Origin: Candidatus Mediterraneibacter avicola
Lineage (GTDB): Bacteria > Bacillota > Clostridia > Lachnospirales > Lachnospiraceae
Reading direction: 5' to 3'
Assembly (NCBI GenBank): GCA_019115385.1
Contig: DXDR01000097.1
Span: 18,694 to 82,693, forward strand
Length of the DNA: 64,000 nt
Shown here: one piece after another, positions 1-64,000 of the stretch
Numbering within the stretch: the first letter of the stretch is position 1
Layout of the letters: the number at the start of each line of letters is the position of its first letter
Position numbers and translations under genes: made by a program
Notes under the pieces: generated by a model
Database searches by the model: none
Seen by the model: only the letters and a program-made list of their open reading frames with translations
What the model was told of the DNA's origin: nothing

Positions 1-1
1 T

Positions 2-3000
2 GACGCAAGGGGCAATGACGTGAGAAACGGTATCTATCTTCCGGGCGGGGAAGACACGATCTGGATCGATTACTTCACGGGCGACCAGTACCGCGGGGGA
101 CAGGTATTAAACAACTTTGACGCTCCGCTGTGGAAAATCCCGCTCTTTGTGAAGAATGGAGCGATCATTCCCATGTACGCAGAGCACAATGTGGCGGATC
201 CGGACGCTGAGAACGGTGTGGACAAGACACAGCGTATCGTTGAGTTCTGGCCGGACGGCGAATCCGACTTTAACGCCATTGAGGATGACGGCACCTATGT
301 GGAAAATACAATAAACAGCGAAGATACAGATTATGGCGATCAGGAAAGTATTGATTACGGCGACCATGTCAAGACGACGTATACGTCAAGCGTGAAAGAC
401 GGCACAGCGACGCTGACGGCAGAAAAGTCAACAGGCACCTATGACGGATATGATAAGACGAAGTCTACGACATTTGTCGTAAATGCTTCCAAGGAACCTG
501 AATCAGTAGAGGCATATAATGGCGATGCGAAACTGACCGAGAATAAGGTAGGCAGCAAAGCAGCGTTTGACGAGGCAGTACCGGGATCAGACGAGTATGT
601 ATATTTCTACGATGAAAGCCCGGAAATTGAGACTTTTGCCTCAGCAAAGGAGAAGATCATCGCTGGTATGGTCGAAAACGTGGAAGTTTCTGGAAAGCTT
701 TATGTAAAATTCGCAAAGACCGATACACAGGCCAATGCACAGAAACTTGTGATCAACGGGTTTGAGAATAAAGGTGAACTGAATTCAACAGATCTCAACA
801 GTGATCTTACTGCTCCAATATTGAAAGAGAACGAAGAGGCAAAGACGCCTACGAGCATCACCCTTAACTGGGATGCGGTTGAGTTTGCCAACGGATACGA
901 GATCCTCGTTGACGGAACGATCGATGAAAGCGGCAATGTAACGAGCGGCATGATCCACTCTGTTCCTGGGGGCGACACTACGTCCTTTGCACATACAGAT
1001 CTCAACTATGCTTCGACACATACATATTATATCCGTGCGGTCAACGCCCAGGGCCATTCTGCATGGAGCGACAAGCTGGAGACTCAGTCTGCGGAGGATC
1101 CGTTCAGGCTCACGCCTGAAGTGACGGCTGACCAGGTGACATGGGAAGGTGACATTTACGGCAGCCATAATGCAATCCTTGCCTTTGATCAGGCATTCCA
1201 GACCGGCGACGGCGGATTCCACTCGGATGGAAATTCGATCGGACAGAAGCTCACAGTGGATTACGGCAATGCGTATGTGCTGGACTATGTCGAATATTAT
1301 CCGCGTGACGACGCGGGCAATGGCACAGTTACCCGGATGATGGTAGAGACAAGTCTGGACGGTGTCAACTGGATACAGCACGGTGACCAGACGGATGGAG
1401 AGGGAAATAAATATTTCCAGCTGGCATCTGATAAGACGGCGAAGAAACTGGATCTGAGCGATCCGAATACAGTTACAGATTCTATCGGGGCGCGCTATAT
1501 CCGCTTTACTCCGCTGGCATCGCTCGGTAATTTCTTTTCAGCGAGTGAGATAAAAGTATATACAGTGGACAATGCCGACGGCTCCACGGAACGTCCGTTC
1601 CGCGCGGGAAATATTACATCTTCCGGCCTGAGCGAGCCAACGCTTGGGACATTCCAGTTAATGTTCCAGAAGGCTTCTTCCGCTCATAAATCCGCAAAGG
1701 ACAGCACATGGGTAGGCGAGATCCAGAGTCAGTACGGCGATATTAACTTTAATGGTATATCAGATATCTGGGATTACGCGTTTACCGCGTTCTATGTAAA
1801 CGGAGGAACAAATAAGACCGGTGATGTGGCGGGAGACATCCTGCTGCTGCCAAGTGCGACGGAGATCAAGTCAGAAGACACCTTTACGATCGATGTGACG
1901 GCTCTTGATGCAGAGAACTTAAATGCGTATGGTTCCATCATCAACTACGATCCGTACAAGCTGGAATATGTCGATGTAGCATATACGGGAACCGGAAGTA
2001 TGTATACGCAGGGAATGACGGGCAATATTACAAACGATGACGGAACGGCGTATATCAATCATAATGCCATTAATATGGGCGATCAGCCGCTGGTCAACGG
2101 ATCAAAAGTGCTGGCGACGATCACGATGAGGGCGAAACAGGATATTACTCTGAACGGAGTAACAGATGTGGGTGACCCTGATTTTATCATTGACCTTTCG
2201 ACGGCAACGCTGATTGGGCCGACCTTTACTGTGAAGGAGAGCAAAGTTGTCCCAGAGGACGAGATAGATATACCTGATATTCCCACAACTACAACGACAA
2301 AGTACGGGCGGAATGATTTTACTATTACAATGACAAATGATGTTCTTGAGACTGACGATGGGACAAATGTAACGAAAATAGTTCAGCAGCAATCCTATGA
2401 CAGCCTGTTTAATGGTACATACGGACGTGAATTTGAGTTTATGTATGATTATGGCACAAATATTCTGGATGATTGTGTCAAGCTGCCCACGACAATACAC
2501 TTTGCTGTGAATACACCGTCAAAGATGTCGACAATTAAAGTACATAACGCGTCTACCAGCGGCAATGGGTATCTGACTTCAATGAGCGCTACTGTGTTCT
2601 ATGAGGATGGAACGAAGACGACAACAGACTTTGACGTACAGCAGGAAGTCTATGAAATTTCAGCAGACGCTTCCAAAAATGTGATAAAGGTGGATATAAC
2701 GCCAAAGACTTCTACAGGTACAGCTAATGAAAATAATAATCCGCGAGATAACCGGATGCTGACACTGGGCGAGATTGAGTTCCTTTATACAAACGGGGCT
2801 CCGCCGGAAAGCATTATCGCTGCTGAGGGCACAGTGCAAGAGATGTATGTCGGGTATGTAGAGAGTATTAATGCGGTCATAACTCCGGATGAATGCCAGA
2901 ATAAGTATTTTACTGTGACAAGCAGCAAAACGGATGTGGCATCCATTATTACAATGACTGATGAAAATGGAGCGCCCGTTTATAAAGTGCTTGGTGTCGG

Positions 3001-4582
3001 AGAAGGAGAAACAGAAATTACACTTACTACAGCGGCTAATAAGGCTGACGGAACTCCTGCTAAGTATACATATACATTAAAAGTAAATGCAGGCATAGAT
3101 AAGACGGATCTTAAAGATGCGATCCAGAAGACGGACGGAGTTGTGGAATCCATCTATACGGCAGATTCCTATGCGGCATATAGTGAAGCGTGGGAATATG
3201 CGCTTGAGATTGACGGAAAACCAGATGCAACCCGCGCAGAGGTGGAAAAAGCGACCGCAGACCTGCTGAATGCATATGATGCGCTGACAGTCCAGCCGGT
3301 GGATGATTCCTTAAAGCTCAAAGAGGCTGTTGTGGTCGACGGCGATGCATTATACAGCGACAGCAATGTATACAGCAATATGTTCGACGACGATCTTTCC
3401 ACTTTCTGGGAGTCCCCATATGGAAGAGAAGATGTGCAGCTTCCGCAGAAAGTCATACTGACGCTGGCAGATAATTACCTGCTTGAGCAGCTGAGCTTTA
3501 CATCCCATACGATCCACAACGGCGGTGTGACGCAGTACACAATTTCTGTCAGAACGGAAAACGGAGACTGGATAGAAGTGACAAGCGGTACCGTGGATGC
3601 GGATGCTTACAGGCAGGGACAAAATGTGCGCATAGATGCGAGATTCGCTCCCACGGAGGCAAAATATGTTAAGTTTACCGCTGTACAGTCAGTCGGAAGA
3701 ATTTCAGAAGAGGATAATGTCTATGCCCGCATCGCGGAGATGGATCTTTACGGTACGACGAGAGCGGATAAGACCAGCCTTAATAATCTGATCAGCACGG
3801 TAGACAATCTTGATCAAAGTAAGTATACAGAATCAAGCTGGGCTGCCTTAAGCGAGCCTCTTGCAAAGGCCAAGGCTGTATTCGCAGACAATTCTGCTAC
3901 AACAGCGGAAGTGAAGGATGCATACGATGCCCTCTATGCAGTATACAATGACCTTGAAGAGATTACGACTCCAGATCCGGATCCGGGAGAGTCTGTGAGA
4001 GACGAACTGGCGCAGGTGATCTCGGAAATGAGCGGTATAAAGAATAACAATTATACGGCAGATTCATGGAAGAGATTTGAAGATGCATACCAGGCTGCAC
4101 TGGATATGCAGGAAAACCTTTCTGCACCAGACGAGGAGGTACGTGCGGTAATAGAGGAACTGAAAGCGGCCTATACCGAACTGGATAAAGACTGGAAGGC
4201 AGAACTGGAAGATGTACTGGCTGAAATGCGCGGCGTGGCAAACGATAATTATACGGATGTGTCATGGGGCGTATTCCAGAGCCAGATCCAGGCCGCTCAG
4301 GATATGCTGGATGCAGGAGATGCATCTGACAGCGAACTGCAGGCAATGATAACGGCTCTTCAGAGAGCCCGCGGAGACCTTGTAAAGAAGGACGACGGTA
4401 CGACGAAGCCGGGCGGAGGCGATGGAAACGGCTCCGGCGGCGCACAGACCGGTGACGGAAAAGCTGATGACAACAAAGCTGTTCAGACAGGGGATAATAC
4501 ACCGGTAACAGGTCTCCTTACAGCAGTTCTGATTTCCGGCGGAGCGGTTGTAGTATTGGCCCGCAGGAAAAAGGAAAGATAA
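2..4582 (+). CDS. Multimodular cell-wall-anchored glycoside hydrolase, probably GH31 (5'-truncated by the window edge). Visible parts: GH31 C-terminal region, FN3, several F5/8 (CBM32)-like modules, dockerin-like motif, cohesin-like module, Ig-like module, FIVAR-like repeats, sortase signal
   Basis: The frame is open from position 2 (DARGNDVRNGIYLPGG-x5-IDYFTG...NNFDAPLWKIPLFVKNGAIIPM), which resembles the beta-domain after the GH31 barrel in clostridial enzymes. FN3 pattern TSITLNWDAV...YYIRAVN. Discoidin-like ARYIRFTP / AKYVKFTA motifs. Helical DKTDL/YTADSW repeats. C-terminal VQTGD + hydrophobic stretch + RRKKER. The catalytic barrel lies outside the window, so the GH family is inferred. 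Confidence 0.75.
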   Translation, partial: DARGNDVRNGIYLPGGEDTIWIDYFTGDQYRGGQVLNNFDAPLWKIPLFVKNGAIIPMYAEHNVADPDAENGVDKTQRIVEFWPDGESDFNAIEDDGTYVENTINSEDTDYGDQESIDYGDHVKTTYTSSVKDGTATLTAEKSTGTYDGYDKTKSTTFVVNASKEPESVEAYNGDAKLTENKVGSKAAFDEAVPGSDEYVYFYDESPEIETFASAKEKIIAGMVENVEVSGKLYVKFAKTDTQANAQKLVINGFENKGELNSTDLNSDLTAPILKENEEAKTPTSITLNWDAVEFANGYEILVDGTIDESGNVTSGMIHSVPGGDTTSFAHTDLNYASTHTYYIRAVNAQGHSAWSDKLETQSAEDPFRLTPEVTADQVTWEGDIYGSHNAILAFDQAFQTGDGGFHSDGNSIGQKLTVDYGNAYVLDYVEYYPRDDAGNGTVTRMMVETSLDGVNWIQHGDQTDGEGNKYFQLASDKTAKKLDLSDPNTVTDSIGARYIRFTPLASLGNFFSASEIKVYTVDNADGSTERPFRAGNITSSGLSEPTLGTFQLMFQKASSAHKSAKDSTWVGEIQSQYGDINFNGISDIWDYAFTAFYVNGGTNKTGDVAGDILLLPSATEIKSEDTFTIDVTALDAENLNAYGSIINYDPYKLEYVDVAYTGTGSMYTQGMTGNITNDDGTAYINHNAINMGDQPLVNGSKVLATITMRAKQDITLNGVTDVGDPDFIIDLSTATLIGPTFTVKESKVVPEDEIDIPDIPTTTTTKYGRNDFTITMTNDVLETDDGTNVTKIVQQQSYDSLFNGTYGREFEFMYDYGTNILDDCVKLPTTIHFAVNTPSKMSTIKVHNASTSGNGYLTSMSATVFYEDGTKTTTDFDVQQEVYEISADASKNVIKVDITPKTSTGTANENNNPRDNRMLTLGEIEFLYTNGAPPESIIAAEGTVQEMYVGYVESINAVITPDECQNKYFTVTSSKTDVASIITMTDENGAPVYKVLGVGEGETEITLTTAANKADGTPAKYTYTLKVNAGIDKTDLKDAIQKTDGVVESIYTADSYAAYSEAWEYALEIDGKPDATRAEVEKATADLLNAYDALTVQPVDDSLKLKEAVVVDGDALYSDSNVYSNMFDDDLSTFWESPYGREDVQLPQKVILTLADNYLLEQLSFTSHTIHNGGVTQYTISVRTENGDWIEVTSGTVDADAYRQGQNVRIDARFAPTEAKYVKFTAVQSVGRISEEDNVYARIAEMDLYGTTRADKTSLNNLISTVDNLDQSKYTESSWAALSEPLAKAKAVFADNSATTAEVKDAYDALYAVYNDLEEITTPDPDPGESVRDELAQVISEMSGIKNNNYTADSWKRFEDAYQAALDMQENLSAPDEEVRAVIEELKAAYTELDKDWKAELEDVLAEMRGVANDNYTDVSWGVFQSQIQAAQDMLDAGDASDSELQAMITALQRARGDLVKKDDGTTKPGGGDGNGSGGAQTGDGKADDNKAVQTGDNTPVTGLLTAVLISGGAVVVLARRKKER

Positions 4583-4625
4583 AAAGGCAGTATAAAAACG
4601 AAAAGCCGGTGTATGCCGGAAGAGT

Positions 4626-4671
4626 ATTTTGCCGGGATGCGGACATAGATCCGCTTCCCGGCAAAATTTTT
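4626..4671 (+). terminator. Rho-independent terminator after the GH gene
   Basis: ATTTTGCCGGGA...TCCCGGCAAAAT stem followed by a T run. Confidence 0.8.
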
Positions 4672-4816
4672 ATGGCAATGTATTGTGTGAAGGGCGAGAG
4701 CAAAATTTTGCAACGATCTGAAGCGAAATATTGACTTCCGTTTTCCGGTATAATATTTTTAAAGAAATAAAATACAGAAAGGAGTTCTGAAATATAGAAC
4801 AAAAGAGACTGATATT

Positions 4817-5581
4817 ATGAAAAAGACAGACTGTACAGTAAAAACATTAAAAAAATCCCTGAAGGTTCTGGACTGCTTTATTGATAATAAAGGAGAACCT
4901 CTGGGAATAACAGATATAGCTACGGAATTAAAACTCAACAAAAGCAATGTGCATGATATCCTTTATACATTTGAACAGATGGGATATCTGGAGAAAGACC
5001 CTGCCACTTCAAAATATGTTCTTTCTTTTAAAATGCTTGAATTTGGATATGCTGTAAATCAGCATTTAGGGTATGCGCGTTGTATGTATGACATTCTCCA
5101 GGAACTGTCCCATGCTGTAAATCAGATCGTATATTTTTCAGTCCCCAGAGGGACGGAACTTTTATTTCTGTATTCTGTATATCCGCATATCGAACAGCAT
5201 GATTTTCCATACAGATCTGTAAGCGGGGAAAAATGTCCTCTCTACTGTTCCTCAATGGGAAAAGCAATGCTGGCTTTTTCGCCTCCTGAACTCATGGAAA
5301 AGATGAAAAGTGTGGAATTTGAGCCGAGGTCTCCGTATACGATTACAAATTATGAGGACCTGGAAAAAGATATCGAAAAAGTACGGGAACGAGGTTACGC
5401 GCTGGACCTGGGCGAGTCGAAATATGAGACCGGCGCAGTTGGCGTTCCGATTTTTGACAGCCGCAATGTTCTGGTAGGAGCGATCAGTATTTGCGGGGCC
5501 CTGGCAACCATACGCAGCAACCATAAAGAGTATTCCGAAAAGTTAAAAGAAGCAGCGTTTAAGATCCGTATCCGTATATAA
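4817..5581 (+). CDS. IclR-family transcriptional regulator
   Basis: N-terminal wHTH (LGITDIATELKLNKSNVHDIL...GYLEKD), C-terminal CSSMGKAML and VRERGYALD...VGVPIF motifs, 254 aa. Confidence 0.92.
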   Translation: MKKTDCTVKTLKKSLKVLDCFIDNKGEPLGITDIATELKLNKSNVHDILYTFEQMGYLEKDPATSKYVLSFKMLEFGYAVNQHLGYARCMYDILQELSHAVNQIVYFSVPRGTELLFLYSVYPHIEQHDFPYRSVSGEKCPLYCSSMGKAMLAFSPPELMEKMKSVEFEPRSPYTITNYEDLEKDIEKVRERGYALDLGESKYETGAVGVPIFDSRNVLVGAISICGALATIRSNHKEYSEKLKEAAFKIRIRI

Positions 5582-5770
5582 ATGATACAACTGGAGCGGC
5601 TGTTCCATATAAATAAGCCAGTGCTTTTGCAGATACCTGGCTGTTAAAAAACGTATGGCAGCCTGTCTGATTATCAGGCAGACGGATCATAAATATTAAA
5701 AAGGAAAGGCAGGTGAAACAGAAATGGACGGCCCTCAGTATGATACTGCAAACAAAATGAAAGGAGATGT

Positions 5771-6820
5771 ATGATGAAAAAAATCCATATATCCGGGAAG
5801 GAGTTTGTGTGGGACGACCCTTCCGGATTGTATAAGGCATGCCATGTTTCAACCTGTCTTAAGAATGAAAATGGCGACCTGCTGACGGCTTATTTTGGAG
5901 GCACGAAGGAAGGCGCGCCGGATCTGGGCATCTGGCTGTCACGTAAAATAGACGGGAAATGGCAGCAGCCCAGAAGGATCAAATACATGTATGGCTTTCA
6001 GCACTGGAATCCTGTACTCCACAGGGATGGAGACAAGGTGCTCCTGTATTATAAGGTCGGACATGGAACCCACGACTGGTACACCCTGGTCACAGAATCC
6101 AGGGATTTTGGCGAGACATGGTCGGAATCCAGGGAAGCGGTCCCAGGAGATCACCGTCCCAGGGTAGTTACGAAAAACAATATCCTTGTGGCAGATGACG
6201 GGCGCTGGTTTGGCGGAAGCTCGACAGAAGGGGATCTTGACCACGACTGCTTTATTGATATTTCCGCAGATCGGGGAGTCACCTGGAATATGCATCCGAT
6301 TCCGTTTGAACACCGTTACCTTCCCCATCGCGGGAAAATTGAATGGGAGGGCATTAAGGAACTGTGGATGAGTGATCCGGATATCGTCCTGAAGTGGGAC
6401 GGAATTATACAGCCGACATTGTGGCAGAGTGAAAAAAATGTATTCCATTGTCTTATGAGAAGTTCCAGGGGAAAGATATACCGCTCGGATTCCACGGACG
6501 GCGGAGAAACCTGGTGCCAGGCATACCCGACGGATTTACCGAATAATAACTGTGGTATTAATCTGGTGCAGCTGCGGGACAGGACGCTGGTTCTCTTCCT
6601 TAATCCGGTGGATGTCAACTGGGGAGAGAGGACGCCGCTTTCAGCAGTAATCTCTGAAGATAACGGACAGACATGGTCGGAATATTTTCATCTGGAAACC
6701 GATGAGGGAGAGTATTCCTATCCATATGCGGTTACAGATGGATACACCATTGACCTGACTTATACATGGCGCCGGAAAAAGATTATGCATTGCGAGATAA
6801 CGCTGGATGAAAAGGGATAA
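5771..6820 (+). CDS. BNR/Asp-box beta-propeller protein (sialidase-like fold), no signal peptide
   Basis: Four Asp-boxes (SRDFGETW, SADRGVTW, STDGGETW, SEDNGQTW), N-terminal CHVST, C-terminal YSYP. The N-terminus is not hydrophobic. Confidence 0.8.
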   Translation: MMKKIHISGKEFVWDDPSGLYKACHVSTCLKNENGDLLTAYFGGTKEGAPDLGIWLSRKIDGKWQQPRRIKYMYGFQHWNPVLHRDGDKVLLYYKVGHGTHDWYTLVTESRDFGETWSESREAVPGDHRPRVVTKNNILVADDGRWFGGSSTEGDLDHDCFIDISADRGVTWNMHPIPFEHRYLPHRGKIEWEGIKELWMSDPDIVLKWDGIIQPTLWQSEKNVFHCLMRSSRGKIYRSDSTDGGETWCQAYPTDLPNNNCGINLVQLRDRTLVLFLNPVDVNWGERTPLSAVISEDNGQTWSEYFHLETDEGEYSYPYAVTDGYTIDLTYTWRRKKIMHCEITLDEKG

Positions 6821-6837
6821 CAGAAAGGATGAAAAAG

Positions 6838-7638
6838 ATGTATCAACTTGAGAAGATAAAGAAGAAGATATCTGAAAACCAGCCTGTTATCGGGGCCAAT
6901 ATACTTCTTAGCGACTGCGCGGTCAGTGAGATATTCGGATTTGCGGGATGCGACTATGTGTGGATAGATATGGAGCATTCTCCGCTGAGTTATAAGGATA
7001 CGGCCAATCATCTTATTGCTGCGCATTCCGGAGGCGCGGCGGCGTTTGTAAGGATTCCCTGGAACGATCCGGTAATGGTCAAACGTGTTCTGGACATGGG
7101 GCCGGACGGGATTATTATTCCTCTTATTAAAAACGCTGACGATGCCAGAAGAGCGATTTCTTTCTGCAGATATCCTCCCGCAGGGATCCGGGGATGGAAT
7201 CCGCTCCGTTCGAATAAGTACGGGTGTGTTGATAATGACTGGTATATAGAAAATGTTGACAGACTTGTCTGGAAAATATTAATGATCGAGCAGATTGAAG
7301 CGGTAGAAAATCTGGAAGAAATTCTGCAGGTAGACGGGGTGGACGCTATTCTGATCGGACCCAGCGACCTGACCGGTTCAATGGGAGTGCTGACGAAAAC
7401 AGACATCCCGGAAGTGAGAGACATAATTGTGCACATTATAAAAACGGCAAAGAAAGCAGGAGTTCCGGTCGCGCTTTCCGTACCGTCGGGAACCCCTGCC
7501 GAAGTGTTATGTGAATGGTTCAAAGAAGGAATACAGATAATATCCATCGGGCAGGATGAATATTTCCTCGCCGAGACAATCAGAAACGGCGTTTCCAATG
7601 CAAAAGAAGCATTCACAAGGTATATGCAGGAAACATAA
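6838..7638 (+). CDS. HpcH/HpaI-family class II pyruvate aldolase (2-keto-3-deoxy-acid aldolase)
   Basis: WIDMEH, VRIP, MIE and GPSDL motifs intact. Start could be 6829 or 6838; RBS spacing favours 6838. Confidence 0.9.
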   Translation: MYQLEKIKKKISENQPVIGANILLSDCAVSEIFGFAGCDYVWIDMEHSPLSYKDTANHLIAAHSGGAAAFVRIPWNDPVMVKRVLDMGPDGIIIPLIKNADDARRAISFCRYPPAGIRGWNPLRSNKYGCVDNDWYIENVDRLVWKILMIEQIEAVENLEEILQVDGVDAILIGPSDLTGSMGVLTKTDIPEVRDIIVHIIKTAKKAGVPVALSVPSGTPAEVLCEWFKEGIQIISIGQDEYFLAETIRNGVSNAKEAFTRYMQET

Positions 7639-7764
7639 TATCCGGCGGATTTTATGCTTGCGCATACGGGTATATTTTAACATATTCTCCGTAAAAAACA
7701 AATAACCGCAAGGATAATGATAAAAAATTTGATTGCAAAATACTTGAGAATGGAGGTAAGAGAT

Positions 7765-9084
7765 ATGAAGAAGACAATAAAAAAGTTTGTCGGTCTTGTG
7801 ATGGCGCTGGCTCTTCTGACAGGCCTGCTCGCAGGATGTTCAAATAACGGCGGGAATAATTCTGATGACAATGAAAGTGCCGACGGCGTCGTTAATATTG
7901 ATTTTTGGGGCGGATGGAACGGGTCTGACCTGGGAGTCATGGAAGAGATTGTTGAACAGTTTAATAATTCTCAGGACAATGTACATGTGACGCTTACAAC
8001 TTTCAGCTGGTCGGATATGTTCTCGAAGCTGGTCACCGAATATGCGGACGGCGTTCCATGCGACATACTAGGATTACACCCATTTGAGATCGGCCAGTAT
8101 GCGGAGATGGGTCTTTATAATCCAGAACCGGTTGTGGAACTCGGGCTTGATGAAAGTGATTATTCTGAAGTCGTATGGGACGCGACATTTTATGAGGGCG
8201 TTCAGTACGCCGTACCCCTGGACAGCCACATGCACGGCATATTTTATAATAAAGCCCTGTTTGAGGAATATGGTATTACAAAGGTTCCGGAAACCGGGGA
8301 TGAACTGGTGGAAACAGCAATACAGCTGACTGTTGATGCAAATGGCCTTCATCCTGATGAAACAGGATTTGACCCGGATAATATTGTGCAGTATGGACTG
8401 GGAATGGGAATGAATCATCATCTTTTATTCCAGTTCCAGACGCTGATGTGCCAGCAGGGGGAAGAACCGTTCACTGTCGATATGACAGAAGCAGATTTTG
8501 ACGATGAGAAAGCAGAAAAAGCGTTCACCTGGCTGCAGGATCTTGTTTTCAAATATCATGTGGCTCCTCTGGGTGAGACTTCTTATTCTGACGACTTTGT
8601 CAACGGCACGGTAGCTATGGCGATTGGAGGCTCCTGGGATGTGCCTAAGATTCAGTCTTCAGATATTGACTGGGGAGTAACATTGTATCCACAGGTATTT
8701 GACGATGAGAGAGCGTACTGGGCGGCGGCGCATATGCTTGTATTCCCGAGCAGCAAAAACCCGGATAAGGATAAAGTGGACGCAGCTGTTCAGTTTGCAT
8801 CATGGCTGACTGAAAATCTGCAGCTCTGGGCAGACGCGGGCTATGTCCCCAGCAGCAAACAGATGGAGTCTTATGTAGCGCAGGATGAAAATATCAGCGT
8901 CTGGCTTGAAGCGATGGACTATGCGCATTATATGCCTGCTCATCCAAAGGCTTCCCAGCTGTTTAACCAGTCCGCGCCCAGCCCATTTGTTACAGCATAT
9001 AGTTCCCTGATCCTGGACGGGGAGGATCCGGCTGAAGTTGTGCGACAGTTTAAGGCAGATCTGAACCAGATCCTTCAGGAATAA
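7765..9084 (+). CDS. Carbohydrate ABC transporter substrate-binding lipoprotein
   Basis: GGAGG RBS at 7752, lipobox LLAGC, DFWGGW and YAVPLD family-1 SBP motifs. Confidence 0.9.
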   Translation: MKKTIKKFVGLVMALALLTGLLAGCSNNGGNNSDDNESADGVVNIDFWGGWNGSDLGVMEEIVEQFNNSQDNVHVTLTTFSWSDMFSKLVTEYADGVPCDILGLHPFEIGQYAEMGLYNPEPVVELGLDESDYSEVVWDATFYEGVQYAVPLDSHMHGIFYNKALFEEYGITKVPETGDELVETAIQLTVDANGLHPDETGFDPDNIVQYGLGMGMNHHLLFQFQTLMCQQGEEPFTVDMTEADFDDEKAEKAFTWLQDLVFKYHVAPLGETSYSDDFVNGTVAMAIGGSWDVPKIQSSDIDWGVTLYPQVFDDERAYWAAAHMLVFPSSKNPDKDKVDAAVQFASWLTENLQLWADAGYVPSSKQMESYVAQDENISVWLEAMDYAHYMPAHPKASQLFNQSAPSPFVTAYSSLILDGEDPAEVVRQFKADLNQILQE

Positions 9085-9106
9085 AAACAGAACGGAAAGA
9101 CAGACG

Positions 9107-9133
9107 CGGAGCCGGACGCATGATCCGGCTCCG
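9107..9133 (+). promoter_or_regulatory. Intercistronic stem-loop after the SBP gene (probable mRNA stabiliser or partial terminator)
   Basis: CGGAGCCGGA-N7-TCCGGCTCCG perfect 10-bp stem between SBP and permease. Confidence 0.6.
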
Positions 9134-9154
9134 GGTTTCAGCAAGAAAAGGAGA

Positions 9155-10024
9155 GTGAGAAAAGTGAAAAAACAAAATTTGACTGCCTTTCTTTTCCTGG
9201 CGCCGTATCTGATTATCTTTGTCCTTTTTCGGTTTGGGCCAAGTGTGGCCGGGGTACTGATCAGCCTGACGGACTGGAATATTATCGGGGACATCAACTT
9301 TGTAGGGCTCGATAATTTTAAGAAACTGTTCCAGACAGACTATTTCTGGACAGCGCTGGGGAATACAGCGAAATTTGTGGCCATTGTTGTGCCCTGCGTT
9401 GTGGTCCTCAGTCTTGCGCTGGCAGTTCTTTTCAATCAGAAACTACGTTTCAAAGGGATTGCCAGAGCTGTGACAATCATTCCGTACGTGCTGATCCCGG
9501 CTGTAGTAGGAGTGATCTGGAACTGGATGTATTCTTACAAATCAGGAATTTTAAACTATTATATCGGAAAGGCAGGAATGGAGCCGGTCGGCTGGCTGAT
9601 AGACCAGAAATATGCTCTGATATCGATTGCTATTGTAATTATATGGTCGTATCTTGGTTATAATATGCTGCTGTTCCTCGCCGGGCTGCAGAATATTCCA
9701 CAGGAGCTGCGCGAGGCGGCGATTCTGGACGGCGCGGATCCGCGGCAGTCCTTTTTCAAAATTACACTGCCTCTGCTGAGGCCGGTAACTTCGCTTGTAG
9801 TTACTCTGAGTTTTGTCAATACGATCCAGGTATATGATCAGATATATGTAATGACAAACGGAGGACCCGGGACAGCCTCGATGACACTGGTGCAGTATAT
9901 GTACACAAGTGCGTTTAAAGACTATGATATGGGCTACGGTTCTGCGGTGGGTACGGTGATCGTTTTCATACTTATAGCGGTATATTTTGTTACAAATAAA
10001 ATCCTGAAATCGGAGGTGGAGTGA
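9155..10024 (+). CDS. Carbohydrate ABC transporter permease 1
   Basis: Multiple TM segments, EAA motif (ELREAAILDGA), MTNGGP. Confidence 0.93.
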   Translation: MRKVKKQNLTAFLFLAPYLIIFVLFRFGPSVAGVLISLTDWNIIGDINFVGLDNFKKLFQTDYFWTALGNTAKFVAIVVPCVVVLSLALAVLFNQKLRFKGIARAVTIIPYVLIPAVVGVIWNWMYSYKSGILNYYIGKAGMEPVGWLIDQKYALISIAIVIIWSYLGYNMLLFLAGLQNIPQELREAAILDGADPRQSFFKITLPLLRPVTSLVVTLSFVNTIQVYDQIYVMTNGGPGTASMTLVQYMYTSAFKDYDMGYGSAVGTVIVFILIAVYFVTNKILKSEVE

Positions 10025-10860
10025 TGGGGCGAAGAAAGATTAAAAAAGTATTGCTGTATTTGTGTATGGCCGGCGCTCTGTTTGTATTCCTGTTTCCCGT
10101 TGTGTGGGCGGTTATCTGTTCTTTCAAAAGCGAGATGGAAATAATCCGCTGGCCGCCGACATGGCTGCCGGAACATTTTACTCTTGAGAACTACCAGTAT
10201 ATGCTTGAAAATTATCCATTTTTAAAATGGACATTTAACAGTATAGTAACATCTGTATGTAGTACGCTTCTTATCCTGGTTTCAGCTTCCATGGCCGCGT
10301 ACGCATTTGCCCGGCTGGAGTTTACCGGGAAAAGGATCATTTATATTTTAATAGTAGGTATGCTGCTTCTTCCGATTCAGTCCTATATTATCCCGCTTTA
10401 TCTCTGGGTAAATAAGATGGGGATCAGGGATACGCTGGCTTCACTGGTTCTTGTGTCGGCGGCAAATGTGACAAGTGTATTTATATTAACTAATTTTTAT
10501 AAGACGATTCCCAAAGAACTTGAGGATGCCGCGCGGATAGACGGATGCACCCATTTTGGAATTTACTGGCGAATCGTACTCCCATTGTCGAAGGCAAGCA
10601 TGTCGTCAGTCGCAATTATTTCTTTTATTACAAGCTGGAACAGCTTCCTCTGGCCCATGCTGTCTCTTCGGACGGATAAATGGAAACCGCTTTCCGTAGG
10701 CGTTGGGACATATGTGGGATCATTTTTAAACAGCAACGGTTTTCAATATGGTCCGTCCCTGGCGGCGGCATGTATGGCCATTGTACCTACGGTACTTGTG
10801 TATCTTCTCCTGCAGAAGAATTTTATACAGGGGATATCAAATACGGGACTGAAAGGGTAG
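10021..10860 (+). CDS. Carbohydrate ABC transporter permease 2
   Basis: EAA-like ELEDAARIDGC, SWNSFLWP; overlaps the stop of permease 1 (GTGA). Confidence 0.93.
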   Translation: MMGRRKIKKVLLYLCMAGALFVFLFPVVWAVICSFKSEMEIIRWPPTWLPEHFTLENYQYMLENYPFLKWTFNSIVTSVCSTLLILVSASMAAYAFARLEFTGKRIIYILIVGMLLLPIQSYIIPLYLWVNKMGIRDTLASLVLVSAANVTSVFILTNFYKTIPKELEDAARIDGCTHFGIYWRIVLPLSKASMSSVAIISFITSWNSFLWPMLSLRTDKWKPLSVGVGTYVGSFLNSNGFQYGPSLAAACMAIVPTVLVYLLLQKNFIQGISNTGLKG

Positions 10861-10936
10861 AAAAACATAAGGAGTTCCCCGTCGGCGACGGGGGCAAAAT
10901 GGAAAATAAAACAGAGATATGTCTGCGCTTTGAAAT

Positions 10937-10976
10937 AAAAAAGGACATGCCGCAAATCCGCTCATGTCCTTTCTTT
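10937..10976. terminator. Bidirectional terminator between the ABC operon and the tRNA
   Basis: AAAAAAGGACATG...CATGTCCTTTCTTT. Confidence 0.75.
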
Positions 10977-10981
10977 ATGCA

Positions 10982-11055
10982 CGTGCGATAGAAGATTCGA
11001 ACTCCCGACCTTCTGGTCCGTAGCCAGACGCTCTATCCAGCTGAGCTAATCGCAC
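10982..11055 (-). tRNA. tRNA-Arg (anticodon ACG), CCA not encoded
   Basis: Reverse complement GTGCGATTAGCTCAGCTGGATAGAGCGTCTGGCTACGGACCAGAAGGTCGGGAGTTCGAATCTTCTATCGCACG: 7-bp acceptor stem, D-loop, CT-ACG-GA anticodon loop, GTTCGAAT T-loop. Confidence 0.97.
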
Positions 11056-11087
11056 TTATGAATGCTGTTTCGTCCACAGCAGAAATA

Positions 11088-11116
11088 ATTATAGTATATA
11101 TTTTGAGAAACGTCAA
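11088..11116 (-). promoter_or_regulatory. sigma-A promoter of the tRNA
   Basis: TTGACG-17 bp-TATAAT on the minus strand, about 30 nt upstream of the tRNA. Confidence 0.8.
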
Positions 11117-11295
11117 GCAAAAAATAGATTTTTACAAAAAAAGTGGTGTGAGGGCGCCGGGATCAGGGGATAAAACGGCCTTGTTTTTCCTTTCGTATGT
11201 TGCTACAATGACAGAAGATACAGTCTTTCATGAATTTACGGTCAGAAAAGCATACCGTGATTCACATGACTTTTGAGAAGGGAGATGAGATCACT

Positions 11296-12708
11296 ATGGA
11301 AAACAGTGAGCGCACCGACATGAAGAGGATTCTGGAAAAGCAGAAACGGTTTTTTTCCAGAGGCGTTACAAAAGATATCTCTTTTCGGAAAAAGGCTCTG
11401 AAACATCTGAAAAGGGCGATCCGCTGTTATGAAGAGGACCTGGAACACGCCCTGAACCTGGATCTGGGAAAACATAAGGCAGAGGCTTATATGACGGAGA
11501 TCGGATTTGTGCTTGCAGGGATCTCTCAGGCAGTCCGCAATCTGGAAAAGTGGGCGGAGGAAGAGAACGTGCTGACGCCCGTCTATATGCAGCCGGGAAG
11601 GAGCCGGATAAGGAAGGAGCCATACGGCAGTGTTCTGGTGATCGGACCTTATAATTACCCGTTCCAGCTTCTGATGGAGCCGCTTGTAGGAGCGATCGCA
11701 GCGGGCAACTGTGCTGTTGTGCGGACGTCGAAGCAGACGCCCCACACCTCGGAGGCGATACGCCGTATGCTGGTACACGCATTCCGGCCGGAATATATAT
11801 ACTGCGCTGCGGGGGACGAGGTGGACAGCCAGGAACTTTTGAACCAGAGGTTTGACTATATTTTTTTTACAGGAAGTCCCCGTGTAGGGAGACTTGTTAT
11901 GAAAGCGGCGGCAGATAACCTGATACCGGTGACCCTGGAACTGGGAGGAAAGAGTCCGGTTATCGTAGATAAGACCGCAGATATCCCCACGGCGGCCAGA
12001 CGGATCATGTGGGGTAAACTCCTCAATGCGGGGCAGACATGCGTCGCGCCGGATTATATCCTGGCGGATGCATCTGTCATTGACAGGCTCATCGGGAGTC
12101 TGAAGGATGCGTCAGAAGAACTGTACGGGAAAAATATCGTGCGGAATCCGGATTATGGGAGAATTGTAAACCAGAAACACTATACCAGGCTGGCCGGGAT
12201 CCTGGAGGCGGACAGGGAATGGATCGTATACGGCGGGGAAAAGTCGGAAAAGCTCCGTTTTATCGGTCCCGCGATCCTGAATCTGGGCCCGGTATCGGGG
12301 GAGGCGCAGGAACGGGCCGCCTCTATGCAGGAGGAATTGTTCGGGCCGGTTCTGCCTGTGCTGGCATATGACAGACTGCAGGAGGCTCTGGACTTTATCA
12401 ATGAGAGAGAGCGGCCTCTGGCGCTGTACCTGTTTACGGAAGACAGGGATACAAGAGACCGGGTGCTGGAGCATACCTGCTCCGGGGGCGTATGTGTAAA
12501 CGATACGGTAGAACATCTTGTGAATCACAGACTTCCTTTCGGCGGAATTGGAAATTCCGGCATGGGCCGGTATCATGGCAGATATGGGTTTGATACATTT
12601 ACTCATCTGCGGGCTGTATACGAAAAGCCGCCGGGGCGCGGCATGACTCCGGGGTATCCGCCCTACAGTGAGACAAAGCTGAAGCTGATCAGGAAATTTT
12701 TGAGATAA
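11296..12708 (+). CDS. NAD(P)-dependent aldehyde dehydrogenase (ALDH3/YwdH-like)
   Basis: LELGGKSP, NAGQTCVAPDY (catalytic Cys), EELFGP, PFGGIGNSG. Confidence 0.93.
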   Translation: MENSERTDMKRILEKQKRFFSRGVTKDISFRKKALKHLKRAIRCYEEDLEHALNLDLGKHKAEAYMTEIGFVLAGISQAVRNLEKWAEEENVLTPVYMQPGRSRIRKEPYGSVLVIGPYNYPFQLLMEPLVGAIAAGNCAVVRTSKQTPHTSEAIRRMLVHAFRPEYIYCAAGDEVDSQELLNQRFDYIFFTGSPRVGRLVMKAAADNLIPVTLELGGKSPVIVDKTADIPTAARRIMWGKLLNAGQTCVAPDYILADASVIDRLIGSLKDASEELYGKNIVRNPDYGRIVNQKHYTRLAGILEADREWIVYGGEKSEKLRFIGPAILNLGPVSGEAQERAASMQEELFGPVLPVLAYDRLQEALDFINERERPLALYLFTEDRDTRDRVLEHTCSGGVCVNDTVEHLVNHRLPFGGIGNSGMGRYHGRYGFDTFTHLRAVYEKPPGRGMTPGYPPYSETKLKLIRKFLR

Positions 12709-12741
12709 TGTGGTTCCGCATAACGGACGAGATTAATAAAG

Positions 12742-12778
12742 AAAGCACGGACTTCTGTCAGATGAGTCCGTGCTTTTT
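12742..12778. terminator. Bidirectional terminator between convergent genes
   Basis: AAAGCACGGACT...AGTCCGTGCTTTTT. Confidence 0.75.
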
Positions 12779-13549
12779 GCAGTAATAGTAGACCCCATCT
12801 TCCGCTGCGCTGCCGCAGACGTCGTCTGCAGCGGATTTTACGATGTCTGATGCATTTCCCATGGCAACGCCGGTTCCCACAGTTTTCAGCATCTCTATAT
12901 CGTTGGCGCCGTCTCCGAATGCGATCGCCTGCTCCTTTGTCAGACAATAGTAATCCAGTACCTTTTCTATGCCAAAGCCTTTGCTTCCGGTAGCTGATAT
13001 GACATCCGCAGCCCGGGACCACCAGGCCGTGATCTTTGCTCCCTGCACTCCTTCCAGAATGATGGGGTACTCTTCCTCCCGGCAGCCTAACATGATCTGG
13101 AATATTTCTTCTCTGGACAGTTCGTCAAAGTCATCTGCGATAACCAGATCATGCCCGGAGATAGCATAGTAATCTTCCAGATCTTTGTCGCTTCCGTTTG
13201 CTCCCATGCGCGAGGCTCCGGCAACAGCTACAGGGCGGTTGATCTTACCTGCATTCCGGATAACTGTCTGTACATCGGCAGGCGGGATAGGATTGCGGAA
13301 GATCACTTCGTCATCCGTGTAGCAGTATGATGCATTGAATGTCAGATTGGCGTCAAAATCAATGCCCGGAAACCGGGGAAGAATAGACGGGGGCCGTCCC
13401 GTAGCAAGACAGATTTTGACCCCTTTTTCTTTCAGGCGGATCAGTGCCTCCGCCGTTTTGGTGGTGATCTGCTTTCTGCCGATATCGATCAGCGTACCGT
13501 CTATATCGAAAAAGGCGATTCGAATGTCCTTAAAATTATCTGAAGTCAT
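12758..13549 (-). CDS. Cof-type HAD-IIB hydrolase
   Basis: FFDIDGTL, LATGR, SKG, AFGDGANDIEML motifs. Confidence 0.92.
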   Translation of the reverse strand: MTSDNFKDIRIAFFDIDGTLIDIGRKQITTKTAEALIRLKEKGVKICLATGRPPSILPRFPGIDFDANLTFNASYCYTDDEVIFRNPIPPADVQTVIRNAGKINRPVAVAGASRMGANGSDKDLEDYYAISGHDLVIADDFDELSREEIFQIMLGCREEEYPIILEGVQGAKITAWWSRAADVISATGSKGFGIEKVLDYYCLTKEQAIAFGDGANDIEMLKTVGTGVAMGNASDIVKSAADDVCGSAAEDGVYYYCKKHGLI

Positions 13550-13690
13550 GTCAGCCTCCTGTTTAATTCGTTAATTCAGAGATTCTATCTGATACATCAG
13601 GATGCCGGGGGCAAAAGGTGTCTCAGCCCTGGCATCACATCATAAGTATAACATCAGATAAGGGATGCTGCTACAAATTTTCAAAAACGG

Positions 13691-13719
13691 TTGACAAATA
13701 TAGAAACATAGTGCACTAT
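13691..13719 (+). promoter_or_regulatory. Promoter with overlapping palindromic operator for the GntR-ABC operon
   Basis: TTGACA at 13691; perfect palindrome ATAGTGCACTAT (13708-13719) covering the expected -10 position. Confidence 0.55.
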
Positions 13720-13764
13720 TTAACTATGTCACTAGTACGCTACTGTAGTAAAAGGAGGGATGGC

Positions 13765-14127
13765 ATGGAATATAATCCGAACGCTCCCATATATATGCAG
13801 GTTATACGGGAACTGAAAAAACTGATGATAAAGGGAGAGTTAAAACCTGGCCAGAAGATGCCGTCAAACCGGGACCTGGCTGTGCTTTTTAAAGTCAATC
13901 AGAATACAGCGGCAAGAGTATACAAGGAGATGGAAAATGAAGGCTGCTGCTATACAAGGCGGGGAATCGGGACATTTGTCTCAGAGGAGGAAGAGATGAT
14001 CGAGAATCTAAAAAAGGAAATGGCAGATGAACTTCTCAGAAACTTTATACAGGAGATGAAAGATCTGGGTTTTCAGAAGGATGACATTATATTTCAGATT
14101 GCAGATTATAAGGAGGAACAGGAATGA
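13765..14127 (+). CDS. GntR-family (YtrA subfamily) regulator
   Basis: AGGAGG RBS; PIYMQV...PSNRDLAVLFKVNQNTAARVYKEME...RRGIGTFV; short C-terminal domain. Confidence 0.92.
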   Translation: MEYNPNAPIYMQVIRELKKLMIKGELKPGQKMPSNRDLAVLFKVNQNTAARVYKEMENEGCCYTRRGIGTFVSEEEEMIENLKKEMADELLRNFIQEMKDLGFQKDDIIFQIADYKEEQE

Positions 14128-14810
14128 TACTGGAATGCAGGAATCTGACAAAATCATACAGGGGAAAAAGAGCGGTTTCTAATCTGAATGTCCGCCTCGA
14201 GGAGGGGAAGATTTACGGGCTGCTGGGGGAGAACGGAAGCGGCAAGACTACGTGGATGAAAATGATGGCCGGGCTTGCAAAGCCTTCTCAGGGAGAGATA
14301 TTCTATAACGGCCATCCGCTGAATTACATGGACAAAAATGAGATTGCATATATGGCGACAGAGTCTTTTTATTATGACTATATGAAAGTCTCGGATGTAG
14401 AAAAATATTACGCAGATTTTTTTCAGGACTTTAACCCTCAGAAATTTAAGGAGCTTATCGCAAGGTTTGGCCTTGACGGGCAGATGAAAGCGCGAAATCT
14501 GTCCAGCGGAATGAACGCAAAGCTCAGGATCGCGGCTACTCTGGCAAGGGACGCGAAACTCTGTATGCTGGACGAACCGCTTAACGGAGTGGATTACAAG
14601 GCGAGGGAGGACATTATCTCGATCATAGTGGAAGAAGCGGACGAAAACAGGACGTTTGTAATATCTACCCATTTGATAGAAGAAGTGGAGAGCTTTGTGG
14701 AAAAGGCTATATTTATTAAAAACGGCGAACTGATCAAACTTGTGGATCTGGAGCAGGAACGGGCAGCGGGCGGACGGTCGCTGGCTGAGATTTATATATC
14801 GGTTATGTAA
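14124..14810 (+). CDS. ABC transporter ATP-binding protein
   Basis: GENGSGKTT, LSSGM, LDEP, STH. Confidence 0.93.
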   Translation: MILECRNLTKSYRGKRAVSNLNVRLEEGKIYGLLGENGSGKTTWMKMMAGLAKPSQGEIFYNGHPLNYMDKNEIAYMATESFYYDYMKVSDVEKYYADFFQDFNPQKFKELIARFGLDGQMKARNLSSGMNAKLRIAATLARDAKLCMLDEPLNGVDYKAREDIISIIVEEADENRTFVISTHLIEEVESFVEKAIFIKNGELIKLVDLEQERAAGGRSLAEIYISVM

Positions 14811-14821
14811 GGAGGAGAAAA

Positions 14822-15577
14822 ATGTTAAAACTTGTGAAATATGAATGGAAAAAGCAGCGCACATCAAGGCTGGTGATCCTCGGGCTGCTGGCAGCAGGGC
14901 TGATCGCTTTTTGGGGAGGCATTCTGTTTAGGAACGATACAGTTACGGTCCTGAGTCTGGCTTTTCTGTATACCTTTGCAGTGATGGTGCTCTTTTATAC
15001 AGGTGTGGAAAGTGTTCTGGTCTTTAACAGAGATCTTCGGACGAAGCAAAGTTATATGCTTTTTATGGTTCCCAAGTCCATATGGCAGATACTGGGAGCA
15101 AAATTTGTATCAGCTATCCTTCAGATGCTGTTTGTGTTTGCCCTGTTTTTTACGGCGGGATGCCTGAGTCTGGCAGCGGCCATCTGGCACTCGGGAAAGA
15201 TAGAGGCATTTGTACAATTCGCTGAAGATTTAATCCAGGCATTTACGGAACACCAGTTTGACTGGATGGTTCTGGTCGAGGCGGCGTTTATCCTCTTCCT
15301 TGGCTGGGTACTGATCATTATGATCGGATTCCTGGCAGTGATCCTCGCCCGGACTGTACTGGCGAAGTCCAGATTTGCCGGACTGTTTGCATTCATCCTT
15401 TTCTTTCTTATTAATGTGGCCGTGGAGTGGGGATTCCGGTTCTCTGATCTGCTGCCGGACGTGGCAGGAAAAGGGTATTTCGGCTGGGATATCTGGAACA
15501 TTCTTTACTATATTGTTGCCTGCGGAGGTCTGTTTCTAGTATCCGGATGGCTTGCGGACAGAAAACTGAGTGTGTGA
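14822..15577 (+). CDS. ABC-2-type permease
   Basis: About 6 TM segments, follows the ATPase with its own GGAG RBS. Confidence 0.8.
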   Translation: MLKLVKYEWKKQRTSRLVILGLLAAGLIAFWGGILFRNDTVTVLSLAFLYTFAVMVLFYTGVESVLVFNRDLRTKQSYMLFMVPKSIWQILGAKFVSAILQMLFVFALFFTAGCLSLAAAIWHSGKIEAFVQFAEDLIQAFTEHQFDWMVLVEAAFILFLGWVLIIMIGFLAVILARTVLAKSRFAGLFAFILFFLINVAVEWGFRFSDLLPDVAGKGYFGWDIWNILYYIVACGGLFLVSGWLADRKLSV

Positions 15578-15710
15578 ACCGCAGAATTTTTTACTTGGAA
15601 TTTTGAGTGTCCTTTCGGTAAAATTTATGGTAGAATGATAAGAAACGGGCGGAAAGCAGTTCTGTTTTCCGCCCGTTTCTTAATGAAAGACAAAGAGAGG
15701 AATCAGAAAT

Positions 15711-17861
15711 ATGGACATAAATCAGAAACTGACAGAAGAACTCGGGGTAAAACGCTGGCAGATCGACGCAGCGGTGAAGCTGATCGATGAGGGAAACACG
15801 ATCCCTTTTATTTCCAGATATAGAAAAGAGGCGACCGGATCGCTAAATGATGAGCAGCTCAGGAAGCTTCATGAACGTCTTTTATATCTGCGCAGTCTGG
15901 AGGATAAGAAAGAACAGGTGCTCTCCAGCATTGAAGAGCAGGGAAAGCTGACAGAGGAGTTAAAAGCTCAGATTCTTGCGGCTGAGGCGCTGGTTACAGT
16001 GGAGGATCTGTACCGGCCCTATCGTCCGAAGAGAAGGACCCGCGCGACGATCGCAAAAGAAAGGGGGCTGGAGCCGCTGGCGGCGCTGATCATGCTCCAG
16101 AAAACAGAAGAGCCGCTTGAAGAGGCGGCCCGGCAGTATGTCTCAGAAGAAAAAGAGGTGGGAACAGCAGAGGAAGCTATAGCGGGGGCACAGGATATCA
16201 TAGCAGAGTACATTTCAGATAATGCAGATTACAGAACCTGGATCCGCCGGATGACACTGAAGAAAGGGAAAGTGGTGTCTGCGGCAAAGGATCCCGAAGC
16301 GGAATCTGTATATGAGATGTACTATGAATTTGAAGAGCCTGTTTCCAGACTTGCGGGGCACCGGGTGCTTGCGTTAAACCGGGGCGAAAAGGAAAAAGTT
16401 CTGACTGTGAAGATAGAAGCGCCGGAGGAGGATATCCTTGCCTATCTTGAGCGGAAAACGCTTCGGGGAGATAATCCGAACACTGCATCGGTGCTGAAAG
16501 AGGCGGTAAAAGACAGCTATCACAGGCTGATCGCTCCGGCGATCGAAAGAGAGATCCGCAGCGAGCTGACGGAAAAGGCGGAGGATGGCGCGATACAGGT
16601 ATTTGGCAAAAATCTGCAGCAGCTTCTTATGCAGCCTCCGGTGGCGGGCAGAGTCGTGCTGGGCTGGGATCCGGCCTTTCGGACAGGCTGTAAGCTGGCT
16701 GTGGTAGATCCCACCGGGAAGGTGATCGGGACGACGGTTATTTATCCCACAGCTCCCACTACGCCCCAGAAGATCAAGGCAAGCAAAGACCTGCTCAAAA
16801 AAATCATACCGAAATACAATATTTCTCTGATTTCACTCGGAAACGGCACCGCCTCCCGGGAATCAGAGCAGTTTATCGTTGAACTGTTAAAAGAGATACC
16901 GGAGAAGGTACAGTACGTGATCGTAAACGAAGCGGGAGCTTCTGTCTACTCTGCCAGCAAGCTGGCCAGCGAGGAGTTTCCGAAGTTTGACGTGGGACAG
17001 AGAAGCGCGGCATCTATTGCCAGACGGCTTCAGGATCCGCTGGCTGAGCTGGTGAAGATCGATCCCAGATCTATCGGTGTGGGGCAGTACCAGCATGATA
17101 TGAACCAGAAAAAGCTGAGTGAATCGCTGGGCGGAGTAGTAGAAGACTGTGTAAACAAGGTTGGCGTGGATCTGAATACGGCGTCGGCGCCGCTTTTATC
17201 CTATATCTCAGGTATCAGTGGTGCAATCGCCAAAAATATCGTGGCGTACCGGGAGGAAAACGGAAGGTTTACCAGCCGCAGGGAACTTCTGAAAGTGCCG
17301 AAATTGGGGCCGAAGGCTTTCGAGCAGTGTGCCGGGTTTATGAGGATTCAGAACGGCAGCAATCCGCTGGATGCAACGGGCGTGCACCCGGAGTCCTATG
17401 ATGCGGCGGAACGTCTTCTTAAGAAGCAGGGATTTGGCCCGGAGGATATCAAAGAACACCGTCTGGCCGGCCTGTCTCTGACTATACGCGATTATAAAAA
17501 AACTGCGGAAGAACTGGGCGTCGGGGAGATCACTCTCCGTGATATCGTAAAAGAACTGGAAAAGCCGGGCCGTGATCCACGCGAGGAAATGCCCCGCCCG
17601 ATCCTGCGGACAGACGTGCTTGATATGAAAGATCTGAAAGAAGGAATGGTGCTCAAGGGAACCGTGCGTAATGTGATTGATTTTGGGGCGTTTGTGGATA
17701 TCGGCGTCCACCAGGACGGGCTGGTGCACATTTCCGAGATGACAGAGAAATATATCCGCCATCCGCTGGAAGCTGTAAGCGTGGGGGACATTGTGGACGT
17801 GAAGGTACTCAGCGTGGATCTGAAGCGAAAGAGGATCCAGCTTACAATGAAGGGAATATAA
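15711..17861 (+). CDS. tex: Tex/YhgF RNA-binding transcription accessory protein
   Basis: EGNTIPFISRYRKEATG, YqgF-like domain LGWDPAFRTGCK, HhH repeats, C-terminal S1 domain (GTVRNVIDFGAFVDIGVHQDGLVHIS). Confidence 0.95.
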   Translation: MDINQKLTEELGVKRWQIDAAVKLIDEGNTIPFISRYRKEATGSLNDEQLRKLHERLLYLRSLEDKKEQVLSSIEEQGKLTEELKAQILAAEALVTVEDLYRPYRPKRRTRATIAKERGLEPLAALIMLQKTEEPLEEAARQYVSEEKEVGTAEEAIAGAQDIIAEYISDNADYRTWIRRMTLKKGKVVSAAKDPEAESVYEMYYEFEEPVSRLAGHRVLALNRGEKEKVLTVKIEAPEEDILAYLERKTLRGDNPNTASVLKEAVKDSYHRLIAPAIEREIRSELTEKAEDGAIQVFGKNLQQLLMQPPVAGRVVLGWDPAFRTGCKLAVVDPTGKVIGTTVIYPTAPTTPQKIKASKDLLKKIIPKYNISLISLGNGTASRESEQFIVELLKEIPEKVQYVIVNEAGASVYSASKLASEEFPKFDVGQRSAASIARRLQDPLAELVKIDPRSIGVGQYQHDMNQKKLSESLGGVVEDCVNKVGVDLNTASAPLLSYISGISGAIAKNIVAYREENGRFTSRRELLKVPKLGPKAFEQCAGFMRIQNGSNPLDATGVHPESYDAAERLLKKQGFGPEDIKEHRLAGLSLTIRDYKKTAEELGVGEITLRDIVKELEKPGRDPREEMPRPILRTDVLDMKDLKEGMVLKGTVRNVIDFGAFVDIGVHQDGLVHISEMTEKYIRHPLEAVSVGDIVDVKVLSVDLKRKRIQLTMKGI

Positions 17862-17883
17862 ACAAAATAATATCCTTTTACAG

Positions 17884-17941
17884 AAAAGACAGCCGCCTTT
17901 TCTTTCAGCATTGATCTGCCGGAAGAAAAGGCGGCTGTTTT
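17884..17941. terminator. Bidirectional terminator
   Basis: ACAGCCGCCTTTTCTT...AAGAAAAGGCGGCTGT 16-bp stem with A/T flanks. Confidence 0.8.
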
Positions 17942-17951
17942 ACAGGCTGTT

Positions 17952-18584
17952 TCATACGGGCTGGATCAGAGGAGCAAGTCCGGAGGGATGTTCCGGATAG
18001 TAAGTTGCCTCTATTTTTCTGTCCAGCGTGCCCCATACGGCAAGTGCGCTGTCCGTGCCCGCCCGTTTTGCACATTCCATGTCCTGGGCGCTGTCTCCAA
18101 CATAGAGGACTTCAGACGGTTTTGCACCCGCTTTCTCCATGTATTTGAGGAGAGGCGCGGGAGACGGCTTATGTTCCGGGCTGTCGTCCGCGCAGATGAT
18201 CACGGGGAAAAAGTTTTTCAGGGAAAAAGGACGAAAAACCAGTTCCAGTTCGCTGTGGGTCCGGGAGGTGACGATCCCCAGTTTTGCTCCTGCCTGTTTC
18301 AGATTCGAGATCAGTTCTTCAATACCGGGAAATGGACGGATAAGGTTCAGGCAGTCTTCCTCTTTTTTTACCCACATTTCTATTATGGAAGGGATGAGTT
18401 CTTCTTTTACGGACAGACGGCGAAGGACATTTTCACTGGTCAGTCCCAGTGCAAACCGGAGTTCATCTATTTCCGGCGCATGGCCGCTGACTGTCTCCAG
18501 TGTCTCCTTCAGAGCCTCAAGTATACACTGTGCCGTATCAAGAAGTGTTCCGTCTACATCAAAAACAATATGTGTGTATTTCAT
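17952..18584 (-). CDS. HAD-IA family hydrolase (phosphoglycolate-phosphatase-like)
   Basis: VFDVDGTLLDT, IVTS, HKPSP, YVGDSAQD; start reset to MKYTH (18584) behind a GGAG RBS. Confidence 0.9.
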   Translation of the reverse strand: MKYTHIVFDVDGTLLDTAQCILEALKETLETVSGHAPEIDELRFALGLTSENVLRRLSVKEELIPSIIEMWVKKEEDCLNLIRPFPGIEELISNLKQAGAKLGIVTSRTHSELELVFRPFSLKNFFPVIICADDSPEHKPSPAPLLKYMEKAGAKPSEVLYVGDSAQDMECAKRAGTDSALAVWGTLDRKIEATYYPEHPSGLAPLIQPV

Positions 18585-18672
18585 AATAAACTCCGTTCTG
18601 CCGCCAGAGTGCGGCGGCTGTTTCATCTCATGACAAGTATATCACAGGAATGCATTGAGTTGGAGTGGGTGT

Positions 18673-18695
18673 GGTTATAGAATAAAGCTATAACC
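18673..18695. promoter_or_regulatory. LysR-type operator (MetR/MtaR/CmbR-like box) upstream of metY
   Basis: GGTTATAG-N7-CTATAACC; the core TATAG-N7-CTATA has the 17-bp geometry of streptococcal MET boxes. Confidence 0.65.
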
Positions 18696-18777
18696 GGATA
18701 TTTCTTTTGCATATTAGCTGAAAGCGGGATCGTATGCTAGGATAAACCCAGCAGCTGGAAAACAGGAGGAAATTGCC

Positions 18778-20079
18778 ATGACAGATATCAGAAATTCACA
18801 GAACTGGAGTTTTGAAACAAAACAGCTTCATATCGGACAGGAACAGCCGGATCCGGCTACAGGCGCCCGTGCAGTCCCGATCTATGCAACCGCATCTTTT
18901 GTATTTGAGGACTGTCAGCATGCGGCGGATCGTTTTGCCCTCCGTGATGCGGGCAACATTTATGGGAGGCTGACCAACCCGACGGAAGACGTGTTCGAGA
19001 AGAGGATTGCGGCGCTGGAAGGCGGAGCGGCGGCCATAGCGACAGCATCGGGAGCAGCAGCCATTACCTATGCGTTTCAGGCACTGGCAAAAGCGGGAGA
19101 GCATATCGTGGCTTCCAGGACCATTTACGGAGGCACATATAATCTTCTGGCCCATACACTTCCCCTGACCAGCGGTATTACGGCTACCTTTGTGGATCCG
19201 GAGGAAGAAGGGGCTTTTGAGAAAGCAATCCGGCATAATACAAAGGCTATCTTTACAGAGACACTGGGGAATCCAAATTCCAATGTAGCGGATCTGGATA
19301 AACTGGCAAAGATCGCGCATAAGCACAGAATACCGCTTGTAGTGGATTCTACATTTGCCACGCCGTATCTGGTACGGCCGATCGAGCACGGCGCGGATAT
19401 TGTTGTACATTCTGCAACAAAATTTATCGGAGGACATGGAACGGCCCTCGGTGGAGTGATCGTTGACAGCGGGAAGTTTGACTGGAAAGAATCGGGCAGA
19501 TATCCCTGGCTTTCCGAGGCAAATCCCAGCTATCACGGCGTCTCTTTTACAGATGCGGCGCCGGGAGCGGCTTTCCTTACTTACATCCGGGCGGTCCTTC
19601 TGCGGGATACGGGGGCCACGATCTCTCCGTTTCATGCATTTCTTCTCCTTCAGGGACTGGAAACCCTATCCCTGCGGGTGGAACGGCATGTGGAAAATGC
19701 ATTGAAGATCGTCAGGTATCTGGCGGCTCATCCCCAGGTGGAGGCGGTGCATCATCCTTCTCTGGACTCCGAGCCGACCCACCCCCTGTACAAAAAGTAT
19801 TTTCCTCAGGGCGGAGGATCCATTTTCACCTTTGAGATCAAAGGGGATGCCGCAGCAGCCCAGAAGTTTATTGATAATCTGCCGATTTTTTCTCTGCTGG
19901 CCAACGTGGCGGACGTAAAATCGCTGGTGATCCATCCGGCAACGACGACGCACAGCCAGTGTACGCCGGAGGAACTGGAAGCCCAGGGGATAAAGCCGAA
20001 TACGATCCGCCTGTCTGTGGGGATCGAGAAAGCGGAGGATCTGATCGCGGCTCTGGATGCAGCATTTGCTGCCGTTTAG
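18778..20079 (+). CDS. metY: O-acetylhomoserine/O-acetylserine sulfhydrylase
   Basis: FETKQLH, YGRLTNPT, SATKFIGGHG (PLP lysine), LANVADVKSLVIHPA. Confidence 0.92.
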   Translation: MTDIRNSQNWSFETKQLHIGQEQPDPATGARAVPIYATASFVFEDCQHAADRFALRDAGNIYGRLTNPTEDVFEKRIAALEGGAAAIATASGAAAITYAFQALAKAGEHIVASRTIYGGTYNLLAHTLPLTSGITATFVDPEEEGAFEKAIRHNTKAIFTETLGNPNSNVADLDKLAKIAHKHRIPLVVDSTFATPYLVRPIEHGADIVVHSATKFIGGHGTALGGVIVDSGKFDWKESGRYPWLSEANPSYHGVSFTDAAPGAAFLTYIRAVLLRDTGATISPFHAFLLLQGLETLSLRVERHVENALKIVRYLAAHPQVEAVHHPSLDSEPTHPLYKKYFPQGGGSIFTFEIKGDAAAAQKFIDNLPIFSLLANVADVKSLVIHPATTTHSQCTPEELEAQGIKPNTIRLSVGIEKAEDLIAALDAAFAAV

Positions 20080-20194
20080 GAGGCAAAAGGCAGTTATTTG
20101 CTTTTCACAGTACTGGCGTCAATCTCTATCCTGCTGTATAATAGGCTGGTAAACAGTAAGAAGACTTTAAATACGACAGGCAGGAGTATTTGAA

Positions 20195-21115
20195 ATGACG
20201 TTGAACCAGCTGAACTATATTATTACGATCGCAGAGACGAAATCAATCAATAAGGCTGCCGAGCAGCTCTATGTTTCCCAGCCGTCTCTTACCAGCGCGG
20301 TGCAGGAACTGGAAAAGGAATTGGGAGTCATACTATTTTATCGGAGCGGGCGCGGCGTGACACTGACAAATGACGGCGCGGAATTTCTCCAGTATGCCCG
20401 GCAGCTTTATGGACAGTACGAGACAATCCTGGAAAAGTACGGAAAAAACGGATCCCTCAAGAAAAAATTCGGAGTTTCCACACAGCACTACTCTTTTGCG
20501 GTGAAGGCCTTTGTAGATATGGCGAAACAGTTTGATATGTCAAAATATGAGTTTGCCATCCGGGAGACAAAAACTGCAGAGGTGATCCGTGATGTGAGCG
20601 CAATGAAAAGTGAGATAGGAATTCTTTATCTGAGTGATTTTAACAGGAAGAGCCTTGAAAAACTGCTGCGTTCGGCGGGACTTGAATTCTGCCATCTGAT
20701 GGACTGCAAGGCATATGTATATCTGTGGAAAAACCATCCTCTGGCGGCTGAAAAGTCAATCTGTTTCCGTCAGCTGGAAGAGTATCCCTGCCTGGCATTT
20801 GAGCAGGGGGACAACAGTTCTTTTTATCTCGCTGAAGAGATTCTTTCGACCAACGAATATCCGAAGATCATCCGGGCAAATGACAGGGCGACTATGCTCA
20901 ATCTGATGGTAGGGCTGAACGGGTATACGCTTTGTTCCGGCATCATCTGCGAGGAACTCAACGGCAGCGAGTTTGCAGCAGTTCCCTTTCAGGACGACGA
21001 GGAAAATCACAACAGCATTATGGAGATCGGCTATGTGGTGAGAAAGAATACAATTCTCAGTAAAGTGGGAGAGATGTATCTGGAGGCGCTGAAGAAGTAT
21101 CTGGATATAAAATAA
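20195..21115 (+). CDS. LysR-family regulator (CmbR/MetR-like)
   Basis: MTLNQLNY...SINKAAEQLYVSQPSLT...LEKELG HTH, 306 aa, adjacent to metY. Confidence 0.92.
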   Translation: MTLNQLNYIITIAETKSINKAAEQLYVSQPSLTSAVQELEKELGVILFYRSGRGVTLTNDGAEFLQYARQLYGQYETILEKYGKNGSLKKKFGVSTQHYSFAVKAFVDMAKQFDMSKYEFAIRETKTAEVIRDVSAMKSEIGILYLSDFNRKSLEKLLRSAGLEFCHLMDCKAYVYLWKNHPLAAEKSICFRQLEEYPCLAFEQGDNSSFYLAEEILSTNEYPKIIRANDRATMLNLMVGLNGYTLCSGIICEELNGSEFAAVPFQDDEENHNSIMEIGYVVRKNTILSKVGEMYLEALKKYLDIK

Positions 21116-21136
21116 GATGAAGAAGGATGAAACGAT

Positions 21137-21370
21137 ATGGCAAGATTGATGGATTTTACGACAGAGACGCCGGACTGCTGCGAGATAGGAGATATCCTTC
21201 AGGTAGAAGAAAACAAACTTCCGACATCCTACTGGTATATGCTTGAGCATGCCTATGGAGCCAGCGGAAACTTTAAAAACCGTGAACGGTTAAAAACCAG
21301 AGCCGGGAAAGTCGTTAAAAAATGGAGCGATGACCGCTTTAAGTATCTGACGTTAGAATTCGATGAATAA
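21137..21370 (+). CDS. Small hypothetical protein (77 aa)
   Basis: AAGGA RBS, fills the gap between LysR and deoB on the same strand. Confidence 0.65.
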
Positions 21371-21383
21371 GGAAGGACCGAGT

Positions 21384-22574
21384 ATGGGAAAATATAGAAG
21401 GATATTTGTGATCGTTATGGATTCCCTGGGCGCAGGGGCGATGGAAGATTCCCCGGAATTCGGGGATTTGGGTGTGAACACGCTGGGACATATCTCACAG
21501 GCGGTTGAACGTTTTCATATACCGAATCTGCAGAAGATGGGTATGGCGAACCTGACGCCGCTGAAGCAGGTGCCTCCGGTGGAAGAGTGCCTTGGATATT
21601 ATGGGAAGCTGAGAGAGAAGAGCAGAGGCAAAGATACTATGACCGGACACTGGGAAATGATGGGACTTGAGGTGAAAAAGCCTTTTAAGACATTTGCGGA
21701 AACCGGGTTCCCGCCAGAGCTGATCAGAGAATTGGAACAGAGGACCGGGCATAAAGTGATCGGGAATAAGAGCGCCAGCGGAACGGAGATTTTAGATGAA
21801 CTGGCTGAAGAAGAGATCGCCACAGGACATATGATCGTTTATACTTCCGCAGACTCTGTCCTGCAGATCTGTGGGAATGAGGAGACTTTCGGACTGGAGG
21901 AACTGTACCGCTGCTGTGAGATCGCCCGGGAGATCACGATGAAAGATGAATGGCGGGTGGGGCGTGTAATCGCCCGCCCGTATGTAGGGAAAAAGAAAGG
22001 TGAGTTCAAGCGGACCAGCAACCGCCACGATTATGCACTGAAGCCGTTTGGCAGGACAGCTCTCAATGCTCTGAAAGACGCGGGACTCGATGTGATCTCT
22101 GTAGGCAAGATCAAGGATATCTTCGACGGAGAGGGGATTACGGAAGCCTATAAGTCCAAAAGCTCGGTTCACGGCATGGAGCAGACCATTGAACTGGCAA
22201 AGAAAGATTTCCATGGGCTGTGCTTTGTCAACCTGGTGGATTTTGACGCATTGTGGGGACACAGAAGAAATCCGGCCGGATATGCGGCTGAGATTGAACG
22301 GTTTGATGTGAACCTTGGGAAGCTGCTTCCGCTCCTGACGGAAGATGATCTGCTGATCATTACAGCGGACCATGGAAATGATCCCACTTATACAGGCACA
22401 GATCATACGAGAGAAAAAGTGCCGTTCCTTGCATACTCTCCGGCAATGAAAGGCCGCGGAGAACTGCCGGAAGCGGATACATTCGCCGTGGTAGGCGCGA
22501 CAGCGGCAGATAATTTCGGAGTGGAGATGCCGGATGGGACGATCGGGGAATCGGTGCTGGAGCGGCTGGAGTAA
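21384..22574 (+). CDS. deoB: Phosphopentomutase
   Basis: [45 protein letters not shown]. Confidence 0.96.
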
Positions 22575-22613
22575 CGGCTGTTTCTCATCAAAGTATCAGA
22601 GACGGAGCCAGCC

Positions 22614-22682
22614 AGCATCAGAGTACAGGGAAGCAGAAATCAGTCCTTCAGCGACTATATTGTCTCCCTGTACACTGATGCT
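22614..22682. terminator. Long inverted repeat downstream of deoB (terminator-like)
   Basis: AGCATCAGAGTACAGGGA ... TCCCTGTACACTGATGCT (17/18 bp, 33-nt loop). Confidence 0.5.
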
Positions 22683-22889
22683 ATGTTTTATATTCTTGCT
22701 GTAATAGATTCTTTTACAAATCAAGTTCGGATAATTTTCCATTATCATCTATATCCAGAAAAAATGAATAATGGATCCCCCTGTCTGAAAGAAATTGTTT
22801 TACCTCTTCAACATCTGTTCCAATGTCGATCTGACCGACTGTCTTTCTCATTTCTTCAGGAGAATATCTTTTTATCTGGACAGGGATAA

Positions 22890-23099
22890 ACGTATCTGCA
22901 TAAATATGAGATGTCTCCGATCCAATATCTCCGGTTACGGCGATTGATTTTTCTTTATCCCCAATTCCTCTTCCGACGGCTGCGGCCGCCCGGTGTAGTT
23001 CCCAGTTGTGGCGTAAATGCAGTCGTCCGGTATTTTATGGGGAGGACGTATAAAACACAGGAGGATTTGCTTTCCCATCCTTGCGGAACAAAAGTATGA
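22890..23099 (+). pseudogene. Degraded AraC-family HTH remnant
   Basis: The frame reads TYLHKYEMSPIQYLRLRRL...SCGVNAVVRYFMGRTYK, echoing the AraC SPxxYL..RL and CGF..YF..FK motifs. An in-frame TAA lies at 22887 and no sensor domain is present. Confidence 0.45.
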
Positions 23100-23475
23100 A
23101 TACCGTTGCTGACAAAATGACAAATACGATTAAAATAACAAATTCTGTAATTGCTTTTTGTGCTTTTTACAGATCATATTAAGAATACCTCCGCTTTTAT
23201 ATAGCCTGTAAACGTTGCATTTTTATAATACATTAAATTTCAGCAAATTTCTACGGACGCCTGAATCGGAGTTACAGTAAAATGTTTTCTTTCGCGTTTG
23301 ACAGAAATTAGTGAAGGAAAAAATGAACGGAAAATCAGAATGTTTCACCAACTGAACAAAAAAAATACATATTTTTAGGCTATTATAATCAGAGTGTAAC
23401 TTATTTACTTCTGAAAAGCTTAAAAATGCATTTCGGTGGTAAGCGGGATGAGGGGAGATTACAGAAAGGGGTACT

Positions 23476-24411
23476 ATGAAGAGGAGAAAGCATCTTACAG
23501 GCGCGCTGGCGGCATTTGTTCTGCTTCCATGTCTGACTGTTACATCCGTTACGGCGGCGCCGTCGGCTGCCGAACTGGAACAGCAGAGGGAAGAGGCGGC
23601 AAACGAGGCGGAAGACCTGCAGACCGAACTGACCGGCCTGCTCAATAAAGTGGGAGAAATGGAAGAAAAGCTGATCGAGACAGGCGAGAAGATCACACAG
23701 GCGGAGGAAGATCTGAAAACAGCGGAGGCGGAGGCAGAGAAACAGTACGAGACAATGAAAATCCGCATCAAATATATGTATGAGGCGGGAGATTCGGACA
23801 TATGGGCGGCTCTTCTTACGGCGGACAGTTTTACAGATTTTTTGAACAAGGCACAATATGCGAGCAATCTTCATTCTTATGACCGGCAGCAGCTGGAAAA
23901 GCTGGTGGAGACCTGGCAGGAGATTGAAAATTTAAAGGAGACTTTGGAGACAGAGCAGGCCAGCCTGGAAGAACAACAGGCGGAATACATAGAGGAGCAG
24001 GAGCGGGTAAATGCGGAACTGGAGGCAAAACGGGCGGAGATCGACGGTTTTGACGAGCAGATACAGGCAGCCGCGGAGGCGGCGGCGCAGGAGGCCCGGG
24101 AGCGGGAAACGCAAAATGAAGATACCGGGGAAAATCAGCAGAGCGTTTCGGATTCGGGCAACAGTCACAACAGCGGCGGCACATCCTCCGGCGGTACTTC
24201 CAATACAGATACATCCGGCGGAAACACATCAGGAAACGGCTCATCAGAGTCAGAAGGGACGTCGGCCGGGAATACTTCTGCTGCACAGATAATTGTAAAT
24301 GCGGCCTACAGTCAGCTGGGGGTGCCTTATGAGTATGGGGGCACGACACCAGGCGTAGGGCTGGACTGCTCCGGCCTGGTACAGGCGGTGCTGGTGATCG
24401 GAATTTTATGA
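23476..24411 (+). pseudogene. Secreted PcsB/CwlO-like coiled-coil protein with a C-terminally truncated NlpC/P60 domain
   Basis: Signal peptide, coiled coil (QYETMKIRIKYMYE), S/G-rich linker. NlpC/P60 starts (AYSQLGVPYEYGG...GLDCSGLVQ) and stops 8 codons later; the catalytic His region is absent in all frames before the next gene. Confidence 0.75.
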
Positions 24412-24519
24412 TATGTCAGGTTTTATTTAATATTGTGTGAAAGAATGATTTATCGACGGCTACCTCTTTTTGTGATATGATTATGTTTGCAGATCATAGA
24501 ACAGAAAGGGGTATTTTCT

Positions 24520-27255
24520 ATGGGAAATACGTCTGAAAATAGACACGGCGGAACGATGGAAAAGCCGCCGGAACATATTAATCTGGGACTCCTTGCCCAT
24601 GTGGACGCAGGGAAGACCACCCTGTCGGAATGTATGCTTTATCTGAGCGGCGTCATCCGGGATATGGGAAGAGTAGATTATGGAAATGCGTTTCTGGATA
24701 CATATGAACTGGAGCGGGAACGTGGTATCACTATATTTTCAAAGCAGGCGGTCCTCACCTGGAAGGGGATGGAGATCACTTTGCTTGATACGCCGGGGCA
24801 CGTGGATTTTTCTGCGGAGATGGAACGGACGCTCCAGGTGCTGGACTGCGCGGTTCTTGTGATCAGCGCGGCAGATGGAGTCCAGGGCCACACAGAGACG
24901 CTCTGGAAACTTTTGAGAAGATATCACATTCCTGTATTTATTTTTGTGAATAAAATGGATCAGGATGGGGCGGATAAGGAGCAAATCCTGAGAGAACTAA
25001 AAGAACGCTTCGGAGAGGGGTGTATTGAATTTTCTTCCATTCTGGCGGAGGGGCAGGCGTCGCCGGAGGAGATGGAAAACCTGGCCGTCTGTGAGGAAAC
25101 CATGATGGAGGAATATCTGGAAACAGGCTGCATCTGCGTTGAGACTATGAGAACTGCGGTGGCGGAAAGGAAGATATTTCCCTGCTGGTTTGGTTCCGCG
25201 CTGCGGGCGGAAGGCGTAGAAAAACTCCTGGACGGTGTGGGAGCGCTTGCACCGGAGAAGCGCTACCCGCAGGCATTTGGAGCAAAGGTGTATAAGATCG
25301 CCCGGGACAGTCAGGGAAACAGGCTGACTTATCTGAAAGTGACAGGGGGAAGCCTGCGGGTAAAAGAAGTCCTTGCAGATACAGGGGAAAAGGTCAATCA
25401 GATCCGGATTTATTCCGGGGAAAAATATGAGCTTGTGCAGAAGGTATCCGCCGGGCAGGTCTGTGCAGTGACAGGGCCGGAACAGACACGGCCGGGCCAG
25501 GGACTGGGAGCGGAGAAGGCTTCCGAACTTCCTGTACTGGAGCCGGTGCTTACCTATTCTCTTGAACTGCCTGGGGACTGTGACGTACACCGGATGCTGC
25601 GGGATCTTCGGAAACTGGAAGAGGAGGAACCGGAACTTAACATTGTCTGGGAAGAGGAAACAGGAGAAATATCCGTGCGCCTTATGGGCGAGGTGCAGAC
25701 AGAAATTCTCCGAAACATGATCAAAGAGCGGTACGGAGTGTGTGTGCAGTTCGGAGAAGGAAAGATCGTGTACAAAGAAACCGTTCGGGAACCTGTTGAG
25801 GGGGTAGGGCATTATGAACCGCTGCGGCATTATGCAGAGGTCCATCTCCTCCTGGAGCCAGGAGAGAGAGGCTCGGGCCTGCAGTTTGCCTCCGCCTGCA
25901 GCGAGGATGTGCTGGACAGAAACTGGCAGCGCCTGGTTTTGGCCCATCTGGAGGAAAAGCCGCACAGAGGAGTCTTGACCGGAGCGCAGATCACAGATAT
26001 GAAGATCACGCTGCTCTCAGGCAGATCCCACCAGAAGCACACGGAAGGGGGAGATTTCCGGCAGGCTACATACCGGGCCGTGCGGCAGGGACTTATGAAA
26101 GCGCACAGCATCCTTTTGGAGCCCTGGTATGAATTCCGTATGGAGATGCCGACCGAGTGCGTGGGGAGAGCTATGGCGGATGTGCAGAGAATGTATGGAA
26201 GATTTGACCCTCCCCTGACGGAGGAAAACCGGGCCGTTCTTTCAGGGAGCGCGCCGGCAGCGTCTATGAGAGGATACCAGACGGAATTTGCCTCCTATAC
26301 GGGAGGGCGCGGCAGACTGTTCTGCTCTCTTAAGGGGTACGATGTCTGCCATAATGAAGAAGAGGCGGTGGCTGCCTGCGGATATGACCCGGCGGCTGAC
26401 CTGGAAAATCCGGCGGATTCTGTATTCTGCGCTCATGGAGCAGGATTTGTCGTGCCCTGGGATCAGGTAGAAGAATATATGCACATGGAAAACGCCTATG
26501 ACCGGGGAGAAAAGGTAGAGGAAGCATTTCCGGCTGTTGTGCAGAAATATACCGGATCCAGAATCGAGCTCACACAGGAAGAACTGGACGCCATTTATGC
26601 GCCTTCGCCGGATCCGGTGAAGCGGAAAGACAACCGGGGCGCGGTTACGGTGCGGGCGTCTTCTGCTGATGAGTCAGGAGCCGGAAAGAACGGGCGGACA
26701 AAAGGCAGAGGAGGTGGAGAGGAGTACCTTCTCGTTGACGGATATAATATTATTTTCGCCTGGGATGAGTTGAAAGAACTGGCTGAGGCGGACATTTCCG
26801 GCGCCAGAGGCAGGCTGATGGACATCCTGTGCAACTATCAGGGATATAGAAAATGTACGCTGATCCTTGTGTTTGACGCGTATAAAGTAGAAGGAAATCC
26901 CGGAGAAGTTTTGAAGTATCATAATATTTATGTGGTTTATACAAAGGAAGCCGAGACAGCGGACCAGTACATTGAAAAAACCGTGCGGAAAATGGCGCGC
27001 CGCCATGAGGTGACTGTGGCAACTTCGGATGCACTGGAGCAGGTCATTATCCTCGGACAGGGGGCAAACAGGCTTTCGGCCGCCGGACTCAAAGAAGAAG
27101 TCGAGATAGCTCTGAAGGAAATCAGGGGAGAGCATCTTGGCCAGTCAAACCTGCGAAATTATCTTTTTGATTATCTCAGCAGAGAAGACGCAGGAGAAAT
27201 GGAAAAAATCAGACTCGGACAGCAGAAGGAGCGGCAGCCGGAAAAAAGAAATTAA
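24520..27255 (+). CDS. TetM/EF-G-like translational GTPase fused to a C-terminal NYN (YacP/Rae1) ribonuclease domain
   Basis: LAHVDAGKTT, RGITI, DTPGHVDF, NKMD, GSAL; EF-G domains III-V (LLEPWY); NYN domain from about 26725 (YLLVDGYNII...VFDAY...ETADQYIE...VATSD). Confidence 0.9.
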   Translation: MGNTSENRHGGTMEKPPEHINLGLLAHVDAGKTTLSECMLYLSGVIRDMGRVDYGNAFLDTYELERERGITIFSKQAVLTWKGMEITLLDTPGHVDFSAEMERTLQVLDCAVLVISAADGVQGHTETLWKLLRRYHIPVFIFVNKMDQDGADKEQILRELKERFGEGCIEFSSILAEGQASPEEMENLAVCEETMMEEYLETGCICVETMRTAVAERKIFPCWFGSALRAEGVEKLLDGVGALAPEKRYPQAFGAKVYKIARDSQGNRLTYLKVTGGSLRVKEVLADTGEKVNQIRIYSGEKYELVQKVSAGQVCAVTGPEQTRPGQGLGAEKASELPVLEPVLTYSLELPGDCDVHRMLRDLRKLEEEEPELNIVWEEETGEISVRLMGEVQTEILRNMIKERYGVCVQFGEGKIVYKETVREPVEGVGHYEPLRHYAEVHLLLEPGERGSGLQFASACSEDVLDRNWQRLVLAHLEEKPHRGVLTGAQITDMKITLLSGRSHQKHTEGGDFRQATYRAVRQGLMKAHSILLEPWYEFRMEMPTECVGRAMADVQRMYGRFDPPLTEENRAVLSGSAPAASMRGYQTEFASYTGGRGRLFCSLKGYDVCHNEEEAVAACGYDPAADLENPADSVFCAHGAGFVVPWDQVEEYMHMENAYDRGEKVEEAFPAVVQKYTGSRIELTQEELDAIYAPSPDPVKRKDNRGAVTVRASSADESGAGKNGRTKGRGGGEEYLLVDGYNIIFAWDELKELAEADISGARGRLMDILCNYQGYRKCTLILVFDAYKVEGNPGEVLKYHNIYVVYTKEAETADQYIEKTVRKMARRHEVTVATSDALEQVIILGQGANRLSAAGLKEEVEIALKEIRGEHLGQSNLRNYLFDYLSREDAGEMEKIRLGQQKERQPEKRN

Positions 27256-27338
27256 AAAAATATAAGAATTCTGTAACGTTTTCACGAAATCAATGGTATT
27301 ATTGATAGATAAAAATATATTACGAGAGCGAGGGATTT

Positions 27339-28127
27339 GTGATGAACTGTTTGAATTGTTATCAGGAAATTCCGGATGGAACAAAGTTCTGTCCGTATTG
27401 CGGGGCGAAACAGGCAGAACCTGTGGCACCGGAAAGTACAGAAAATATAAGAAGGGAAATGCCGCCTCAGCCGGAGGCAGGTGTCCAGCCAGAGGCACCG
27501 GTGCAGCCGGAGGTAAATATGCATACAGAGATGCCGGCACAGCCGCAGGCGAATGTGCAGCCGGAGGCGCCAGCACAGCAGCCGGAGGCACCAGTGCAGC
27601 CGGAGGTAAATAATCAGGCCGGAGGCAGTGCGGATCAGCCGGAAGGAACACTGACGCAGGAAGGACAGAGCGGACCGTACAGTCAGAGTGGTCAGTACGG
27701 TCAGAATAATACATATGGTCAGAACTATGCCTACAGCCCCAACGGACAGCAGGGACAGGGAATGTCCTACAGCCAGGCAGCGCAGCCCGGGCAGTCCGCT
27801 CAGGGCTGGCAGCCTGCCGGACAGGAAAAAACGGTGAACTGGGTGCCTTATCTCATTTTATCAATTATTTCTACACTTTGCTGCTGTATTCCGCTTGGAA
27901 TTGTTGCAATCATATATTCAGCGAAAATAAGCAGCCTGCTTGCAGGCGGCAGGCAGGATGAAGCGCGAAAAGCTGCAAAAACGGCTAAAATTTGGATCAT
28001 TATCGCCTTCGCAGCGGGAATACTGCTGGATATCATCGCATTTATCTTTGTATTTGTGATGGGAGCGTTCGATGGATATTACGGCGGAATATTTGATATT
28101 ATTTACAGTCTGAGAAATATGGTATAG
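27339..28127 (+). CDS. Zinc-ribbon + low-complexity linker + CD225/dispanin-family membrane protein
   Basis: CLNC...CPYCG; Q/P/E repeats; LCCCIPLGIVAIIYS...A...AKTAKIW dispanin motif. Confidence 0.85.
   Translation: MMNCLNCYQEIPDGTKFCPYCGAKQAEPVAPESTENIRREMPPQPEAGVQPEAPVQPEVNMHTEMPAQPQANVQPEAPAQQPEAPVQPEVNNQAGGSADQPEGTLTQEGQSGPYSQSGQYGQNNTYGQNYAYSPNGQQGQGMSYSQAAQPGQSAQGWQPAGQEKTVNWVPYLILSIISTLCCCIPLGIVAIIYSAKISSLLAGGRQDEARKAAKTAKIWIIIAFAAGILLDIIAFIFVFVMGAFDGYYGGIFDIIYSLRNMV
27468..27614 (+). repeat. Intragenic 18-bp tandem repeat (QPE[AV]xx, about 8 units)
   Basis: CAGCCGGAGG-led units at 27468, 27486, 27504, (27522), 27540, 27558, 27579, 27597. Confidence 0.85.
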
Positions 28128-28185
28128 AAATTCGGGGCTGCGTGAGAAATACGGAAAAGATGTCGGGAAAGCAGGATAGTGGCAG

Positions 28186-28632
28186 ATGGGAGTTAAAATA
28201 AAGAAAAACAGAAAATATCGGATCATGGTCGTGCTCTGCGCGGGCCTGGCCCTGGCCTCAATGGCCATATTTTATCATTTCCATCCCACATTTCCCTTCC
28301 CGTTTTCATGTGCGGTGTATGAATTTACCGGATTATATTGTCCGGGCTGTGGTGCGGGACGGGCGTGCAGGGCGATTCTTCAGTTCCGTTTTGTGGAGGC
28401 GTTCTGCTATAATCCGGTATTTGTCATACTTCTGCCGTTTATCGGCCTGTACTTTGCTGTGCGGATGGTGGATTGGGTCATTACGGGAGGCAATCATGTG
28501 GACAAAAAGATCAGTGTCACTCTGCTGATCGTGGTTTTGGTCCTTGTGCTTCTGTTTGGGGTGCTTCGGAATATTCCGGTGTATCCTTTTACTCTCCTGG
28601 CGCCGGGAGGACTGGCTGAGGTGCTGCTGTAA
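28186..28632 (+). CDS. DUF2752-family membrane protein
   Basis: CAVYEFTGLYCPGCGAGRA...A..YNP motif. Confidence 0.85.
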   Translation: MGVKIKKNRKYRIMVVLCAGLALASMAIFYHFHPTFPFPFSCAVYEFTGLYCPGCGAGRACRAILQFRFVEAFCYNPVFVILLPFIGLYFAVRMVDWVITGGNHVDKKISVTLLIVVLVLVLLFGVLRNIPVYPFTLLAPGGLAEVLL

Positions 28633-28686
28633 AAGTAAGCGGCCTGACGCGGCGGCGCTTGTATAAACGCGGGATATAGAAATCAG

Positions 28687-28731
28687 AAATCCGGCTTCGC
28701 TCTGCGGGAAAAGCAGCGAAGCCGGATTTTT
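28687..28731. terminator. Bidirectional terminator
   Basis: AAATCCGGCTTCGCT...AGCGAAGCCGGATTTTT. Confidence 0.8.
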
Positions 28732-30547
28732 ATGCAAACTGGCTGTTATAAAGTTCGGCGTAGGCGCCCCCTGCCGCCAAAAGGCTTTTATGGGTCCCCT
28801 GTTCGATGATAGTCCCATCCTGCATTACCAGTATCAGGTCGGCGTCTATGATAGTGGAAAGCCGATGGGCGATCACAAAGCTGGTGCGGTTTTTCATCAG
28901 CCGGCCCATGGCCCGTACAATCTCGATTTCTGTGCGCGTATCCACGCTTGATGTGGCTTCGTCCAGGATGAGGACCGCCGGATCCCGGAGGAAGACTCTT
29001 GCGATCGTAAGAAGCTGGCGCTGCCCGACGGAAATATTTTCCGCATCATTGCTCAGAACAGTTTGATAGCCGTGGGGCAGAGTGCGGATGAAGAAGTCTG
29101 CACGCGCTGCTTTTGCGGCTGCAACGATCTCTTCATGAGATGCGCCGGGCCGGCTGTATGCGATATTCTCTTCGATGGTTCCTTCAAAAAGCCAGGTGTC
29201 CTGGAGGACCATACCGAAGCAGTTTCTCAGATTCGCCCGCGTTAAGTCCTGAATATTCTTCCCGTCCAATAATATATCTCCTCCGCTTATCTCATAAAAA
29301 CGCATGAGAAGATTGATCAGGGTTGTTTTTCCGGCTCCTGTACTGCCTACGACCGCAATTTTTTGTCCGGGATCCGCCTTAAAACTGACATCTTTCATCA
29401 GAGTGTTTTCCGGGGTGTATCCAAAGCGGACATGGCGGAATTCTACAGCGCCTTCTGCCTGTTCAATATGATCGGGAACTTTTGTGTCCGGGATCATTTC
29501 CGGTTCGTCAAGAAGACGGTAGACCCGCTCCAGAGAGGCCAGCGACGACTGCATGGAGTTTATCATAAATGCCAGTTCTGTAAGCGGTTCAGCGGACTGG
29601 TTAACATATTGGAAAAATGCCTGAAATGTTCCTACAGTCAGGGTGCCGTTCAGAAGCATATTTCCGCCGAAGACGGCAATCAGTATCTGTCCGCCGCGGT
29701 TGATCAGGCGGATCAGCGGATTGATGGAGTTGATCATAAAGTCTGCCTTCCGGGACGCATCTGCCAGATCCTGCGTGGCCCGGTGCATCCGCCCGGAACT
29801 GTCCTGTTCCAGGTTAAATGACTTGATAATGGTGCGCCCGCTGTAGTTTTCCTCTACCAGCGAGGTGACATCGCTGACACACTGCTGCCGGGTCAGCGCA
29901 TGTTGGAGAGTCCGTGCAGAAACCCAGCCGGTAACAAGAAGGGACAGGCCCATAAAAATCAAGAATATAATTGTGAGCAGGATACTGAAGCGAAACATCA
30001 TGATCAGGGATCCTGCGATCATGCCTGCAGCGGTAAAGAGCTTCAGCACTCCGGTCTGGAAGGCTTCGGACATTTTATCCAGGTCATTTGTGATCCGGCT
30101 CAAAACGGCCCCGGGTTTGTTTTGATCAAAAAAGGACAGCGGGAGCCGGCTAAGCTTTTGGCTGATTTCATTTCTCAGGCGGAGGCTGAGGTTTTCTGCA
30201 AAACTTGCCATAAGAAAAGACTGAAGCAGATAAAAGGCTCCTGCAGCCAGATAGAGCAGCAGGAGGAAAAGCAGATCTTTTCCGCCGGAGTCCCAGGATA
30301 TGGAGAATGCAGTTCCGTCCTGAAAAGCCGCCTGTATCTTCGCCCATAAAAGATCCACGATATATGCGCTGTACAGCGGGGCGGCGATGGAGAGGACGGT
30401 GTAGAAAATAACTGAAATCAAAACCACAGCCAGCCGCCGGTGCTGATCGCTGACGGACGTCCATAGCCGTTTTAATGTGCCGCGTACATTATCCGGGGCC
30501 GAAAGATCAAAGCCGTCGTCAAAGTTTTCCATATTGTTATCATCCAT
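28730..30547 (-). CDS. Heterodimeric ABC exporter, subunit with consensus Walker B/H-loop
   Basis: TMD + GSTGAGKTT, ISVGQRQ, LILDEATSSVD, IAHR. Confidence 0.93.
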   Translation of the reverse strand: MDDNNMENFDDGFDLSAPDNVRGTLKRLWTSVSDQHRRLAVVLISVIFYTVLSIAAPLYSAYIVDLLWAKIQAAFQDGTAFSISWDSGGKDLLFLLLLYLAAGAFYLLQSFLMASFAENLSLRLRNEISQKLSRLPLSFFDQNKPGAVLSRITNDLDKMSEAFQTGVLKLFTAAGMIAGSLIMMFRFSILLTIIFLIFMGLSLLVTGWVSARTLQHALTRQQCVSDVTSLVEENYSGRTIIKSFNLEQDSSGRMHRATQDLADASRKADFMINSINPLIRLINRGGQILIAVFGGNMLLNGTLTVGTFQAFFQYVNQSAEPLTELAFMINSMQSSLASLERVYRLLDEPEMIPDTKVPDHIEQAEGAVEFRHVRFGYTPENTLMKDVSFKADPGQKIAVVGSTGAGKTTLINLLMRFYEISGGDILLDGKNIQDLTRANLRNCFGMVLQDTWLFEGTIEENIAYSRPGASHEEIVAAAKAARADFFIRTLPHGYQTVLSNDAENISVGQRQLLTIARVFLRDPAVLILDEATSSVDTRTEIEIVRAMGRLMKNRTSFVIAHRLSTIIDADLILVMQDGTIIEQGTHKSLLAAGGAYAELYNSQFA

Positions 30548-32273
30548 ACAACGTTTCTCCTTTCATTTGTGATTCGGCAATCTCCCTGTATATCCGGCAG
30601 TTATCCAGAAGCTGGCGGTGTGTGCCGGAACCCGCGATTTTCCCGTTTTCCAGAACAATGATCTGATCTGCATGCATTATGGTGCTGATTCTCTGGGCAA
30701 TGATCAAAACGGCAGAATCTTTCGTCTCTTTTTGCAGGGCTTTCCGCAGGGCGGCATCCGTTTTAAAGTCCAGAGCGGAAAAACTGTCGTCAAATATATA
30801 CAGTTCTGCCGGCTTCATCAGAGCCCTCGCGATAGAAAGACGCTGGCGCTGGCCGCCGGAAAAATTTGTGCCGCCCTGGGACGCACGGTATGAAAGACCT
30901 CCGGGAAGGCTGTTTACAAAATCAGCCTGGGAGCAGGCGAGGATTTTCTGCATCTGTTCTTCATCGGCATCGCTGCATCCGTGTTTCAGATTTTCTGCGA
31001 TTGTTCCGGAAAAAAGCCAGGACTTTTGCGGCACATAGGAAATACGGTTCCGCAGTTCATGCTGGGGAAGCTCCCGGATATCCGTCCCGTCCAGCAGGAT
31101 CCTGCCGGAAGTCACATCGTGAAAACGCAGGATCAGCTTTGCAATGGTTGACTTTCCGCATCCTGTACTGCCGACGACAGCGGTAGTCTGTCCCCGTCTG
31201 CAGTGAAAACTGATGTTATGCAGTGTGTCCTCATCGGCGTCTGCAAAACGAAAACTGACGTTTTGCAGGCGGATCACGTCCTCTGCTGCAGAAGATGGAG
31301 ACGGTACAGTACTTACGTTGTCGGTGATCTCCGGTTCTGTGTCCAGGACTTCCTGAATCCTCCTTGCGCAGACAGAAGCTCTGGGAAGCATGATCAGCAC
31401 GAACTGTGCCATAATGACATAGAACAGAATCAAAATGGCGTATTCGATCAGAGCGGTGATGTCGCCCATGCGTATAAAGCCTGATCCGGCCCGGTTTCCT
31501 CCTGCGAAAAGGAGGGCTACGATGATAAGGTTTATAATCAGCAGCGCCGAGCTTTCCAGTCCTGCAAAGAGACGGTTGGCCTTGACAGAAGAGTCTCTGT
31601 AATCTCCGAAGGCCATGTTCATCCGGTCTTCCTCATAAGCTTCTTTCCCGAAGGCACGGACAACCCGCACGCCGGTTATGTTTTCACGGATCACCACGTT
31701 CATCCGGTCGAGAAGGCTCTGAAGACGTTCAAACAGCGGCGCGGCTATTTTCATTACAATAATCGTCATGAGAAGAAGAACTGCGGTTACGCCGGACAGT
31801 ATCCACCCCATAAAAGGATCCACCAGAAAAGCCATTATGATTCCCAGGGCGCAGACTGCAGGGACCGGCAGGATCATCTGGATAAACATGATCACAGACT
31901 GCTGGATGATATTGATGTCGCTTAAGGTACGGGTGATCATGGAAGCAGTGCCGAACTTTTCCAGATCAGAGTCGGAAAACAAAAGCGACTTATCATAGAC
32001 AGCATTGCGGATGTCTCTTCCGAGCCTGGCGGCAAGGTCAGAACAAAAATAACTTCCGGCCAGGGCGCCCAGACTGGCAAACAGAGAAACCGCCGCCATA
32101 AGAATTCCCTGGCGGATAATATAGGGCAGACTTCCGCCGCCGATCCCATTGTTGATAATGTCTGCCGTGATAGTAGGAATGAGAAGTCCTCCGGCCACAT
32201 CAAGAATCATAGCCAGGACAACAAATATGATCTGTTTTCTGTATGGTTTTATAAATTGTAATATCAGTTTCAT
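30540..32273 (-). CDS. Heterodimeric ABC exporter, subunit with degenerate Walker B/H-loop
   Basis: TMD + GSTGCGKST, FSGGQRQR, IFDDSFSALD (Glu to Asp), IAQR (His to Gln); start reset to MKLILQF. Confidence 0.93.
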   Translation of the reverse strand: MKLILQFIKPYRKQIIFVVLAMILDVAGGLLIPTITADIINNGIGGGSLPYIIRQGILMAAVSLFASLGALAGSYFCSDLAARLGRDIRNAVYDKSLLFSDSDLEKFGTASMITRTLSDINIIQQSVIMFIQMILPVPAVCALGIIMAFLVDPFMGWILSGVTAVLLLMTIIVMKIAAPLFERLQSLLDRMNVVIRENITGVRVVRAFGKEAYEEDRMNMAFGDYRDSSVKANRLFAGLESSALLIINLIIVALLFAGGNRAGSGFIRMGDITALIEYAILILFYVIMAQFVLIMLPRASVCARRIQEVLDTEPEITDNVSTVPSPSSAAEDVIRLQNVSFRFADADEDTLHNISFHCRRGQTTAVVGSTGCGKSTIAKLILRFHDVTSGRILLDGTDIRELPQHELRNRISYVPQKSWLFSGTIAENLKHGCSDADEEQMQKILACSQADFVNSLPGGLSYRASQGGTNFSGGQRQRLSIARALMKPAELYIFDDSFSALDFKTDAALRKALQKETKDSAVLIIAQRISTIMHADQIIVLENGKIAGSGTHRQLLDNCRIYREIAESQMKGETLYG

Positions 32274-32286
32274 TTTTGTTACTCCA

Positions 32287-32742
32287 TTAATGATTATGAA
32301 GAACTGCTTCAATTTCTGTTTTCAGGAGAGCATACTGCTTTTGGGAAAGGGCAAGAAATAGCGCGCGCTCCTCCGCGGACATTTTCTCAAGAACCCTTTC
32401 TTCCAGTTCATAAAATGAAGAAATAACTTTGCGGCAGAAAATTTCCCCCTCCTGGGTGAGTCGGACAGCCTTATTATTCCGCGCCACGGCCAACTGTTCA
32501 AGCTTCACATAGCCGGCCTTTACCAGCGAAGAAATCGCAGAGTTAATACTCTGTGAAGGGAGATGCCACATCTTTGCAAGCATATTCTGCGTATAGGTTT
32601 CCTCTGTCCCGCACAAAGCATACAAAATCCAGAATGATGTGACAGACAGGCCATAGTGAGAGGCATAAGCGTGATACAGGTCATCCTGCCGCTTATAAAG
32701 CCGGTTCAGTTCCAGATTCAATTCTTTTATATCGTTTCCCAT
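32287..32742 (-). CDS. MarR-family regulator
   Basis: YGLS...ILYAL...TQNMLAKMWHLPSQSINSAISSLVKAGYV...VRLTQEG. Confidence 0.9.
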   Translation of the reverse strand: MGNDIKELNLELNRLYKRQDDLYHAYASHYGLSVTSFWILYALCGTEETYTQNMLAKMWHLPSQSINSAISSLVKAGYVKLEQLAVARNNKAVRLTQEGEIFCRKVISSFYELEERVLEKMSAEERALFLALSQKQYALLKTEIEAVLHNH

Positions 32743-32756
32743 TACTTTAACTCCTT

Positions 32757-32806
32757 AAAATCCGTTTTCGGAATTTAATTATAAATCCGAAAACGGATTT
32801 TGTCAA
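32757..32806 (-). promoter_or_regulatory. Consensus promoter of the marR-ABC operon overlapped by a 16-bp inverted repeat (probable MarR operator)
   Basis: Minus-strand TTGACA(32806-32801)-17-TATAAT(32783-32778); AAAATCCGTTTTCGGA-N13-TCCGAAAACGGATTTT. Confidence 0.8.
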
Positions 32807-32885
32807 AAGAAAAGCATTTTGTTTTACTAAGCAGACAAGATATGCTATGATATATTCGAAAAAAGAAACAATTCTGAAAATATCA

Positions 32886-32910
32886 TCAAAAGGGGTCAGA
32901 CCCCTTTTGA
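32886..32910. repeat. Intergenic palindrome, copy 1 (REP-like)
   Basis: TCAAAAGGGGTCAGACCCCTTTTGA in the pyrF leader. Confidence 0.9.
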
Positions 32911-32927
32911 AAAACGGAGGAAACAAT

Positions 32928-33854
32928 ATGATTAATAAACTGGTGAAAAAGATCAAAAAGACCGGCGCGCCTATTGTCGTAGGGCTTGATCCGATGCTGA
33001 ATTATATTCCTGAGCATATTCTGAATAAGGCATATGCAGAATACGGTGAAACTTTGGAGGGGGCGGCAGAGGCTGTCTGGCAGTTTAATAAGGAAATCGT
33101 GGATAATACCTGCGACCTGATTCCGGCAGTGAAGCCGCAGATCGCCATGTACGAGCAGTTTGGTGTGCCGGGGCTTGCAGCGTTTAAAAAGACTGTGGAC
33201 TACTGCAAGTCAAAAGATCTGGTTGTAATCGGAGATATTAAAAGAGGTGATATCGGCTCCACCTCAGCGGCATATGCAGCCGGTCATCTTGGGAAAGTGA
33301 AAGTTGGAAATAAAGAGTACGTCCCGTTCGACGAGGATTTTGCAACTGTAAATCCGTATCTCGGTTCTGACGGAGTAAATCCATTTATCGACGTGTGCAA
33401 AGCTGAGAAAAAAGGCCTCTTCATACTTGTAAAGACATCCAATCCATCCAGCGGGGAATTTCAGGATAAGCTGATCGACGGACGTCCGCTGTATGAACTG
33501 GTAGGAGAAAAAGTCGCTCAGTGGGGCGCGGAGTGCATGGGAGATGAATACAGCTACATCGGCGCAGTTGTAGGAGCTACTTACCCGGAGATGGGGAAAA
33601 TACTCAGAAAGATCATGCCGAAGGCCTACATTCTGGTACCTGGATACGGCGCTCAGGGAGGCAAAGGGAAAGATCTGGTTCATTTCTTCAACGAAGACGG
33701 ACTGGGCGCAATCGTAAACTCATCCAGAGGAATCATTGCGGCCTACAAACAGGAGGCATATGCAGAATACGGAGAAGAGAACTTCGGAGAGGCGTCCAGA
33801 GCGGCAGTCAAAGATATGATTGCCGATATCAGCAGCGCACTGGAAGAGAGATAA
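32928..33854 (+). CDS. pyrF: Orotidine-5'-phosphate decarboxylase (type 2)
   Basis: VGLDP, VKPQIA, DIKRGDIGST, VKTSN, VVGAT, PGYGAQGG, NSSR. Confidence 0.96.
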   Translation: MINKLVKKIKKTGAPIVVGLDPMLNYIPEHILNKAYAEYGETLEGAAEAVWQFNKEIVDNTCDLIPAVKPQIAMYEQFGVPGLAAFKKTVDYCKSKDLVVIGDIKRGDIGSTSAAYAAGHLGKVKVGNKEYVPFDEDFATVNPYLGSDGVNPFIDVCKAEKKGLFILVKTSNPSSGEFQDKLIDGRPLYELVGEKVAQWGAECMGDEYSYIGAVVGATYPEMGKILRKIMPKAYILVPGYGAQGGKGKDLVHFFNEDGLGAIVNSSRGIIAAYKQEAYAEYGEENFGEASRAAVKDMIADISSALEER

Positions 33855-33880
33855 AAATATAGAATATTCTGATAATATTA

Positions 33881-33905
33881 CCAAAAGGGGTCTGACCCCT
33901 TTTGG
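33881..33905. repeat. Intergenic palindrome, copy 2
   Basis: CCAAAAGGGGTCTGACCCCTTTTGG between pyrF and pyrK, with outer arms TTCTGATAAT / ATTGTCAGAA. Confidence 0.9.
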
Positions 33906-33931
33906 AAGAATTGTCAGAAAAAGGAGACGAT

Positions 33932-34717
33932 ATGACGAACAGAAAAAAGGAAAATGCGGTGATTCTTTTCCAGGAGGAGATTGCTTCTGGTATTTTCAGT
34001 TTATGGCTGAAGGCGGAGGCCGCCTCTCAGGCGAAGCCGGGCCAGTTTATTTCTATGTATACAAATGATGGGAGCAGGCTGCTTCCACGGCCCATCAGTA
34101 TTTGCGAGATCAATCAGGCGAAGGGTGCGCTTCGGGTCGTGTACCGGGTTACCGGACCGGGCACGGGGACGGAGCTTTTTTCCCGGATGAAGGCGGGAGA
34201 TGTGATTCCGGTTATCGGTCCTCTGGGAAATGGCTTCCCCCTGGAGTGTGCAGAGGGGAGAAGGGTGTTTCTGATCGGAGGGGGCATCGGTGTGCCGCCG
34301 ATCCTTGAGCTTGCCAAGCAGTTAAACTGCGGAAAGAAGCAGATCATTGTAGGGTATCGCGACAAAGAAACGTTTCTGAGGGATGAGTTTGAAGAAAATG
34401 GAGAACTGTATATTTCCACGGAGGACGGCAGCGTGGGTACGAAGGGAAATGTGCTGGACGCTATACGGGAAAATGGCCTTGAGGCAGATCTGATCTATGC
34501 CTGCGGCCCCACTCCCATGCTTCGCGCACTGCAGGCTTATGCCGCAGAAAACAAAATCGAGTGCTACCTTTCTCTGGAGGAGCGGATGGCCTGCGGAATA
34601 GGGGCCTGTCTTGCATGTGTGTGCAGGACAAAAGAGAAAGATCATCACAGCAATGTAAATAATAAACGGATCTGTAAAGACGGTCCGGTATTCCTGTCAA
34701 CGGAGGTGGAACTCTGA
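33932..34717 (+). CDS. pyrK: Dihydroorotate dehydrogenase electron-transfer subunit
   Basis: KPGQF, LPRPISI, GPLGNGF, GGGIGVPP, ACGP, CGIGACLAC...C [2Fe-2S]. Confidence 0.96.
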   Translation: MTNRKKENAVILFQEEIASGIFSLWLKAEAASQAKPGQFISMYTNDGSRLLPRPISICEINQAKGALRVVYRVTGPGTGTELFSRMKAGDVIPVIGPLGNGFPLECAEGRRVFLIGGGIGVPPILELAKQLNCGKKQIIVGYRDKETFLRDEFEENGELYISTEDGSVGTKGNVLDAIRENGLEADLIYACGPTPMLRALQAYAAENKIECYLSLEERMACGIGACLACVCRTKEKDHHSNVNNKRICKDGPVFLSTEVEL

Positions 34718-35619
34718 TGAATATGAAAGTTAATATTGCAGGCGTAGAGTGGAAAAATCCGGTGACTGTGGCCTCCGGCACCTTCGGATCGGGAGAAGAG
34801 TTTTCAGAGTTTGTTGATCTGAACAGGCTCGGGGCAGTGACCACAAAAGGAGTGGCAAATATTCCCTGGGAGGGCAACCCTACTCCCAGAGTGGCTGAGA
34901 CCTGCTCGGGAATGATGAATGCGGTGGGACTTCAGAATCCGGGAATTGACCTTTTCTGTAAAAGAGATATTCCGTTTCTGAAAAAATATGACACGAGAAT
35001 CATTGTAAATGTCTGCGGAAAATCGACAGAGGATTACTGTGAAGTGGTGGAACGCCTGGCGGATGAGGACGTGGATATGCTGGAAATCAATATTTCCTGT
35101 CCGAATGTCAAGGAGGGCGGAATCGCTTTCGGCCAGAACCCGAAAGCTGCCGAAGACATAACGAAAGCTGTGAAAAAGTATGCAAAACAGCCTGTAATTA
35201 TGAAACTCAGTCCCAATGTAACAAGCATAGCGGAGATGGCAAAAGCCGTCGAAGCGGGGGGCGCGGACGCCGTTTCTCTGATCAATACCATAACCGGGAT
35301 GAAGATCGATATCCACAGAAAAACCTTCCTTCTGGCAAATAAGACCGGAGGTGTATCCGGTCCGGCGATTCATCCGATTGCCGTGCGCATGGTGTATGAA
35401 GCGGCGAATGCGGTCAAAGTGCCTGTTATCGGAATGGGCGGGATCGCGACGGCGGAAGACGCCATCGAGATGATCCTGGCGGGAGCCAGCGCCGTTTCTG
35501 TAGGGACAGCAAATTTCTACGATCCGGGCGTGACAATGAAGATCGTGGATGGGATCGAAGAATATATGCGCCGGCAGGGATTTGAGACAGTTTCCGATAT
35601 GGTAGGAATCGTTAAATAA
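34717..35619 (+). CDS. pyrD: Dihydroorotate dehydrogenase B catalytic subunit
   Basis: ASGTFG, GNPTPR, NAVGLQNPG, EINISCPN, KLSPN, INT, GGVSG. Confidence 0.96.
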   Translation: MNMKVNIAGVEWKNPVTVASGTFGSGEEFSEFVDLNRLGAVTTKGVANIPWEGNPTPRVAETCSGMMNAVGLQNPGIDLFCKRDIPFLKKYDTRIIVNVCGKSTEDYCEVVERLADEDVDMLEINISCPNVKEGGIAFGQNPKAAEDITKAVKKYAKQPVIMKLSPNVTSIAEMAKAVEAGGADAVSLINTITGMKIDIHRKTFLLANKTGGVSGPAIHPIAVRMVYEAANAVKVPVIGMGGIATAEDAIEMILAGASAVSVGTANFYDPGVTMKIVDGIEEYMRRQGFETVSDMVGIVK

Positions 35620-35656
35620 AGAAGTGTACAGGAAAGAACAGGATAATGGAATATGC

Positions 35657-35695
35657 AGGAGATTGTCTGGAATGAAGACAGTCTCCTTTTGTTTT
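35657..35695 (+). terminator. Terminator after pyrD
   Basis: AGGAGATTGTC...GACAGTCTCCT + TTTGTTTT. Confidence 0.75.
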
Positions 35696-35704
35696 ATTGT
35701 CGGA

Positions 35705-35721
35705 AAATTGACTTTTCTATG
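35705..35721 (+). promoter_or_regulatory. 17-bp box, copy 1 (upstream of the response regulator)
   Basis: AAATTGACTTTTCTATG, identical to 37639-37655. Confidence 0.7.
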
Positions 35722-35763
35722 TTATAAATTCCGTTATAATGGCATTGAAGGAGGGATCTGATT

Positions 35764-36444
35764 TTGGATAACCGTCATAGTGTATTGCTTGTTGATGATG
35801 AGCGGTCCATATTGGACCTGTTAAAGCTGCAGCTTGAGTCGGAGGGATATCAGGTATATACGGCAGAAAATGCGGCTGAGGCGTTAAATAAGTTATCGTA
35901 TACACCGGATATTATTCTTCTGGATATAAATATGAGAGGGACAAACGGACTGGAACTGTGCGTGTCCATAAGGGATTTTGTGGCCTGTCCGATCCTTTTT
36001 CTGACTGCAAGAATATCAGAGCAGGATAAAGTAAACGGACTTATGGCAGGCGGAGATGATTATATTACAAAACCCTTCTCTATGGATGAGCTGCTGGCAA
36101 GGATTTCTGCACATTTGCGAAGAGAAGAACGAAGCCATCATAAGACAAGAGGGAAATTTTCAGAAGAACTGGTGATCGACTATGGAAAGCGCAGCGTCTA
36201 TATCAAAGGAAAATTAGTAGAACTGTCAAATAAAGAGTTTGAAATTATCCGGCTTCTGTCAAGAAACGCCGGCCAGGTATTTGACAGGGAAAAAATCTAT
36301 GAAATTATCTGGGGGATTGACGGAAGCGGAGACAGTACGGTGATAAAAGAGCATATTCGTAAAATACGGATAAAATTTGCGGAATATACAGAAAAAACAT
36401 ATATTTCCACTGTTTGGGGAGTGGGTTACAAATGGATAAACTGA
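35764..36444 (+). CDS. OmpR-family response regulator
   Basis: LLVDDE, LLDINM (phospho-Asp), FLTA, DDYITKPF, wHTH ending TVWGVGYKW; TTG start behind GGAGG. Confidence 0.93.
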   Translation: MDNRHSVLLVDDERSILDLLKLQLESEGYQVYTAENAAEALNKLSYTPDIILLDINMRGTNGLELCVSIRDFVACPILFLTARISEQDKVNGLMAGGDDYITKPFSMDELLARISAHLRREERSHHKTRGKFSEELVIDYGKRSVYIKGKLVELSNKEFEIIRLLSRNAGQVFDREKIYEIIWGIDGSGDSTVIKEHIRKIRIKFAEYTEKTYISTVWGVGYKWIN

Positions 36445-37622
36445 AACGGAAATTAGAAAATATGTCTTTAAGAAAAACCCTGTTATTTGTATCTGTTATC
36501 AGCCTGAGTATTGTCGGCGTCTTATCTATAGCAACAATATTAACGGCCTCTGATATCCGTCAGGAAATATTGGACACCAGACCGATTATCGTTACAGACT
36601 ATACGGTAGAAAGCAGCCCGGAGATCGCAAACGGCTTCCGCATTCATCCCGGGAAATACAGCTACGGAGACCTGACGGATCAAAATCAGCTTTCTTATTG
36701 GGCTGCCACCGCGCTGATGATTATTCTGCCGCTGTTGTATGTTGTGACCGGCTCAATCGCCGTTGCAAAAGTATATTACAGATGGAAACTGCAGACTCCC
36801 ATAAAAGTTCTGAAAAACGGGATGGCCCACATCTCCGCTCAGGATCTGGACTTTCAGATCCTCTATAAATCGGATGATGAACTTGGAAAATTATGTGATC
36901 TGTTTGAGCAGATGAGAAGCGAGGTCTGTAAAAGTAACCGCAAAATGTGGGATATGCTGCAGGAACGCAAGGCTTTGACCGCCTCCGTTTCCCATGATCT
37001 GAGGACGCCGATCACGGTTATAAGAGGGTACCTTGAATATATAGATAAATCATTGAGTAAAGAAACATTAACACAAGACACGCTGAAAATGACGGTCTGA
37101 AATATGACCCAGGCTGCGGAGCGTCTGGAAAGATATGTGGAGTGCGTAAAGGATATACAGAAAATTGAAGATATAGAAATCAGAAATGGCAAGATCGATC
37201 TGAAAAAATTTATATCAAATATCTCAAAAGATTTTAAGATATTAGCAGAACAGTATGGGAAGCAGGTGGAAATACGGGATTTGTCCGAGACAAAACAGAT
37301 TGTGTCGGATGAAGAAATGCTGTCAAAGATATTGGAAAACATTTTTGATAACGCGCTGCGGTTTGCAGCCGAAAAAATTGAAATTGAAGTGACGGAAGAG
37401 AAAAACAATATTTTGTTTTCAGTCCAGGATGACGGCAATGGATTTACGGAAGATGAATTAAAGGCAGCCACATCATTTTATTACAGCTCTCCGATAAACG
37501 GGGGCAGCTTTGGAATCGGGCTTTCGATATGCAAAATTCTCTGCGGGAAACTTGGCGGCAGCCTGCGCCTGAAAAACAGACCCGGTTCCGGCGCGGCAGT
37601 TACAATGGTAATCGAAAAATAG
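36432..37622 (+). pseudogene. Sensor histidine kinase interrupted by one in-frame TGA (37098-37100)
   Basis: 2 TM + HAMP + H-box SVSHDLRTP before the stop. The frame continues (LKMTV*NMTQAAERLE) into the HATPase domain with ENIFDNALRF, QDDGNGF, GIGLSI. Confidence 0.88.
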
Positions 37623-37638
37623 TCCGGAACTTTTCTGG

Positions 37639-37655
37639 AAATTGACTTTTCTATG
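37639..37655 (+). promoter_or_regulatory. 17-bp box, copy 2 (upstream of the ABC operon)
   Basis: AAATTGACTTTTCTATG, identical to 35705-35721. Confidence 0.7.
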
Positions 37656-37694
37656 AAATAATCTCCTTACAGAATATCGTAAGGAGGTTTTTTC

Positions 37695-38570
37695 ATGGAA
37701 ATTATCATCGAAAATCTGAATAAAAAATATGGGAAACAGGAAGTCCTGAACAACATAAACCTGAATATTCCCGTTGGCCTGTATGGATTATTGGGAGAAA
37801 ACGGAGCCGGGAAAACAACGCTGATGCGTATTCTTGCGACTGTTTCAGAGCCGTCGTCAGGGACAGTAAAAATAAACGGGATTGACATAAAACAGAAAAA
37901 GGAAATCCGAAAAATAATAGGCTATCTTCCACAGGAATTTTCTGTTTATCCTAATATGAGCGTCTGTTCCGCTCTTGATTATCTGGGTATTTTGTCCGAA
38001 CTTCCAAAACAGGAACGGAAAACCCGGGTGAATGAAGTCCTGAAGCAGGTGAATCTGGAGCAGCAAAGGAATAAAAAATTTAAAAATCTGTCCGGTGGCA
38101 TGAAACGCCGTTTTGGGATCGCACAGGCTTTGTTAAATAACCCGAAGGTTCTGATCATTGATGAGCCTACAGCCGGGCTTGACCCGGAAGAAAGGCTGCG
38201 GTTTTATAATCTGCTGAGTGAACTGGCAGCAGAACGCATTATTTTATTGTCCACCCATATTGCCGCAGATATTGAAGCAGCCTGTTCAAAAACAGCTGTA
38301 CTGTATGACGGTAAAGTTATTTTTGCGGGCGATATGCCGGAACTGTTGAAAATCGGAGCAAACAAAGTATATACCACTACACTTTTGCAGAGTGAACTAA
38401 GCGGTTTTAAAAAGAGATATCCTGTTATCAGCGTCCATCAAAACGGGGAAGACATCTCCTGCCGTTTCCTGGCGGACGAGCCGCCGCAAATACAAAGCGT
38501 TCCCTGCGAAGCGACCGTCCTGGACAGTTATATGTATCTGTTGTCTGATTATAAGCGGGAGGTGGGATAA
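37695..38570 (+). CDS. ABC transporter ATP-binding protein (ABC-2 export type)
   Basis: GENGAGKTT, LSGGMKRR, IIDEPT, STH. Confidence 0.94.
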   Translation: MEIIIENLNKKYGKQEVLNNINLNIPVGLYGLLGENGAGKTTLMRILATVSEPSSGTVKINGIDIKQKKEIRKIIGYLPQEFSVYPNMSVCSALDYLGILSELPKQERKTRVNEVLKQVNLEQQRNKKFKNLSGGMKRRFGIAQALLNNPKVLIIDEPTAGLDPEERLRFYNLLSELAAERIILLSTHIAADIEAACSKTAVLYDGKVIFAGDMPELLKIGANKVYTTTLLQSELSGFKKRYPVISVHQNGEDISCRFLADEPPQIQSVPCEATVLDSYMYLLSDYKREVG

Positions 38571-39965
38571 GTGCTGTTTATAAAGGAATTAAGAAAAATA
38601 TGTTTCAGTTTTGTGTATGTCCTCTTTTTAGGGCTGCTTTTATTCAGCTGGCATAACAGTTTCTATGGAGTGACGGAGAAAGAGATCTCTGCTGCCCGGG
38701 GAGAGGAATCTTCTGTTTATACAGAAATTGCCGGAGGTTCTGTTCTGAAAAAACCGCAGAAAAATGCCGGAAGCTATGGCTCCAGGAAAAAGGAAGTACC
38801 GGAGAAAATCATGTGCGGGGGAACGGATATCTTAATCATAGAGTATTTAAAAAATTCATATGCAACATATCCGTTTAACTACTATAAAGAGGTGGTATTA
38901 AGCGAAGAAGAGCAGAGTAAAATTTTAAGTATTATTGAAGAAATAACGGGATTGACGGAAGAAGAGATAAATCACCTCCCCGATGACTATTTTCCCGCGG
39001 TGAACGGAAATATTATCCACTTTGAAAATTCCGATGTTCAATATGAAGACGGCAGCTTTACGTTTGAAGGGGAAGACAACAACGCCCCGGAAGATACAGA
39101 CGACGATACAAAGCATTTTATATCACAGGTATCATACGAAAGATTTAAGGAACTTATGTCGGAAGCAGAAAGCATTATCGGCGCCGGCTCCAATTATTCT
39201 ATGGATATGCTGACCGAGTATTATGGACAGGTGGAGATGACCTATGACGAGGCGCTGGAAGAATATAACAAAACAATCAATGACGACAAAGTCAGCGGCG
39301 CTTTTGCCAGGCTGTTCTGCGATTACATGACAAGAGCGCTGGGGTTATACCCTGTTTTTATTGCCGCGGCCTTCTGGCTGAAAGACCGCCATAGCCGTAT
39401 GCATGAGCTGATCAACAGCAGGCAGATGAAAACGGCAAAACTGGTCCTTGCACGGTTTTCAGCTATACTTACAGCGGTTATGATACCAGTGGTTCTTCTG
39501 AGCTTTGAGTCATTGATCCCTCTGTTAAGATATTCCGCTGATACGGGAATTGCAATAGACGTATTTGCATTTATAAAATATATTTTGTGGTGGCTGCTGC
39601 CTGTCGCAAGTATCGTTACGGCACTGGGGACATTTCTGACAATTCTGACTTCCACACCGCTGGCAGTCCTTGTTCAGTTTGTCTGGTGGTTTGTGGATTC
39701 GGCGGTTACAGGGTTAACAGGAGATACAAAATGGTATACGCTGATGATACGTCATAATCTGCTGAGCGGTTCTGAAATCATCAGGCAAAATCTTATTGTT
39801 ATCTGGCTGAACCGCGGTCTGCTCATGCTGATGTCCGTGCTGCTGCTATGGTTGTCTGTGATCGTATATGAGAAAAAAAGAGGAGGAAAATTGGAATATG
39901 AGTACACCATGCAAAGGCATTGGAGAATTCTTAAGAATCGATTTCCCGCTTGTTTACAGAAATAG
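38571..39965 (+). CDS. ABC permease with a large extracytoplasmic domain
   Basis: One N-terminal TM, ~200-aa acidic loop, then ~5 TM; directly abuts the ATPase gene. Confidence 0.8.
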   Translation: MLFIKELRKICFSFVYVLFLGLLLFSWHNSFYGVTEKEISAARGEESSVYTEIAGGSVLKKPQKNAGSYGSRKKEVPEKIMCGGTDILIIEYLKNSYATYPFNYYKEVVLSEEEQSKILSIIEEITGLTEEEINHLPDDYFPAVNGNIIHFENSDVQYEDGSFTFEGEDNNAPEDTDDDTKHFISQVSYERFKELMSEAESIIGAGSNYSMDMLTEYYGQVEMTYDEALEEYNKTINDDKVSGAFARLFCDYMTRALGLYPVFIAAAFWLKDRHSRMHELINSRQMKTAKLVLARFSAILTAVMIPVVLLSFESLIPLLRYSADTGIAIDVFAFIKYILWWLLPVASIVTALGTFLTILTSTPLAVLVQFVWWFVDSAVTGLTGDTKWYTLMIRHNLLSGSEIIRQNLIVIWLNRGLLMLMSVLLLWLSVIVYEKKRGGKLEYEYTMQRHWRILKNRFPACLQK

Positions 39966-40536
39966 CATCATACTGGCGGCTGCTTATCTGCTGCTTATTC
40001 CTGCCATCCGTGGAATAAGCAACTTAAATAATATACAGTCGGCTCAGTGTCTGGCACAGTCGGTATCTTTCGCAGGAATCATTCTCTTTGTACCGATCCT
40101 CAGACCGGAGATGGTATCCGCCCTCAAAGAAATCGTTTGCACGAAGCCCTGGATGTATTTGAAGACTATTGTTATTCGTATTGTCTGCAGTCTGCTGCTG
40201 GCGGCGTTTTTTATCATAATATTTGCCTGTGTTATGCAAGTGCAGGGATGCAGGTTCCCGTTTTGGAGTTTCGCCGGAGTTACCATACTGTATGCCGGAT
40301 TTATGGGATTAATTGGGCTTGTGGCGGCGCAGCTTGGAAACAGTACAATCCCGGGGTATCTGACCGCGCTGGGGTACTGGTCGGCCTGTCAGATGCAGGT
40401 CATACAGGAGAAAGATATATTTTACTTCTTTCCGATCGTGAACGGCCAGATGAATAATGGAAAAGTATTCATGCTGATAACTGTAGATATAGTATTGGCT
40501 TTTCTGGTTTATATTCTGATAAATAAAAAAATATAA
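39898..40536 (+). CDS. Second ABC membrane subunit
   Basis: About 6 TM segments; GAGGAGG upstream; overlaps the preceding gene. Confidence 0.7.
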   Translation: MSTPCKGIGEFLRIDFPLVYRNSIILAAAYLLLIPAIRGISNLNNIQSAQCLAQSVSFAGIILFVPILRPEMVSALKEIVCTKPWMYLKTIVIRIVCSLLLAAFFIIIFACVMQVQGCRFPFWSFAGVTILYAGFMGLIGLVAAQLGNSTIPGYLTALGYWSACQMQVIQEKDIFYFFPIVNGQMNNGKVFMLITVDIVLAFLVYILINKKI

Positions 40537-40545
40537 AAATCTCAG

Positions 40546-40579
40546 AGGGATTGCCGCAAAATGCAGCAGTCCCTTTTTT
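40546..40579 (+). terminator. Terminator of the ABC cassette
   Basis: AGGGATTGC...GCAGTCCCT + TTTTT. Confidence 0.75.
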
Positions 40580-40597
40580 GCCGGTCAAATTCCAGAA

Positions 40598-40626
40598 TTG
40601 AAAATCTCCAGTGGTTATGATAGAAT
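40598..40626 (+). promoter_or_regulatory. sigma-A promoter for pyrE
   Basis: TTGAAA-17-TAGAAT with an extended TG. Confidence 0.6.
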
Positions 40627-40723
40627 TGAAAAGAATTTAAGGAATCATTTTCCTGATTTTACCAGAGGATGAAAATAGAAAGTAAGGGCGTAAAAAGCCT
40701 GTAAATATGGAGGTTTTAAAGAT

Positions 40724-41404
40724 ATGGAACAGTATAAGCAGGAATTTATCGAGTTTATGGTGGACAGCGACGTGCTCAAGTTTGGTGAGTTTACGTTAAA
40801 GAGCGGCAGAAAATCCCCGTTCTTTATGAACGCGGGAGCATATGTGACCGGCTCTCAGTTAAAGAAACTGGGGGAGTATTACGCAAAGGCAATCCATGAC
40901 AGATATGGGGATGATTTTGACGTGCTGTTCGGGCCGGCGTACAAAGGAATTCCTCTCGGAGTCGTAACGGCCATCGCGTACAGTGAACTGTACGGAAAAG
41001 AAGTCCGCTACTGCTCCGACCGCAAGGAAGAAAAAGACCACGGTGCTGATAAAGGAAGTTTCCTGGGAAGCAAATTAAAGGACGGCGACCGTGTGATCAT
41101 GATCGAGGATGTAACCACATCCGGCAAATCAATGGAGGAGACTGTGCCGAAGGTGAGAGGCGCTGCCGACGTTACGATCGCAGGCCTTATGGTATCGCTG
41201 AACCGTATGGAAGTAGGAAAAGGCGGTGAAAAATGCGCGCTGGATGAGATCAGAGACTTATATGGATTTGAAACGGCGGCGATCGTTACAATGGATGAAG
41301 TTGTAGAGCATCTCTACAATAAACCGTATCACGGGAAAGTTGTCATAGATGATACATTAAAAGCGGCGATTGATGCATACTATGAAACATATGGTGTCAG
41401 ATAA
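40724..41404 (+). CDS. pyrE: Orotate phosphoribosyltransferase
   Basis: KFGEFTLKSGRKSP, FGPAYKGIP, DRKEEKDHG, MIEDVTTSG. Confidence 0.96.
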   Translation: MEQYKQEFIEFMVDSDVLKFGEFTLKSGRKSPFFMNAGAYVTGSQLKKLGEYYAKAIHDRYGDDFDVLFGPAYKGIPLGVVTAIAYSELYGKEVRYCSDRKEEKDHGADKGSFLGSKLKDGDRVIMIEDVTTSGKSMEETVPKVRGAADVTIAGLMVSLNRMEVGKGGEKCALDEIRDLYGFETAAIVTMDEVVEHLYNKPYHGKVVIDDTLKAAIDAYYETYGVR

Positions 41405-41417
41405 GGAGGCGCATTTT

Positions 41418-41567
41418 ATGGAAAAAGCTTATCTTGCTATGAAAAAAAGCGGAACAGGAAGTCTTGTTCTCGGAATTGTCATTTTGGTTGTGGGGCTGAC
41501 GGCAGGAATCCTTTCCATTGTAAACGGCGCAGCTTTGCTGAAAAATAAAAAGAATATTACATTTTAA
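41418..41567 (+). CDS. Small membrane protein (49 aa)
   Basis: AAGGAGG RBS; hydrophobic core SLVLGIVILVVGLTAGILSIVNGAALL. Confidence 0.7.
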   Translation: MEKAYLAMKKSGTGSLVLGIVILVVGLTAGILSIVNGAALLKNKKNITF

Positions 41568-41582
41568 CGGGGGACAGACACT

Positions 41583-41611
41583 TTTCAAAAGGGGTCAGTC
41601 CCCTTTTGAAA
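41583..41611. repeat. Intergenic palindrome, copy 3 (one central mismatch)
   Basis: TTTCAAAAGGGGTCAGTCCCCTTTTGAAA. Confidence 0.85.
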
Positions 41612-41647
41612 GAGCCTGTTTCTTCCGGTCTTGAGGAGCTATAGATT

Positions 41648-42124
41648 TTGAGTCGAAAAAGTGTAAGGATTATCAGGACGTTTGGAAAGGTCCTGTTTGT
41701 TTTATATATATTTTTTCTGGTATACTTTCTGTTCCTGGCCGAGTGGTACGGACGGACAGGCATGGCGGAAGAATACCGGTATAATCTGGAATTATTTAAA
41801 GAGATCAGGCGTTTTATTACATACAGGGAACAGCTTGGAATGTTTGCGGTATTTGCTAATCTATTCGGGAACATTCTTATTTTTGTGCCGTATGGATTTT
41901 TTATCTCCATGGCAGCGGTCCGGAGGGGATTTTTCAAAACCTTATTCTACAGTTTCGGCCTGAGCCTCTGTGTGGAAGTCGTTCAGCTTTTTACGCGGGT
42001 GGGGAGCTTTGATGTGGATGATATCCTGCTGAATACGATCGGCGGGGTGCTTGGATATATTTTGTTTGTGATATGCAATGTGATAAGGAGAAGATATCAT
42101 GTTCGGAGACAAAAAAAGCGCTGA
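41648..42124 (+). CDS. VanZ-family membrane protein
   Basis: YNLELF, NLFGNILIFVPYGF, EVVQLFTRVGSFDVDDILLNTIGG. Confidence 0.9.
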   Translation: MSRKSVRIIRTFGKVLFVLYIFFLVYFLFLAEWYGRTGMAEEYRYNLELFKEIRRFITYREQLGMFAVFANLFGNILIFVPYGFFISMAAVRRGFFKTLFYSFGLSLCVEVVQLFTRVGSFDVDDILLNTIGGVLGYILFVICNVIRRRYHVRRQKKR

Positions 42125-42473
42125 GAAGAAGCGCAGGGAAAAGGAGAGAAAAAAGCGGGGAGCCAGAAAATACGGCCAGGCGCATTTTAGGCAGTCGCGC
42201 CTGGGAGTTGTTTCCTGCTGCTGTGCCGGAGCGGGCCTTCTCATTCTTGTGGGCTGCATCGGATATGCATACCTGACCAGAGGGCTTGCCGCGGGCATTG
42301 TGGGCGGCGCTGCGGTGACGGCAATGATCGTGCTGATCTACGGGATCCGTTCTGCCGTGCGCGGATTTAAGGAACGGGAGAAGAGTTATCTTACATGTAA
42401 AATCGGACTGCCGGCAAATGCGCTTGTGCTGCTTGTATTTCTGGCAATCTTTATAGGAGGCATGAAAGGATGA
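42099..42473 (+). CDS. Small membrane protein (DUF6142-like)
   Basis: Basic N-terminus, 3 TM segments, E.EKSY..CKIG motif; family label recalled from memory only. Confidence 0.6.
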   Translation: MFGDKKSAEKKRREKERKKRGARKYGQAHFRQSRLGVVSCCCAGAGLLILVGCIGYAYLTRGLAAGIVGGAAVTAMIVLIYGIRSAVRGFKEREKSYLTCKIGLPANALVLLVFLAIFIGGMKG

Positions 42474-44563
42474 GCAGAGAAGAACGATTAAAAGAGAAAA
42501 ATGACCAGTGCAGAGAGAGACACGCTCTTGCGGTAAACCGGCTGAGAGCAATGGCATCTGAGGAGACGGTTGCGGAGAAATACCTGATTTATTTTCAGGA
42601 TGCTTCTATCTTTCTTCTCGAGCTGGAAAATGTCAGGCGGAAGATCGCAGACAGGAGCTGGGAGCACTACAGCCTGAAACAGAAGCAGAGCCTCAATGAA
42701 ATCCTGTACAGCGCGGTACTGGAGGGACATTATGAAAAGAGCTACGCCAATCCTGCTTACGCGGCAAAGGAAATGGGACTGGAGACAGGGCGGCTTCTAA
42801 GCCTGCTTTACGCAGAGATCCGAAGCGGCATTCCCTATGCCTTTGAGAACCGGATGGATTATCTGACCATACTGTATGAACTTTTTATCGAGGTGTACAA
42901 CTGCTTTGAAAATACCGAAGAGCCGGAACCGAAAGAAATCCGGGATATCCTCTACTGGTATGCAAGTGATTACAGCGATGTGTTCCTGGCAGACCGGATC
43001 GAGGAGCAGATCGATCCAGAGTGCTCTTTTGCGGCAGATATTATTGAACATGCGGATTTAGAGACGGATGATTACCTGTACCGTTTTGGCGAGTATATTA
43101 CGGAAAATGAGCTGGGAACGGCGCGCCATCTGCGGTCGCTGCCGGAAGATACGCTGAAAAAGATGGCGGATGTCTATACGGAAGGATACCGGATCGGCTT
43201 TATCAATACCGGTAAGGATCTTTCCATCAAATCTTCTGTCAATATCCGATATACGCTGGGATTTGAAAAGGTCATCCGGATCGCCATAGAAAATTTCAGA
43301 AAAATGGGACTTAAGCCGGTTATATACCGGGCTGCGTCCAGTGTGATCACAAAGCGGGAGCAGTACAAAATAGGTTATCACGGCGCCATTGCCAGCCAGC
43401 AGTATGAGTATGACCACCGCCAGGATCAGGCTCTGTTTATGGACAGACGCTACATTGAGCGGAGACTGGAAGTGGCGAAAACAGTATATGAAAAAAATAA
43501 AGAACTGGCTGCAGGATTTGCCGGCCCGGCTGTAATGGAGACTTTTGGCGAAAAGCCTTTTTCTCCGGAAGCAAATGAGACGGCTCCGGTGTACAGCGAG
43601 GCTCAGAGAAAGCTTGCCCTGGAATACGACAGCCGCTCGGGACAGCTGACAAACCGGTATATTAAGGGGGAAGAGAGAAGCTTTACGATCATTGCCTGGC
43701 CGGTTCCTGAGATCGGAGAGAACTATCCGCAAATTTTCAATGAGGTAATCCGGCTCAACACTCTGGATGCAGCGCTTTATACCAGAGTCCAGCAGATCCT
43801 GATCGATGCTTTGGATCAGGGAGATTATGTGCAGGTACGGGGAAAAGGACAGAACCAGACAGATATCCGGGTGAACTTGAGAGAACTGGACGACCCGGAG
43901 AAAGAAACGCTGTTTGAAAACTGTGTTGCGGATGTAAATATACCGGTGGGTGAGGTATTTACATCTCCGGCGCTGGAAGGAACCGAGGGCGTGCTCCACA
44001 TAAGCAGTGTTTATCTGGAAGGACTGCAGTTCCGGGATCTGAAGCTTACATTTAAAGAGGGCAGGATCGCAGACTATATCTGTGGTAATTTTGAAAACGA
44101 AGAAGAGAACAGAAAATATATCTATGACAATGTGCTGAAAAATCACGACACACTGCCGCTCGGAGAGTTCGCCATCGGAACAAATACGACGGCCTATGTA
44201 GCTGCAAGAAAATACGGCATTGAAGATAAAATGCCTATCCTGATCGCAGAAAAAACAGGCCCTCATTTTGCAGTGGGAGACACGTGCTATTCCTGGAGTG
44301 AAGACATCCGTGTGTACAATCCGAACGGAAAGGAGATCGTGGCGAAAGACAACTCCATCTCCATCCTGAGGAAGGAGGACGTGGACAAAGCATATTTCCA
44401 CTGTCATACAGATATAACCCTGCCTTATGATGAGTTAGAAGAAATAAGTGTAGTGACAAAAGAAGGGAAAGCAATTATACTATTAAAAGACGGAAAGTTT
44501 GTCTTACCGGGAACAGAAGTTTTAAACGAACCATTGGAGGAGGACATAAAATGCCAAAAGTAG
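42470..44563 (+). CDS. M29-family aminopeptidase with a long N-terminal extension
   Basis: NIPVGEVFTSP, GEFAIGTN, EKTGPHFAVG, HCHTDI in the C-terminal ~350 aa. Confidence 0.85.
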   Translation: MSREERLKEKNDQCRERHALAVNRLRAMASEETVAEKYLIYFQDASIFLLELENVRRKIADRSWEHYSLKQKQSLNEILYSAVLEGHYEKSYANPAYAAKEMGLETGRLLSLLYAEIRSGIPYAFENRMDYLTILYELFIEVYNCFENTEEPEPKEIRDILYWYASDYSDVFLADRIEEQIDPECSFAADIIEHADLETDDYLYRFGEYITENELGTARHLRSLPEDTLKKMADVYTEGYRIGFINTGKDLSIKSSVNIRYTLGFEKVIRIAIENFRKMGLKPVIYRAASSVITKREQYKIGYHGAIASQQYEYDHRQDQALFMDRRYIERRLEVAKTVYEKNKELAAGFAGPAVMETFGEKPFSPEANETAPVYSEAQRKLALEYDSRSGQLTNRYIKGEERSFTIIAWPVPEIGENYPQIFNEVIRLNTLDAALYTRVQQILIDALDQGDYVQVRGKGQNQTDIRVNLRELDDPEKETLFENCVADVNIPVGEVFTSPALEGTEGVLHISSVYLEGLQFRDLKLTFKEGRIADYICGNFENEEENRKYIYDNVLKNHDTLPLGEFAIGTNTTAYVAARKYGIEDKMPILIAEKTGPHFAVGDTCYSWSEDIRVYNPNGKEIVAKDNSISILRKEDVDKAYFHCHTDITLPYDELEEISVVTKEGKAIILLKDGKFVLPGTEVLNEPLEEDIKCQK

Positions 44564-45063
44564 GAATTGTAATGGGCAGCGATTCAGATCTGAAAGTGAT
44601 GAGCAAGGCTGCTTCCATGCTTGAAAAATTCGGGATTGACTATGAGATAACGATCATCTCTGCGCACCGCATGCCGGATGTGTTTTTTGAATGGGCGAAG
44701 TCTGCGGAAGACAGAGGGATCAAGGTGATCATCGCGGGAGCGGGAATGGCTGCGCATCTTCCGGGTATGTGCGCCGCACTTTTCCCCATGCCGGTTATCG
44801 GAGTGCCTATGTCAGGGAAAAATCTGGACGGTATGGATGCGCTTTATTCGATCGTACAGATGCCGCCGGGAATCCCGGTTGCCACAGTTGCCATTGACGG
44901 CGGAATGAACGCGGCTATCCTTGCGGCAAAGATCCTTGCAGTGTCCGATGAAGAGATTCTCGGAAAACTGAAAGCATATTCCGCAGAGATGAAGGATACG
45001 GTGCAGGCGAAAGCGGACAAGCTGAAAGAAGTGGGATATGAGGAGTACCTCAGCGGAAAATAG
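44551..45063 (+). CDS. purE: N5-CAIR mutase
   Basis: [37 protein letters not shown]. Confidence 0.97.
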
Positions 45064-45077
45064 AAGGAGAGAGCACA

Positions 45078-46103
45078 ATGGATTATAAAAACGCAGGTGT
45101 TGACATAGAGGCCGGCTACAGATCGGTGGAACTTATGAAGGAGCATGTAAAGAAGACCATGCGCCCGGAGGTCCTGGGAGGACTGGGCGGGTTTTCCGGC
45201 GCTTTTTCTCTGGCAAAGATCAAAGAGATGGAGGAGCCTGTGCTCTTATCCGGGACTGACGGATGCGGCACAAAGGTAAAACTGGCCATGGTGCTGGACA
45301 AGCACGATACGATCGGTATTGACGCGGTGGCTATGTGTGTGAACGATATTGCATGCGCGGGCGGTGAGCCGCTGTTTTTCCTGGACTATATTGCGTGCGG
45401 GAAAAACGAGCCTGAAAAGATCGCAGAGATCGTAAAAGGCGTGGCAGAAGGATGCCTTCAGTCGGATGCAGCTCTGATCGGCGGTGAGACGGCGGAGCAT
45501 CCCGGACTGATGGACGAGGATGAGTATGATCTGGCAGGATTTGCCGTGGGAGTCTGCGACAAAAAGGATATGATCACAGGCGAAAACTTAAAGCCCGGAG
45601 ACGTGCTGATCGGTATGGCTTCTTCCGGTGTCCACAGCAATGGTTTCTCTCTCGTGAGAAAAGTATTTGACATGAGCAGAGAGTCTCTTGAAACTTATTA
45701 TGATAAGCTTGGATGTACTCTGGGCGAGGCGCTTCTCGCCCCGACAAAGATTTATGTAAAAGCCCTGAAGAGCATAAAAGAGGCCGGGGTTACAGTCAAG
45801 GCATGCAGCCATATTACAGGCGGCGGTTTTTATGAAAATGTACCCCGTATGCTGAAGGAAGGCACAAGGGCTGTAATACGCAAAGACAGCTATCCGGTGC
45901 CGCCTGTCTTTGATATGCTTGCTGAAGAAGGAAATATCGAAGAGCATATGATGTACAATACATACAACATGGGCCTGGGCATGGTATTGGCCGTAGACGA
46001 AGCGGATGTGGACAGAACAATGGAAGCTGTCCGCACTGCCGGTGAGTCTCCCTATGTGGTGGGACAGATTGAAGCCGGAGAAAAGGGTGTGGACTTATGC
46101 TGA
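45078..46103 (+). CDS. purM: AIR synthetase
   Basis: [51 protein letters not shown]. Confidence 0.97.
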
Positions 46104-46753
46104 GACAGGATGCCCCGATGAAAATGGTCGTGATGGTATCAGGAGGCGGCACAAACCTTCAGGCCATTATAGACAGTATCAAAAACGGACAGATTACGAA
46201 CGCAGAGATTGCGGGAGTGATCAGCAATAACAAAAATGCGTATGCTCTGAAACGGGCGGAGGAGAACGGCATTCCGGGCAGATGCGTTTCCCCGAAAGAT
46301 TATGCTTCCCGGAAGGAATTTAATGAAAAGCTTCTGGAAACTGTGGAGGCATTTTCACCGGATCTGGTTGTCCTGGCGGGATTTCTTGTAGTGATCCCGC
46401 CGGCCATGATCGAACGCTACCGCAACCGGATGATCAATATTCATCCGTCTCTGATCCCCTCCTTCTGCGGCAAAGGCTACTATGGTCTGAAAGTCCACGA
46501 AGCGGCCCTTGCCCGGGGAGTAAAGGTAGTGGGAGCAACGGTACATTTTGTAGATGAGGGAACAGATACCGGCCCCATTATTTTGCAGAAAGCTGTGGAA
46601 GTGCAGCAGGGGGATACGCCGGAGATCCTGCAGAGGCGTGTCATGGAGCAGGCTGAGTGGAAGATTCTTCCAAGAGCCATTGACCTGATCGCAAATGGGA
46701 AAGTACAGGTTGTGGAAAACCGGACGATTATTGAAGAGGAGGATGCTTTATGA
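46097..46753 (+). CDS. purN: GAR transformylase
   Basis: [36 protein letters not shown]. Confidence 0.97.
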
Positions 46754-48021
46754 AGGTACTGATAGTTGGAAGCGGCGGAAGAGAGCATGCCATTGCGGCA
46801 AGCGTGGCAAAAAGCCCCAGGGCGGACAAGATTTACTGCGCGCCGGGCAATGCGGGAATTGCAGAGTACGCAGAGTGCGTGGATATCGGGGCGATGGAGT
46901 TTGACAAACTGGCAGCTTTTGCAAAGGATAAAGAGATCGATCTGTGCATTGTGGGCATGGACGATCCGCTGGTAGGCGGTCTTGTCGACGTTCTGGAAGA
47001 GGCAGGGATCCGCACTTTCGGCCCGAGGAAAAATGCGGCGATCCTGGAAGGCTCCAAAGCATTTTCCAAAGATTTGATGAAGAAATATAATATTCCCACA
47101 GCTGCATATGAAAACTTTACAGACGCGGACAAAGCACTGGAATATCTGAAGACGGCCAGATTCCCTATCGTACTTAAGGCTGACGGACTTGCCCTTGGAA
47201 AAGGCGTCCTTATCTGCAAAAATCTTCAGGAAGCGGAAGAGGGCGTAAAGACCATCATGCTGGATAAGAAATTCGGCTCCGCCGGAAATGAGATGGTAAT
47301 CGAAGAGTTTATGACCGGCCGGGAAGTGTCGGTATTGTCTTTTGTGGACGGCAAAACGATCAAGACCATGACAAGCGCCCAGGATCACAAGCGTGCCGGA
47401 GACGGAGATACCGGGCTTAACACCGGCGGCATGGGAACCTTTTCACCCAGCCCCTTCTACACGAAAGAAGTGGAAGAATTCTGCGAGAAATATATCTATC
47501 AGCCCACGGTTGACGCTATGGCGTCGGAAGGCCGTCCCTTTAAGGGTGTAATTTTCTTCGGCCTTATGCTGACTGAAGACGGTCCGAAAGTGCTGGAGTA
47601 CAATGCGCGTTTCGGGGATCCGGAGGCGCAGGTAGTGCTTCCCCGTATGAAGAATGATATTCTCGATGTGGTGGAGGCGTGTATTGACGGAACCCTGGAT
47701 CAGATCGATCTGCAGTTCGAGGATAATGCAGCGGTCTGCGTTGTTCTCGCATCCGAGGGATATCCGGTGAAATACGACAAAGGATTTCCAATTTCCGGTC
47801 TGGATGAATTTAAGAAACATGAAGGCTATTACTGCTTCCACGCAGGAACAAAATTCGACGGCGACACGATCGTGACAAACGGCGGACGTGTGCTGGGCGT
47901 AACCGCAAAAGGCAAAGATCTGAAAGAAGCAAGGGCAAACGCATACGCCGCAACCGAGTGGGTGCAGTTTAAAAACAAATATATGCGCCACGATATCGGA
48001 AAAGCGATTGATGAGGCGTGA
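46750..48021 (+). CDS. purD: GAR synthetase
   Basis: VGSGGREHA, APGNAG, KADGLALGKGV, DHKR...GLNTGGMG, EYNARFGDPE, GGRVL. Confidence 0.97.
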   Translation: MKVLIVGSGGREHAIAASVAKSPRADKIYCAPGNAGIAEYAECVDIGAMEFDKLAAFAKDKEIDLCIVGMDDPLVGGLVDVLEEAGIRTFGPRKNAAILEGSKAFSKDLMKKYNIPTAAYENFTDADKALEYLKTARFPIVLKADGLALGKGVLICKNLQEAEEGVKTIMLDKKFGSAGNEMVIEEFMTGREVSVLSFVDGKTIKTMTSAQDHKRAGDGDTGLNTGGMGTFSPSPFYTKEVEEFCEKYIYQPTVDAMASEGRPFKGVIFFGLMLTEDGPKVLEYNARFGDPEAQVVLPRMKNDILDVVEACIDGTLDQIDLQFEDNAAVCVVLASEGYPVKYDKGFPISGLDEFKKHEGYYCFHAGTKFDGDTIVTNGGRVLGVTAKGKDLKEARANAYAATEWVQFKNKYMRHDIGKAIDEA

Positions 48022-48097
48022 AATTTGGATTTATCTGCGGCACTGGATTGGCAGGGCTTCCGAAAACAAACGGTTCCAGACTGTCCTGCAAGGCATA

Positions 48098-48307
48098 TTC
48101 GAAAATAAGAGGCGTGGGGGTTCGCTTCCGTTCCGCAGATGAAGAAAAACTATGAAACCTGACGATAGGCTAAAAGCAAAATTTACAACAGAAAACTCAC
48201 TCCGTTCGGACAATTCTGTTGTAAATTTTAACGCCCATCGTCAGGTTTCAAATTTTTCTAACATCCGCTCCAAAGTCAGCGAATCCCCCACGTCTCTTAT
48301 TTTCGAA
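48098..48307. repeat. ~210-bp nested inverted-repeat element (MITE-like or structured RNA) between convergent purD and trxA
   Basis: Arms 48098-48126/48278-48307, 48138-48170/48233-48265 and 48178-48193/48214-48229 (perfect 16 bp); 20-nt loop AACTCACTCCGTTCGGACAA. Confidence 0.85.
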
Positions 48308-48400
48308 AGGTTCATCCAACGGGCTGTAACCCCCCCTGTTTTCTGGATTCATCCAATCAGCAGTCCCTCCCGGCGTCCCTTCTTACACAAAAATCCGAAG

Positions 48401-48709
48401 TTATTTTATCAAATCCACCAGAGCGCTTTTTGGCACTGCCCCGATCTGTTTTCCCTTGATTTCTCCTCCACTGAATGAGATGAATGTGGGAATGCTCATT
48501 ACGCCGTACCTCTGCGCCAGGTCCATTTCTTCATCAATATTGATCTTGCATACCTTAACATCGGACATCTCGGCCGCAACTTCTTCAACAACCGGGCCCA
48601 TCATCTTACAGGGGCCGCACCAGTCTGCGTAAAAATCAATGAGAACCGGTTTGTCAGACTGCATTACCTCCTGGTCAAAATTATCCTTTGTCAATTTAAT
48701 AACTGCCAT
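48401..48709 (-). CDS. trxA: Thioredoxin
   Basis: DFYADWCGPCKM, SIPT, 102 aa. Confidence 0.96.
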   Translation of the reverse strand: MAVIKLTKDNFDQEVMQSDKPVLIDFYADWCGPCKMMGPVVEEVAAEMSDVKVCKINIDEEMDLAQRYGVMSIPTFISFSGGEIKGKQIGAVPKSALVDLIK

Positions 48710-48857
48710 AATTGATATCCTCCTTTAAACATCTGTGCATTTTCAGTAAAATTATTTCCCTTGGGGATGTTTTTAGTATACCACATATTATAATCTTTTC
48801 TGTGATAAAATCACAGACAGATCGGCAAAATTTTAAAGATGCTGCTGAAATGGATGC

Positions 48858-48886
48858 TTGTCCGATTATTTTGCGGATAGTATAAT
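48858..48886 (+). promoter_or_regulatory. sigma-A promoter of addBA
   Basis: TTGTCC-17-TATAAT. Confidence 0.65.
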
Positions 48887-48920
48887 GTATCGTGAAAGAT
48901 CAGGAGACAGGAGGACGAAG

Positions 48921-51900
48921 ATGTCTTTACAGTTTGTTTTCGGGAATTCCGGCAGCGGAAAATCCTATTATCTGTATCATTATATTGTGGAAGAGGCTGT
49001 CCGGCATCCAGAGACAAATTATCTTGTGCTCGTACCGGAACAGTTTACCATGCAGACCCAGAAAGACCTGTGTGCGGCTCATCCGCGAGGGGGCATTATG
49101 AATGTGGATGTCTTAAGTTTTGGACGGCTGGCTCATCGGGTGTTTGAAGAACTGGGGGAAGACAACCGGCAGGTGCTCGACGACGAAGGAAAGAATCTGG
49201 TGCTGCGAAGGATTGCCGGAGACTGCGAGGAGGAACTTACGGTCCTGAAGGGAAATCTGAAGAAGCAGGGCTATATCAGCGAAGTGAAATCCGTGATCTC
49301 GGAGTTCACGCAGTATGGCGTGGATTTTGAGCGCCTGGACGGATTTATGGATTCGCTGAACCGGGACAGCTATCTGTATTATAAACTGAAAGATATCAGG
49401 AAAGTTTATGAAGGATTTGAAGAATATCTGAGTGAGAAGTACATTACAAAGGAGGAGATGCTGGACGTGCTCAGCGATGCGGTACCCTCCTCGGAAATCT
49501 TAAAAGGGAGCGTTGTGGCTCTGGACGGATTTACCGGGTTTACGCCGGTACAGAACCGTCTGATGGGAGAGCTCCTGAAGGTGTGCGGGAAAGTAATGAT
49601 CACTGTGGAGATGGACGGGAGAGAAGATCCTTTTGTCTTCCGGCATCCGTATCAGATGTTTGCCCTGAGTAAGGAGATGACAGCATCCCTTGTGAAGACC
49701 GCGCGGGAAGCGGGGGCAGAGATAGAGGAACCGGTGTATCTGTATGGCAAACCGGTGCGCCGTTTCCGGGATAATCCGGGAATGGCATTTCTGGAGTCGG
49801 AGCTGTTCCGGTATTCGGGGAAAACATTTGACAGGCCCCAGGAGGCTGTTACGCTCCATGAAGCGGGGAATCCCAGGGGAGAGGCCGAGTACGTGGCAGA
49901 GAGCATCCGGCGCCTGGTGAGAGAAAAAGGAATGAGATACAGGGAAATTGCAGTGATCGCCGCGGACATGGACACATATGCGGACGTCCTGGAAAAGGCC
50001 TGCGGTTTGTTTGACATTCCTGTTTTTATGGATCATAAAAAGAGCATCCTGCTCAACGCATTTGTAGAGTATATGCGCAGTCTTCTGGCGATGGCTGAGC
50101 AGAACTTCACCTATGAGAGTGTATTCCGCCATCTCAGGACCGGGCTGTGCGGATTTACGGATGATGAGGTGGACCGTATGGAGAATTACTGCCTGGCGCT
50201 TGGCATCCGGGGATACAGAAAATGGCAGCAGGCCTGGGTGCGGCGATCGGACGGCATGGATGAGGAGGAACTGGCGCGGCTTAACCATCTGCGGGTGCAG
50301 TTTGTAGAAAAGACGACGGGTCTGATGTACATTTTAAAGCAGAGAAAAAAGACCGTGCGGGATGTGACTCTGGCGGTTTATGACTATCTGGTGCAGGAAA
50401 AACTCCAGGAGAAACTAAAACAGATGGAACTGGATTTCCAGGACAGGGGAGAGTTGGCTCTGGCAAAAGAGTATGCTCAGATCTACCGGATCGTGGTGGA
50501 ACTGTTCGACAAATTTGTGGAACTGCTGGGCGATGAGCAGATCAGCCTGAAGGAGTATTGCGACCTTCTGGATGCAGGGCTGGAAGAGGCGAAAGTGGGA
50601 GTGATCCCGCCCAGTCTTGATCAGCTTGTGATCGGGGATGTAGAGCGTACCAGGATCAAAAATATCAGAGCGCTTTTCTTTGTGGGAGCGAATGACACCC
50701 TGCTCCCGGGAAATGCGGGGAGCACAGGGCTTCTGTCAGAGCGGGACAGAGATCAGTTCCGGGCGGAGAAGATCGCCCTGTCTCCCGGAGCGAAAGAACA
50801 GATTTATATTCAGAAGTTTTATCTGTATCTGAACCTTACGAAACCCTCAGAATATCTTTTTGTATCCTGGTCCCGGGTATCCGGGGAGGGCAAGTCCATA
50901 AGGCCGGCTTATCTGGTCCAGGATATCCGCAGGCTGTTTCCGGGGATTTCCGTGCAGGACGAAGGGAAAAAGGCCATGCCGGAGCATGAAATGACAAAAC
51001 GTTCCGGGGTACGGTGGCTTGCCGACGGCGTCAGAGACAGGCGGGCGGGCGTGAGCAGAGAGTGGAAAGAACTGTACACATGGTACGCCCGGAGAAGTGG
51101 GAGAGGCAAAGCCGCAGATGCTGAATGTGCGAGGGAACTGGAACAGATCATCAATGCAGGATTTTTGGAAAATAGGAAAGAAACTCTGGAACCTGAGACA
51201 GCAGAGAAGCTTTATCCCGAGCCGGACCGGATCGGCGTGACCAGGCTGGAGCAGTTTGCCTCCTGTGCCTGCGCCCATTTTCTCCGGTACGGGCTGAAAC
51301 TTTCAGACCGGGAGGAGTACAGTTTTGAGGCGCTGGATCTGGGGAATATCGCTCATCAGGCGCTGGAGCGTTTTTCGCGAAAGGCCGACCAGGAGGGCAT
51401 TTCCTGGGTGGAGATGCCGGAAGAAAAACGGGATCGTCTGATCGGGGAAAGCGTAGAGGAAAGTATTGCAGATTACGGGAATACCGTGCTGTACAGCTCC
51501 GCGCGCAACGAATACATGATACGGCGCATCAAACGGCTGATCGGACGGTCTGTATGGGCGCTGACCAGACAGCTGGAAAAAGGGGATTTTGTGCCAAGCG
51601 GCTATGAGATGAAGTTTGGAAGCGGAAAGATCGACCGGGTCGATATTTGTGAAGAGGAAAACAGGATATATGTGAAAGTGACAGACTATAAAACCGGAAT
51701 GAAAGCATTTGACATTACAGCATTTTATCATGGACTGCAGATTCAGCTTCCGGTTTATCTGAATGCGGCTTTGGCGATTGAAGAAAAAAAGCATCCTGGA
51801 AGAGAAATCTGCCCGGCGGGTATTTTTTATTACCGGATCCAGGATCCTTTTGTGCCCCGGGAGGAGACCGGGGAGGCTGTGGAGCGGAGTATCCTGAAGG

Positions 51901-52373
51901 AACTTCGGCTGGACGGACTTGTAAATGGAGATGAAGATGTGGTGGAGCATCTGGAACACGGTCTGGCAGGAACTTCTGTCCTTTATCCTGTGGGGAGAAA
52001 TAAGGACGGTTCCCTCAGCAGGGCTTCCCGTGTTCTGGGCTCTGAAGATTTTCAGACGATGCTTGCTTACACGAAGGTTATGGAGGCAGAGCTGAAGGAG
52101 AAGATGTACGGAGGAGAAGTGCAGGCGGAACCATACGAATTAAATGGCGCTACCGGGTGCGACTACTGCGGCTGCCGGGATATCTGCGGGTTCGATCCGC
52201 GGATCGCCGGCTGCCGTTACAGGCAGCTTGAGAAATATTCTCTGGAAGAAGCAGTGGAAAAGATGCGTTTTAAGACAGGGACTTCCGGTGAAGGCCAAAG
52301 TGCCGGTGAAAAAGGAGAGGGGGTGACAGAAAGTGAGCACAGCATGGACAGTGGAACAAAAGAAAGTAATTGA
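48921..52373 (+). CDS. addB: ATP-dependent helicase/nuclease subunit B
   Basis: GNSGSGKS, LVPEQFT, C-terminal RecB-like nuclease (GKIDRVD...DYKTG) with Fe-S cysteines CAC...CDYCGCRDIC. Confidence 0.95.
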   Translation: MSLQFVFGNSGSGKSYYLYHYIVEEAVRHPETNYLVLVPEQFTMQTQKDLCAAHPRGGIMNVDVLSFGRLAHRVFEELGEDNRQVLDDEGKNLVLRRIAGDCEEELTVLKGNLKKQGYISEVKSVISEFTQYGVDFERLDGFMDSLNRDSYLYYKLKDIRKVYEGFEEYLSEKYITKEEMLDVLSDAVPSSEILKGSVVALDGFTGFTPVQNRLMGELLKVCGKVMITVEMDGREDPFVFRHPYQMFALSKEMTASLVKTAREAGAEIEEPVYLYGKPVRRFRDNPGMAFLESELFRYSGKTFDRPQEAVTLHEAGNPRGEAEYVAESIRRLVREKGMRYREIAVIAADMDTYADVLEKACGLFDIPVFMDHKKSILLNAFVEYMRSLLAMAEQNFTYESVFRHLRTGLCGFTDDEVDRMENYCLALGIRGYRKWQQAWVRRSDGMDEEELARLNHLRVQFVEKTTGLMYILKQRKKTVRDVTLAVYDYLVQEKLQEKLKQMELDFQDRGELALAKEYAQIYRIVVELFDKFVELLGDEQISLKEYCDLLDAGLEEAKVGVIPPSLDQLVIGDVERTRIKNIRALFFVGANDTLLPGNAGSTGLLSERDRDQFRAEKIALSPGAKEQIYIQKFYLYLNLTKPSEYLFVSWSRVSGEGKSIRPAYLVQDIRRLFPGISVQDEGKKAMPEHEMTKRSGVRWLADGVRDRRAGVSREWKELYTWYARRSGRGKAADAECARELEQIINAGFLENRKETLEPETAEKLYPEPDRIGVTRLEQFASCACAHFLRYGLKLSDREEYSFEALDLGNIAHQALERFSRKADQEGISWVEMPEEKRDRLIGESVEESIADYGNTVLYSSARNEYMIRRIKRLIGRSVWALTRQLEKGDFVPSGYEMKFGSGKIDRVDICEEENRIYVKVTDYKTGMKAFDITAFYHGLQIQLPVYLNAALAIEEKKHPGREICPAGIFYYRIQDPFVPREETGEAVERSILKELRLDGLVNGDEDVVEHLEHGLAGTSVLYPVGRNKDGSLSRASRVLGSEDFQTMLAYTKVMEAELKEKMYGGEVQAEPYELNGATGCDYCGCRDICGFDPRIAGCRYRQLEKYSLEEAVEKMRFKTGTSGEGQSAGEKGEGVTESEHSMDSGTKESN

Positions 52374-55300
52374 CCTGCGGAACCGGAACATCCTGGTATC
52401 TGCAGCGGCAGGCTCGGGGAAAACAGCAGTGCTGGTGGAGCGCATTATCCGCAGGATAACGGATGAAACCTCTCCTGTGGATGTGGACCGGATGCTGATC
52501 GTGACCTTTACTGAGGCGGCGGCTTCGGAGATGAAGGAGAGGATTGGAGCCGCGATAGAAAAGCAGCTGGAGAAACGCCCGGGTGACGCCCGTCTGGAGC
52601 AGCAGGCGGCTTTGATCCATACTGCGCCGATTACCACGATACACAGTTTCTGCCTTTCTGTCATTCGGGAACATTTCCATGTGATCGGTATAGATCCGGG
52701 ATTCCGCATTGTGGAAGAGGGAGAACTGAAGCTGCTGAAGCAGGACGTGCTGGATGAACTGCTGGAAGAAAAGTATGAAGAAGCAGAAGAAAGCTTTTTT
52801 GCATTTGTAGAGCGGTTTGGCGGCAGCAGGAGTGACAGGAAGATTGAAGAACTGATTTTGAAGCTTTATGAGTTCTCCCGCAGTTATCCCCAGCCTGACC
52901 GGTGGCTGGATTCATGCGTATCAGCATATGATGGAAAAGACATCTTATCATCAGAGTTTGTGCGCCGGGCGGAGCAGAGAGTAAAGAACCGGGCGGAAGA
53001 TATCAGAGGCATCCTGAGCCGGGCCCTGCGCATCTGTGAAGAACCCGACGGGCCGTATATGTATGCCGATATGATCGGATCGGATCTGGAAGGGGTGGAA
53101 AAAATCATCGCTGCAAAAGGATTTGAGCCGATGTACGGGGCGGTGTGCGGACTTGCCTGGAAGAGGCTTTCCGGAAAGAAGGACGAGTCTGTATCCCCTG
53201 AGAAAAAGGAAATAGTAAAAGGAATGAGGGAGCAGGCAAAAAAATTGATAAAAAATATGCAGTCGGCATATTTTTACGCTCCCTGGCAGACTTGGGCTTT
53301 GGATATGGAGAACTGCCGCGGCTCTATGGAGACGCTTGCCGGTCTGGTAAAACAGTTTTCCCGGATGCTGGACGAGAAGAAGAGAAGCCGTAATATGATC
53401 GACTTTAACGATATGGAGCAGTTTGCCCTCAGGATCCTCACAGAGGAGAAGGAAGGGCGCCTTGTGCCTTCGCCTGTGGCAGAAGAATATCAGGAGCGGT
53501 TTGAGGAAGTAATGATCGACGAGTACCAGGACAGCAATCTGGTTCAGGAGACGATCCTGACCAGTGTGTCCGGGATGGAGAAGGGGCGGAATAATATTTT
53601 TATGGTAGGCGATGTGAAACAGAGCATCTATCGGTTCCGCCTTTCCAGGCCGGAGCTGTTCATGGAGAAATATGATACCTACACCCAGGAGGACAGCGCA
53701 TGCCAGAGAGTGGATCTTCACAGGAATTTCCGGAGCCGCCCGGAGGTGCTGGACAGTGTAAATTTCCTGTTTTTCCAGTTGATGCAGCGCCAGTTCGGAG
53801 GGATTGAATATGATGATAACGCGGCGCTTTATCCGGGAGCAGATTTTCCGGTACTGCCGGAGGAGGCAAGAAATATTTTTTCGGACCGGACGGAACTTTT
53901 GCTGATGGATAAAGAAGAAGCGGGACTGCGGGGGGCGGACGGCGCCGGGGATGTGAAAAAGGCGGAGGCCCGGATGGCTGCCCGGCGGATAAAAGAACTG
54001 ATGGACACGGCGGGCGTGTACGACCGCGCAGCCGGTGTATACAGAAAGGTGCAGTACCGGGACATCGTGATCCTTACCCGGAGCATAAAGGGGTGGGCGG
54101 AAAGCTTTACATCTGTGCTGGCAGAGGAGGGGATCCCGGCCTATTCTGTGAGCAGGGAAGGGTATTTTGAAACGTATGAGGTAAGCGTACTGCTTGATTA
54201 TCTCAGGCTCCTGGACAACGCCCGGCAGGATCTCCCGCTGGCAGCTGTGCTGACCTCCCCTTTTGGCGGGCTGGATGCCAGGGATCTGGCCAGGATCAGG
54301 CTGGCGTTTCCAAATCTTCCATTCTACGACGCGGCGGCGCGGTATGCAGAAGAGGAGATTACGGAGGGGGATGAGAAAGAACGGGAAAAGCTGGCGTTGT
54401 TTTATGGGCAGCTGGCGTATTTCCGGCGAAAGGTGCCTTATACGCCGATACATGAACTGCTGGATGAGATTATTGGACAGACCGGATACGGCGCATATAT
54501 CAGCGCTATGCCGGGGGGCGCACAGAGGAAGGCGAATGTGGAAATGCTTTCAGAAAAGGCGGCGGCCTTTGAGGGAACGAGTTACAAGGGGCTGTTTAAT
54601 TTTATCCGCTATATTGAACAGCTCAGGAAGTATGATGTGGACTACGGCGAGGCAGGGATCCTGGATGAACAGGCCGATACGGTGCGGATCATGAGCATCC
54701 ATAAAAGCAAAGGTCTGGAGTTCCCTATCGTGATCGCAGCCGGTATGGGAAAACAGTTCAACATGCAGGACGTGCGAGGGAGTGTGATCCTCCACCCGGA
54801 ACTGGGAGCCGGGCTGGATGTGATCGATCTGGAGCAGAGGACAAAAGCGCCGGCATTTCTTAAGAAAATGATTCAGGAAGAGGCGGCCCTGGAAACGCTG
54901 GCGGAGGAGATGCGTGTGCTCTATGTTGCCATGACGAGGGCAAAAGAAAAACTGATCCTGACAGGTGTCTGTGAACTCCCGGATACGGTGCAGACAGAAG
55001 CGCTGCTGCAGAATGACTGTCTGAATCCCGGAACAGGGACGGAGGGAATGAGGCCAGATCGGATTGAGCTGTACCGCCTGGAGGGAGCCAGGACCTATCT
55101 GGACTGGATCCTGCCCGCTGTATTTTCCGGGGAAGACGGAAAAATCAGGCAGAACTGTCCGGTGGATGTGCGTATTGTTACGGCGGATGAACTTCGGGAA
55201 GAGAGAGCGGCGGAAAGGACCGCGGATATTCTTGCCCGGGATGCGCTGGAAAACTGGGACTGTTCCAGGCGTCATGCGCCGGAGTATGCGGACCGGCTGA

Positions 55301-55989
55301 AAAAACAGATGGAGTACCGGTATCCATGGACGGCAGAGGGGCAGATGAAGCTGAAATTTACGGTTTCTGAGCTGAAAAAAAGAACAGCGCTCAGGGAAGA
55401 GGCCGGAGAGGAAATGTACCGGGAACCGGATGTGGTTCCGTTGATTCCCCGTTTTCTGGCGGAGGAAGAGGCGCTGACCGGTGCATCCAGGGGAAGCGCA
55501 TACCACAAATTGCTGGAACTGCTTGATTTCACCGGTACATACGACGCGGAAAAACTAAGACTGACTGTGCAGGAGTATGCAGACGCAGGAAAGCTGACAG
55601 CAGAGATGGCAGGCTGCATCCGTCCGCAGGATATCCTTCATTTCCTGGAATGTGAAAGCGGGCAGCGTATGGCAGCGGCTGCCCGGCTAAAAAAACTGTT
55701 TCGGGAACAGCCCTTTGTTCTTAGTGTGCCGTCCGAAGAGATCTACCCGGACGACCGGTCGGGAGAGACCATACTGGTACAGGGGATCATCGACGTGTAT
55801 TTCGAAGAGACGGACGGGCTGGTGGTGCTGGACTACAAGACGGACAAAGTCAGAACGGCTGAGGAGCTGAAGGAAAAGTATCACGCGCAGCTGGACTATT
55901 ATGCACAGGCGCTGGAACAGCTTACGGAGAAACCGGTGAAGGAGAAGATCATTTATTCATTTACTCTGGGAGAGGAGATCATGGTATGA
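52333..55989 (+). CDS. addA: ATP-dependent helicase/nuclease subunit A
   Basis: SAAAGSGKT, IDEYQD, VGDVKQSIYRFR, SIHKSKGLEF, YVAMTRAKE, QGIID...LDYKTD. Confidence 0.97.
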   Translation: MSTAWTVEQKKVIDLRNRNILVSAAAGSGKTAVLVERIIRRITDETSPVDVDRMLIVTFTEAAASEMKERIGAAIEKQLEKRPGDARLEQQAALIHTAPITTIHSFCLSVIREHFHVIGIDPGFRIVEEGELKLLKQDVLDELLEEKYEEAEESFFAFVERFGGSRSDRKIEELILKLYEFSRSYPQPDRWLDSCVSAYDGKDILSSEFVRRAEQRVKNRAEDIRGILSRALRICEEPDGPYMYADMIGSDLEGVEKIIAAKGFEPMYGAVCGLAWKRLSGKKDESVSPEKKEIVKGMREQAKKLIKNMQSAYFYAPWQTWALDMENCRGSMETLAGLVKQFSRMLDEKKRSRNMIDFNDMEQFALRILTEEKEGRLVPSPVAEEYQERFEEVMIDEYQDSNLVQETILTSVSGMEKGRNNIFMVGDVKQSIYRFRLSRPELFMEKYDTYTQEDSACQRVDLHRNFRSRPEVLDSVNFLFFQLMQRQFGGIEYDDNAALYPGADFPVLPEEARNIFSDRTELLLMDKEEAGLRGADGAGDVKKAEARMAARRIKELMDTAGVYDRAAGVYRKVQYRDIVILTRSIKGWAESFTSVLAEEGIPAYSVSREGYFETYEVSVLLDYLRLLDNARQDLPLAAVLTSPFGGLDARDLARIRLAFPNLPFYDAAARYAEEEITEGDEKEREKLALFYGQLAYFRRKVPYTPIHELLDEIIGQTGYGAYISAMPGGAQRKANVEMLSEKAAAFEGTSYKGLFNFIRYIEQLRKYDVDYGEAGILDEQADTVRIMSIHKSKGLEFPIVIAAGMGKQFNMQDVRGSVILHPELGAGLDVIDLEQRTKAPAFLKKMIQEEAALETLAEEMRVLYVAMTRAKEKLILTGVCELPDTVQTEALLQNDCLNPGTGTEGMRPDRIELYRLEGARTYLDWILPAVFSGEDGKIRQNCPVDVRIVTADELREERAAERTADILARDALENWDCSRRHAPEYADRLKKQMEYRYPWTAEGQMKLKFTVSELKKRTALREEAGEEMYREPDVVPLIPRFLAEEEALTGASRGSAYHKLLELLDFTGTYDAEKLRLTVQEYADAGKLTAEMAGCIRPQDILHFLECESGQRMAAAARLKKLFREQPFVLSVPSEEIYPDDRSGETILVQGIIDVYFEETDGLVVLDYKTDKVRTAEELKEKYHAQLDYYAQALEQLTEKPVKEKIIYSFTLGEEIMV

Positions 55990-56261
55990 GATTTCTTGGA
56001 TATTATCTGACGGCAATTAATCTGGTCACATGGATCGCATATGGGCTGGACAAAGGGAGAGCAAAATCAGGGAAGTGGCGCATCCCGGAACGGACTCTGC
56101 TGCTTCTGTCGCTGGCCGGCGGCTCCCTGGGAGCACTGGCTGCTATGCTCATGTTCCGGCATAAGACAAGAAAAGCAAAATTTGTGGTCGGTGTGCCCGT
56201 GATGTTTGTAGCGCACTGCATCATAGTAGTATTTGCGGCGGTAAAGCTGCTGCAGAGATAA
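55986..56261 (+). CDS. DUF1294-family membrane protein
   Basis: YGLDK.RA...WRIPE..L...GGSLGA..AM..FRHKT.K.KF. Confidence 0.9.
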   Translation: MRFLGYYLTAINLVTWIAYGLDKGRAKSGKWRIPERTLLLLSLAGGSLGALAAMLMFRHKTRKAKFVVGVPVMFVAHCIIVVFAAVKLLQR

Positions 56262-56279
56262 AGTCAGGGAGGATAGGAT

Positions 56280-57191
56280 ATGTTTTGTGAAAATTGTGGA
56301 AATCAGTTAAACGAAGAGGACCGCTTCTGCCAGAAGTGCGGAGCAAGAGTGCCGGAACAGGGAGAACTCCCGGTTTACAGTAACAGCGGCGGAACGGAAA
56401 GACAGCGGCCGGGAAATTCAGGCGGCAGAGGGAAAGTGATCGCTGCAGTGTCGGTCGCCGCAGTGCTTCTGATCGCGGCTGCTGCAGCTGTTTTTCTGTT
56501 TGTGCTTCCCGGCGGGCAGGAGAAAGAAACGTCAGAAAAGACTGCGGAGGAAGAGGTGCAGAAAGAGGACGACAGCAGCCGGGATGACGTTTTGGAAGCA
56601 GAGGAGGATCCGGGTATGCAGATCGGGGAAGGCGCAGAAAGCAGCCGGGAAGGACAGACGGCCGACGGAGGCGGCAGTACAGATGCGGTACGGCAGTATC
56701 GGGGGACGCCAACCGGACTTTTCAAGGATGGAGAAGAGGTTTATATGATGGATTTTGATATTTCGGCTTCCTCAGTGCTTGTGATGCAGGGATACAATTA
56801 TGAAGTAAATAATCTGACCGATCTGGATACGTCTACCTGCTGGTCGGAAGGAGCGCCGGGGGACGGGACAAACGAGACTCTGCTGTATACCGGCGAGACA
56901 GAAGAGCCGGTAAGCGGACTGGCCATACTGCCCGGATATACAAAAAGTAAAGACCTGTACGACAAGAACTGCGCGCCGGCCATGATCCGGGTCGAGTGCG
57001 GCGGCCGGACTTTTAATTATAGTTTTTCCCGCAGTGATGTATCTTTTGACGGAGGAAATATGCTGGACAATATGATTTACATCGATTTCGGCGAAACAAT
57101 CCTTGCAGATGAATGCAAAGTGACCATAACAGACGTGAGCGGGGGCAGCATGGAGGACTGCTGCATCAGCGAGATGTTTCTGTACAGCTGA
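56280..57191 (+). CDS. Zinc-ribbon, single-TM protein with an extracellular discoidin/NADase-type glycan-binding-like domain
   Basis: MFCENCG...FCQKCG; TM VIAAVSVAAVLLIAAAAAVFLFVL; SASS...Y...NL.D....CWSEG..GDG..E motif. Confidence 0.7.
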   Translation: MFCENCGNQLNEEDRFCQKCGARVPEQGELPVYSNSGGTERQRPGNSGGRGKVIAAVSVAAVLLIAAAAAVFLFVLPGGQEKETSEKTAEEEVQKEDDSSRDDVLEAEEDPGMQIGEGAESSREGQTADGGGSTDAVRQYRGTPTGLFKDGEEVYMMDFDISASSVLVMQGYNYEVNNLTDLDTSTCWSEGAPGDGTNETLLYTGETEEPVSGLAILPGYTKSKDLYDKNCAPAMIRVECGGRTFNYSFSRSDVSFDGGNMLDNMIYIDFGETILADECKVTITDVSGGSMEDCCISEMFLYS

Positions 57192-57290
57192 TCCATTTCG
57201 CCGGGGCGCAGACTGTTGATGTTTTTTCCGGGAATTTAGTTTAGACGCTTTAAAAAATGACGGTTTTCTGTTAATATAAATACTACAGAC

Positions 57291-57359
57291 AAAAAAGCGG
57301 GCCGGCGGAGCCCTGTCTTGCTGCAATGGGGCGGCATGGCAGAGCCCACCCGCTTTTTT
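57291..57359. terminator. Terminator-like hairpin upstream of dapL
   Basis: AAAAAAGCGGG ... CCCGCTTTTTT with a GC-rich 47-nt interior. Confidence 0.6.
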
Positions 57360-57414
57360 CTGGTGTATAAAACAGCGTTGCATCGTGCAGCGTTATGCAG
57401 AAAGGAAGATAAAA

Positions 57415-58617
57415 ATGCCAAAATTAAATGAAAATTATCTGAATGTACAGGACAGCTATCTGTTTGCAGAGATTGCCCGCAGAGTAAAAGCATACGAGGA
57501 GAGCCATCCTGAAAAAGCCGGGGATATCATTCGGCTGGGAATTGGAGACGTGACGCGTCCGCTGACCAAAAGCGCCGTCGAGGGGCTTCATAAAGCAGTG
57601 GATGAGCAGGCGGTTCCAGAAACATTTCGAGGGTACGGGCCGGAGCAGGGATATGCCTTTGTCAGGGAAGCAGTTGCAGACTATTATAGGAGAAACGGGA
57701 TCAGTGTGGATCCGGAGGCGATATTTATTTCCGATGGAGCCAAGAGCGATACGGGAAATATCACAGAACTGTTTGCAAAAGATAATGTGATCCTTGTGCC
57801 GGATCCGGTCTATCCGGTTTATGTAGACACAAACACAATGGATGGAAAACAGATCGTGTATATGAACGGGACAGAGGAAAATAATTTTCTTCCCATGCCG
57901 GACGATTCCGTGAAAGCGGATGTGATTTATCTGTGCTCCCCGAACAACCCCACCGGAGCCTGCTACAACAAAGAACAGTTGAGAGCATGGGTGGACTACG
58001 CATTGAAAAATGAAGCGGTGATCTTATTTGATTCGGCCTATGAGGCTTTTATCTCTGAGCCGGAGCTGCCGCGCAGTATCTATGCAGTGGAAGGCGCGGA
58101 AAAATGTGCGATTGAATTCTGCTCCCTTTCCAAAACAGCAGGGTTTACAGGAACACGTTTCTCCTATACGGTCGTACCGAAACAACTGGTATATACCGCA
58201 TCCGATGGACGGCAGTTAAGCCTGCGCGATATGTGGAACAGAAGACAGTCCACAAAATTTAACGGAACTCCGTATATCATTCAATACGCGGCCGCACAGG
58301 TATTCACAGAGCAGGGAATGAAAGAGTGCATGGAAAATATTTCCTACTATATGGAAAACGCCAGGGTGATCGCAGAAACTCTCAGAAAAAAGAATATTCC
58401 GTTTACAGGAGGTGTGAATTCACCGTATATCTGGTTCAAATGCCCGAACGGTATGGAGTCATGGGAACTCTTTGACTACCTGCTGGAAAATATCCAGGTA
58501 GTCGGCACACCGGGTGCAGGGTTCGGCGTAAACGGGAAAAACCATTTCCGGCTGACATCATTCGGAACACACGAAAAAACAAAAGAAGCCATGGAAAGAT
58601 TTGATAAATTGTTCTAG
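57415..58617 (+). CDS. dapL: LL-diaminopimelate aminotransferase
   Basis: IRLGIGDVT, GYGPEQGY, ISDGAKSD, CSPNNPTG, SLSKTAGFTGTR, TPGAGFG. Confidence 0.96.
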   Translation: MPKLNENYLNVQDSYLFAEIARRVKAYEESHPEKAGDIIRLGIGDVTRPLTKSAVEGLHKAVDEQAVPETFRGYGPEQGYAFVREAVADYYRRNGISVDPEAIFISDGAKSDTGNITELFAKDNVILVPDPVYPVYVDTNTMDGKQIVYMNGTEENNFLPMPDDSVKADVIYLCSPNNPTGACYNKEQLRAWVDYALKNEAVILFDSAYEAFISEPELPRSIYAVEGAEKCAIEFCSLSKTAGFTGTRFSYTVVPKQLVYTASDGRQLSLRDMWNRRQSTKFNGTPYIIQYAAAQVFTEQGMKECMENISYYMENARVIAETLRKKNIPFTGGVNSPYIWFKCPNGMESWELFDYLLENIQVVGTPGAGFGVNGKNHFRLTSFGTHEKTKEAMERFDKLF

Positions 58618-58648
58618 AAAGTTTTGGGTGAATATTCTGACAACTTGT

Positions 58649-58673
58649 TCAAAAGGGGTCTGACCCCTTTTGA
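58649..58673. repeat. Intergenic palindrome, copy 4, flanked by 16-bp direct repeats
   Basis: TCAAAAGGGGTCTGACCCCTTTTGA; GGTGAATATTCTGACA at 58627-58642 and 58674-58689. Confidence 0.9.
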
Positions 58674-58731
58674 GGTGAATATTCTGACATTTTTTCGGCA
58701 ATACTCCTGAAAAACGGAAAGAAGGGGTATT

Positions 58732-58926
58732 GTGGCAAAGAAGAAAGAGAAAAAGATCGACCTGAATAATCTGGAACCGTCTGAGATGGCAAAATATGAG
58801 ATCGCCGCGGAGCTTGGTCTGCTCGACAAGGTTCTTGAGTATGGATGGAAATCGCTTACTTCAAAGGAGACGGGCCGGATCGGAGGCATGGTGACGAAAA
58901 AGAAAAGGGAAAGAAAGGATGCCTGA
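58732..58926 (+). CDS. Alpha/beta-type small acid-soluble spore protein (SspF-like)
   Basis: KYEIAAELGL...GW..LTSKETGRIGG. Confidence 0.8.
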   Translation: MAKKKEKKIDLNNLEPSEMAKYEIAAELGLLDKVLEYGWKSLTSKETGRIGGMVTKKKRERKDA

Positions 58927-58995
58927 CCACATCTTTACAAAACCCGTTCTCTTTGGTACAATTGTACGGCCAGGGAAGATGATGGGTGATTTGTT

Positions 58996-59670
58996 ATGGA
59001 AGAAAAGATAAATATACTGGATCTGGAGCTGGACTGTATCACCGCGAAATCTGCTATGATACAGGCCATGCAGTTTTTTGACAGCGATTCTCTCGATACG
59101 ATAGAGATCATGTCTATGAGTGCTCTGATGGAGTGCCGGGATGATGAACGCTGGAAAGAAAAAGCGGGAGAGTCAGAGATGCTGATCCCGGGAGAATCCG
59201 AGATCCTAAGAGCAGCGGACGTCTCGGACAGGACAATTTTTAAAGAGACGGATGAGGGGACTTTTTTGAAGCTGTTTATCAAATATATTCAAAAAAATCA
59301 TAAGAAGATCTATGTGCTTGCTGAGACTGAGGAAGAGTTGGCTAAAACCGAGGATATACTTAGAAGAAGAAACCGCGGCATCAGATTTAGCGGACGATCT
59401 GTTCTGGATCCACAGGAAGCCAGAGAAGAAAATGTGATCAATGATATTAACGGTACAGAAACGGATTGTATTCTGTCTGTTCTCCACACGCCCTATCAGG
59501 AGGAGTTCATATCCAGAAACAAAGCGCTGCTTAATGCCAGAGTATGGCTGGGCTGCGGCACGGTCTTCCGGCAGCAGTACGACAGGCGGAGCCTGGGGGA
59601 CAGAGCGAAGCATTTTCTTCTGAAAAAAATGTTCTGGTACAGAGTAGAGCGGCAGAACAGGGATGAATGA
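58996..59670 (+). CDS. Divergent WecB/TagA/CpsF-family protein
   Basis: Overall TagA layout (INIL..ELD, KKIYVLAET, I..INGTETDCILSVL.TPYQEEFI), but canonical motifs are altered. Confidence 0.65.
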   Translation: MEEKINILDLELDCITAKSAMIQAMQFFDSDSLDTIEIMSMSALMECRDDERWKEKAGESEMLIPGESEILRAADVSDRTIFKETDEGTFLKLFIKYIQKNHKKIYVLAETEEELAKTEDILRRRNRGIRFSGRSVLDPQEAREENVINDINGTETDCILSVLHTPYQEEFISRNKALLNARVWLGCGTVFRQQYDRRSLGDRAKHFLLKKMFWYRVERQNRDE

Positions 59671-59895
59671 AGAAGATTGAGTGTCTGCAGCGCTTTGTGA
59701 ACAATGTATAAGATTAGATTTATGAATTTTTTGTAAAAGATTTGAGGAAATGCATAAAAAAAATGGATTTCCTCTTTCTTTTTTTGCTGTTTTGCATTAA
59801 TATAGTACATGAGTATGTGAACGGAAATGTTTTTACGGGTGAAAATTTGTGAAAAATGTACATGAGATAACTCGAAGGAGTGGAGGAGAAAAGGT

Positions 59896-60987
59896 ATGAT
59901 TTCAAATCAGATACTGCAGAATACCATAGAGGGATTGAAAGGAATCTCCAGGATCGATTTCTGTGTACTTGATACGGAGGGAAAGGAACTGGCCGCTACA
60001 TTTGACGCATCCAGCGATTATAGCGAGGCGGTGCTGTCATTTGTCGAGTCGCCGGCAGACAGCCAGGTGATCCAGGGCTGTCAGTTCTTTAAGATATTTG
60101 ACGAGCAGAGGCTGGAATATGTACTCCTTGCAGACGGTGAGAGCGAGGATGTATACATGCTGGGGAAAATTGCCGCTTTTCAGATACAGAGCCTTCTGGT
60201 GGCGTACAAGGAGCGGTTTGATAAAGATAATTTTATCAAAAATCTTCTTCTGGACAATCTCCTTCTGGTAGATATTTATAATCGTGCAAAAAAATTACAT
60301 ATTGACACAGAAGTAAAACGTGTTATCTTTATTATTGAGACATCGCACGAAAAAGACAATGCCGCTCTTGAGAATGTGAGAGGGCTTCTCGGAGGCAAAT
60401 CCAAGGATTTTATTACGGCCGTCGATGAGAAAAATATTATCGTTGTAAAAGAACTTACGGATAAGGATGGAAACAGAGAACTTGAGAAGATGGCGAAGGA
60501 CATGCTGGATACGCTCCACAGCGAGGTGGGGGAAGAGCAGATCCGGATTGCGTACGGCACGATCGTCAATGACATCAAAGAGGTTTCCAAATCCTACAAA
60601 GAGGCAAAACTTGCGCTTGATGTGGGCAAGATTTTCTTTGATGAAAAAGATATCGTAGCATTTACAACGCTCGGAATAGGACGGCTGATCTATCAGCTTC
60701 CCATTCCGCTGTGCAAGATGTTTATCAAAGAGATTTTTGAGGGGAAATCTCCGGATGACATTGACGAGGAGACATTGACGACTATTAACAAGTTTTTTGA
60801 GAACAGCCTCAATGTATCAGAGACATCCAGACAGCTTTATATTCACAGGAATACTCTTGTATACAGGCTGGACAAACTTCAGAAGAGTACAGGACTGGAT
60901 CTCCGTGTGTTTGAAGATGCAATCACATTCAAGATCGCTCTTATGGTGGTAAAATACATGAAGTATATGGAGTCAATGGAATATTGA
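59896..60987 (+). CDS. CdaR/PucR-family transcriptional regulator
   Basis: GGDEF-like middle region and C-terminal HTH LNVSETSRQLYIHRNTLVYRLDKL. Confidence 0.9.
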   Translation: MISNQILQNTIEGLKGISRIDFCVLDTEGKELAATFDASSDYSEAVLSFVESPADSQVIQGCQFFKIFDEQRLEYVLLADGESEDVYMLGKIAAFQIQSLLVAYKERFDKDNFIKNLLLDNLLLVDIYNRAKKLHIDTEVKRVIFIIETSHEKDNAALENVRGLLGGKSKDFITAVDEKNIIVVKELTDKDGNRELEKMAKDMLDTLHSEVGEEQIRIAYGTIVNDIKEVSKSYKEAKLALDVGKIFFDEKDIVAFTTLGIGRLIYQLPIPLCKMFIKEIFEGKSPDDIDEETLTTINKFFENSLNVSETSRQLYIHRNTLVYRLDKLQKSTGLDLRVFEDAITFKIALMVVKYMKYMESMEY

Positions 60988-61034
60988 ATTTCATGTGCGG
61001 GAAGAGCAGGAGTATGAGTAATTAGGAGGAACAT

Positions 61035-61721
61035 ATGATTGAATTAAGAAATGTGACGAAGGAATATTCCAAAGGGCATGCGGCCCTTAACGGAGTGTCC
61101 GTGAAGATTGAACGGGGAGAGTTCGTTTTCATCGTCGGGGACAGCGGCTCAGGTAAATCCACGCTGATCCGTCTGATCATGAAGGAACTGAACCCGACAG
61201 AGGGGACGATCATTGTAAACGGACAGAATCTGAATCGGATGAAACATCGGCATATTGCAAAGTACAGAAGAGGATTGGGGGTTGTCTTCCAGGACTTCAG
61301 ACTCCTGAAAGACAGAAATATCTATGAAAATATTGCCTTTGCACTCCGCGTGACGGAGACGCCGACCAGAGTTATTAAAAAGAAGGTGCCGGCGGCTCTT
61401 TCTCTGGTTGGGCTTGCCCAGAAATATAAATCATTCCCAAAGGAATTGTCAGGCGGCGAGCAGCAGCGGGTTGCGATTGCAAGGGCGATTGTAAATGAAC
61501 CTGCCATATTGCTGGCCGACGAGCCCACAGGAAACCTGGATCCTACAAACTCCTGGGAGATCATGAGCCTTCTGAAAGAGGCAAATGAAAGAGGAACAAC
61601 GGTTCTTGTTGTTACACACAACCAGGAGATCGTAAACGAGATGAACGAACGCGTTATTACGATGAAACAGGGCGTAATCGTTAGTGATGAACAAAAAGGT
61701 GGGTATATAGATGAGGATTAG
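61035..61721 (+). CDS. ftsE: Cell-division ATP-binding protein FtsE
   Basis: GDSGSGKST, GVVFQDFRLL, LSGGEQQRVAIARAIVNEP, ADEPTGNLDP. Confidence 0.95.
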   Translation: MIELRNVTKEYSKGHAALNGVSVKIERGEFVFIVGDSGSGKSTLIRLIMKELNPTEGTIIVNGQNLNRMKHRHIAKYRRGLGVVFQDFRLLKDRNIYENIAFALRVTETPTRVIKKKVPAALSLVGLAQKYKSFPKELSGGEQQRVAIARAIVNEPAILLADEPTGNLDPTNSWEIMSLLKEANERGTTVLVVTHNQEIVNEMNERVITMKQGVIVSDEQKGGYIDED

Positions 61722-62661
61722 TACATTAGGATACGTTGGAAAACAAGGTGTTAAAAATATCTGGAGGAACAAGATGTTTTCTCTCGCATCCATTGCGACG
61801 ATGTCAGCTTGTATCTTCCTGTTTGGATTATTTTTTGCGATTATCGTAAATTTTCAGTATATTATAAAAACAGCCGAGGAAGGCGTCGCCATAACTGTAT
61901 TCTTTGAGGAGGACGCCACAGAGGAGCAGAAAGAGGAAATTGGAAACGAACTGGAGAACCATGAGGGCGTAGCCAGAGTTAATTACGTGTCTGCAGAAGA
62001 GGCGTGGGAAGAATTCCAGAAGCAGTACTTTGGAGATAACCCGGAACTGGCGGAAGGATTTAAGGACGATAATCCTCTGGCAAGTTCAGATAACTATGAA
62101 GTCTACATGGAGACCTCTGAAGACAGCGAAAATCTGATCGCAAGGAGCCGTTCTCTTTCATCTACGCAGAAAGAGCTGGTCGAGTTTGCGCAGGGGTTGG
62201 ACGGCGTTCGTGAAGTTAATAAATCAGATGTAGTTGCAAACACTCTGTCCAGCGTGAATATGCTGGTAGCCTATGTTTCTATAGCAATTATTGTTATCCT
62301 GCTTGGCGTTTCAATCTTCCTGATCAGCAACACTGTAACAATGGGAATTACGGTGCGTAAAGAAGAAATCGCGATTATGAAGTATATTGGCGCAAAAGAT
62401 TTTGTCGTCCGTTCACCGTTTGTTTTAGAAGGACTTATCATCGGTATATTTGGAGCGGCTATTCCGCTCGTTCTGCTGTATTTCCTTTACGAGAAAGCAG
62501 TGGAATACGTTATGACCCGATTCAGTATCCTTCAGAATATTATAGATTTCCTTCCGGTAACGGCAGTATACAGATATCTTCTGCCAATCGGAATTATCAT
62601 GGGAATTGGTATTGGATTCCTTGGAAGCTTCTTCACGGTGCGCAAGCATCTTAAAGTATAG
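61711..62661 (+). CDS. ftsX: Cell-division permease FtsX
   Basis: RNKMFSLASI, extracellular loop, ISNTV...RKEEIAIMKYIGA...VRSPFVLEG. Confidence 0.95.
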   Translation: MRISTLGYVGKQGVKNIWRNKMFSLASIATMSACIFLFGLFFAIIVNFQYIIKTAEEGVAITVFFEEDATEEQKEEIGNELENHEGVARVNYVSAEEAWEEFQKQYFGDNPELAEGFKDDNPLASSDNYEVYMETSEDSENLIARSRSLSSTQKELVEFAQGLDGVREVNKSDVVANTLSSVNMLVAYVSIAIIVILLGVSIFLISNTVTMGITVRKEEIAIMKYIGAKDFVVRSPFVLEGLIIGIFGAAIPLVLLYFLYEKAVEYVMTRFSILQNIIDFLPVTAVYRYLLPIGIIMGIGIGFLGSFFTVRKHLKV

Positions 62662-62695
62662 CGAGTATAGGGAAGAGGAGGATAATAGAGATCCG

Positions 62696-63745
62696 GTGAA
62701 AAGGCGAATGAGAAAATTAGTGGGTGTGCTGCTTTCGTTTACTATGTGCGCAGGCGTTGCTTTCAGTGCAAATGCTGAAACTCTTGAGGAGGCCCAGCAG
62801 AGGCAGAAAGAACTTCAGGAGCAGAAAGAAGCGGCGGAGCAGGAACTTGACAGTATTGTCAGTGAAATCAATGAAATGCAGGAAAAACTGGAGACGAAGG
62901 AAGCAGAGATAGAAACTGCGGAAAATGATCTGATCCAGGCGAAAGCGGATGAAAGTGAACAGTATGAAAGCATGAAAATCCGCATAAAGTATATGTATGA
63001 AACTGGCGGAGTGCAGTTCTTTGAGGTTTTGGCACAGAGCAGCAGCATAGGCGATTTTCTGAATAACGCAGAATATGTGGCACAGCTTTCGGAATATGAC
63101 AGGGCAGAACTGATCAAATACCAGGAAACGGTACAGGAGATCGAGGACAAGGAAGCGGCCCTGGAGCTGGAATATGAAGAGCTGGATGCGCTGAGGAATG
63201 AATTGATCGACAAGCAGGCAGAGGTCGAGGCGGAACTTGCCGACAACGAGGAAGAACTGGCGGAAGTCCAGACGCTGATCGATGATGCGAAACGCCGTCA
63301 GGAAGAACAGCGTCAATCAGGCGGTAATTTTTCGGGAAGTTATACAGGAAACGTTGTAAGTGGAAACGGGTATTTTACTCATCCGTGTCCGGGTATGACA
63401 TATCAGTCAAGTTATTTTGGCGAAATTCGTTCTTTTAGTTCGCGTCCGCACACAGGCAATGACTATGCGGCGCCAACTGGAACTCCTACATATGCGGCGG
63501 CGTCGGGGACAGTAATTGCCGCCACATACAGTAATAGTGCGGGGAATTATGTTGCTATCAGCCACGGAAATGGCTTGGTGACAAAATATATGCACCATGT
63601 TTCAATCTGTGTCAGTGCTGGACAGCATGTTGAGAAGGGGCAGCAGATCGGCTGGGTTGGAAGTACCGGAAATTCTACCGGACCCCATCTGCATTTTCAG
63701 GTAGAGGAAAATGGAGTCCCAGTAAACCCTGATAAATATTTGTAA
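62696..63745 (+). CDS. Coiled-coil + M23 peptidase (EnvC/CwlO-type FtsEX partner)
   Basis: Signal peptide, QYESMKIRIKYMYE coiled coil, M23 motifs HTGND and GPHLHF, PVNP; start at 62696 (GTG) or 62708 (ATG). Confidence 0.9.
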   Translation: MKRRMRKLVGVLLSFTMCAGVAFSANAETLEEAQQRQKELQEQKEAAEQELDSIVSEINEMQEKLETKEAEIETAENDLIQAKADESEQYESMKIRIKYMYETGGVQFFEVLAQSSSIGDFLNNAEYVAQLSEYDRAELIKYQETVQEIEDKEAALELEYEELDALRNELIDKQAEVEAELADNEEELAEVQTLIDDAKRRQEEQRQSGGNFSGSYTGNVVSGNGYFTHPCPGMTYQSSYFGEIRSFSSRPHTGNDYAAPTGTPTYAAASGTVIAATYSNSAGNYVAISHGNGLVTKYMHHVSICVSAGQHVEKGQQIGWVGSTGNSTGPHLHFQVEENGVPVNPDKYL

Positions 63746-63842
63746 CCGGGTACAATAGATGATACAGACTAGAGGGAGGACAAAGTGGAATGAATGTTCT
63801 GCTTTGTCCTTTTCTGACGAAAAATGAAGGCGGAGGCAGAAC

Positions 63843-64000
63843 ATGGATTTTAAAGATAAAACAGACCGGGAAAACGAGAGGGCGGAAGGAAAAGCAAAAA
63901 CAAACAGAGATTTTGGGAAGGGCGTTGTGGCCGGGCTGGCGGCCGCCGCTCTCATCGCGGTGTGCATATGGGGCACACGCAGCATTTTGGGATCCTTTTC
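63843..64000 (+). CDS. 5' end of a membrane-anchored protein, possibly an S41 C-terminal protease (truncated by the window edge)
   Basis: GGAGG RBS, frame open to the end of the window, N-terminal TM FGKGVVAGLAAAALIAVCIW. The product is guessed only from the usual clostridial gene order ftsE-ftsX-M23-S41. Confidence 0.5.
   Translation, partial: MDFKDKTDRENERAEGKAKTNRDFGKGVVAGLAAAALIAVCIWGTRSILGSF

What the first reader, a model, noticed from the sequence alone, without database searches (positions are those of the whole stretch)
4817..10860. Candidate uncharacterised pathway for a 2-keto-3-deoxy sugar-acid glycoside: IclR + cytoplasmic Asp-box propeller + HpcH aldolase + ABC importer
Seen: a co-oriented cluster whose only enzymes are a signal-less BNR propeller (4 Asp-boxes, no RIP motif seen) and an intact class II pyruvate aldolase. 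The importer lacks its own ATPase. No nanA/nanE/nanK, kinase or dehydrogenase genes are present. Known: sialidase-fold enzymes release ulosonic acids (Neu5Ac, KDN, Kdo), and HpcH aldolases cleave 2-keto-3-deoxy acids to pyruvate + aldehyde, whereas canonical sialic acid catabolism uses the class I lyase NanA. Inference: an import-then-hydrolyse, two-step route for a non-canonical ulosonate (e.g. Kdo/Dha/KDN-type) or a related acid, using a class II aldolase in place of NanA.
Basis: partly seen in the sequence, partly recalled or inferred. Interest (0 to 1): 0.62.

Follow-up and report, generated by a model that had tools for sequence, protein, structure and literature searches.

The report
Candidate Kdo-type sugar-acid uptake-and-cleavage cassette
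A chicken-gut Lachnospiraceae-type bacterium carries a six-gene cassette that probably imports an eight-carbon, Kdo-like acidic sugar from bacterial LPS or plant pectin and cleaves it to pyruvate, a pathway whose genes have never been described.

Summary
The genes IclR, a leaderless four-Asp-box propeller, an intact HpcH class II aldolase, a lipoprotein binding protein and two permeases form one co-oriented unit at 4817-10860. At least nine other metagenome and genome contigs carry the same unit or its core.

The propeller belongs to a large uncharacterised family (over 2,000 sequence clusters). It has a GH33 sialidase fold but lacks the RIP arginine. In 40 of 80 genomes sampled its neighbour is a distinct DHDPS/NanA-type class I aldolase. 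Acid-type carriers (TctABC, TRAP, MFS), a FucI/AraA-fold isomerase, a pentulose kinase and a NanQ-like anomerase also recur.

That gene set fits Kdo being split to pyruvate plus D-arabinose, then converted to D-ribulose and ribulose-5-phosphate. The papers I could search assign no gene to Kdo aldolase (EC 4.1.2.23).

The window's clade sits inside the DHDPS-linked clade.

Still open:
- whether the sugar is Kdo or Dha;
- whether the propeller hydrolyses a glycoside or converts a modified free sugar;
- what happens to the aldehyde product.

The nearby aldehyde dehydrogenase is not part of the unit.

The parts
4731..4759 (+). Promoter-like site (TTGACT, 17 nt, TATTTT) about 58 nt upstream of the IclR start. 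It lies downstream of the terminator hairpin of the preceding GH31 gene (4626-4667).
   Evidence: Consensus scan and inverted repeat I1. This is a pattern match only.
4817..5581 (+). IclR-family regulator, 254 aa. It resembles KdgR/PcaR but reaches no equivalog cut-off.
   Evidence: HTH_IclR 46 bits and IclR_C 116 bits. KdgR model 93 bits against a cut-off of 275. An IclR gene heads or flanks the sibling cassettes L085, L086, L088, L115, L116, L121 and L122.
5771..6820 (+). Leaderless six-bladed propeller with a GH33 sialidase fold, 349 aa, four Asp-boxes. It belongs to a large uncharacterised family. Proposed role: release or conversion of a Kdo-type 3-deoxy-2-ulosonic acid in the cytoplasm.
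   Evidence: BNR_2 202 bits. AF2 model with pLDDT 93.7. Top Foldseek matches are GH33 sialidases at TM about 0.7. By profile alignment R230, R287 and Y317 match Arg2, Arg3 and the nucleophile Tyr. The RIP Arg is replaced by invariant C24-H25.
6829..7638 (+). HpcH/HpaI-family class II (metal-dependent) pyruvate aldolase, 269 aa. Proposed to cleave the ulosonate to pyruvate plus an aldose or aldehyde.
   Evidence: PF03328 119.6 bits. It scores below the cut-offs of GarL, HpaI and RhmA. It is about 38% identical to E. coli GarL (1dxe) with H50, R75, E154 and D180 conserved. It starts 8 nt after the propeller stop.
7717..9084 (+). CUT1-type ABC substrate-binding lipoprotein. The likely start is 7765, and the lipobox is LLAGC.
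   Evidence: SBP_bac_8 and SBP_bac_1. Its relatives at 43-49% identity sit in DHDPS cassettes, two of three with a BNR gene.
9155..10024 (+). ABC permease 1 (UgpA/MalF-like).
   Evidence: BPD_transp_1. It is 57-58% identical to the permeases beside BNR and DHDPS in Paenibacillus L024, L051 and L055.
10021..10860 (+). ABC permease 2 (UgpE/MalG-like). It overlaps permease 1 by 4 nt.
   Evidence: BPD_transp_1. It is 54% identical to the Paenibacillus counterparts.

Best explanation
This is an IclR-controlled uptake-and-cleavage cassette for a Kdo-type 3-deoxy-2-ulosonic acid. Kdo from LPS, capsules or pectin RG-II is the most likely substrate. Dha is the main alternative.

Proposed steps:
1. The lipoprotein binding protein and two permeases import the acid, free or as a small glycoside. 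The genome's single unlinked MsmK-type ATPase powers them.
2. The leaderless sialidase-fold propeller frees the ulosonate or converts it to the free form in the cytoplasm.
3. The HpcH class II aldolase splits it into pyruvate plus an aldose. The aldose would be D-arabinose if the substrate is Kdo.

The HpcH enzyme does the job that a dedicated DHDPS/NanA-type class I aldolase does in most relatives.

Shown here: the gene identities, the fold, the conserved linkage and the aldolase swap. Inferred: the substrate, the chemistry of step 2 and the fate of the aldehyde.
For: Family and fold
- The propeller family has over 2,000 clusters, all about 345 aa and leaderless.
- Its fold matches GH33 sialidases.

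Gene neighbourhoods in 80 genomes
- 40 have an adjacent DHDPS-family gene. All but one of those compared are orthologous, at 44-56% identity.
- 17-20 carry the operon pentulose kinase (TIGR01315, 562 bits against a cut-off of 409), FucI/AraA-fold isomerase, DHDPS, BNR, TctCBA, LacI.
- True FucI, NanQ-like DUF386, TRAP and MFS carriers also recur.
- A three-carbon pyruvate plus a pentose gives an eight-carbon sugar, which points to Kdo.

Aldolase swaps
- Four aldolase lineages sit beside the propeller: two DHDPS and two HpcH.
- The window's clade nests in the DHDPS-linked clade.

Binding protein
- Its relatives lie in IclR-DHDPS-SBP-permease-permease(-BNR) cassettes, one of them next to FucI.

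Sibling cassettes
- Some add DUF386 or use a TRAP carrier.
- Firmicute loci add GH106-like and GH127 enzymes. These match the Rha-Kdo and Araf-Dha side chains of RG-II (PMC13501991).

Literature
- I found no gene assigned to Kdo aldolase (PMC10619137, PMC12199768).
Against: - There are no biochemical data.
- This genome has no FucI-like isomerase, no TIGR01315-class kinase and no DUF386. The aldose has no visible route, so the Kdo assignment is borrowed from relatives at 41-49% identity.
- The nearest DHDPS-type sister (L114) has GH127 neighbours, which fits Dha as well as Kdo.
- The propeller departs from the GH33 catalytic set. It has no RIP Arg, Glu47 sits at the acid/base Asp position, and Gln214 appears to sit at the Glu position (the alignment is uncertain in both regions).
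- Tct, TRAP and MFS carriers suggest a monomer that would need no glycosidase.
- One sister cassette lacks the propeller (L122).
- About 29 of 72 family members show no aldolase within 7 kb.
Confidence: 0.55

Rival explanations
1. The pathway and substrate class are the same, but the propeller is not a glycosidase. It converts a modified or wrong-form free ulosonate into the form the aldolase uses. Candidate inputs are a 2,3-dehydro or 2,7-anhydro derivative, or the wrong anomer or ring form. This would parallel the roles of NanOx/NanY, NanM and NanQ in sialic acid use.
For: - Most proteobacterial relatives use monomer-type carriers (TctABC, TRAP, MFS) and have no other glycosidase.
- The RIP Arg is absent, and an invariant Gln214 appears at the position of the Glu that activates the nucleophile Tyr.
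- Some relatives have neighbours from the GFO/IDH/MocA oxidoreductase family, to which NanOx belongs (the NanOx family assignment is from my own knowledge).
- The sister cassette L122 works without the propeller.
Against: - Arg2, Arg3 and the Tyr of the glycosidase machinery are invariant.
- Firmicute loci combine the propeller with GH106-like or GH127 glycosidases and oligosaccharide-type binding proteins. That fits the trimming of glycosides.
- A NanQ-like anomerase is already present in several loci.
Confidence: 0.25
2. The cassette is a variant sialic-acid (Neu5Ac or KDN) salvage route. A cytoplasmic sialidase would act on imported sialosides, and HpcH would stand in for NanA.
For: - The propeller has the GH33 fold.
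- The upstream gene is a cell-wall-anchored GH31/CBM32/FIVAR enzyme of a type seen in host-glycan degraders.
- CUT1 importers for sialic acid are known (from my own knowledge).
Against: - The genome has no NanE, and no NanK or NanE gene lies in any sibling cassette.
- The family's conserved partners are a FucI-type isomerase and a pentulose kinase, not ManNAc enzymes.
- The RIP motif is missing.
Confidence: 0.05
3. This is an ordinary acid-sugar locus, of the glucarate/galactarate or 2-keto-3-deoxy-aldonate kind. HpcH acts as a GarL/RhmA-like enzyme, and the propeller is a functionally unrelated neighbour.
For: - The best HpcH model hits are GarL, HpaI and RhmA.
- In L044 the HpcH next to the propeller sits with GarR-like, enolase-superfamily and GntP genes.
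Against: - All equivalog scores are far below their cut-offs.
- The cassette has no dehydratase.
- The propeller-aldolase pairing persists across four aldolase lineages, three transporter types and several phyla.
Confidence: 0.07

Closest known systems
Sialic-acid (nan) utilisation clusters, for example E. coli nanATEK-yhcH and the Ruminococcus gnavus 2,7-anhydro-Neu5Ac cluster (binding protein/ABC importer, NanOx, NanA)
   Same: The logic matches: import an ulosonic acid, process it in the cytoplasm, then cleave it with a pyruvate lyase. A NanQ/YhcH-like DUF386 occurs in sibling loci. Relatives have a NanA-family (DHDPS) aldolase.
   Different: - The aldolase here is class II HpcH.
- There are no NanE or NanK genes.
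- The downstream enzymes in relatives are a FucI-type isomerase and a pentulose kinase, which implies a pentose product.
- The sialidase-fold protein is cytoplasmic and lacks the RIP arginine.
Bacteroides thetaiotaomicron RG-II enzymes: the Kdo hydrolase domain (BT1013 C-terminus) and the GH143 Dha hydrolase (BT1020 N-terminus); PMC13501991
   Same: They release Kdo or Dha from pectin side chains. Firmicute relatives of the window's propeller sit beside GH106-like and GH127 enzymes, which match the Rha-Kdo and Araf-Dha side chains.
   Different: The Bacteroides enzymes are domains of large multi-domain proteins that act outside the cytoplasm (location from my own knowledge). I could not test sequence relatedness to them. 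No Bacteroides gene is described for breaking down the released Kdo or Dha.
Kdo aldolase, EC 4.1.2.23 (Ghalambor and Heath 1966, cited in PMC12199768)
   Same: It catalyses the reaction proposed for the aldolase step: Kdo to pyruvate plus D-arabinose.
   Different: It is known only as an enzyme activity. No gene is assigned in the papers I could search (PMC10619137). The window's candidate is a class II HpcH enzyme, whereas relatives use a DHDPS-type class I enzyme.
GarL, HpaI and RhmA (YfaU), HpcH-family class II aldolases (PDB 1dxe, 2v5j, 2vws)
   Same: The fold is the same and the catalytic Arg and His and the metal ligands are conserved. All cleave 2-keto-3-deoxy acids to pyruvate plus an aldehyde.
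   Different: Identity is only about 38%, and all equivalog cut-offs are missed. The genomic partner is a sialidase-fold protein, not a dehydratase.
Two-protein Kdo hydrolase of Francisella and Helicobacter (PMC3573668)
   Same: As I recall it, one subunit is sialidase-like and removes a Kdo residue.
   Different: That enzyme remodels the cell's own LPS and is not a catabolic enzyme (PMC3573668); as I recall it, it needs a membrane partner and acts at the membrane. I did not test relatedness.

Membership tests
GH33 sialidase / Kdo-hydrolase family | Six-bladed beta-propeller with Asp-box repeats | tested here: met
   AF2 model with pLDDT 93.7. The top 50 Foldseek matches were nearly all GH33-type sialidases at TM about 0.7. 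Four Asp-boxes. BNR_2 202 bits.
GH33 sialidase / Kdo-hydrolase family | Arginine triad, including the Arg of the N-terminal RIP motif | tested here: not met
   R230 and R287 align with Arg2 and Arg3. There is no Arg at the RIP strand, which reads C24-H25-x-S27 and is invariant in 24 relatives. Whether another invariant Arg (R131, R238, R335) fills the site needs the model's coordinates, which I could not read.
GH33 sialidase / Kdo-hydrolase family | Nucleophile Tyr with its Glu partner, and an acid/base Asp | tested here: inconclusive
   Y317 aligns with the nucleophile Tyr. The partner position appears to be an invariant Q214. This comes from my manual register of the IQPTLW strand, because hhalign leaves a gap there. 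Invariant E47 aligns with the acid/base Asp.
HpcH/HpaI class II pyruvate aldolases | Pfam HpcH_HpaI domain with the catalytic Arg and His and the Glu and Asp metal ligands | tested here: met
   119.6 bits against a cut-off of 25. H50, R75, E154 and D180 are conserved in the alignment to 1dxe and 4b5s.
GarL (2-dehydro-3-deoxyglucarate aldolase) equivalog | Score above the NCBIfam equivalog cut-off | tested here: not met
   177.7 bits against 393 (NF007849) and 174.8 against 406.75 (TIGR03239). HpaI and RhmA are also below their cut-offs.
Canonical nan (Neu5Ac) catabolic cluster | NanA class I lyase plus NanE and NanK, or equivalents | tested here: not met
   The cassette has no DHDPS gene. The whole genome has no NanE. 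The two DHDPS genes elsewhere are DapA and an unrelated paralogue.
CUT1 binding-protein-dependent ABC importer | SBP_bac_1 lipoprotein, two BPD_transp_1 permeases and a MalK/MsmK-type ATPase | tested here: met
   The binding protein and permeases are in the cassette. The only OB_MalK-type ATPase in the genome is on contig C39. That it serves this importer is inferred.
Proposed Kdo catabolic operon (transporter, BNR, DHDPS aldolase, isomerase, pentulose kinase) | Aldose isomerase and pentulose kinase for the D-arabinose product | tested here: not met
   Both are present in 17-20 relatives. Both are absent from this cassette and this genome: there is no FucI or FucI-like hit, and no FGGY above the TIGR01315 cut-off.

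The most novel reading that the evidence does not exclude
The leaderless, RIP-less sialidase-fold family is the cytoplasmic Kdo/Dha-processing enzyme of a widespread bacterial pathway for eating Kdo, and the pathway has never been described. Its partner aldolases are the long-missing Kdo aldolase (EC 4.1.2.23). They comprise a dedicated DHDPS subfamily and, in this window, two independently recruited HpcH class II lineages. The pathway runs Kdo to pyruvate plus D-arabinose, then to D-ribulose and ribulose-5-phosphate. It would let gut and soil bacteria, including Proteus, Dickeya, Paenibacillus and Lachnospiraceae, feed on LPS cores, capsules and pectin RG-II.
Probability: 0.4. Interest if true: 0.8.

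Novelty: new variant of a known kind. Interest (0 to 1): 0.66.

Why it matters
Kdo is present in almost every Gram-negative LPS and in plant RG-II. Its breakdown has been known only as an enzyme activity since 1966, and I found no gene assigned to it.

If this family and its aldolase partners are confirmed, four things follow:
- An orphan EC number would gain genes.
- A gene set found in thousands of genomes, currently annotated 'exo-alpha-sialidase' and 'dihydrodipicolinate synthase family', would be explained.
- It would show how gut bacteria recycle LPS and pectin-derived acidic sugars.
- It would provide a natural example of a class I aldolase being replaced by a class II aldolase within one pathway.

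New Kdo-active enzymes would also be useful tools for LPS and pectin analysis and for ulosonic-acid synthesis.

Tried and rejected
- **Aldehyde dehydrogenase (11230-12708) as part of the pathway.** Rejected. A minus-strand tRNA-Arg lies between it and the cassette, and it does not follow the cassette in L086 or L087.
- **Missing ATPase as a peculiarity.** Rejected. There is one shared MsmK-type ATPase.
- **Second DHDPS/FGGY/PfkB cluster on contig C75 as the missing lower pathway.** Rejected. It is only 22-27% identical to the BNR-linked enzymes.
- **Conserved IclR operator.** I looked for one in the IclR-BNR spacer and in three sibling loci and found nothing conserved.
- **Sequence searches of PDB.** The propeller gave only weak sialidase hits with a single sequence. 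The FucI-like protein gave none. The fold searches were what proved informative.
- **The operon in E. coli complete genomes.** No match.
- **Literature.** Searches for a described Kdo catabolic gene cluster, and for work on the Dickeya or Proteus homologues, found nothing.
- **Active-site geometry.** The structure tool does not return model coordinates, so I could not measure it.


Full report
**What is in the window**

Six co-oriented genes occupy 4817-10860:
- an IclR regulator;
- a 349-aa BNR_2 propeller with four Asp-boxes and no leader peptide;
- an HpcH/HpaI aldolase that starts 8 nt after the propeller stop;
- an SBP_bac_1/8 lipoprotein with lipobox LLAGC, whose likely true start is 7765;
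- two permeases that overlap by 4 nt.

A terminator hairpin of the preceding gene (4626-4667) marks the left edge. On the right, a minus-strand tRNA-Arg(ACG) at 10982-11055 separates the cassette from a class-3 aldehyde dehydrogenase at 11230-12708.

Two points need adding:
- A dehydrogenase does lie next door. It is unlinked, and it does not follow the cassette where the downstream sequence is available (L086, L087).
- The missing ATPase is ordinary. The genome has one MalK/MsmK-type ATPase, on contig C39.

The genome is a 2.58-Mb, 98-contig assembly. The DNA occurs in chicken-gut metagenomes. The closest named relative of the cassette is a Lachnospiraceae MAG (L001).

**The cassette is a conserved unit**

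- Propeller relatives at 84% and 77% identity sit in IclR-BNR-HpcH-SBP-permease-permease. The 77% group adds a DUF386 (YhcH/NanQ-like) gene after the permeases.
- Relatives at 62-64% identity have the order HpcH-BNR-SBP-permease-permease, with IclR nearby.
- A 53% relative has BNR-HpcH followed by a TRAP transporter, DctPQM.

**The propeller family**

The family is large. The window's protein found 2,148 clusters. A Klebsiella member found 3,760 clusters at E <= 1e-60.

Members are about 345 aa and have no leader peptide. Sources name them only 'sialidase family protein' or 'predicted neuraminidase'. They occur in Proteus mirabilis, Dickeya, Brenneria, Serratia, Klebsiella, Pasteurellaceae, Rhodoferax, Paenibacillus, Clostridia and other groups.

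An AF2 model is confident (pLDDT 93.7). Its best structural matches are GH33 sialidases at TM about 0.7.

Profile alignments to solved and canonical sialidases give this mapping:
- R230 aligns with Arg2.
- R287 aligns with Arg3.
- Y317 aligns with the nucleophile Tyr.

The family also departs from GH33:
- The RIP strand reads C24-H25-x-S27, which is invariant.
- An invariant Glu47 sits at the acid/base Asp position.
- An invariant Gln214 seems to occupy the position of the Glu that partners the Tyr.

The alignment is uncertain at the RIP strand and at the Gln214 position. I could not inspect the coordinates. My conclusion is that this is a GH33-fold enzyme with a modified active site. It is not a standard sialidase.

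**What travels with the family**

I fetched 80 loci from one-genome-per-species contigs and clustered their ORFs.

- 40 loci have an adjacent DHDPS-family gene. These proteins are mutually 44-56% identical across phyla. They are remote from every solved member: the best match is YagE at 57 bits. They form a dedicated subfamily.
- In Enterobacterales, Rhodoferax and others the operon is FGGY kinase, isomerase-like protein, DHDPS, BNR, TctC-TctB-TctA, LacI.
  - The kinase passes the TIGR01315 'pentulose kinase' cut-off, at 562 bits against 409.
  - The isomerase-like protein has only a sub-threshold Pfam hit. Its AF2 model matches only L-fucose/D-arabinose isomerases and L-arabinose isomerases, at E 1e-19 to 1e-13.
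- Some loci carry a true FucI instead. In Vibrio sinensis the locus lies next to FucI, an FGGY kinase and an Fe-ADH gene, with two small ORFs I did not annotate.
- Other recurrent partners are TRAP and MFS carriers, NanQ-like DUF386, GFO/IDH/MocA oxidoreductases and PF12831 flavoproteins.
- In Paenibacillus and Clostridia the pair sits with an oligosaccharide-type importer and a GH106-like rhamnosidase relative.
- In the closest DHDPS-type sister of the window's clade the pair sits with two GH127 genes.

**Reading the context**

Four elements recur together: a pyruvate lyase, an aldose isomerase of the FucI type, a pentulose kinase and an acid-type carrier. FucI is known to isomerise D-arabinose. 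These elements point to an eight-carbon 3-deoxy-2-ulosonic acid:

Kdo is cleaved to pyruvate plus D-arabinose. D-arabinose is isomerised to D-ribulose, which is phosphorylated to ribulose-5-phosphate.

The GH106-like and GH127 partners match the two RG-II side chains that end in ulosonic acids, namely Rha-(1,5)-Kdo and Araf-(1,5)-Dha (PMC13501991).

Kdo aldolase (EC 4.1.2.23) was purified in 1966, but I found no gene assigned to it. Recent papers still say that no Kdo aldolase is annotated (PMC10619137, PMC12199768). My literature searches found no described Kdo catabolic cluster.

**Where the window's version fits**

In a maximum-likelihood tree the window's propeller lies in a well-supported Firmicute subclade. 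That subclade sits inside the clade whose members carry DHDPS, Tct, isomerase and kinase genes.

Within the subclade the aldolase partner switches repeatedly:
- the main DHDPS subfamily (L114, L115);
- a second DHDPS lineage (L002);
- HpcH lineage A (the window, L085, L086, L113);
- HpcH lineage B (L088, L116), which is only 34-37% identical to lineage A.

An independent check starts from the binding protein. Its relatives at 43-47% identity lie in three places:
- IclR-DHDPS-SBP-permease-permease-BNR in Hydrogenispora, beside FucI;
- LacI-SBP-permease-permease-BNR-DHDPS;
- IclR-DHDPS-SBP-permease-permease plus a flavoprotein, with no propeller.

The frame of regulator, importer and propeller is therefore constant while the aldolase class changes.

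**What remains open**

1. *Kdo or Dha.* This genome has no FucI-like isomerase, no TIGR01315-class kinase and no DUF386. The nearest DHDPS-type sister has GH127 neighbours. Dha, or harvesting only the pyruvate from Kdo, cannot be excluded.
2. *What the propeller does.* Retention of Arg2, Arg3 and Tyr, together with glycosidase-rich firmicute contexts, favours a ketosidase acting on small imported glycosides. Several observations favour a converter of a modified free sugar instead: monomer-type carriers, the altered catalytic set, NanOx-family neighbours and a propeller-less sister cassette.
3. *Neu5Ac and KDN are unlikely.* The genome has no NanE.

**Earlier notes in this scan**

Other notes propose Kdo loci with the same BNR-DHDPS-isomerase-kinase set in other genomes. 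I reached the idea before reading them. I treat them as leads and not as support.

**Verdict**

This is a real, conserved and uncharacterised catabolic cassette. It is best read as a Kdo-type ulosonate uptake-and-cleavage module with a class II aldolase. It is a new variant of the nan-like design, and it bears directly on an orphan enzyme activity.

Noticed in passing
window 2-4582 (+): This is the C-terminal 1,526 aa of a very large surface protein. It carries a GH31 C-terminal domain, FN3, F5/8 type C (CBM32-like) domains, a cohesin domain and FIVAR domains. It looks like an extracellular glycan-degrading enzyme. A terminator hairpin at 4626-4667 separates it from the cassette.
   Followed up: no
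window 10982-11055 (-): A tRNA-Arg(ACG) gene lies on the opposite strand between the cassette and the aldehyde dehydrogenase.
   Followed up: yes
window 11230-12708 (+) and 12758-13549 (-): A class-3 aldehyde dehydrogenase (MdlD-like, 417 bits against a cut-off of 550) and a convergent Cof-type HAD phosphatase. Neither follows the cassette where downstream sequence is available (L086, L087).
   Followed up: partly
window 9107-9133: An 11-bp GC-rich stem-loop lies in the 70-nt gap right after the binding-protein gene. It may be an intra-operon stabiliser or partial terminator that raises binding-protein output relative to the permeases.
   Followed up: no
L113:1-600 and 13880-14983: In a metagenome relative, the BNR-HpcH-TRAP unit is followed by a URO-D-like (MtaA-type) gene. 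Upstream lie a B12-binding protein gene and a PocR/AraC regulator gene. This hints at demethylation of a methylated acidic sugar.
   Followed up: no
L122:6040-12841: A sister cassette reads IclR-DHDPS-SBP-permease-permease. It has a 547-aa fumarate-reductase-type flavoprotein where the propeller usually sits.
   Followed up: no
L003, L042, L052, L088, L089: PF12831 FAD-dependent oxidoreductase genes recur next to the propeller gene in unrelated genomes. Their role is unknown.
   Followed up: no
L038:9418-14919 (Vibrio sinensis): The DHDPS-TctCBA-BNR unit lies back to back with a run of minus-strand genes. These include FucI, an FGGY kinase, an Fe-ADH gene and two small ORFs I did not annotate, so it is probably the L-fucose operon. 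In E. coli K-12 the fuc enzymes are the known D-arabinose route.
   Followed up: partly
own genome, contig C75:57000-66000 (L119): A separate cluster of unknown role: a Na+/H+-antiporter-like carrier, FGGY kinase, Cof HAD, BtpA-family protein, a 320-aa unknown protein, PfkB, DHDPS-like protein and PfkB. It is not orthologous to the BNR-linked enzymes.
   Followed up: partly
L116:5137-10424 and L088:6818-7009: IS and transposase genes interrupt or flank sibling cassettes. This suggests that the unit moves between genomes.
   Followed up: no

What the first reader, a model, noticed from the sequence alone, without database searches (positions are those of the whole stretch)
24520..27255. Translational GTPase fused to a Rae1/YacP ribosome-dependent RNase: a candidate GTP-gated mRNA cleavage or ribosome-rescue factor, not a true Tet resistance gene
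Seen: intact G1-G5 motifs and EF-G-like domains to domain V, a conserved DSVFCAHGAG segment, a charged linker, then an NYN domain with intact acidic residues (LVDGYN, VFD, ETADQYIE, TSD). In domain IV, the loop that reads YYSPVST in TetM/TetO is replaced by SHQKHTE. Known: that loop is needed to eject tetracycline, and B. subtilis Rae1 (YacP) cleaves mRNA on translating or stalled ribosomes. Inference: a single polypeptide that docks at the factor-binding site and delivers a nuclease to ribosome-bound mRNA. The architecture tends to be auto-labelled 'TetM-like', and I know of no functional characterisation.
Basis: partly seen in the sequence, partly recalled or inferred. Interest (0 to 1): 0.72.

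Follow-up and report, generated by a model that had tools for sequence, protein, structure and literature searches.

The report
Tet-like ribosomal GTPase fused to Rae1 nuclease
This gut-bacterium gene joins a ribosome-binding GTPase that resembles tetracycline-protection proteins to a Rae1-type RNA-cutting enzyme by a floppy tether; the fusion is real and common in Clostridia, was noted in print in 2015 and 2017, and has never been tested, so it is a good but not new lead on how bacteria cut mRNA on stuck ribosomes.

Summary
ORF 24520-27255 (+) encodes 911 aa: an intact translational GTPase with EF-G-like domains II-V, a folded 50-aa C-terminal extension (SVFCAHGAG), a disordered 60-147-aa linker, and a Rae1/YacP NYN nuclease with all four catalytic Asp. 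It is not an artefact. At least 590 species-level genomes hold a relative, and the 80 closest are all fused.

It is not a typical Tet protein. It is 31-32% identical to TetM/TetW and scores 439 bits against the 775-bit tet_protect cut-off. It has a different domain IV loop III and lacks the TetM C-terminal helix. It sits in a chromosomal, syntenic context with no mobile-element genes.

Three points are new here. The same GTPase subfamily occurs unfused across Lactobacillaceae. Domain IV is its most conserved part. The nuclease hangs on a flexible tether.

The most likely function is inferred, not shown: GTP-dependent docking on stalled ribosomes that brings a Rae1-type nuclease to the mRNA, feeding tmRNA rescue.

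The architecture was published by Atkinson (2015) and Matelska (2017). I found no functional study. Whether these genomes also carry a separate rae1 remains unresolved.

The parts
24453..24481 (+). Promoter-like site (TCGACG, 17 nt, TG-extended TATGAT)
   Evidence: Consensus scan. A pattern match only, not evidence of function.
24506..24512 (+). Shine-Dalgarno AAAGGGG, 7 nt before the ATG
   Evidence: Sequence read.
24520..27255 (+). Whole coding sequence, 911 aa plus stop: Tet-like translational GTPase fused to a Rae1/YacP NYN nuclease
24571..25251 (+). G domain (aa 18-244) with G1 AHVDAGKTT, G2 RGITI, G3 DTPGH (catalytic His94), G4 NKMD and G5 GSAL; short G' insert as in Tet proteins
   Evidence: Pfam. 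Motifs invariant or nearly so in 82 members. TetM aligns in one stretch and EF-G in two.
25282..25755 (+). Domains II and III (aa 255-412)
   Evidence: Pfam. AF2 pLDDT 71-94.
25759..26103 (+). Domain IV (aa 414-528), the most conserved part of the family; signatures EGVGHYEPLRHYAEVH and GRxHQKHTEGGDFRQA
   Evidence: Mean top-residue frequency 0.85, with 57% of columns at least 95% conserved, against 0.70 for the G domain.
26026..26046 (+). SHQKHTE (aa 503-509), aligned to the YYSPVST loop III of TetM/TetW
   Evidence: Alignment A1. H504 in 81/82 and H507 in 82/82 members.
26113..26358 (+). Domain V (aa 532-613)
   Evidence: Pfam EFG_C.
26359..26502 (+). Family-specific C-terminal extension (aa 614-661): helix, SVFCAHGAGFVV beta-hairpin, helix. 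It replaces the TetM C-terminal helix and is shared with the unfused Lactobacillaceae proteins.
   Evidence: Alignment A1. AF2 pLDDT 82-90. C610 in 81/82, C637 in 82/82, W647 in 82/82, H655 in 81/82. SVFC present in 117/117 unfused proteins.
26503..26718 (+). Disordered charged linker (aa 662-733) with one short semi-conserved motif (EELDAIY here; family consensus about ExEL.xI(F/Y)xRT(F/Y)GP)
   Evidence: AF2 pLDDT below 50 over most of it (aa 667-732). Conservation 0.29. Linker length 60-147 aa across the family.
26719..27141 (+). NYN_YacP (Rae1-type) nuclease domain (aa 734-874) with catalytic D740, D786, D815 and D837
   Evidence: Pfam. Match to PDB 5mq8/5mq9. Asp residues kept in 81/81 fused members. 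AF2 pLDDT mostly 75-92.
27142..27252 (+). Poorly conserved C-terminal tail (aa 875-911)
   Evidence: Conservation 0.29 and 35% gaps.

Best explanation
The gene encodes a chromosomal housekeeping-type translation factor, not an acquired resistance gene. An EF-G/Tet-like GTPase binds the ribosomal factor site in its GTP form, with its highly conserved, family-specific domain IV reaching toward the decoding centre. It carries a catalytically competent Rae1-type NYN endonuclease on a 60-147-residue flexible tether.

The most likely job is as follows. The GTPase recognises ribosomes that are stalled, most plausibly with a vacant or blocked A site or within a collided pair. This raises the local concentration of the nuclease, so that the mRNA is cut at the edge of the stalled ribosome or between collided ribosomes. 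The upstream ribosome is then left on a truncated mRNA for tmRNA rescue, as described for stand-alone Rae1 in B. subtilis. GTP hydrolysis then releases the factor.

Shown here: the domain composition, the intact catalytic motifs in both enzymes, the folded-tether-folded organisation (predicted), the strong purifying selection, the wide vertical distribution, and the existence of the same GTPase without the nuclease in Lactobacillaceae.

Inferred: ribosome binding, mRNA as the substrate, which ribosomal state is recognised, and the link to tmRNA.
For: - Both enzymatic halves are intact and conserved. G1-G4 and His94 are invariant or nearly so, and the four NYN Asp are kept in 81/81 fused members.
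- The NYN half is a close relative of the only characterised member: Rae1 5mq8/5mq9 at E 7e-23, and 43% identity to the C. difficile canonical copy.
- Rae1 cuts mRNA in a translation-dependent way 12 nt upstream of the A-site codon of stalled ribosomes (PMC12407103) and feeds collided ribosomes to trans-translation (PMC13622287).
- The GTPase half has the five-domain EF-G/TetM fold.
- Domain IV, the part that reaches the decoding centre in EF-G and Tet proteins, is the most conserved region: 0.85 against 0.70 for the G domain.
- AF2 with a diverse alignment gives two confident modules joined by a linker whose pLDDT is below 50. The linker is never shorter than 60 aa in 77 members.
- The fusion is fixed over a wide range of Clostridia. 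At least 590 species-level genomes hold a relative, the best 80 are all fused, and one of those is split by a frameshift.
- The locus is syntenic between the window and Mediterraneibacter glycyrrhizinilyticus. It has no mobile-element genes and no conserved operon partner.
- The same GTPase subfamily, with the same domain IV and SVFCAHGAG signatures, is unfused in Lactobacillaceae. A fusion in one lineage of two proteins that are separate in another is the classic sign of a functional link.
Against: - No experiment exists for any member, fused or unfused.
- B. subtilis Rae1 works in a genome that has no such GTPase: only EF-Tu, EF-G, IF2, LepA and TypA appear in Atkinson's table. The GTPase is therefore not a general requirement for Rae1 action.
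- In Lactobacillaceae the unfused gene is not next to a NYN gene.
- The Rae1 cleavage site lies at the mRNA exit side, far from the factor-binding site of the same ribosome. The model needs the tether to reach round the 30S subunit, or needs the factor to sit on the neighbouring collided ribosome. Neither is shown.
- AF2 gives no information on docking.
- No RNA-seq evidence of expression was obtained.
- I could not establish whether the fusion replaces or supplements a stand-alone rae1.
Confidence: 0.45

Rival explanations
1. It is a working tetracycline ribosomal protection protein. Domain IV dislodges tetracycline as in Tet(M)/Tet(O), and the nuclease is an accessory, for example clearing mRNAs from drug-stalled ribosomes.
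For: - The best NCBIfam match is the tet_protect model, aligned end to end (1-614 of 614, 439 bits), ahead of the EF-G models.
- It has a Tet-like short G' and aligns to TetM in a single stretch.
- The loop aligned to loop III has the same length as in TetM.
- Atkinson 2015 proposed a resistance role involving RNase activity.
Against: - 439 bits is far below the curated 775-bit cut-off.
- It is 31-32% identical to TetM/TetW, which are 70% identical to each other.
- Loop III is entirely different, including the YY pair, and the C-terminal helix that matters for Tet(M) function is replaced by an unrelated mini-domain.
- The context is chromosomal, syntenic and free of mobile-element genes, and the family is present in hundreds of species. 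Acquired tet genes instead sit on transposons, plasmids and prophages.
- The unfused orthologue is on 33 L. salivarius megaplasmids, including UCC118. A 2026 paper calls UCC118 tetracycline-susceptible and free of tet genes (PMC13550537), but its cited source does not mention the strain, so this point is weak.
Confidence: 0.1
2. The nuclease targets ribosomal RNA or tRNA rather than mRNA. The GTPase docks on defective, idle or immature ribosomes, and the NYN domain cuts rRNA. The purpose would be ribosome quality control, turnover during starvation or sporulation, or a maturation step.
For: - YacP was first predicted to act on rRNA/tRNA because of its operon with mrnC (Mini-III) and rlmB. That context is seen again here in C. 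difficile (PMC5499597).
- A factor-site-bound protein with a 60-147-aa tether can reach many rRNA surfaces.
Against: - The only characterised family member, Rae1, cuts mRNA, in a translation- and stall-dependent way.
- The fused NYN keeps high similarity to Rae1.
- The gene is not in an rRNA-processing operon.
Confidence: 0.2
3. The two halves work independently, and the fusion only co-regulates or co-localises them loosely. The GTPase is a stand-alone factor that remodels or releases stalled ribosomes, as it must be in Lactobacillaceae. The NYN domain is simply the cell's Rae1.
For: - The GTPase exists and is conserved without NYN in Lactobacillaceae.
- By identity, these unfused proteins fall inside the range of the fused ones: 49-52% against 43-44% for distant fused members.
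- The linker is poorly conserved.
- A stand-alone NYN very close to the fused type exists (P0182, 58% identical).
Against: - The fusion is kept as one reading frame in 79 of the 80 closest genomes across several Clostridia families.
- A short linker motif is conserved (E688 in 77/82, I692 in 79/82).
- The minimum linker length is maintained. Both features suggest selection on the tethered arrangement.
Confidence: 0.15

Closest known systems
Rae1 (YacP), ribosome-associated endoribonuclease of Bacillus subtilis (PDB 5MQ8/5MQ9)
   Same: Same Pfam family (NYN_YacP, 173 bits). Roughly 45% identity over 134 aa by eye from the alignment. The same four catalytic Asp. Expected to be a metal-dependent endoRNase acting on ribosome-bound RNA.
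   Different: Rae1 is a stand-alone protein of about 170-180 aa. In C. difficile the canonical copy is encoded in the mrnC-rlmB-yacP-sigH cluster. Here the domain is the C-terminal module of a 911-aa GTPase in an unrelated locus. The fused NYN domains group together (52-66% identity to the window's) and are only 43% identical to the canonical C. difficile copy. B. subtilis has no partner GTPase of this kind.
Tet(M)/Tet(O)/Tet(W) tetracycline ribosomal protection proteins
   Same: Five-domain EF-G-like translational GTPase of about 610 aa with a short G' insert. The best-scoring NCBIfam model is the Tet one. Atkinson 2015 classed it in the 'Tet' subfamily.
   Different: 31-32% identity. Well below the curated cut-off. 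Different loops at the tip of domain IV. The TetM C-terminal helix is replaced by a 50-aa SVFCAHGAG mini-domain. Not on mobile elements. Carries a nuclease.
SmrB (E. coli) and Cue2/NONU-1 (eukaryotes), endonucleases recruited to collided ribosomes
   Same: The proposed logic is the same: a nuclease brought to stalled or collided ribosomes cuts the mRNA so that upstream ribosomes can be rescued (described in PMC12407103 and PMC13622287).
   Different: Unrelated nuclease fold (SMR against NYN). Those enzymes are recruited by their own N-terminal hooks or by ubiquitin-binding domains, not by a covalently attached GTPase. No GTP gating is known for them.
Unfused 'SVFCAHGAG' Tet-like GTPases of Lactobacillaceae (annotated as EF-G, TetM family or 'translation factor GTPase family protein')
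   Same: 49-52% identical over aa 18-661. Same domain IV signatures (EPLRHY, H(T/S)xGGDFR) and the same C-terminal extension. Also uncharacterised, monocistronic and in variable chromosomal contexts.
   Different: They end 13-40 residues after the start of the SVFC motif and have no linker or NYN domain.

Membership tests
Tet ribosomal protection proteins (TetM/O/W/S/Q, Otr(A)) | EF-G-like translational GTPase with domains G, II, III, IV and V and a short G' | tested here: met
   Pfam domains. Single-stretch alignment to TetM 3j9y/3j25 (270 bits). Foldseek matches to EF-G-type folds.
Tet ribosomal protection proteins (TetM/O/W/S/Q, Otr(A)) | Score at or above the curated cut-off of NCBIfam NF012153 tet_protect (775 bits) | tested here: not met
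   439.3 bits. The unfused L. salivarius relative scores 379 bits.
Tet ribosomal protection proteins (TetM/O/W/S/Q, Otr(A)) | Domain IV loop III of the TetM type (…LYYSPVST…), the loop most important for displacing tetracycline | tested here: not met
   It aligns to GRSHQKHTEGG. The length is the same but the YYSPVST residues are not shared. The loop's importance is taken from PMC4750697.
Tet ribosomal protection proteins (TetM/O/W/S/Q, Otr(A)) | C-terminal extension with the short TetM helix | tested here: not met
   The TetM/TetW tail (PRRPNSRIDKVRYMFNKIT) has no counterpart. In its place is a different 50-aa extension followed by linker and NYN.
Tet ribosomal protection proteins (TetM/O/W/S/Q, Otr(A)) | Confers tetracycline resistance; GTP-dependent release of tetracycline from the ribosome | not testable with these tools
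   Needs MIC and biochemical assays.
Rae1/YacP NYN endoribonucleases | Pfam PF05991 NYN_YacP above the gathering score | tested here: met
   173.3 bits against 24.6, covering profile positions 1-165 of 166.
Rae1/YacP NYN endoribonucleases | Four conserved acidic active-site residues (Rae1 D7, D53, D81, D104) | tested here: met
   D740, D786, D815 and D837 align to them and are kept in 81/81 fused members.
Rae1/YacP NYN endoribonucleases | Stand-alone protein of about 170 aa, typically in the mrnC-rlmB-yacP-sigH neighbourhood | tested here: not met
   It is fused to a GTPase. The neighbours are unrelated. The canonical context was seen in C. difficile for comparison.
Rae1/YacP NYN endoribonucleases | Translation-dependent cleavage of mRNA at stalled ribosomes | not testable with these tools
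   Needs in vivo or in vitro cleavage assays.
Elongation factor G | Score at or above the EF-G equivalog cut-off (TIGR00484, 659 bits) and the EF-G domain IV loop I (…GGRGQYGH…) | tested here: not met
   330 bits. In the phmmer alignment to T. thermophilus EF-G the loop is 4 residues shorter and reads EPLRHYAEVH.
Un-named 'SVFCAHGAG' Tet-like GTPase subfamily (fused in Clostridia, unfused in Lactobacillaceae) | EGVGH(Y/F)EPLRHY and H(T/S)xGGDFR in domain IV, plus a C-terminal S(V)FCxHGxG…V.W…H extension | tested here: met
   All are present in the window protein. They are nearly invariant in 82 fused-type sequences and in 94-117 of 117 unfused proteins.

The most novel reading that the evidence does not exclude
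The GTPase is a dedicated sensor of stalled or collided ribosomes that licenses Rae1-type mRNA cleavage. In Clostridia it works in cis through a tether. In Lactobacillaceae the unfused GTPase works in trans with the stand-alone Rae1. That would define a GTP-gated bacterial no-go-decay factor with no characterised counterpart, and would show how Rae1 can be recruited to ribosomes.
Probability: 0.25. Interest if true: 0.8.

Novelty: new variant of a known kind. Interest (0 to 1): 0.55.

Why it matters
Rae1 was tied to rescue of stalled and collided ribosomes only in 2025-26, and how it finds those ribosomes is still open. A natural fusion that is fixed across much of the Clostridia, including dominant gut Lachnospiraceae and Oscillospiraceae, links a Rae1-type nuclease to a ribosomal GTPase. 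That gives a concrete, testable hypothesis for recruitment and for GTP control of mRNA cleavage. It also nominates the unfused Lactobacillaceae GTPase as a candidate partner or parallel factor.

There is a practical side too. Thousands of these genes are annotated as tetracycline resistance proteins or as EF-G. Showing that they are a separate housekeeping subfamily would remove false positives from resistome surveys and from probiotic safety screens.

Tried and rejected
1. AF2 on a shallow alignment of homologues at least 68% identical gave pLDDT 57, with the extension and NYN domain below 50. I discarded it. A rerun with 50%-cluster representatives gave pLDDT 79.7.

2. 'Stand-alone' NYN proteins close to the fused type: the P0144/P0286 cluster turned out to be the fused gene split by a run of N in a scaffold. 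Only P0182 looks genuine.

3. Co-occurrence with a separate rae1: a search with the C. difficile canonical Rae1 returned only Peptostreptococcaceae. The Monoglobus 517-kb record has sigH without yacP, and the fusion is its only NYN hit, but it is only part of a genome. This stays unresolved.

4. Conserved gene neighbourhood: none was found among 80 loci. The recurrent '67-loci cluster' is just antisense ORFs inside the gene.

5. Phage origin: two GenBank 'Bacteriophage sp.' records carry full fusions. One of them has ordinary bacterial neighbours such as dapF, ABC binding proteins and LysR, so I rejected this.

6. Anti-phage defence: there is no meaningful PADLOC match.

7. A Cys/His metal site in the C-terminal extension (C610, C637, H639, H655): H639 is G, Q or N in several published members, so the idea is weak and I kept it only as a note.

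8. Expression: the window sequence is found only in chicken and other gut DNA metagenomes. A Hungatella homologue gave only trace hits in wastewater RNA runs.

9. No regulatory RNA near the gene. Rfam finds only a tRNA elsewhere in the window.

10. NCBIfam has no model that matches the NYN domain, so no curated Rae1 cut-off could be applied.
Full report
**What is there.** The window holds a single long ORF on the + strand, 24487 (TTG) or 24520 (ATG) to 27255. That gives 911 aa. Pfam finds GTP_EFTU at aa 18-244, EF-G domain 2 at 255-326, EFG_III at 341-412, EFG_IV at 414-528, EFG_C at 532-613, and NYN_YacP at 737-898 (E 5.5e-51, 173 bits against a 24.6-bit cut-off). The N-terminal 613 residues match solved EF-G (278 bits, in two stretches) and TetM (270 bits, in one stretch) about equally. 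The C-terminal part matches only B. subtilis YacP/Rae1, PDB 5mq8/5mq9, at E 7e-23.
- the G motifs;
- the SVFCAHGAG segment;
- a charged linker;
- the four acidic NYN motifs (D740, D786, D815, D837, aligned to Rae1 D7, D53, D81, D104);
- SHQKHTE aligned, without gaps, to the YYSPVST loop of TetM and TetW.

**It is not an artefact.** All 120 best database hits (68-98% identical, about 870-1040 aa) carry the same set of domains. The 80 closest come from Lachnospiraceae, Oscillospiraceae, Anaerovorax, Desulfitobacterium, Hungatella, Blautia and others. All 80 have the NYN domain downstream of the GTPase, 79 in one reading frame and one split by a frameshift. The nearest genome is a chicken-gut MAG, Candidatus Mediterraneibacter merdigallinarum (87% over the query region), and the window sequence itself is found in chicken-gut metagenomes.

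**Genomic context.** The neighbours are ordinary: a PLP-dependent sulfhydrylase, a LysR regulator, phosphopentomutase and a PcsB-like protein upstream; a zinc-ribbon/CD225 membrane protein, DUF2752, two ABC exporters, MarR and pyrF downstream. In M. glycyrrhizinilyticus the gene is followed by an ECF S-component, zinc-ribbon/CD225, DUF2752 and pyrF. The locus is therefore syntenic and vertically inherited. No gene is conserved next to it across the 80 loci. There are no mobile-element genes in the window around it, and no defence-system match. Two GenBank 'Bacteriophage sp.' records that carry the fusion are unverified virome scaffolds, and the one I examined has bacterial housekeeping neighbours.

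**Relation to Tet proteins and EF-G.** The best NCBIfam model is tet_protect, aligned end to end, but at 439 bits against a curated cut-off of 775. The EF-G models score 330-360 bits, also far below their cut-offs. The GTPase is 31-32% identical to TetM and TetW, which are 70% identical to each other. Three determinants differ from TetM/TetW in the alignment:
- Loop III is GRSHQKHTEGG instead of GLYYSPVSTPA.
- The PPNPFWAS loop is replaced by PLRHYAEV.
- The short C-terminal helix is replaced by an unrelated 50-residue extension.

Loop III is described as the functionally most important loop of Tet(M). Deleting L505 abolishes activity on tetracycline, and the C-terminal helix is important for function. 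However, S508A/P509A/V510A mutants remain active (PMC4750697). The sequence evidence therefore speaks against a Tet function without excluding it. Against EF-G, the domain IV loop carrying GGRGQYGH is four residues shorter and reads EPLRHYAEVH, so a translocase role is also unlikely.

**A separate GTPase subfamily with two architectures.** A tblastn search of plasmids found a 644-aa protein on Ligilactobacillus salivarius megaplasmids. It is 49% identical over aa 18-661 and stops just after the SVFCAHGAGY.V.W motif. Searching with it showed a large unfused clade of 640-665 aa, chromosomal in Companilactobacillus, Paucilactobacillus, Levilactobacillus, Loigolactobacillus, Lactiplantibacillus and Pediococcus. 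All 117 of these proteins keep the G motifs, EPLRHY and SVFC; 116 keep FCxHGxG..V.W; and 94 keep H(T/S)xGGDFR. They are monocistronic in variable contexts, with no NYN gene nearby. By identity they fall inside the spread of the fused proteins: 49-52% to the window protein, against 43-44% for distant fused representatives. So there is one subfamily, distinct from the Tet proteins, fused in Clostridia and unfused in Lactobacillaceae. The direction of change (gain or loss of the nuclease) is not resolved.

**Conservation and predicted structure.** I aligned 82 family members: the window protein, 79 genome loci, Monoglobus and L. salivarius. Domain IV is the most conserved region, with a mean top-residue frequency of 0.85 and 57% of columns at least 95% conserved. 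The other regions score as follows:

| Region | Mean top-residue frequency |
|---|---|
| Domain IV | 0.85 |
| G domain | 0.70 |
| C-terminal extension | 0.70 |
| NYN domain | 0.72 |
| Linker | 0.29 |
| C-terminal tail | 0.29 |

A first AF2 run on a shallow alignment was unusable. A second run with 50%-cluster representatives gave mean pLDDT 79.7. In that model the GTPase body is confident, and the extension folds as helix, beta-hairpin (SVFCA/GAGFV), helix with pLDDT 82-90. Residues 667-732 have pLDDT below 50, and the NYN domain scores mostly 75-92. The linker is 60-147 residues long across the family (median 77) and is rich in K, R, E, G, S and P. It has one short semi-conserved motif, ExEL.xI(F/Y)xRT(F/Y)GP. 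The picture is a ribosome-binding body with a nuclease on a long flexible tether. The tool does not report inter-domain confidence, so nothing can be said about docking.

**What is known about the parts.** Rae1 cleaves B. subtilis mRNAs in a translation-dependent way. [quoted passage not shown] The same work suggested a possible requirement for collided ribosomes (PMC12407103). A September 2026 preprint shows that tmRNA tagging induced by collisions depends on Rae1, and that Rae1 is present in more than 87% of Firmicutes genomes surveyed (PMC13622287). Neither paper mentions GTPase fusions. [quoted passage not shown] Both left the function open. Four further literature searches found no characterisation.

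**Most likely mechanism (inferred).** The GTP-bound factor binds the ribosomal factor site. Its conserved domain IV probes the decoding region and so selects a particular ribosomal state, most plausibly a stalled ribosome with an empty or blocked A site, or the trailing ribosome of a collided pair. The tethered NYN domain then cuts the mRNA at the ribosome's edge or between collided ribosomes, creating a tmRNA substrate. GTP hydrolysis releases the factor. In my judgement, from general knowledge of ribosome architecture, the reported Rae1 cut site lies on the mRNA exit side, far from the factor site of the same ribosome. The tether, never shorter than 60 residues, or action across a disome interface is therefore an essential part of the model. 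I put this reading at about 0.45.

**Rivals.**
- rRNA or tRNA as the substrate, for ribosome quality control or turnover: 0.2.
- Two independent activities merely linked together: 0.15.
- A true tetracycline protection protein: 0.1.

**Evidence against an obligatory GTPase-Rae1 partnership.** B. subtilis has Rae1 but no such GTPase. In Lactobacillaceae the unfused gene is not linked to a NYN gene.

**Open point.** I could not determine whether fusion-bearing genomes also keep a stand-alone rae1. Apparent stand-alone relatives were mostly fragments or scaffold-gap artefacts. One genuine 172-aa protein, 58% identical, sits after spoIIAA-spoIIAB-sigF in an uncultured Clostridia genome. A search with the canonical C. 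difficile protein returned only Peptostreptococcaceae. In a 517-kb Monoglobus record, sigH is not preceded by yacP and the fusion is the only NYN hit, but that record is only part of a genome.

**Verdict.** It rests on an older model of where Rae1 cuts, and its novelty is overstated, because the architecture is in the literature. The added value here is threefold:
- the GTPase is shown to belong to its own widespread subfamily, with an unfused sister form;
- domain IV is its most constrained part;
- the nuclease is predicted to be flexibly tethered.

Together with the new Rae1 biology, these points turn an old annotation curiosity into a sharply testable hypothesis.

Noticed in passing
window 23476-24411 (+): The ORF just upstream has a PcsB-type coiled coil and a Ser/Gly/Thr-rich region. 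It ends about 20 residues into what looks like an NlpC/P60 catalytic motif (…GLDCSGLVQAV…). The hydrolase domain seems cut off about 110 nt before the GTPase gene, which suggests a truncated or frameshifted cell-wall hydrolase gene.
   Followed up: partly
L001:5400-5796 (L. salivarius megaplasmid, divergent from the unfused GTPase gene): The unfused orthologue sits next to a second copy of rpsN (ribosomal protein S14) and a 35-aa 'putative metal homeostasis protein'. This pairing is reminiscent of zinc-starvation ribosomal paralogue loci. It was not seen in three other Lactobacillaceae loci.
   Followed up: partly
window 25759-26103 and 26359-26502 (protein aa 431-507 and 610-655): Five nearly invariant histidines cluster in the two conserved domain IV segments (H431, H437, H442, H504, H507). 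C610, C637 and H655 are nearly invariant in the C-terminal extension. A metal site is conceivable, but H639 varies (G/Q/N) in published members, so the idea is unproven.
   Followed up: partly
L089 (GenBank MT835563.1) and L090 (MT835514.1): Two 'UNVERIFIED: Bacteriophage sp.' virome scaffolds in the phage collection carry full-length fusions (56% and 51% identical). L089 has bacterial housekeeping neighbours and no obvious phage genes, so it looks like bacterial DNA in a virome. L090 was not examined.
   Followed up: partly
L085:3500-6555: A protein cluster that looks like a stand-alone 184-aa NYN protein (seen on more than 100 contigs) is really the C-terminal end of a fused gene, cut off by a run of N in the linker region of the scaffold. 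The low-complexity linker seems prone to assembly gaps and split gene calls.
   Followed up: yes
L091:4203-6519: A genuine stand-alone NYN_YacP gene (172 aa, 58% identical to the fused domain) lies directly after spoIIAA-spoIIAB-sigF in an uncultured Clostridia genome, rather than in the canonical rlmB-sigH position.
   Followed up: no
L103:4313-4821 (A. rectalis) and L107:7027-7621 (Levilactobacillus zymae): In two unrelated genomes the GTPase gene lies next to a toxin-antitoxin pair: BrnT/CopG-family upstream in A. rectalis, and YafQ/RelB downstream in L. zymae. With only two cases this is probably coincidence.
   Followed up: no
window 10982-11055 (-): A single tRNA-Arg(ACG) gene. It is the only Rfam or ARAGORN hit in the 64-kb window.
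   Followed up: yes
L. salivarius UCC118 pMP118, NC_007930.1:226540-228474: The unfused gene is annotated 'TetM/TetW/TetO/TetS family tetracycline resistance ribosomal protection protein' on the megaplasmid of a probiotic strain that a 2026 paper describes as tetracycline-susceptible and free of tet genes. The reference that paper cites for this does not mention the strain.
   Followed up: partly
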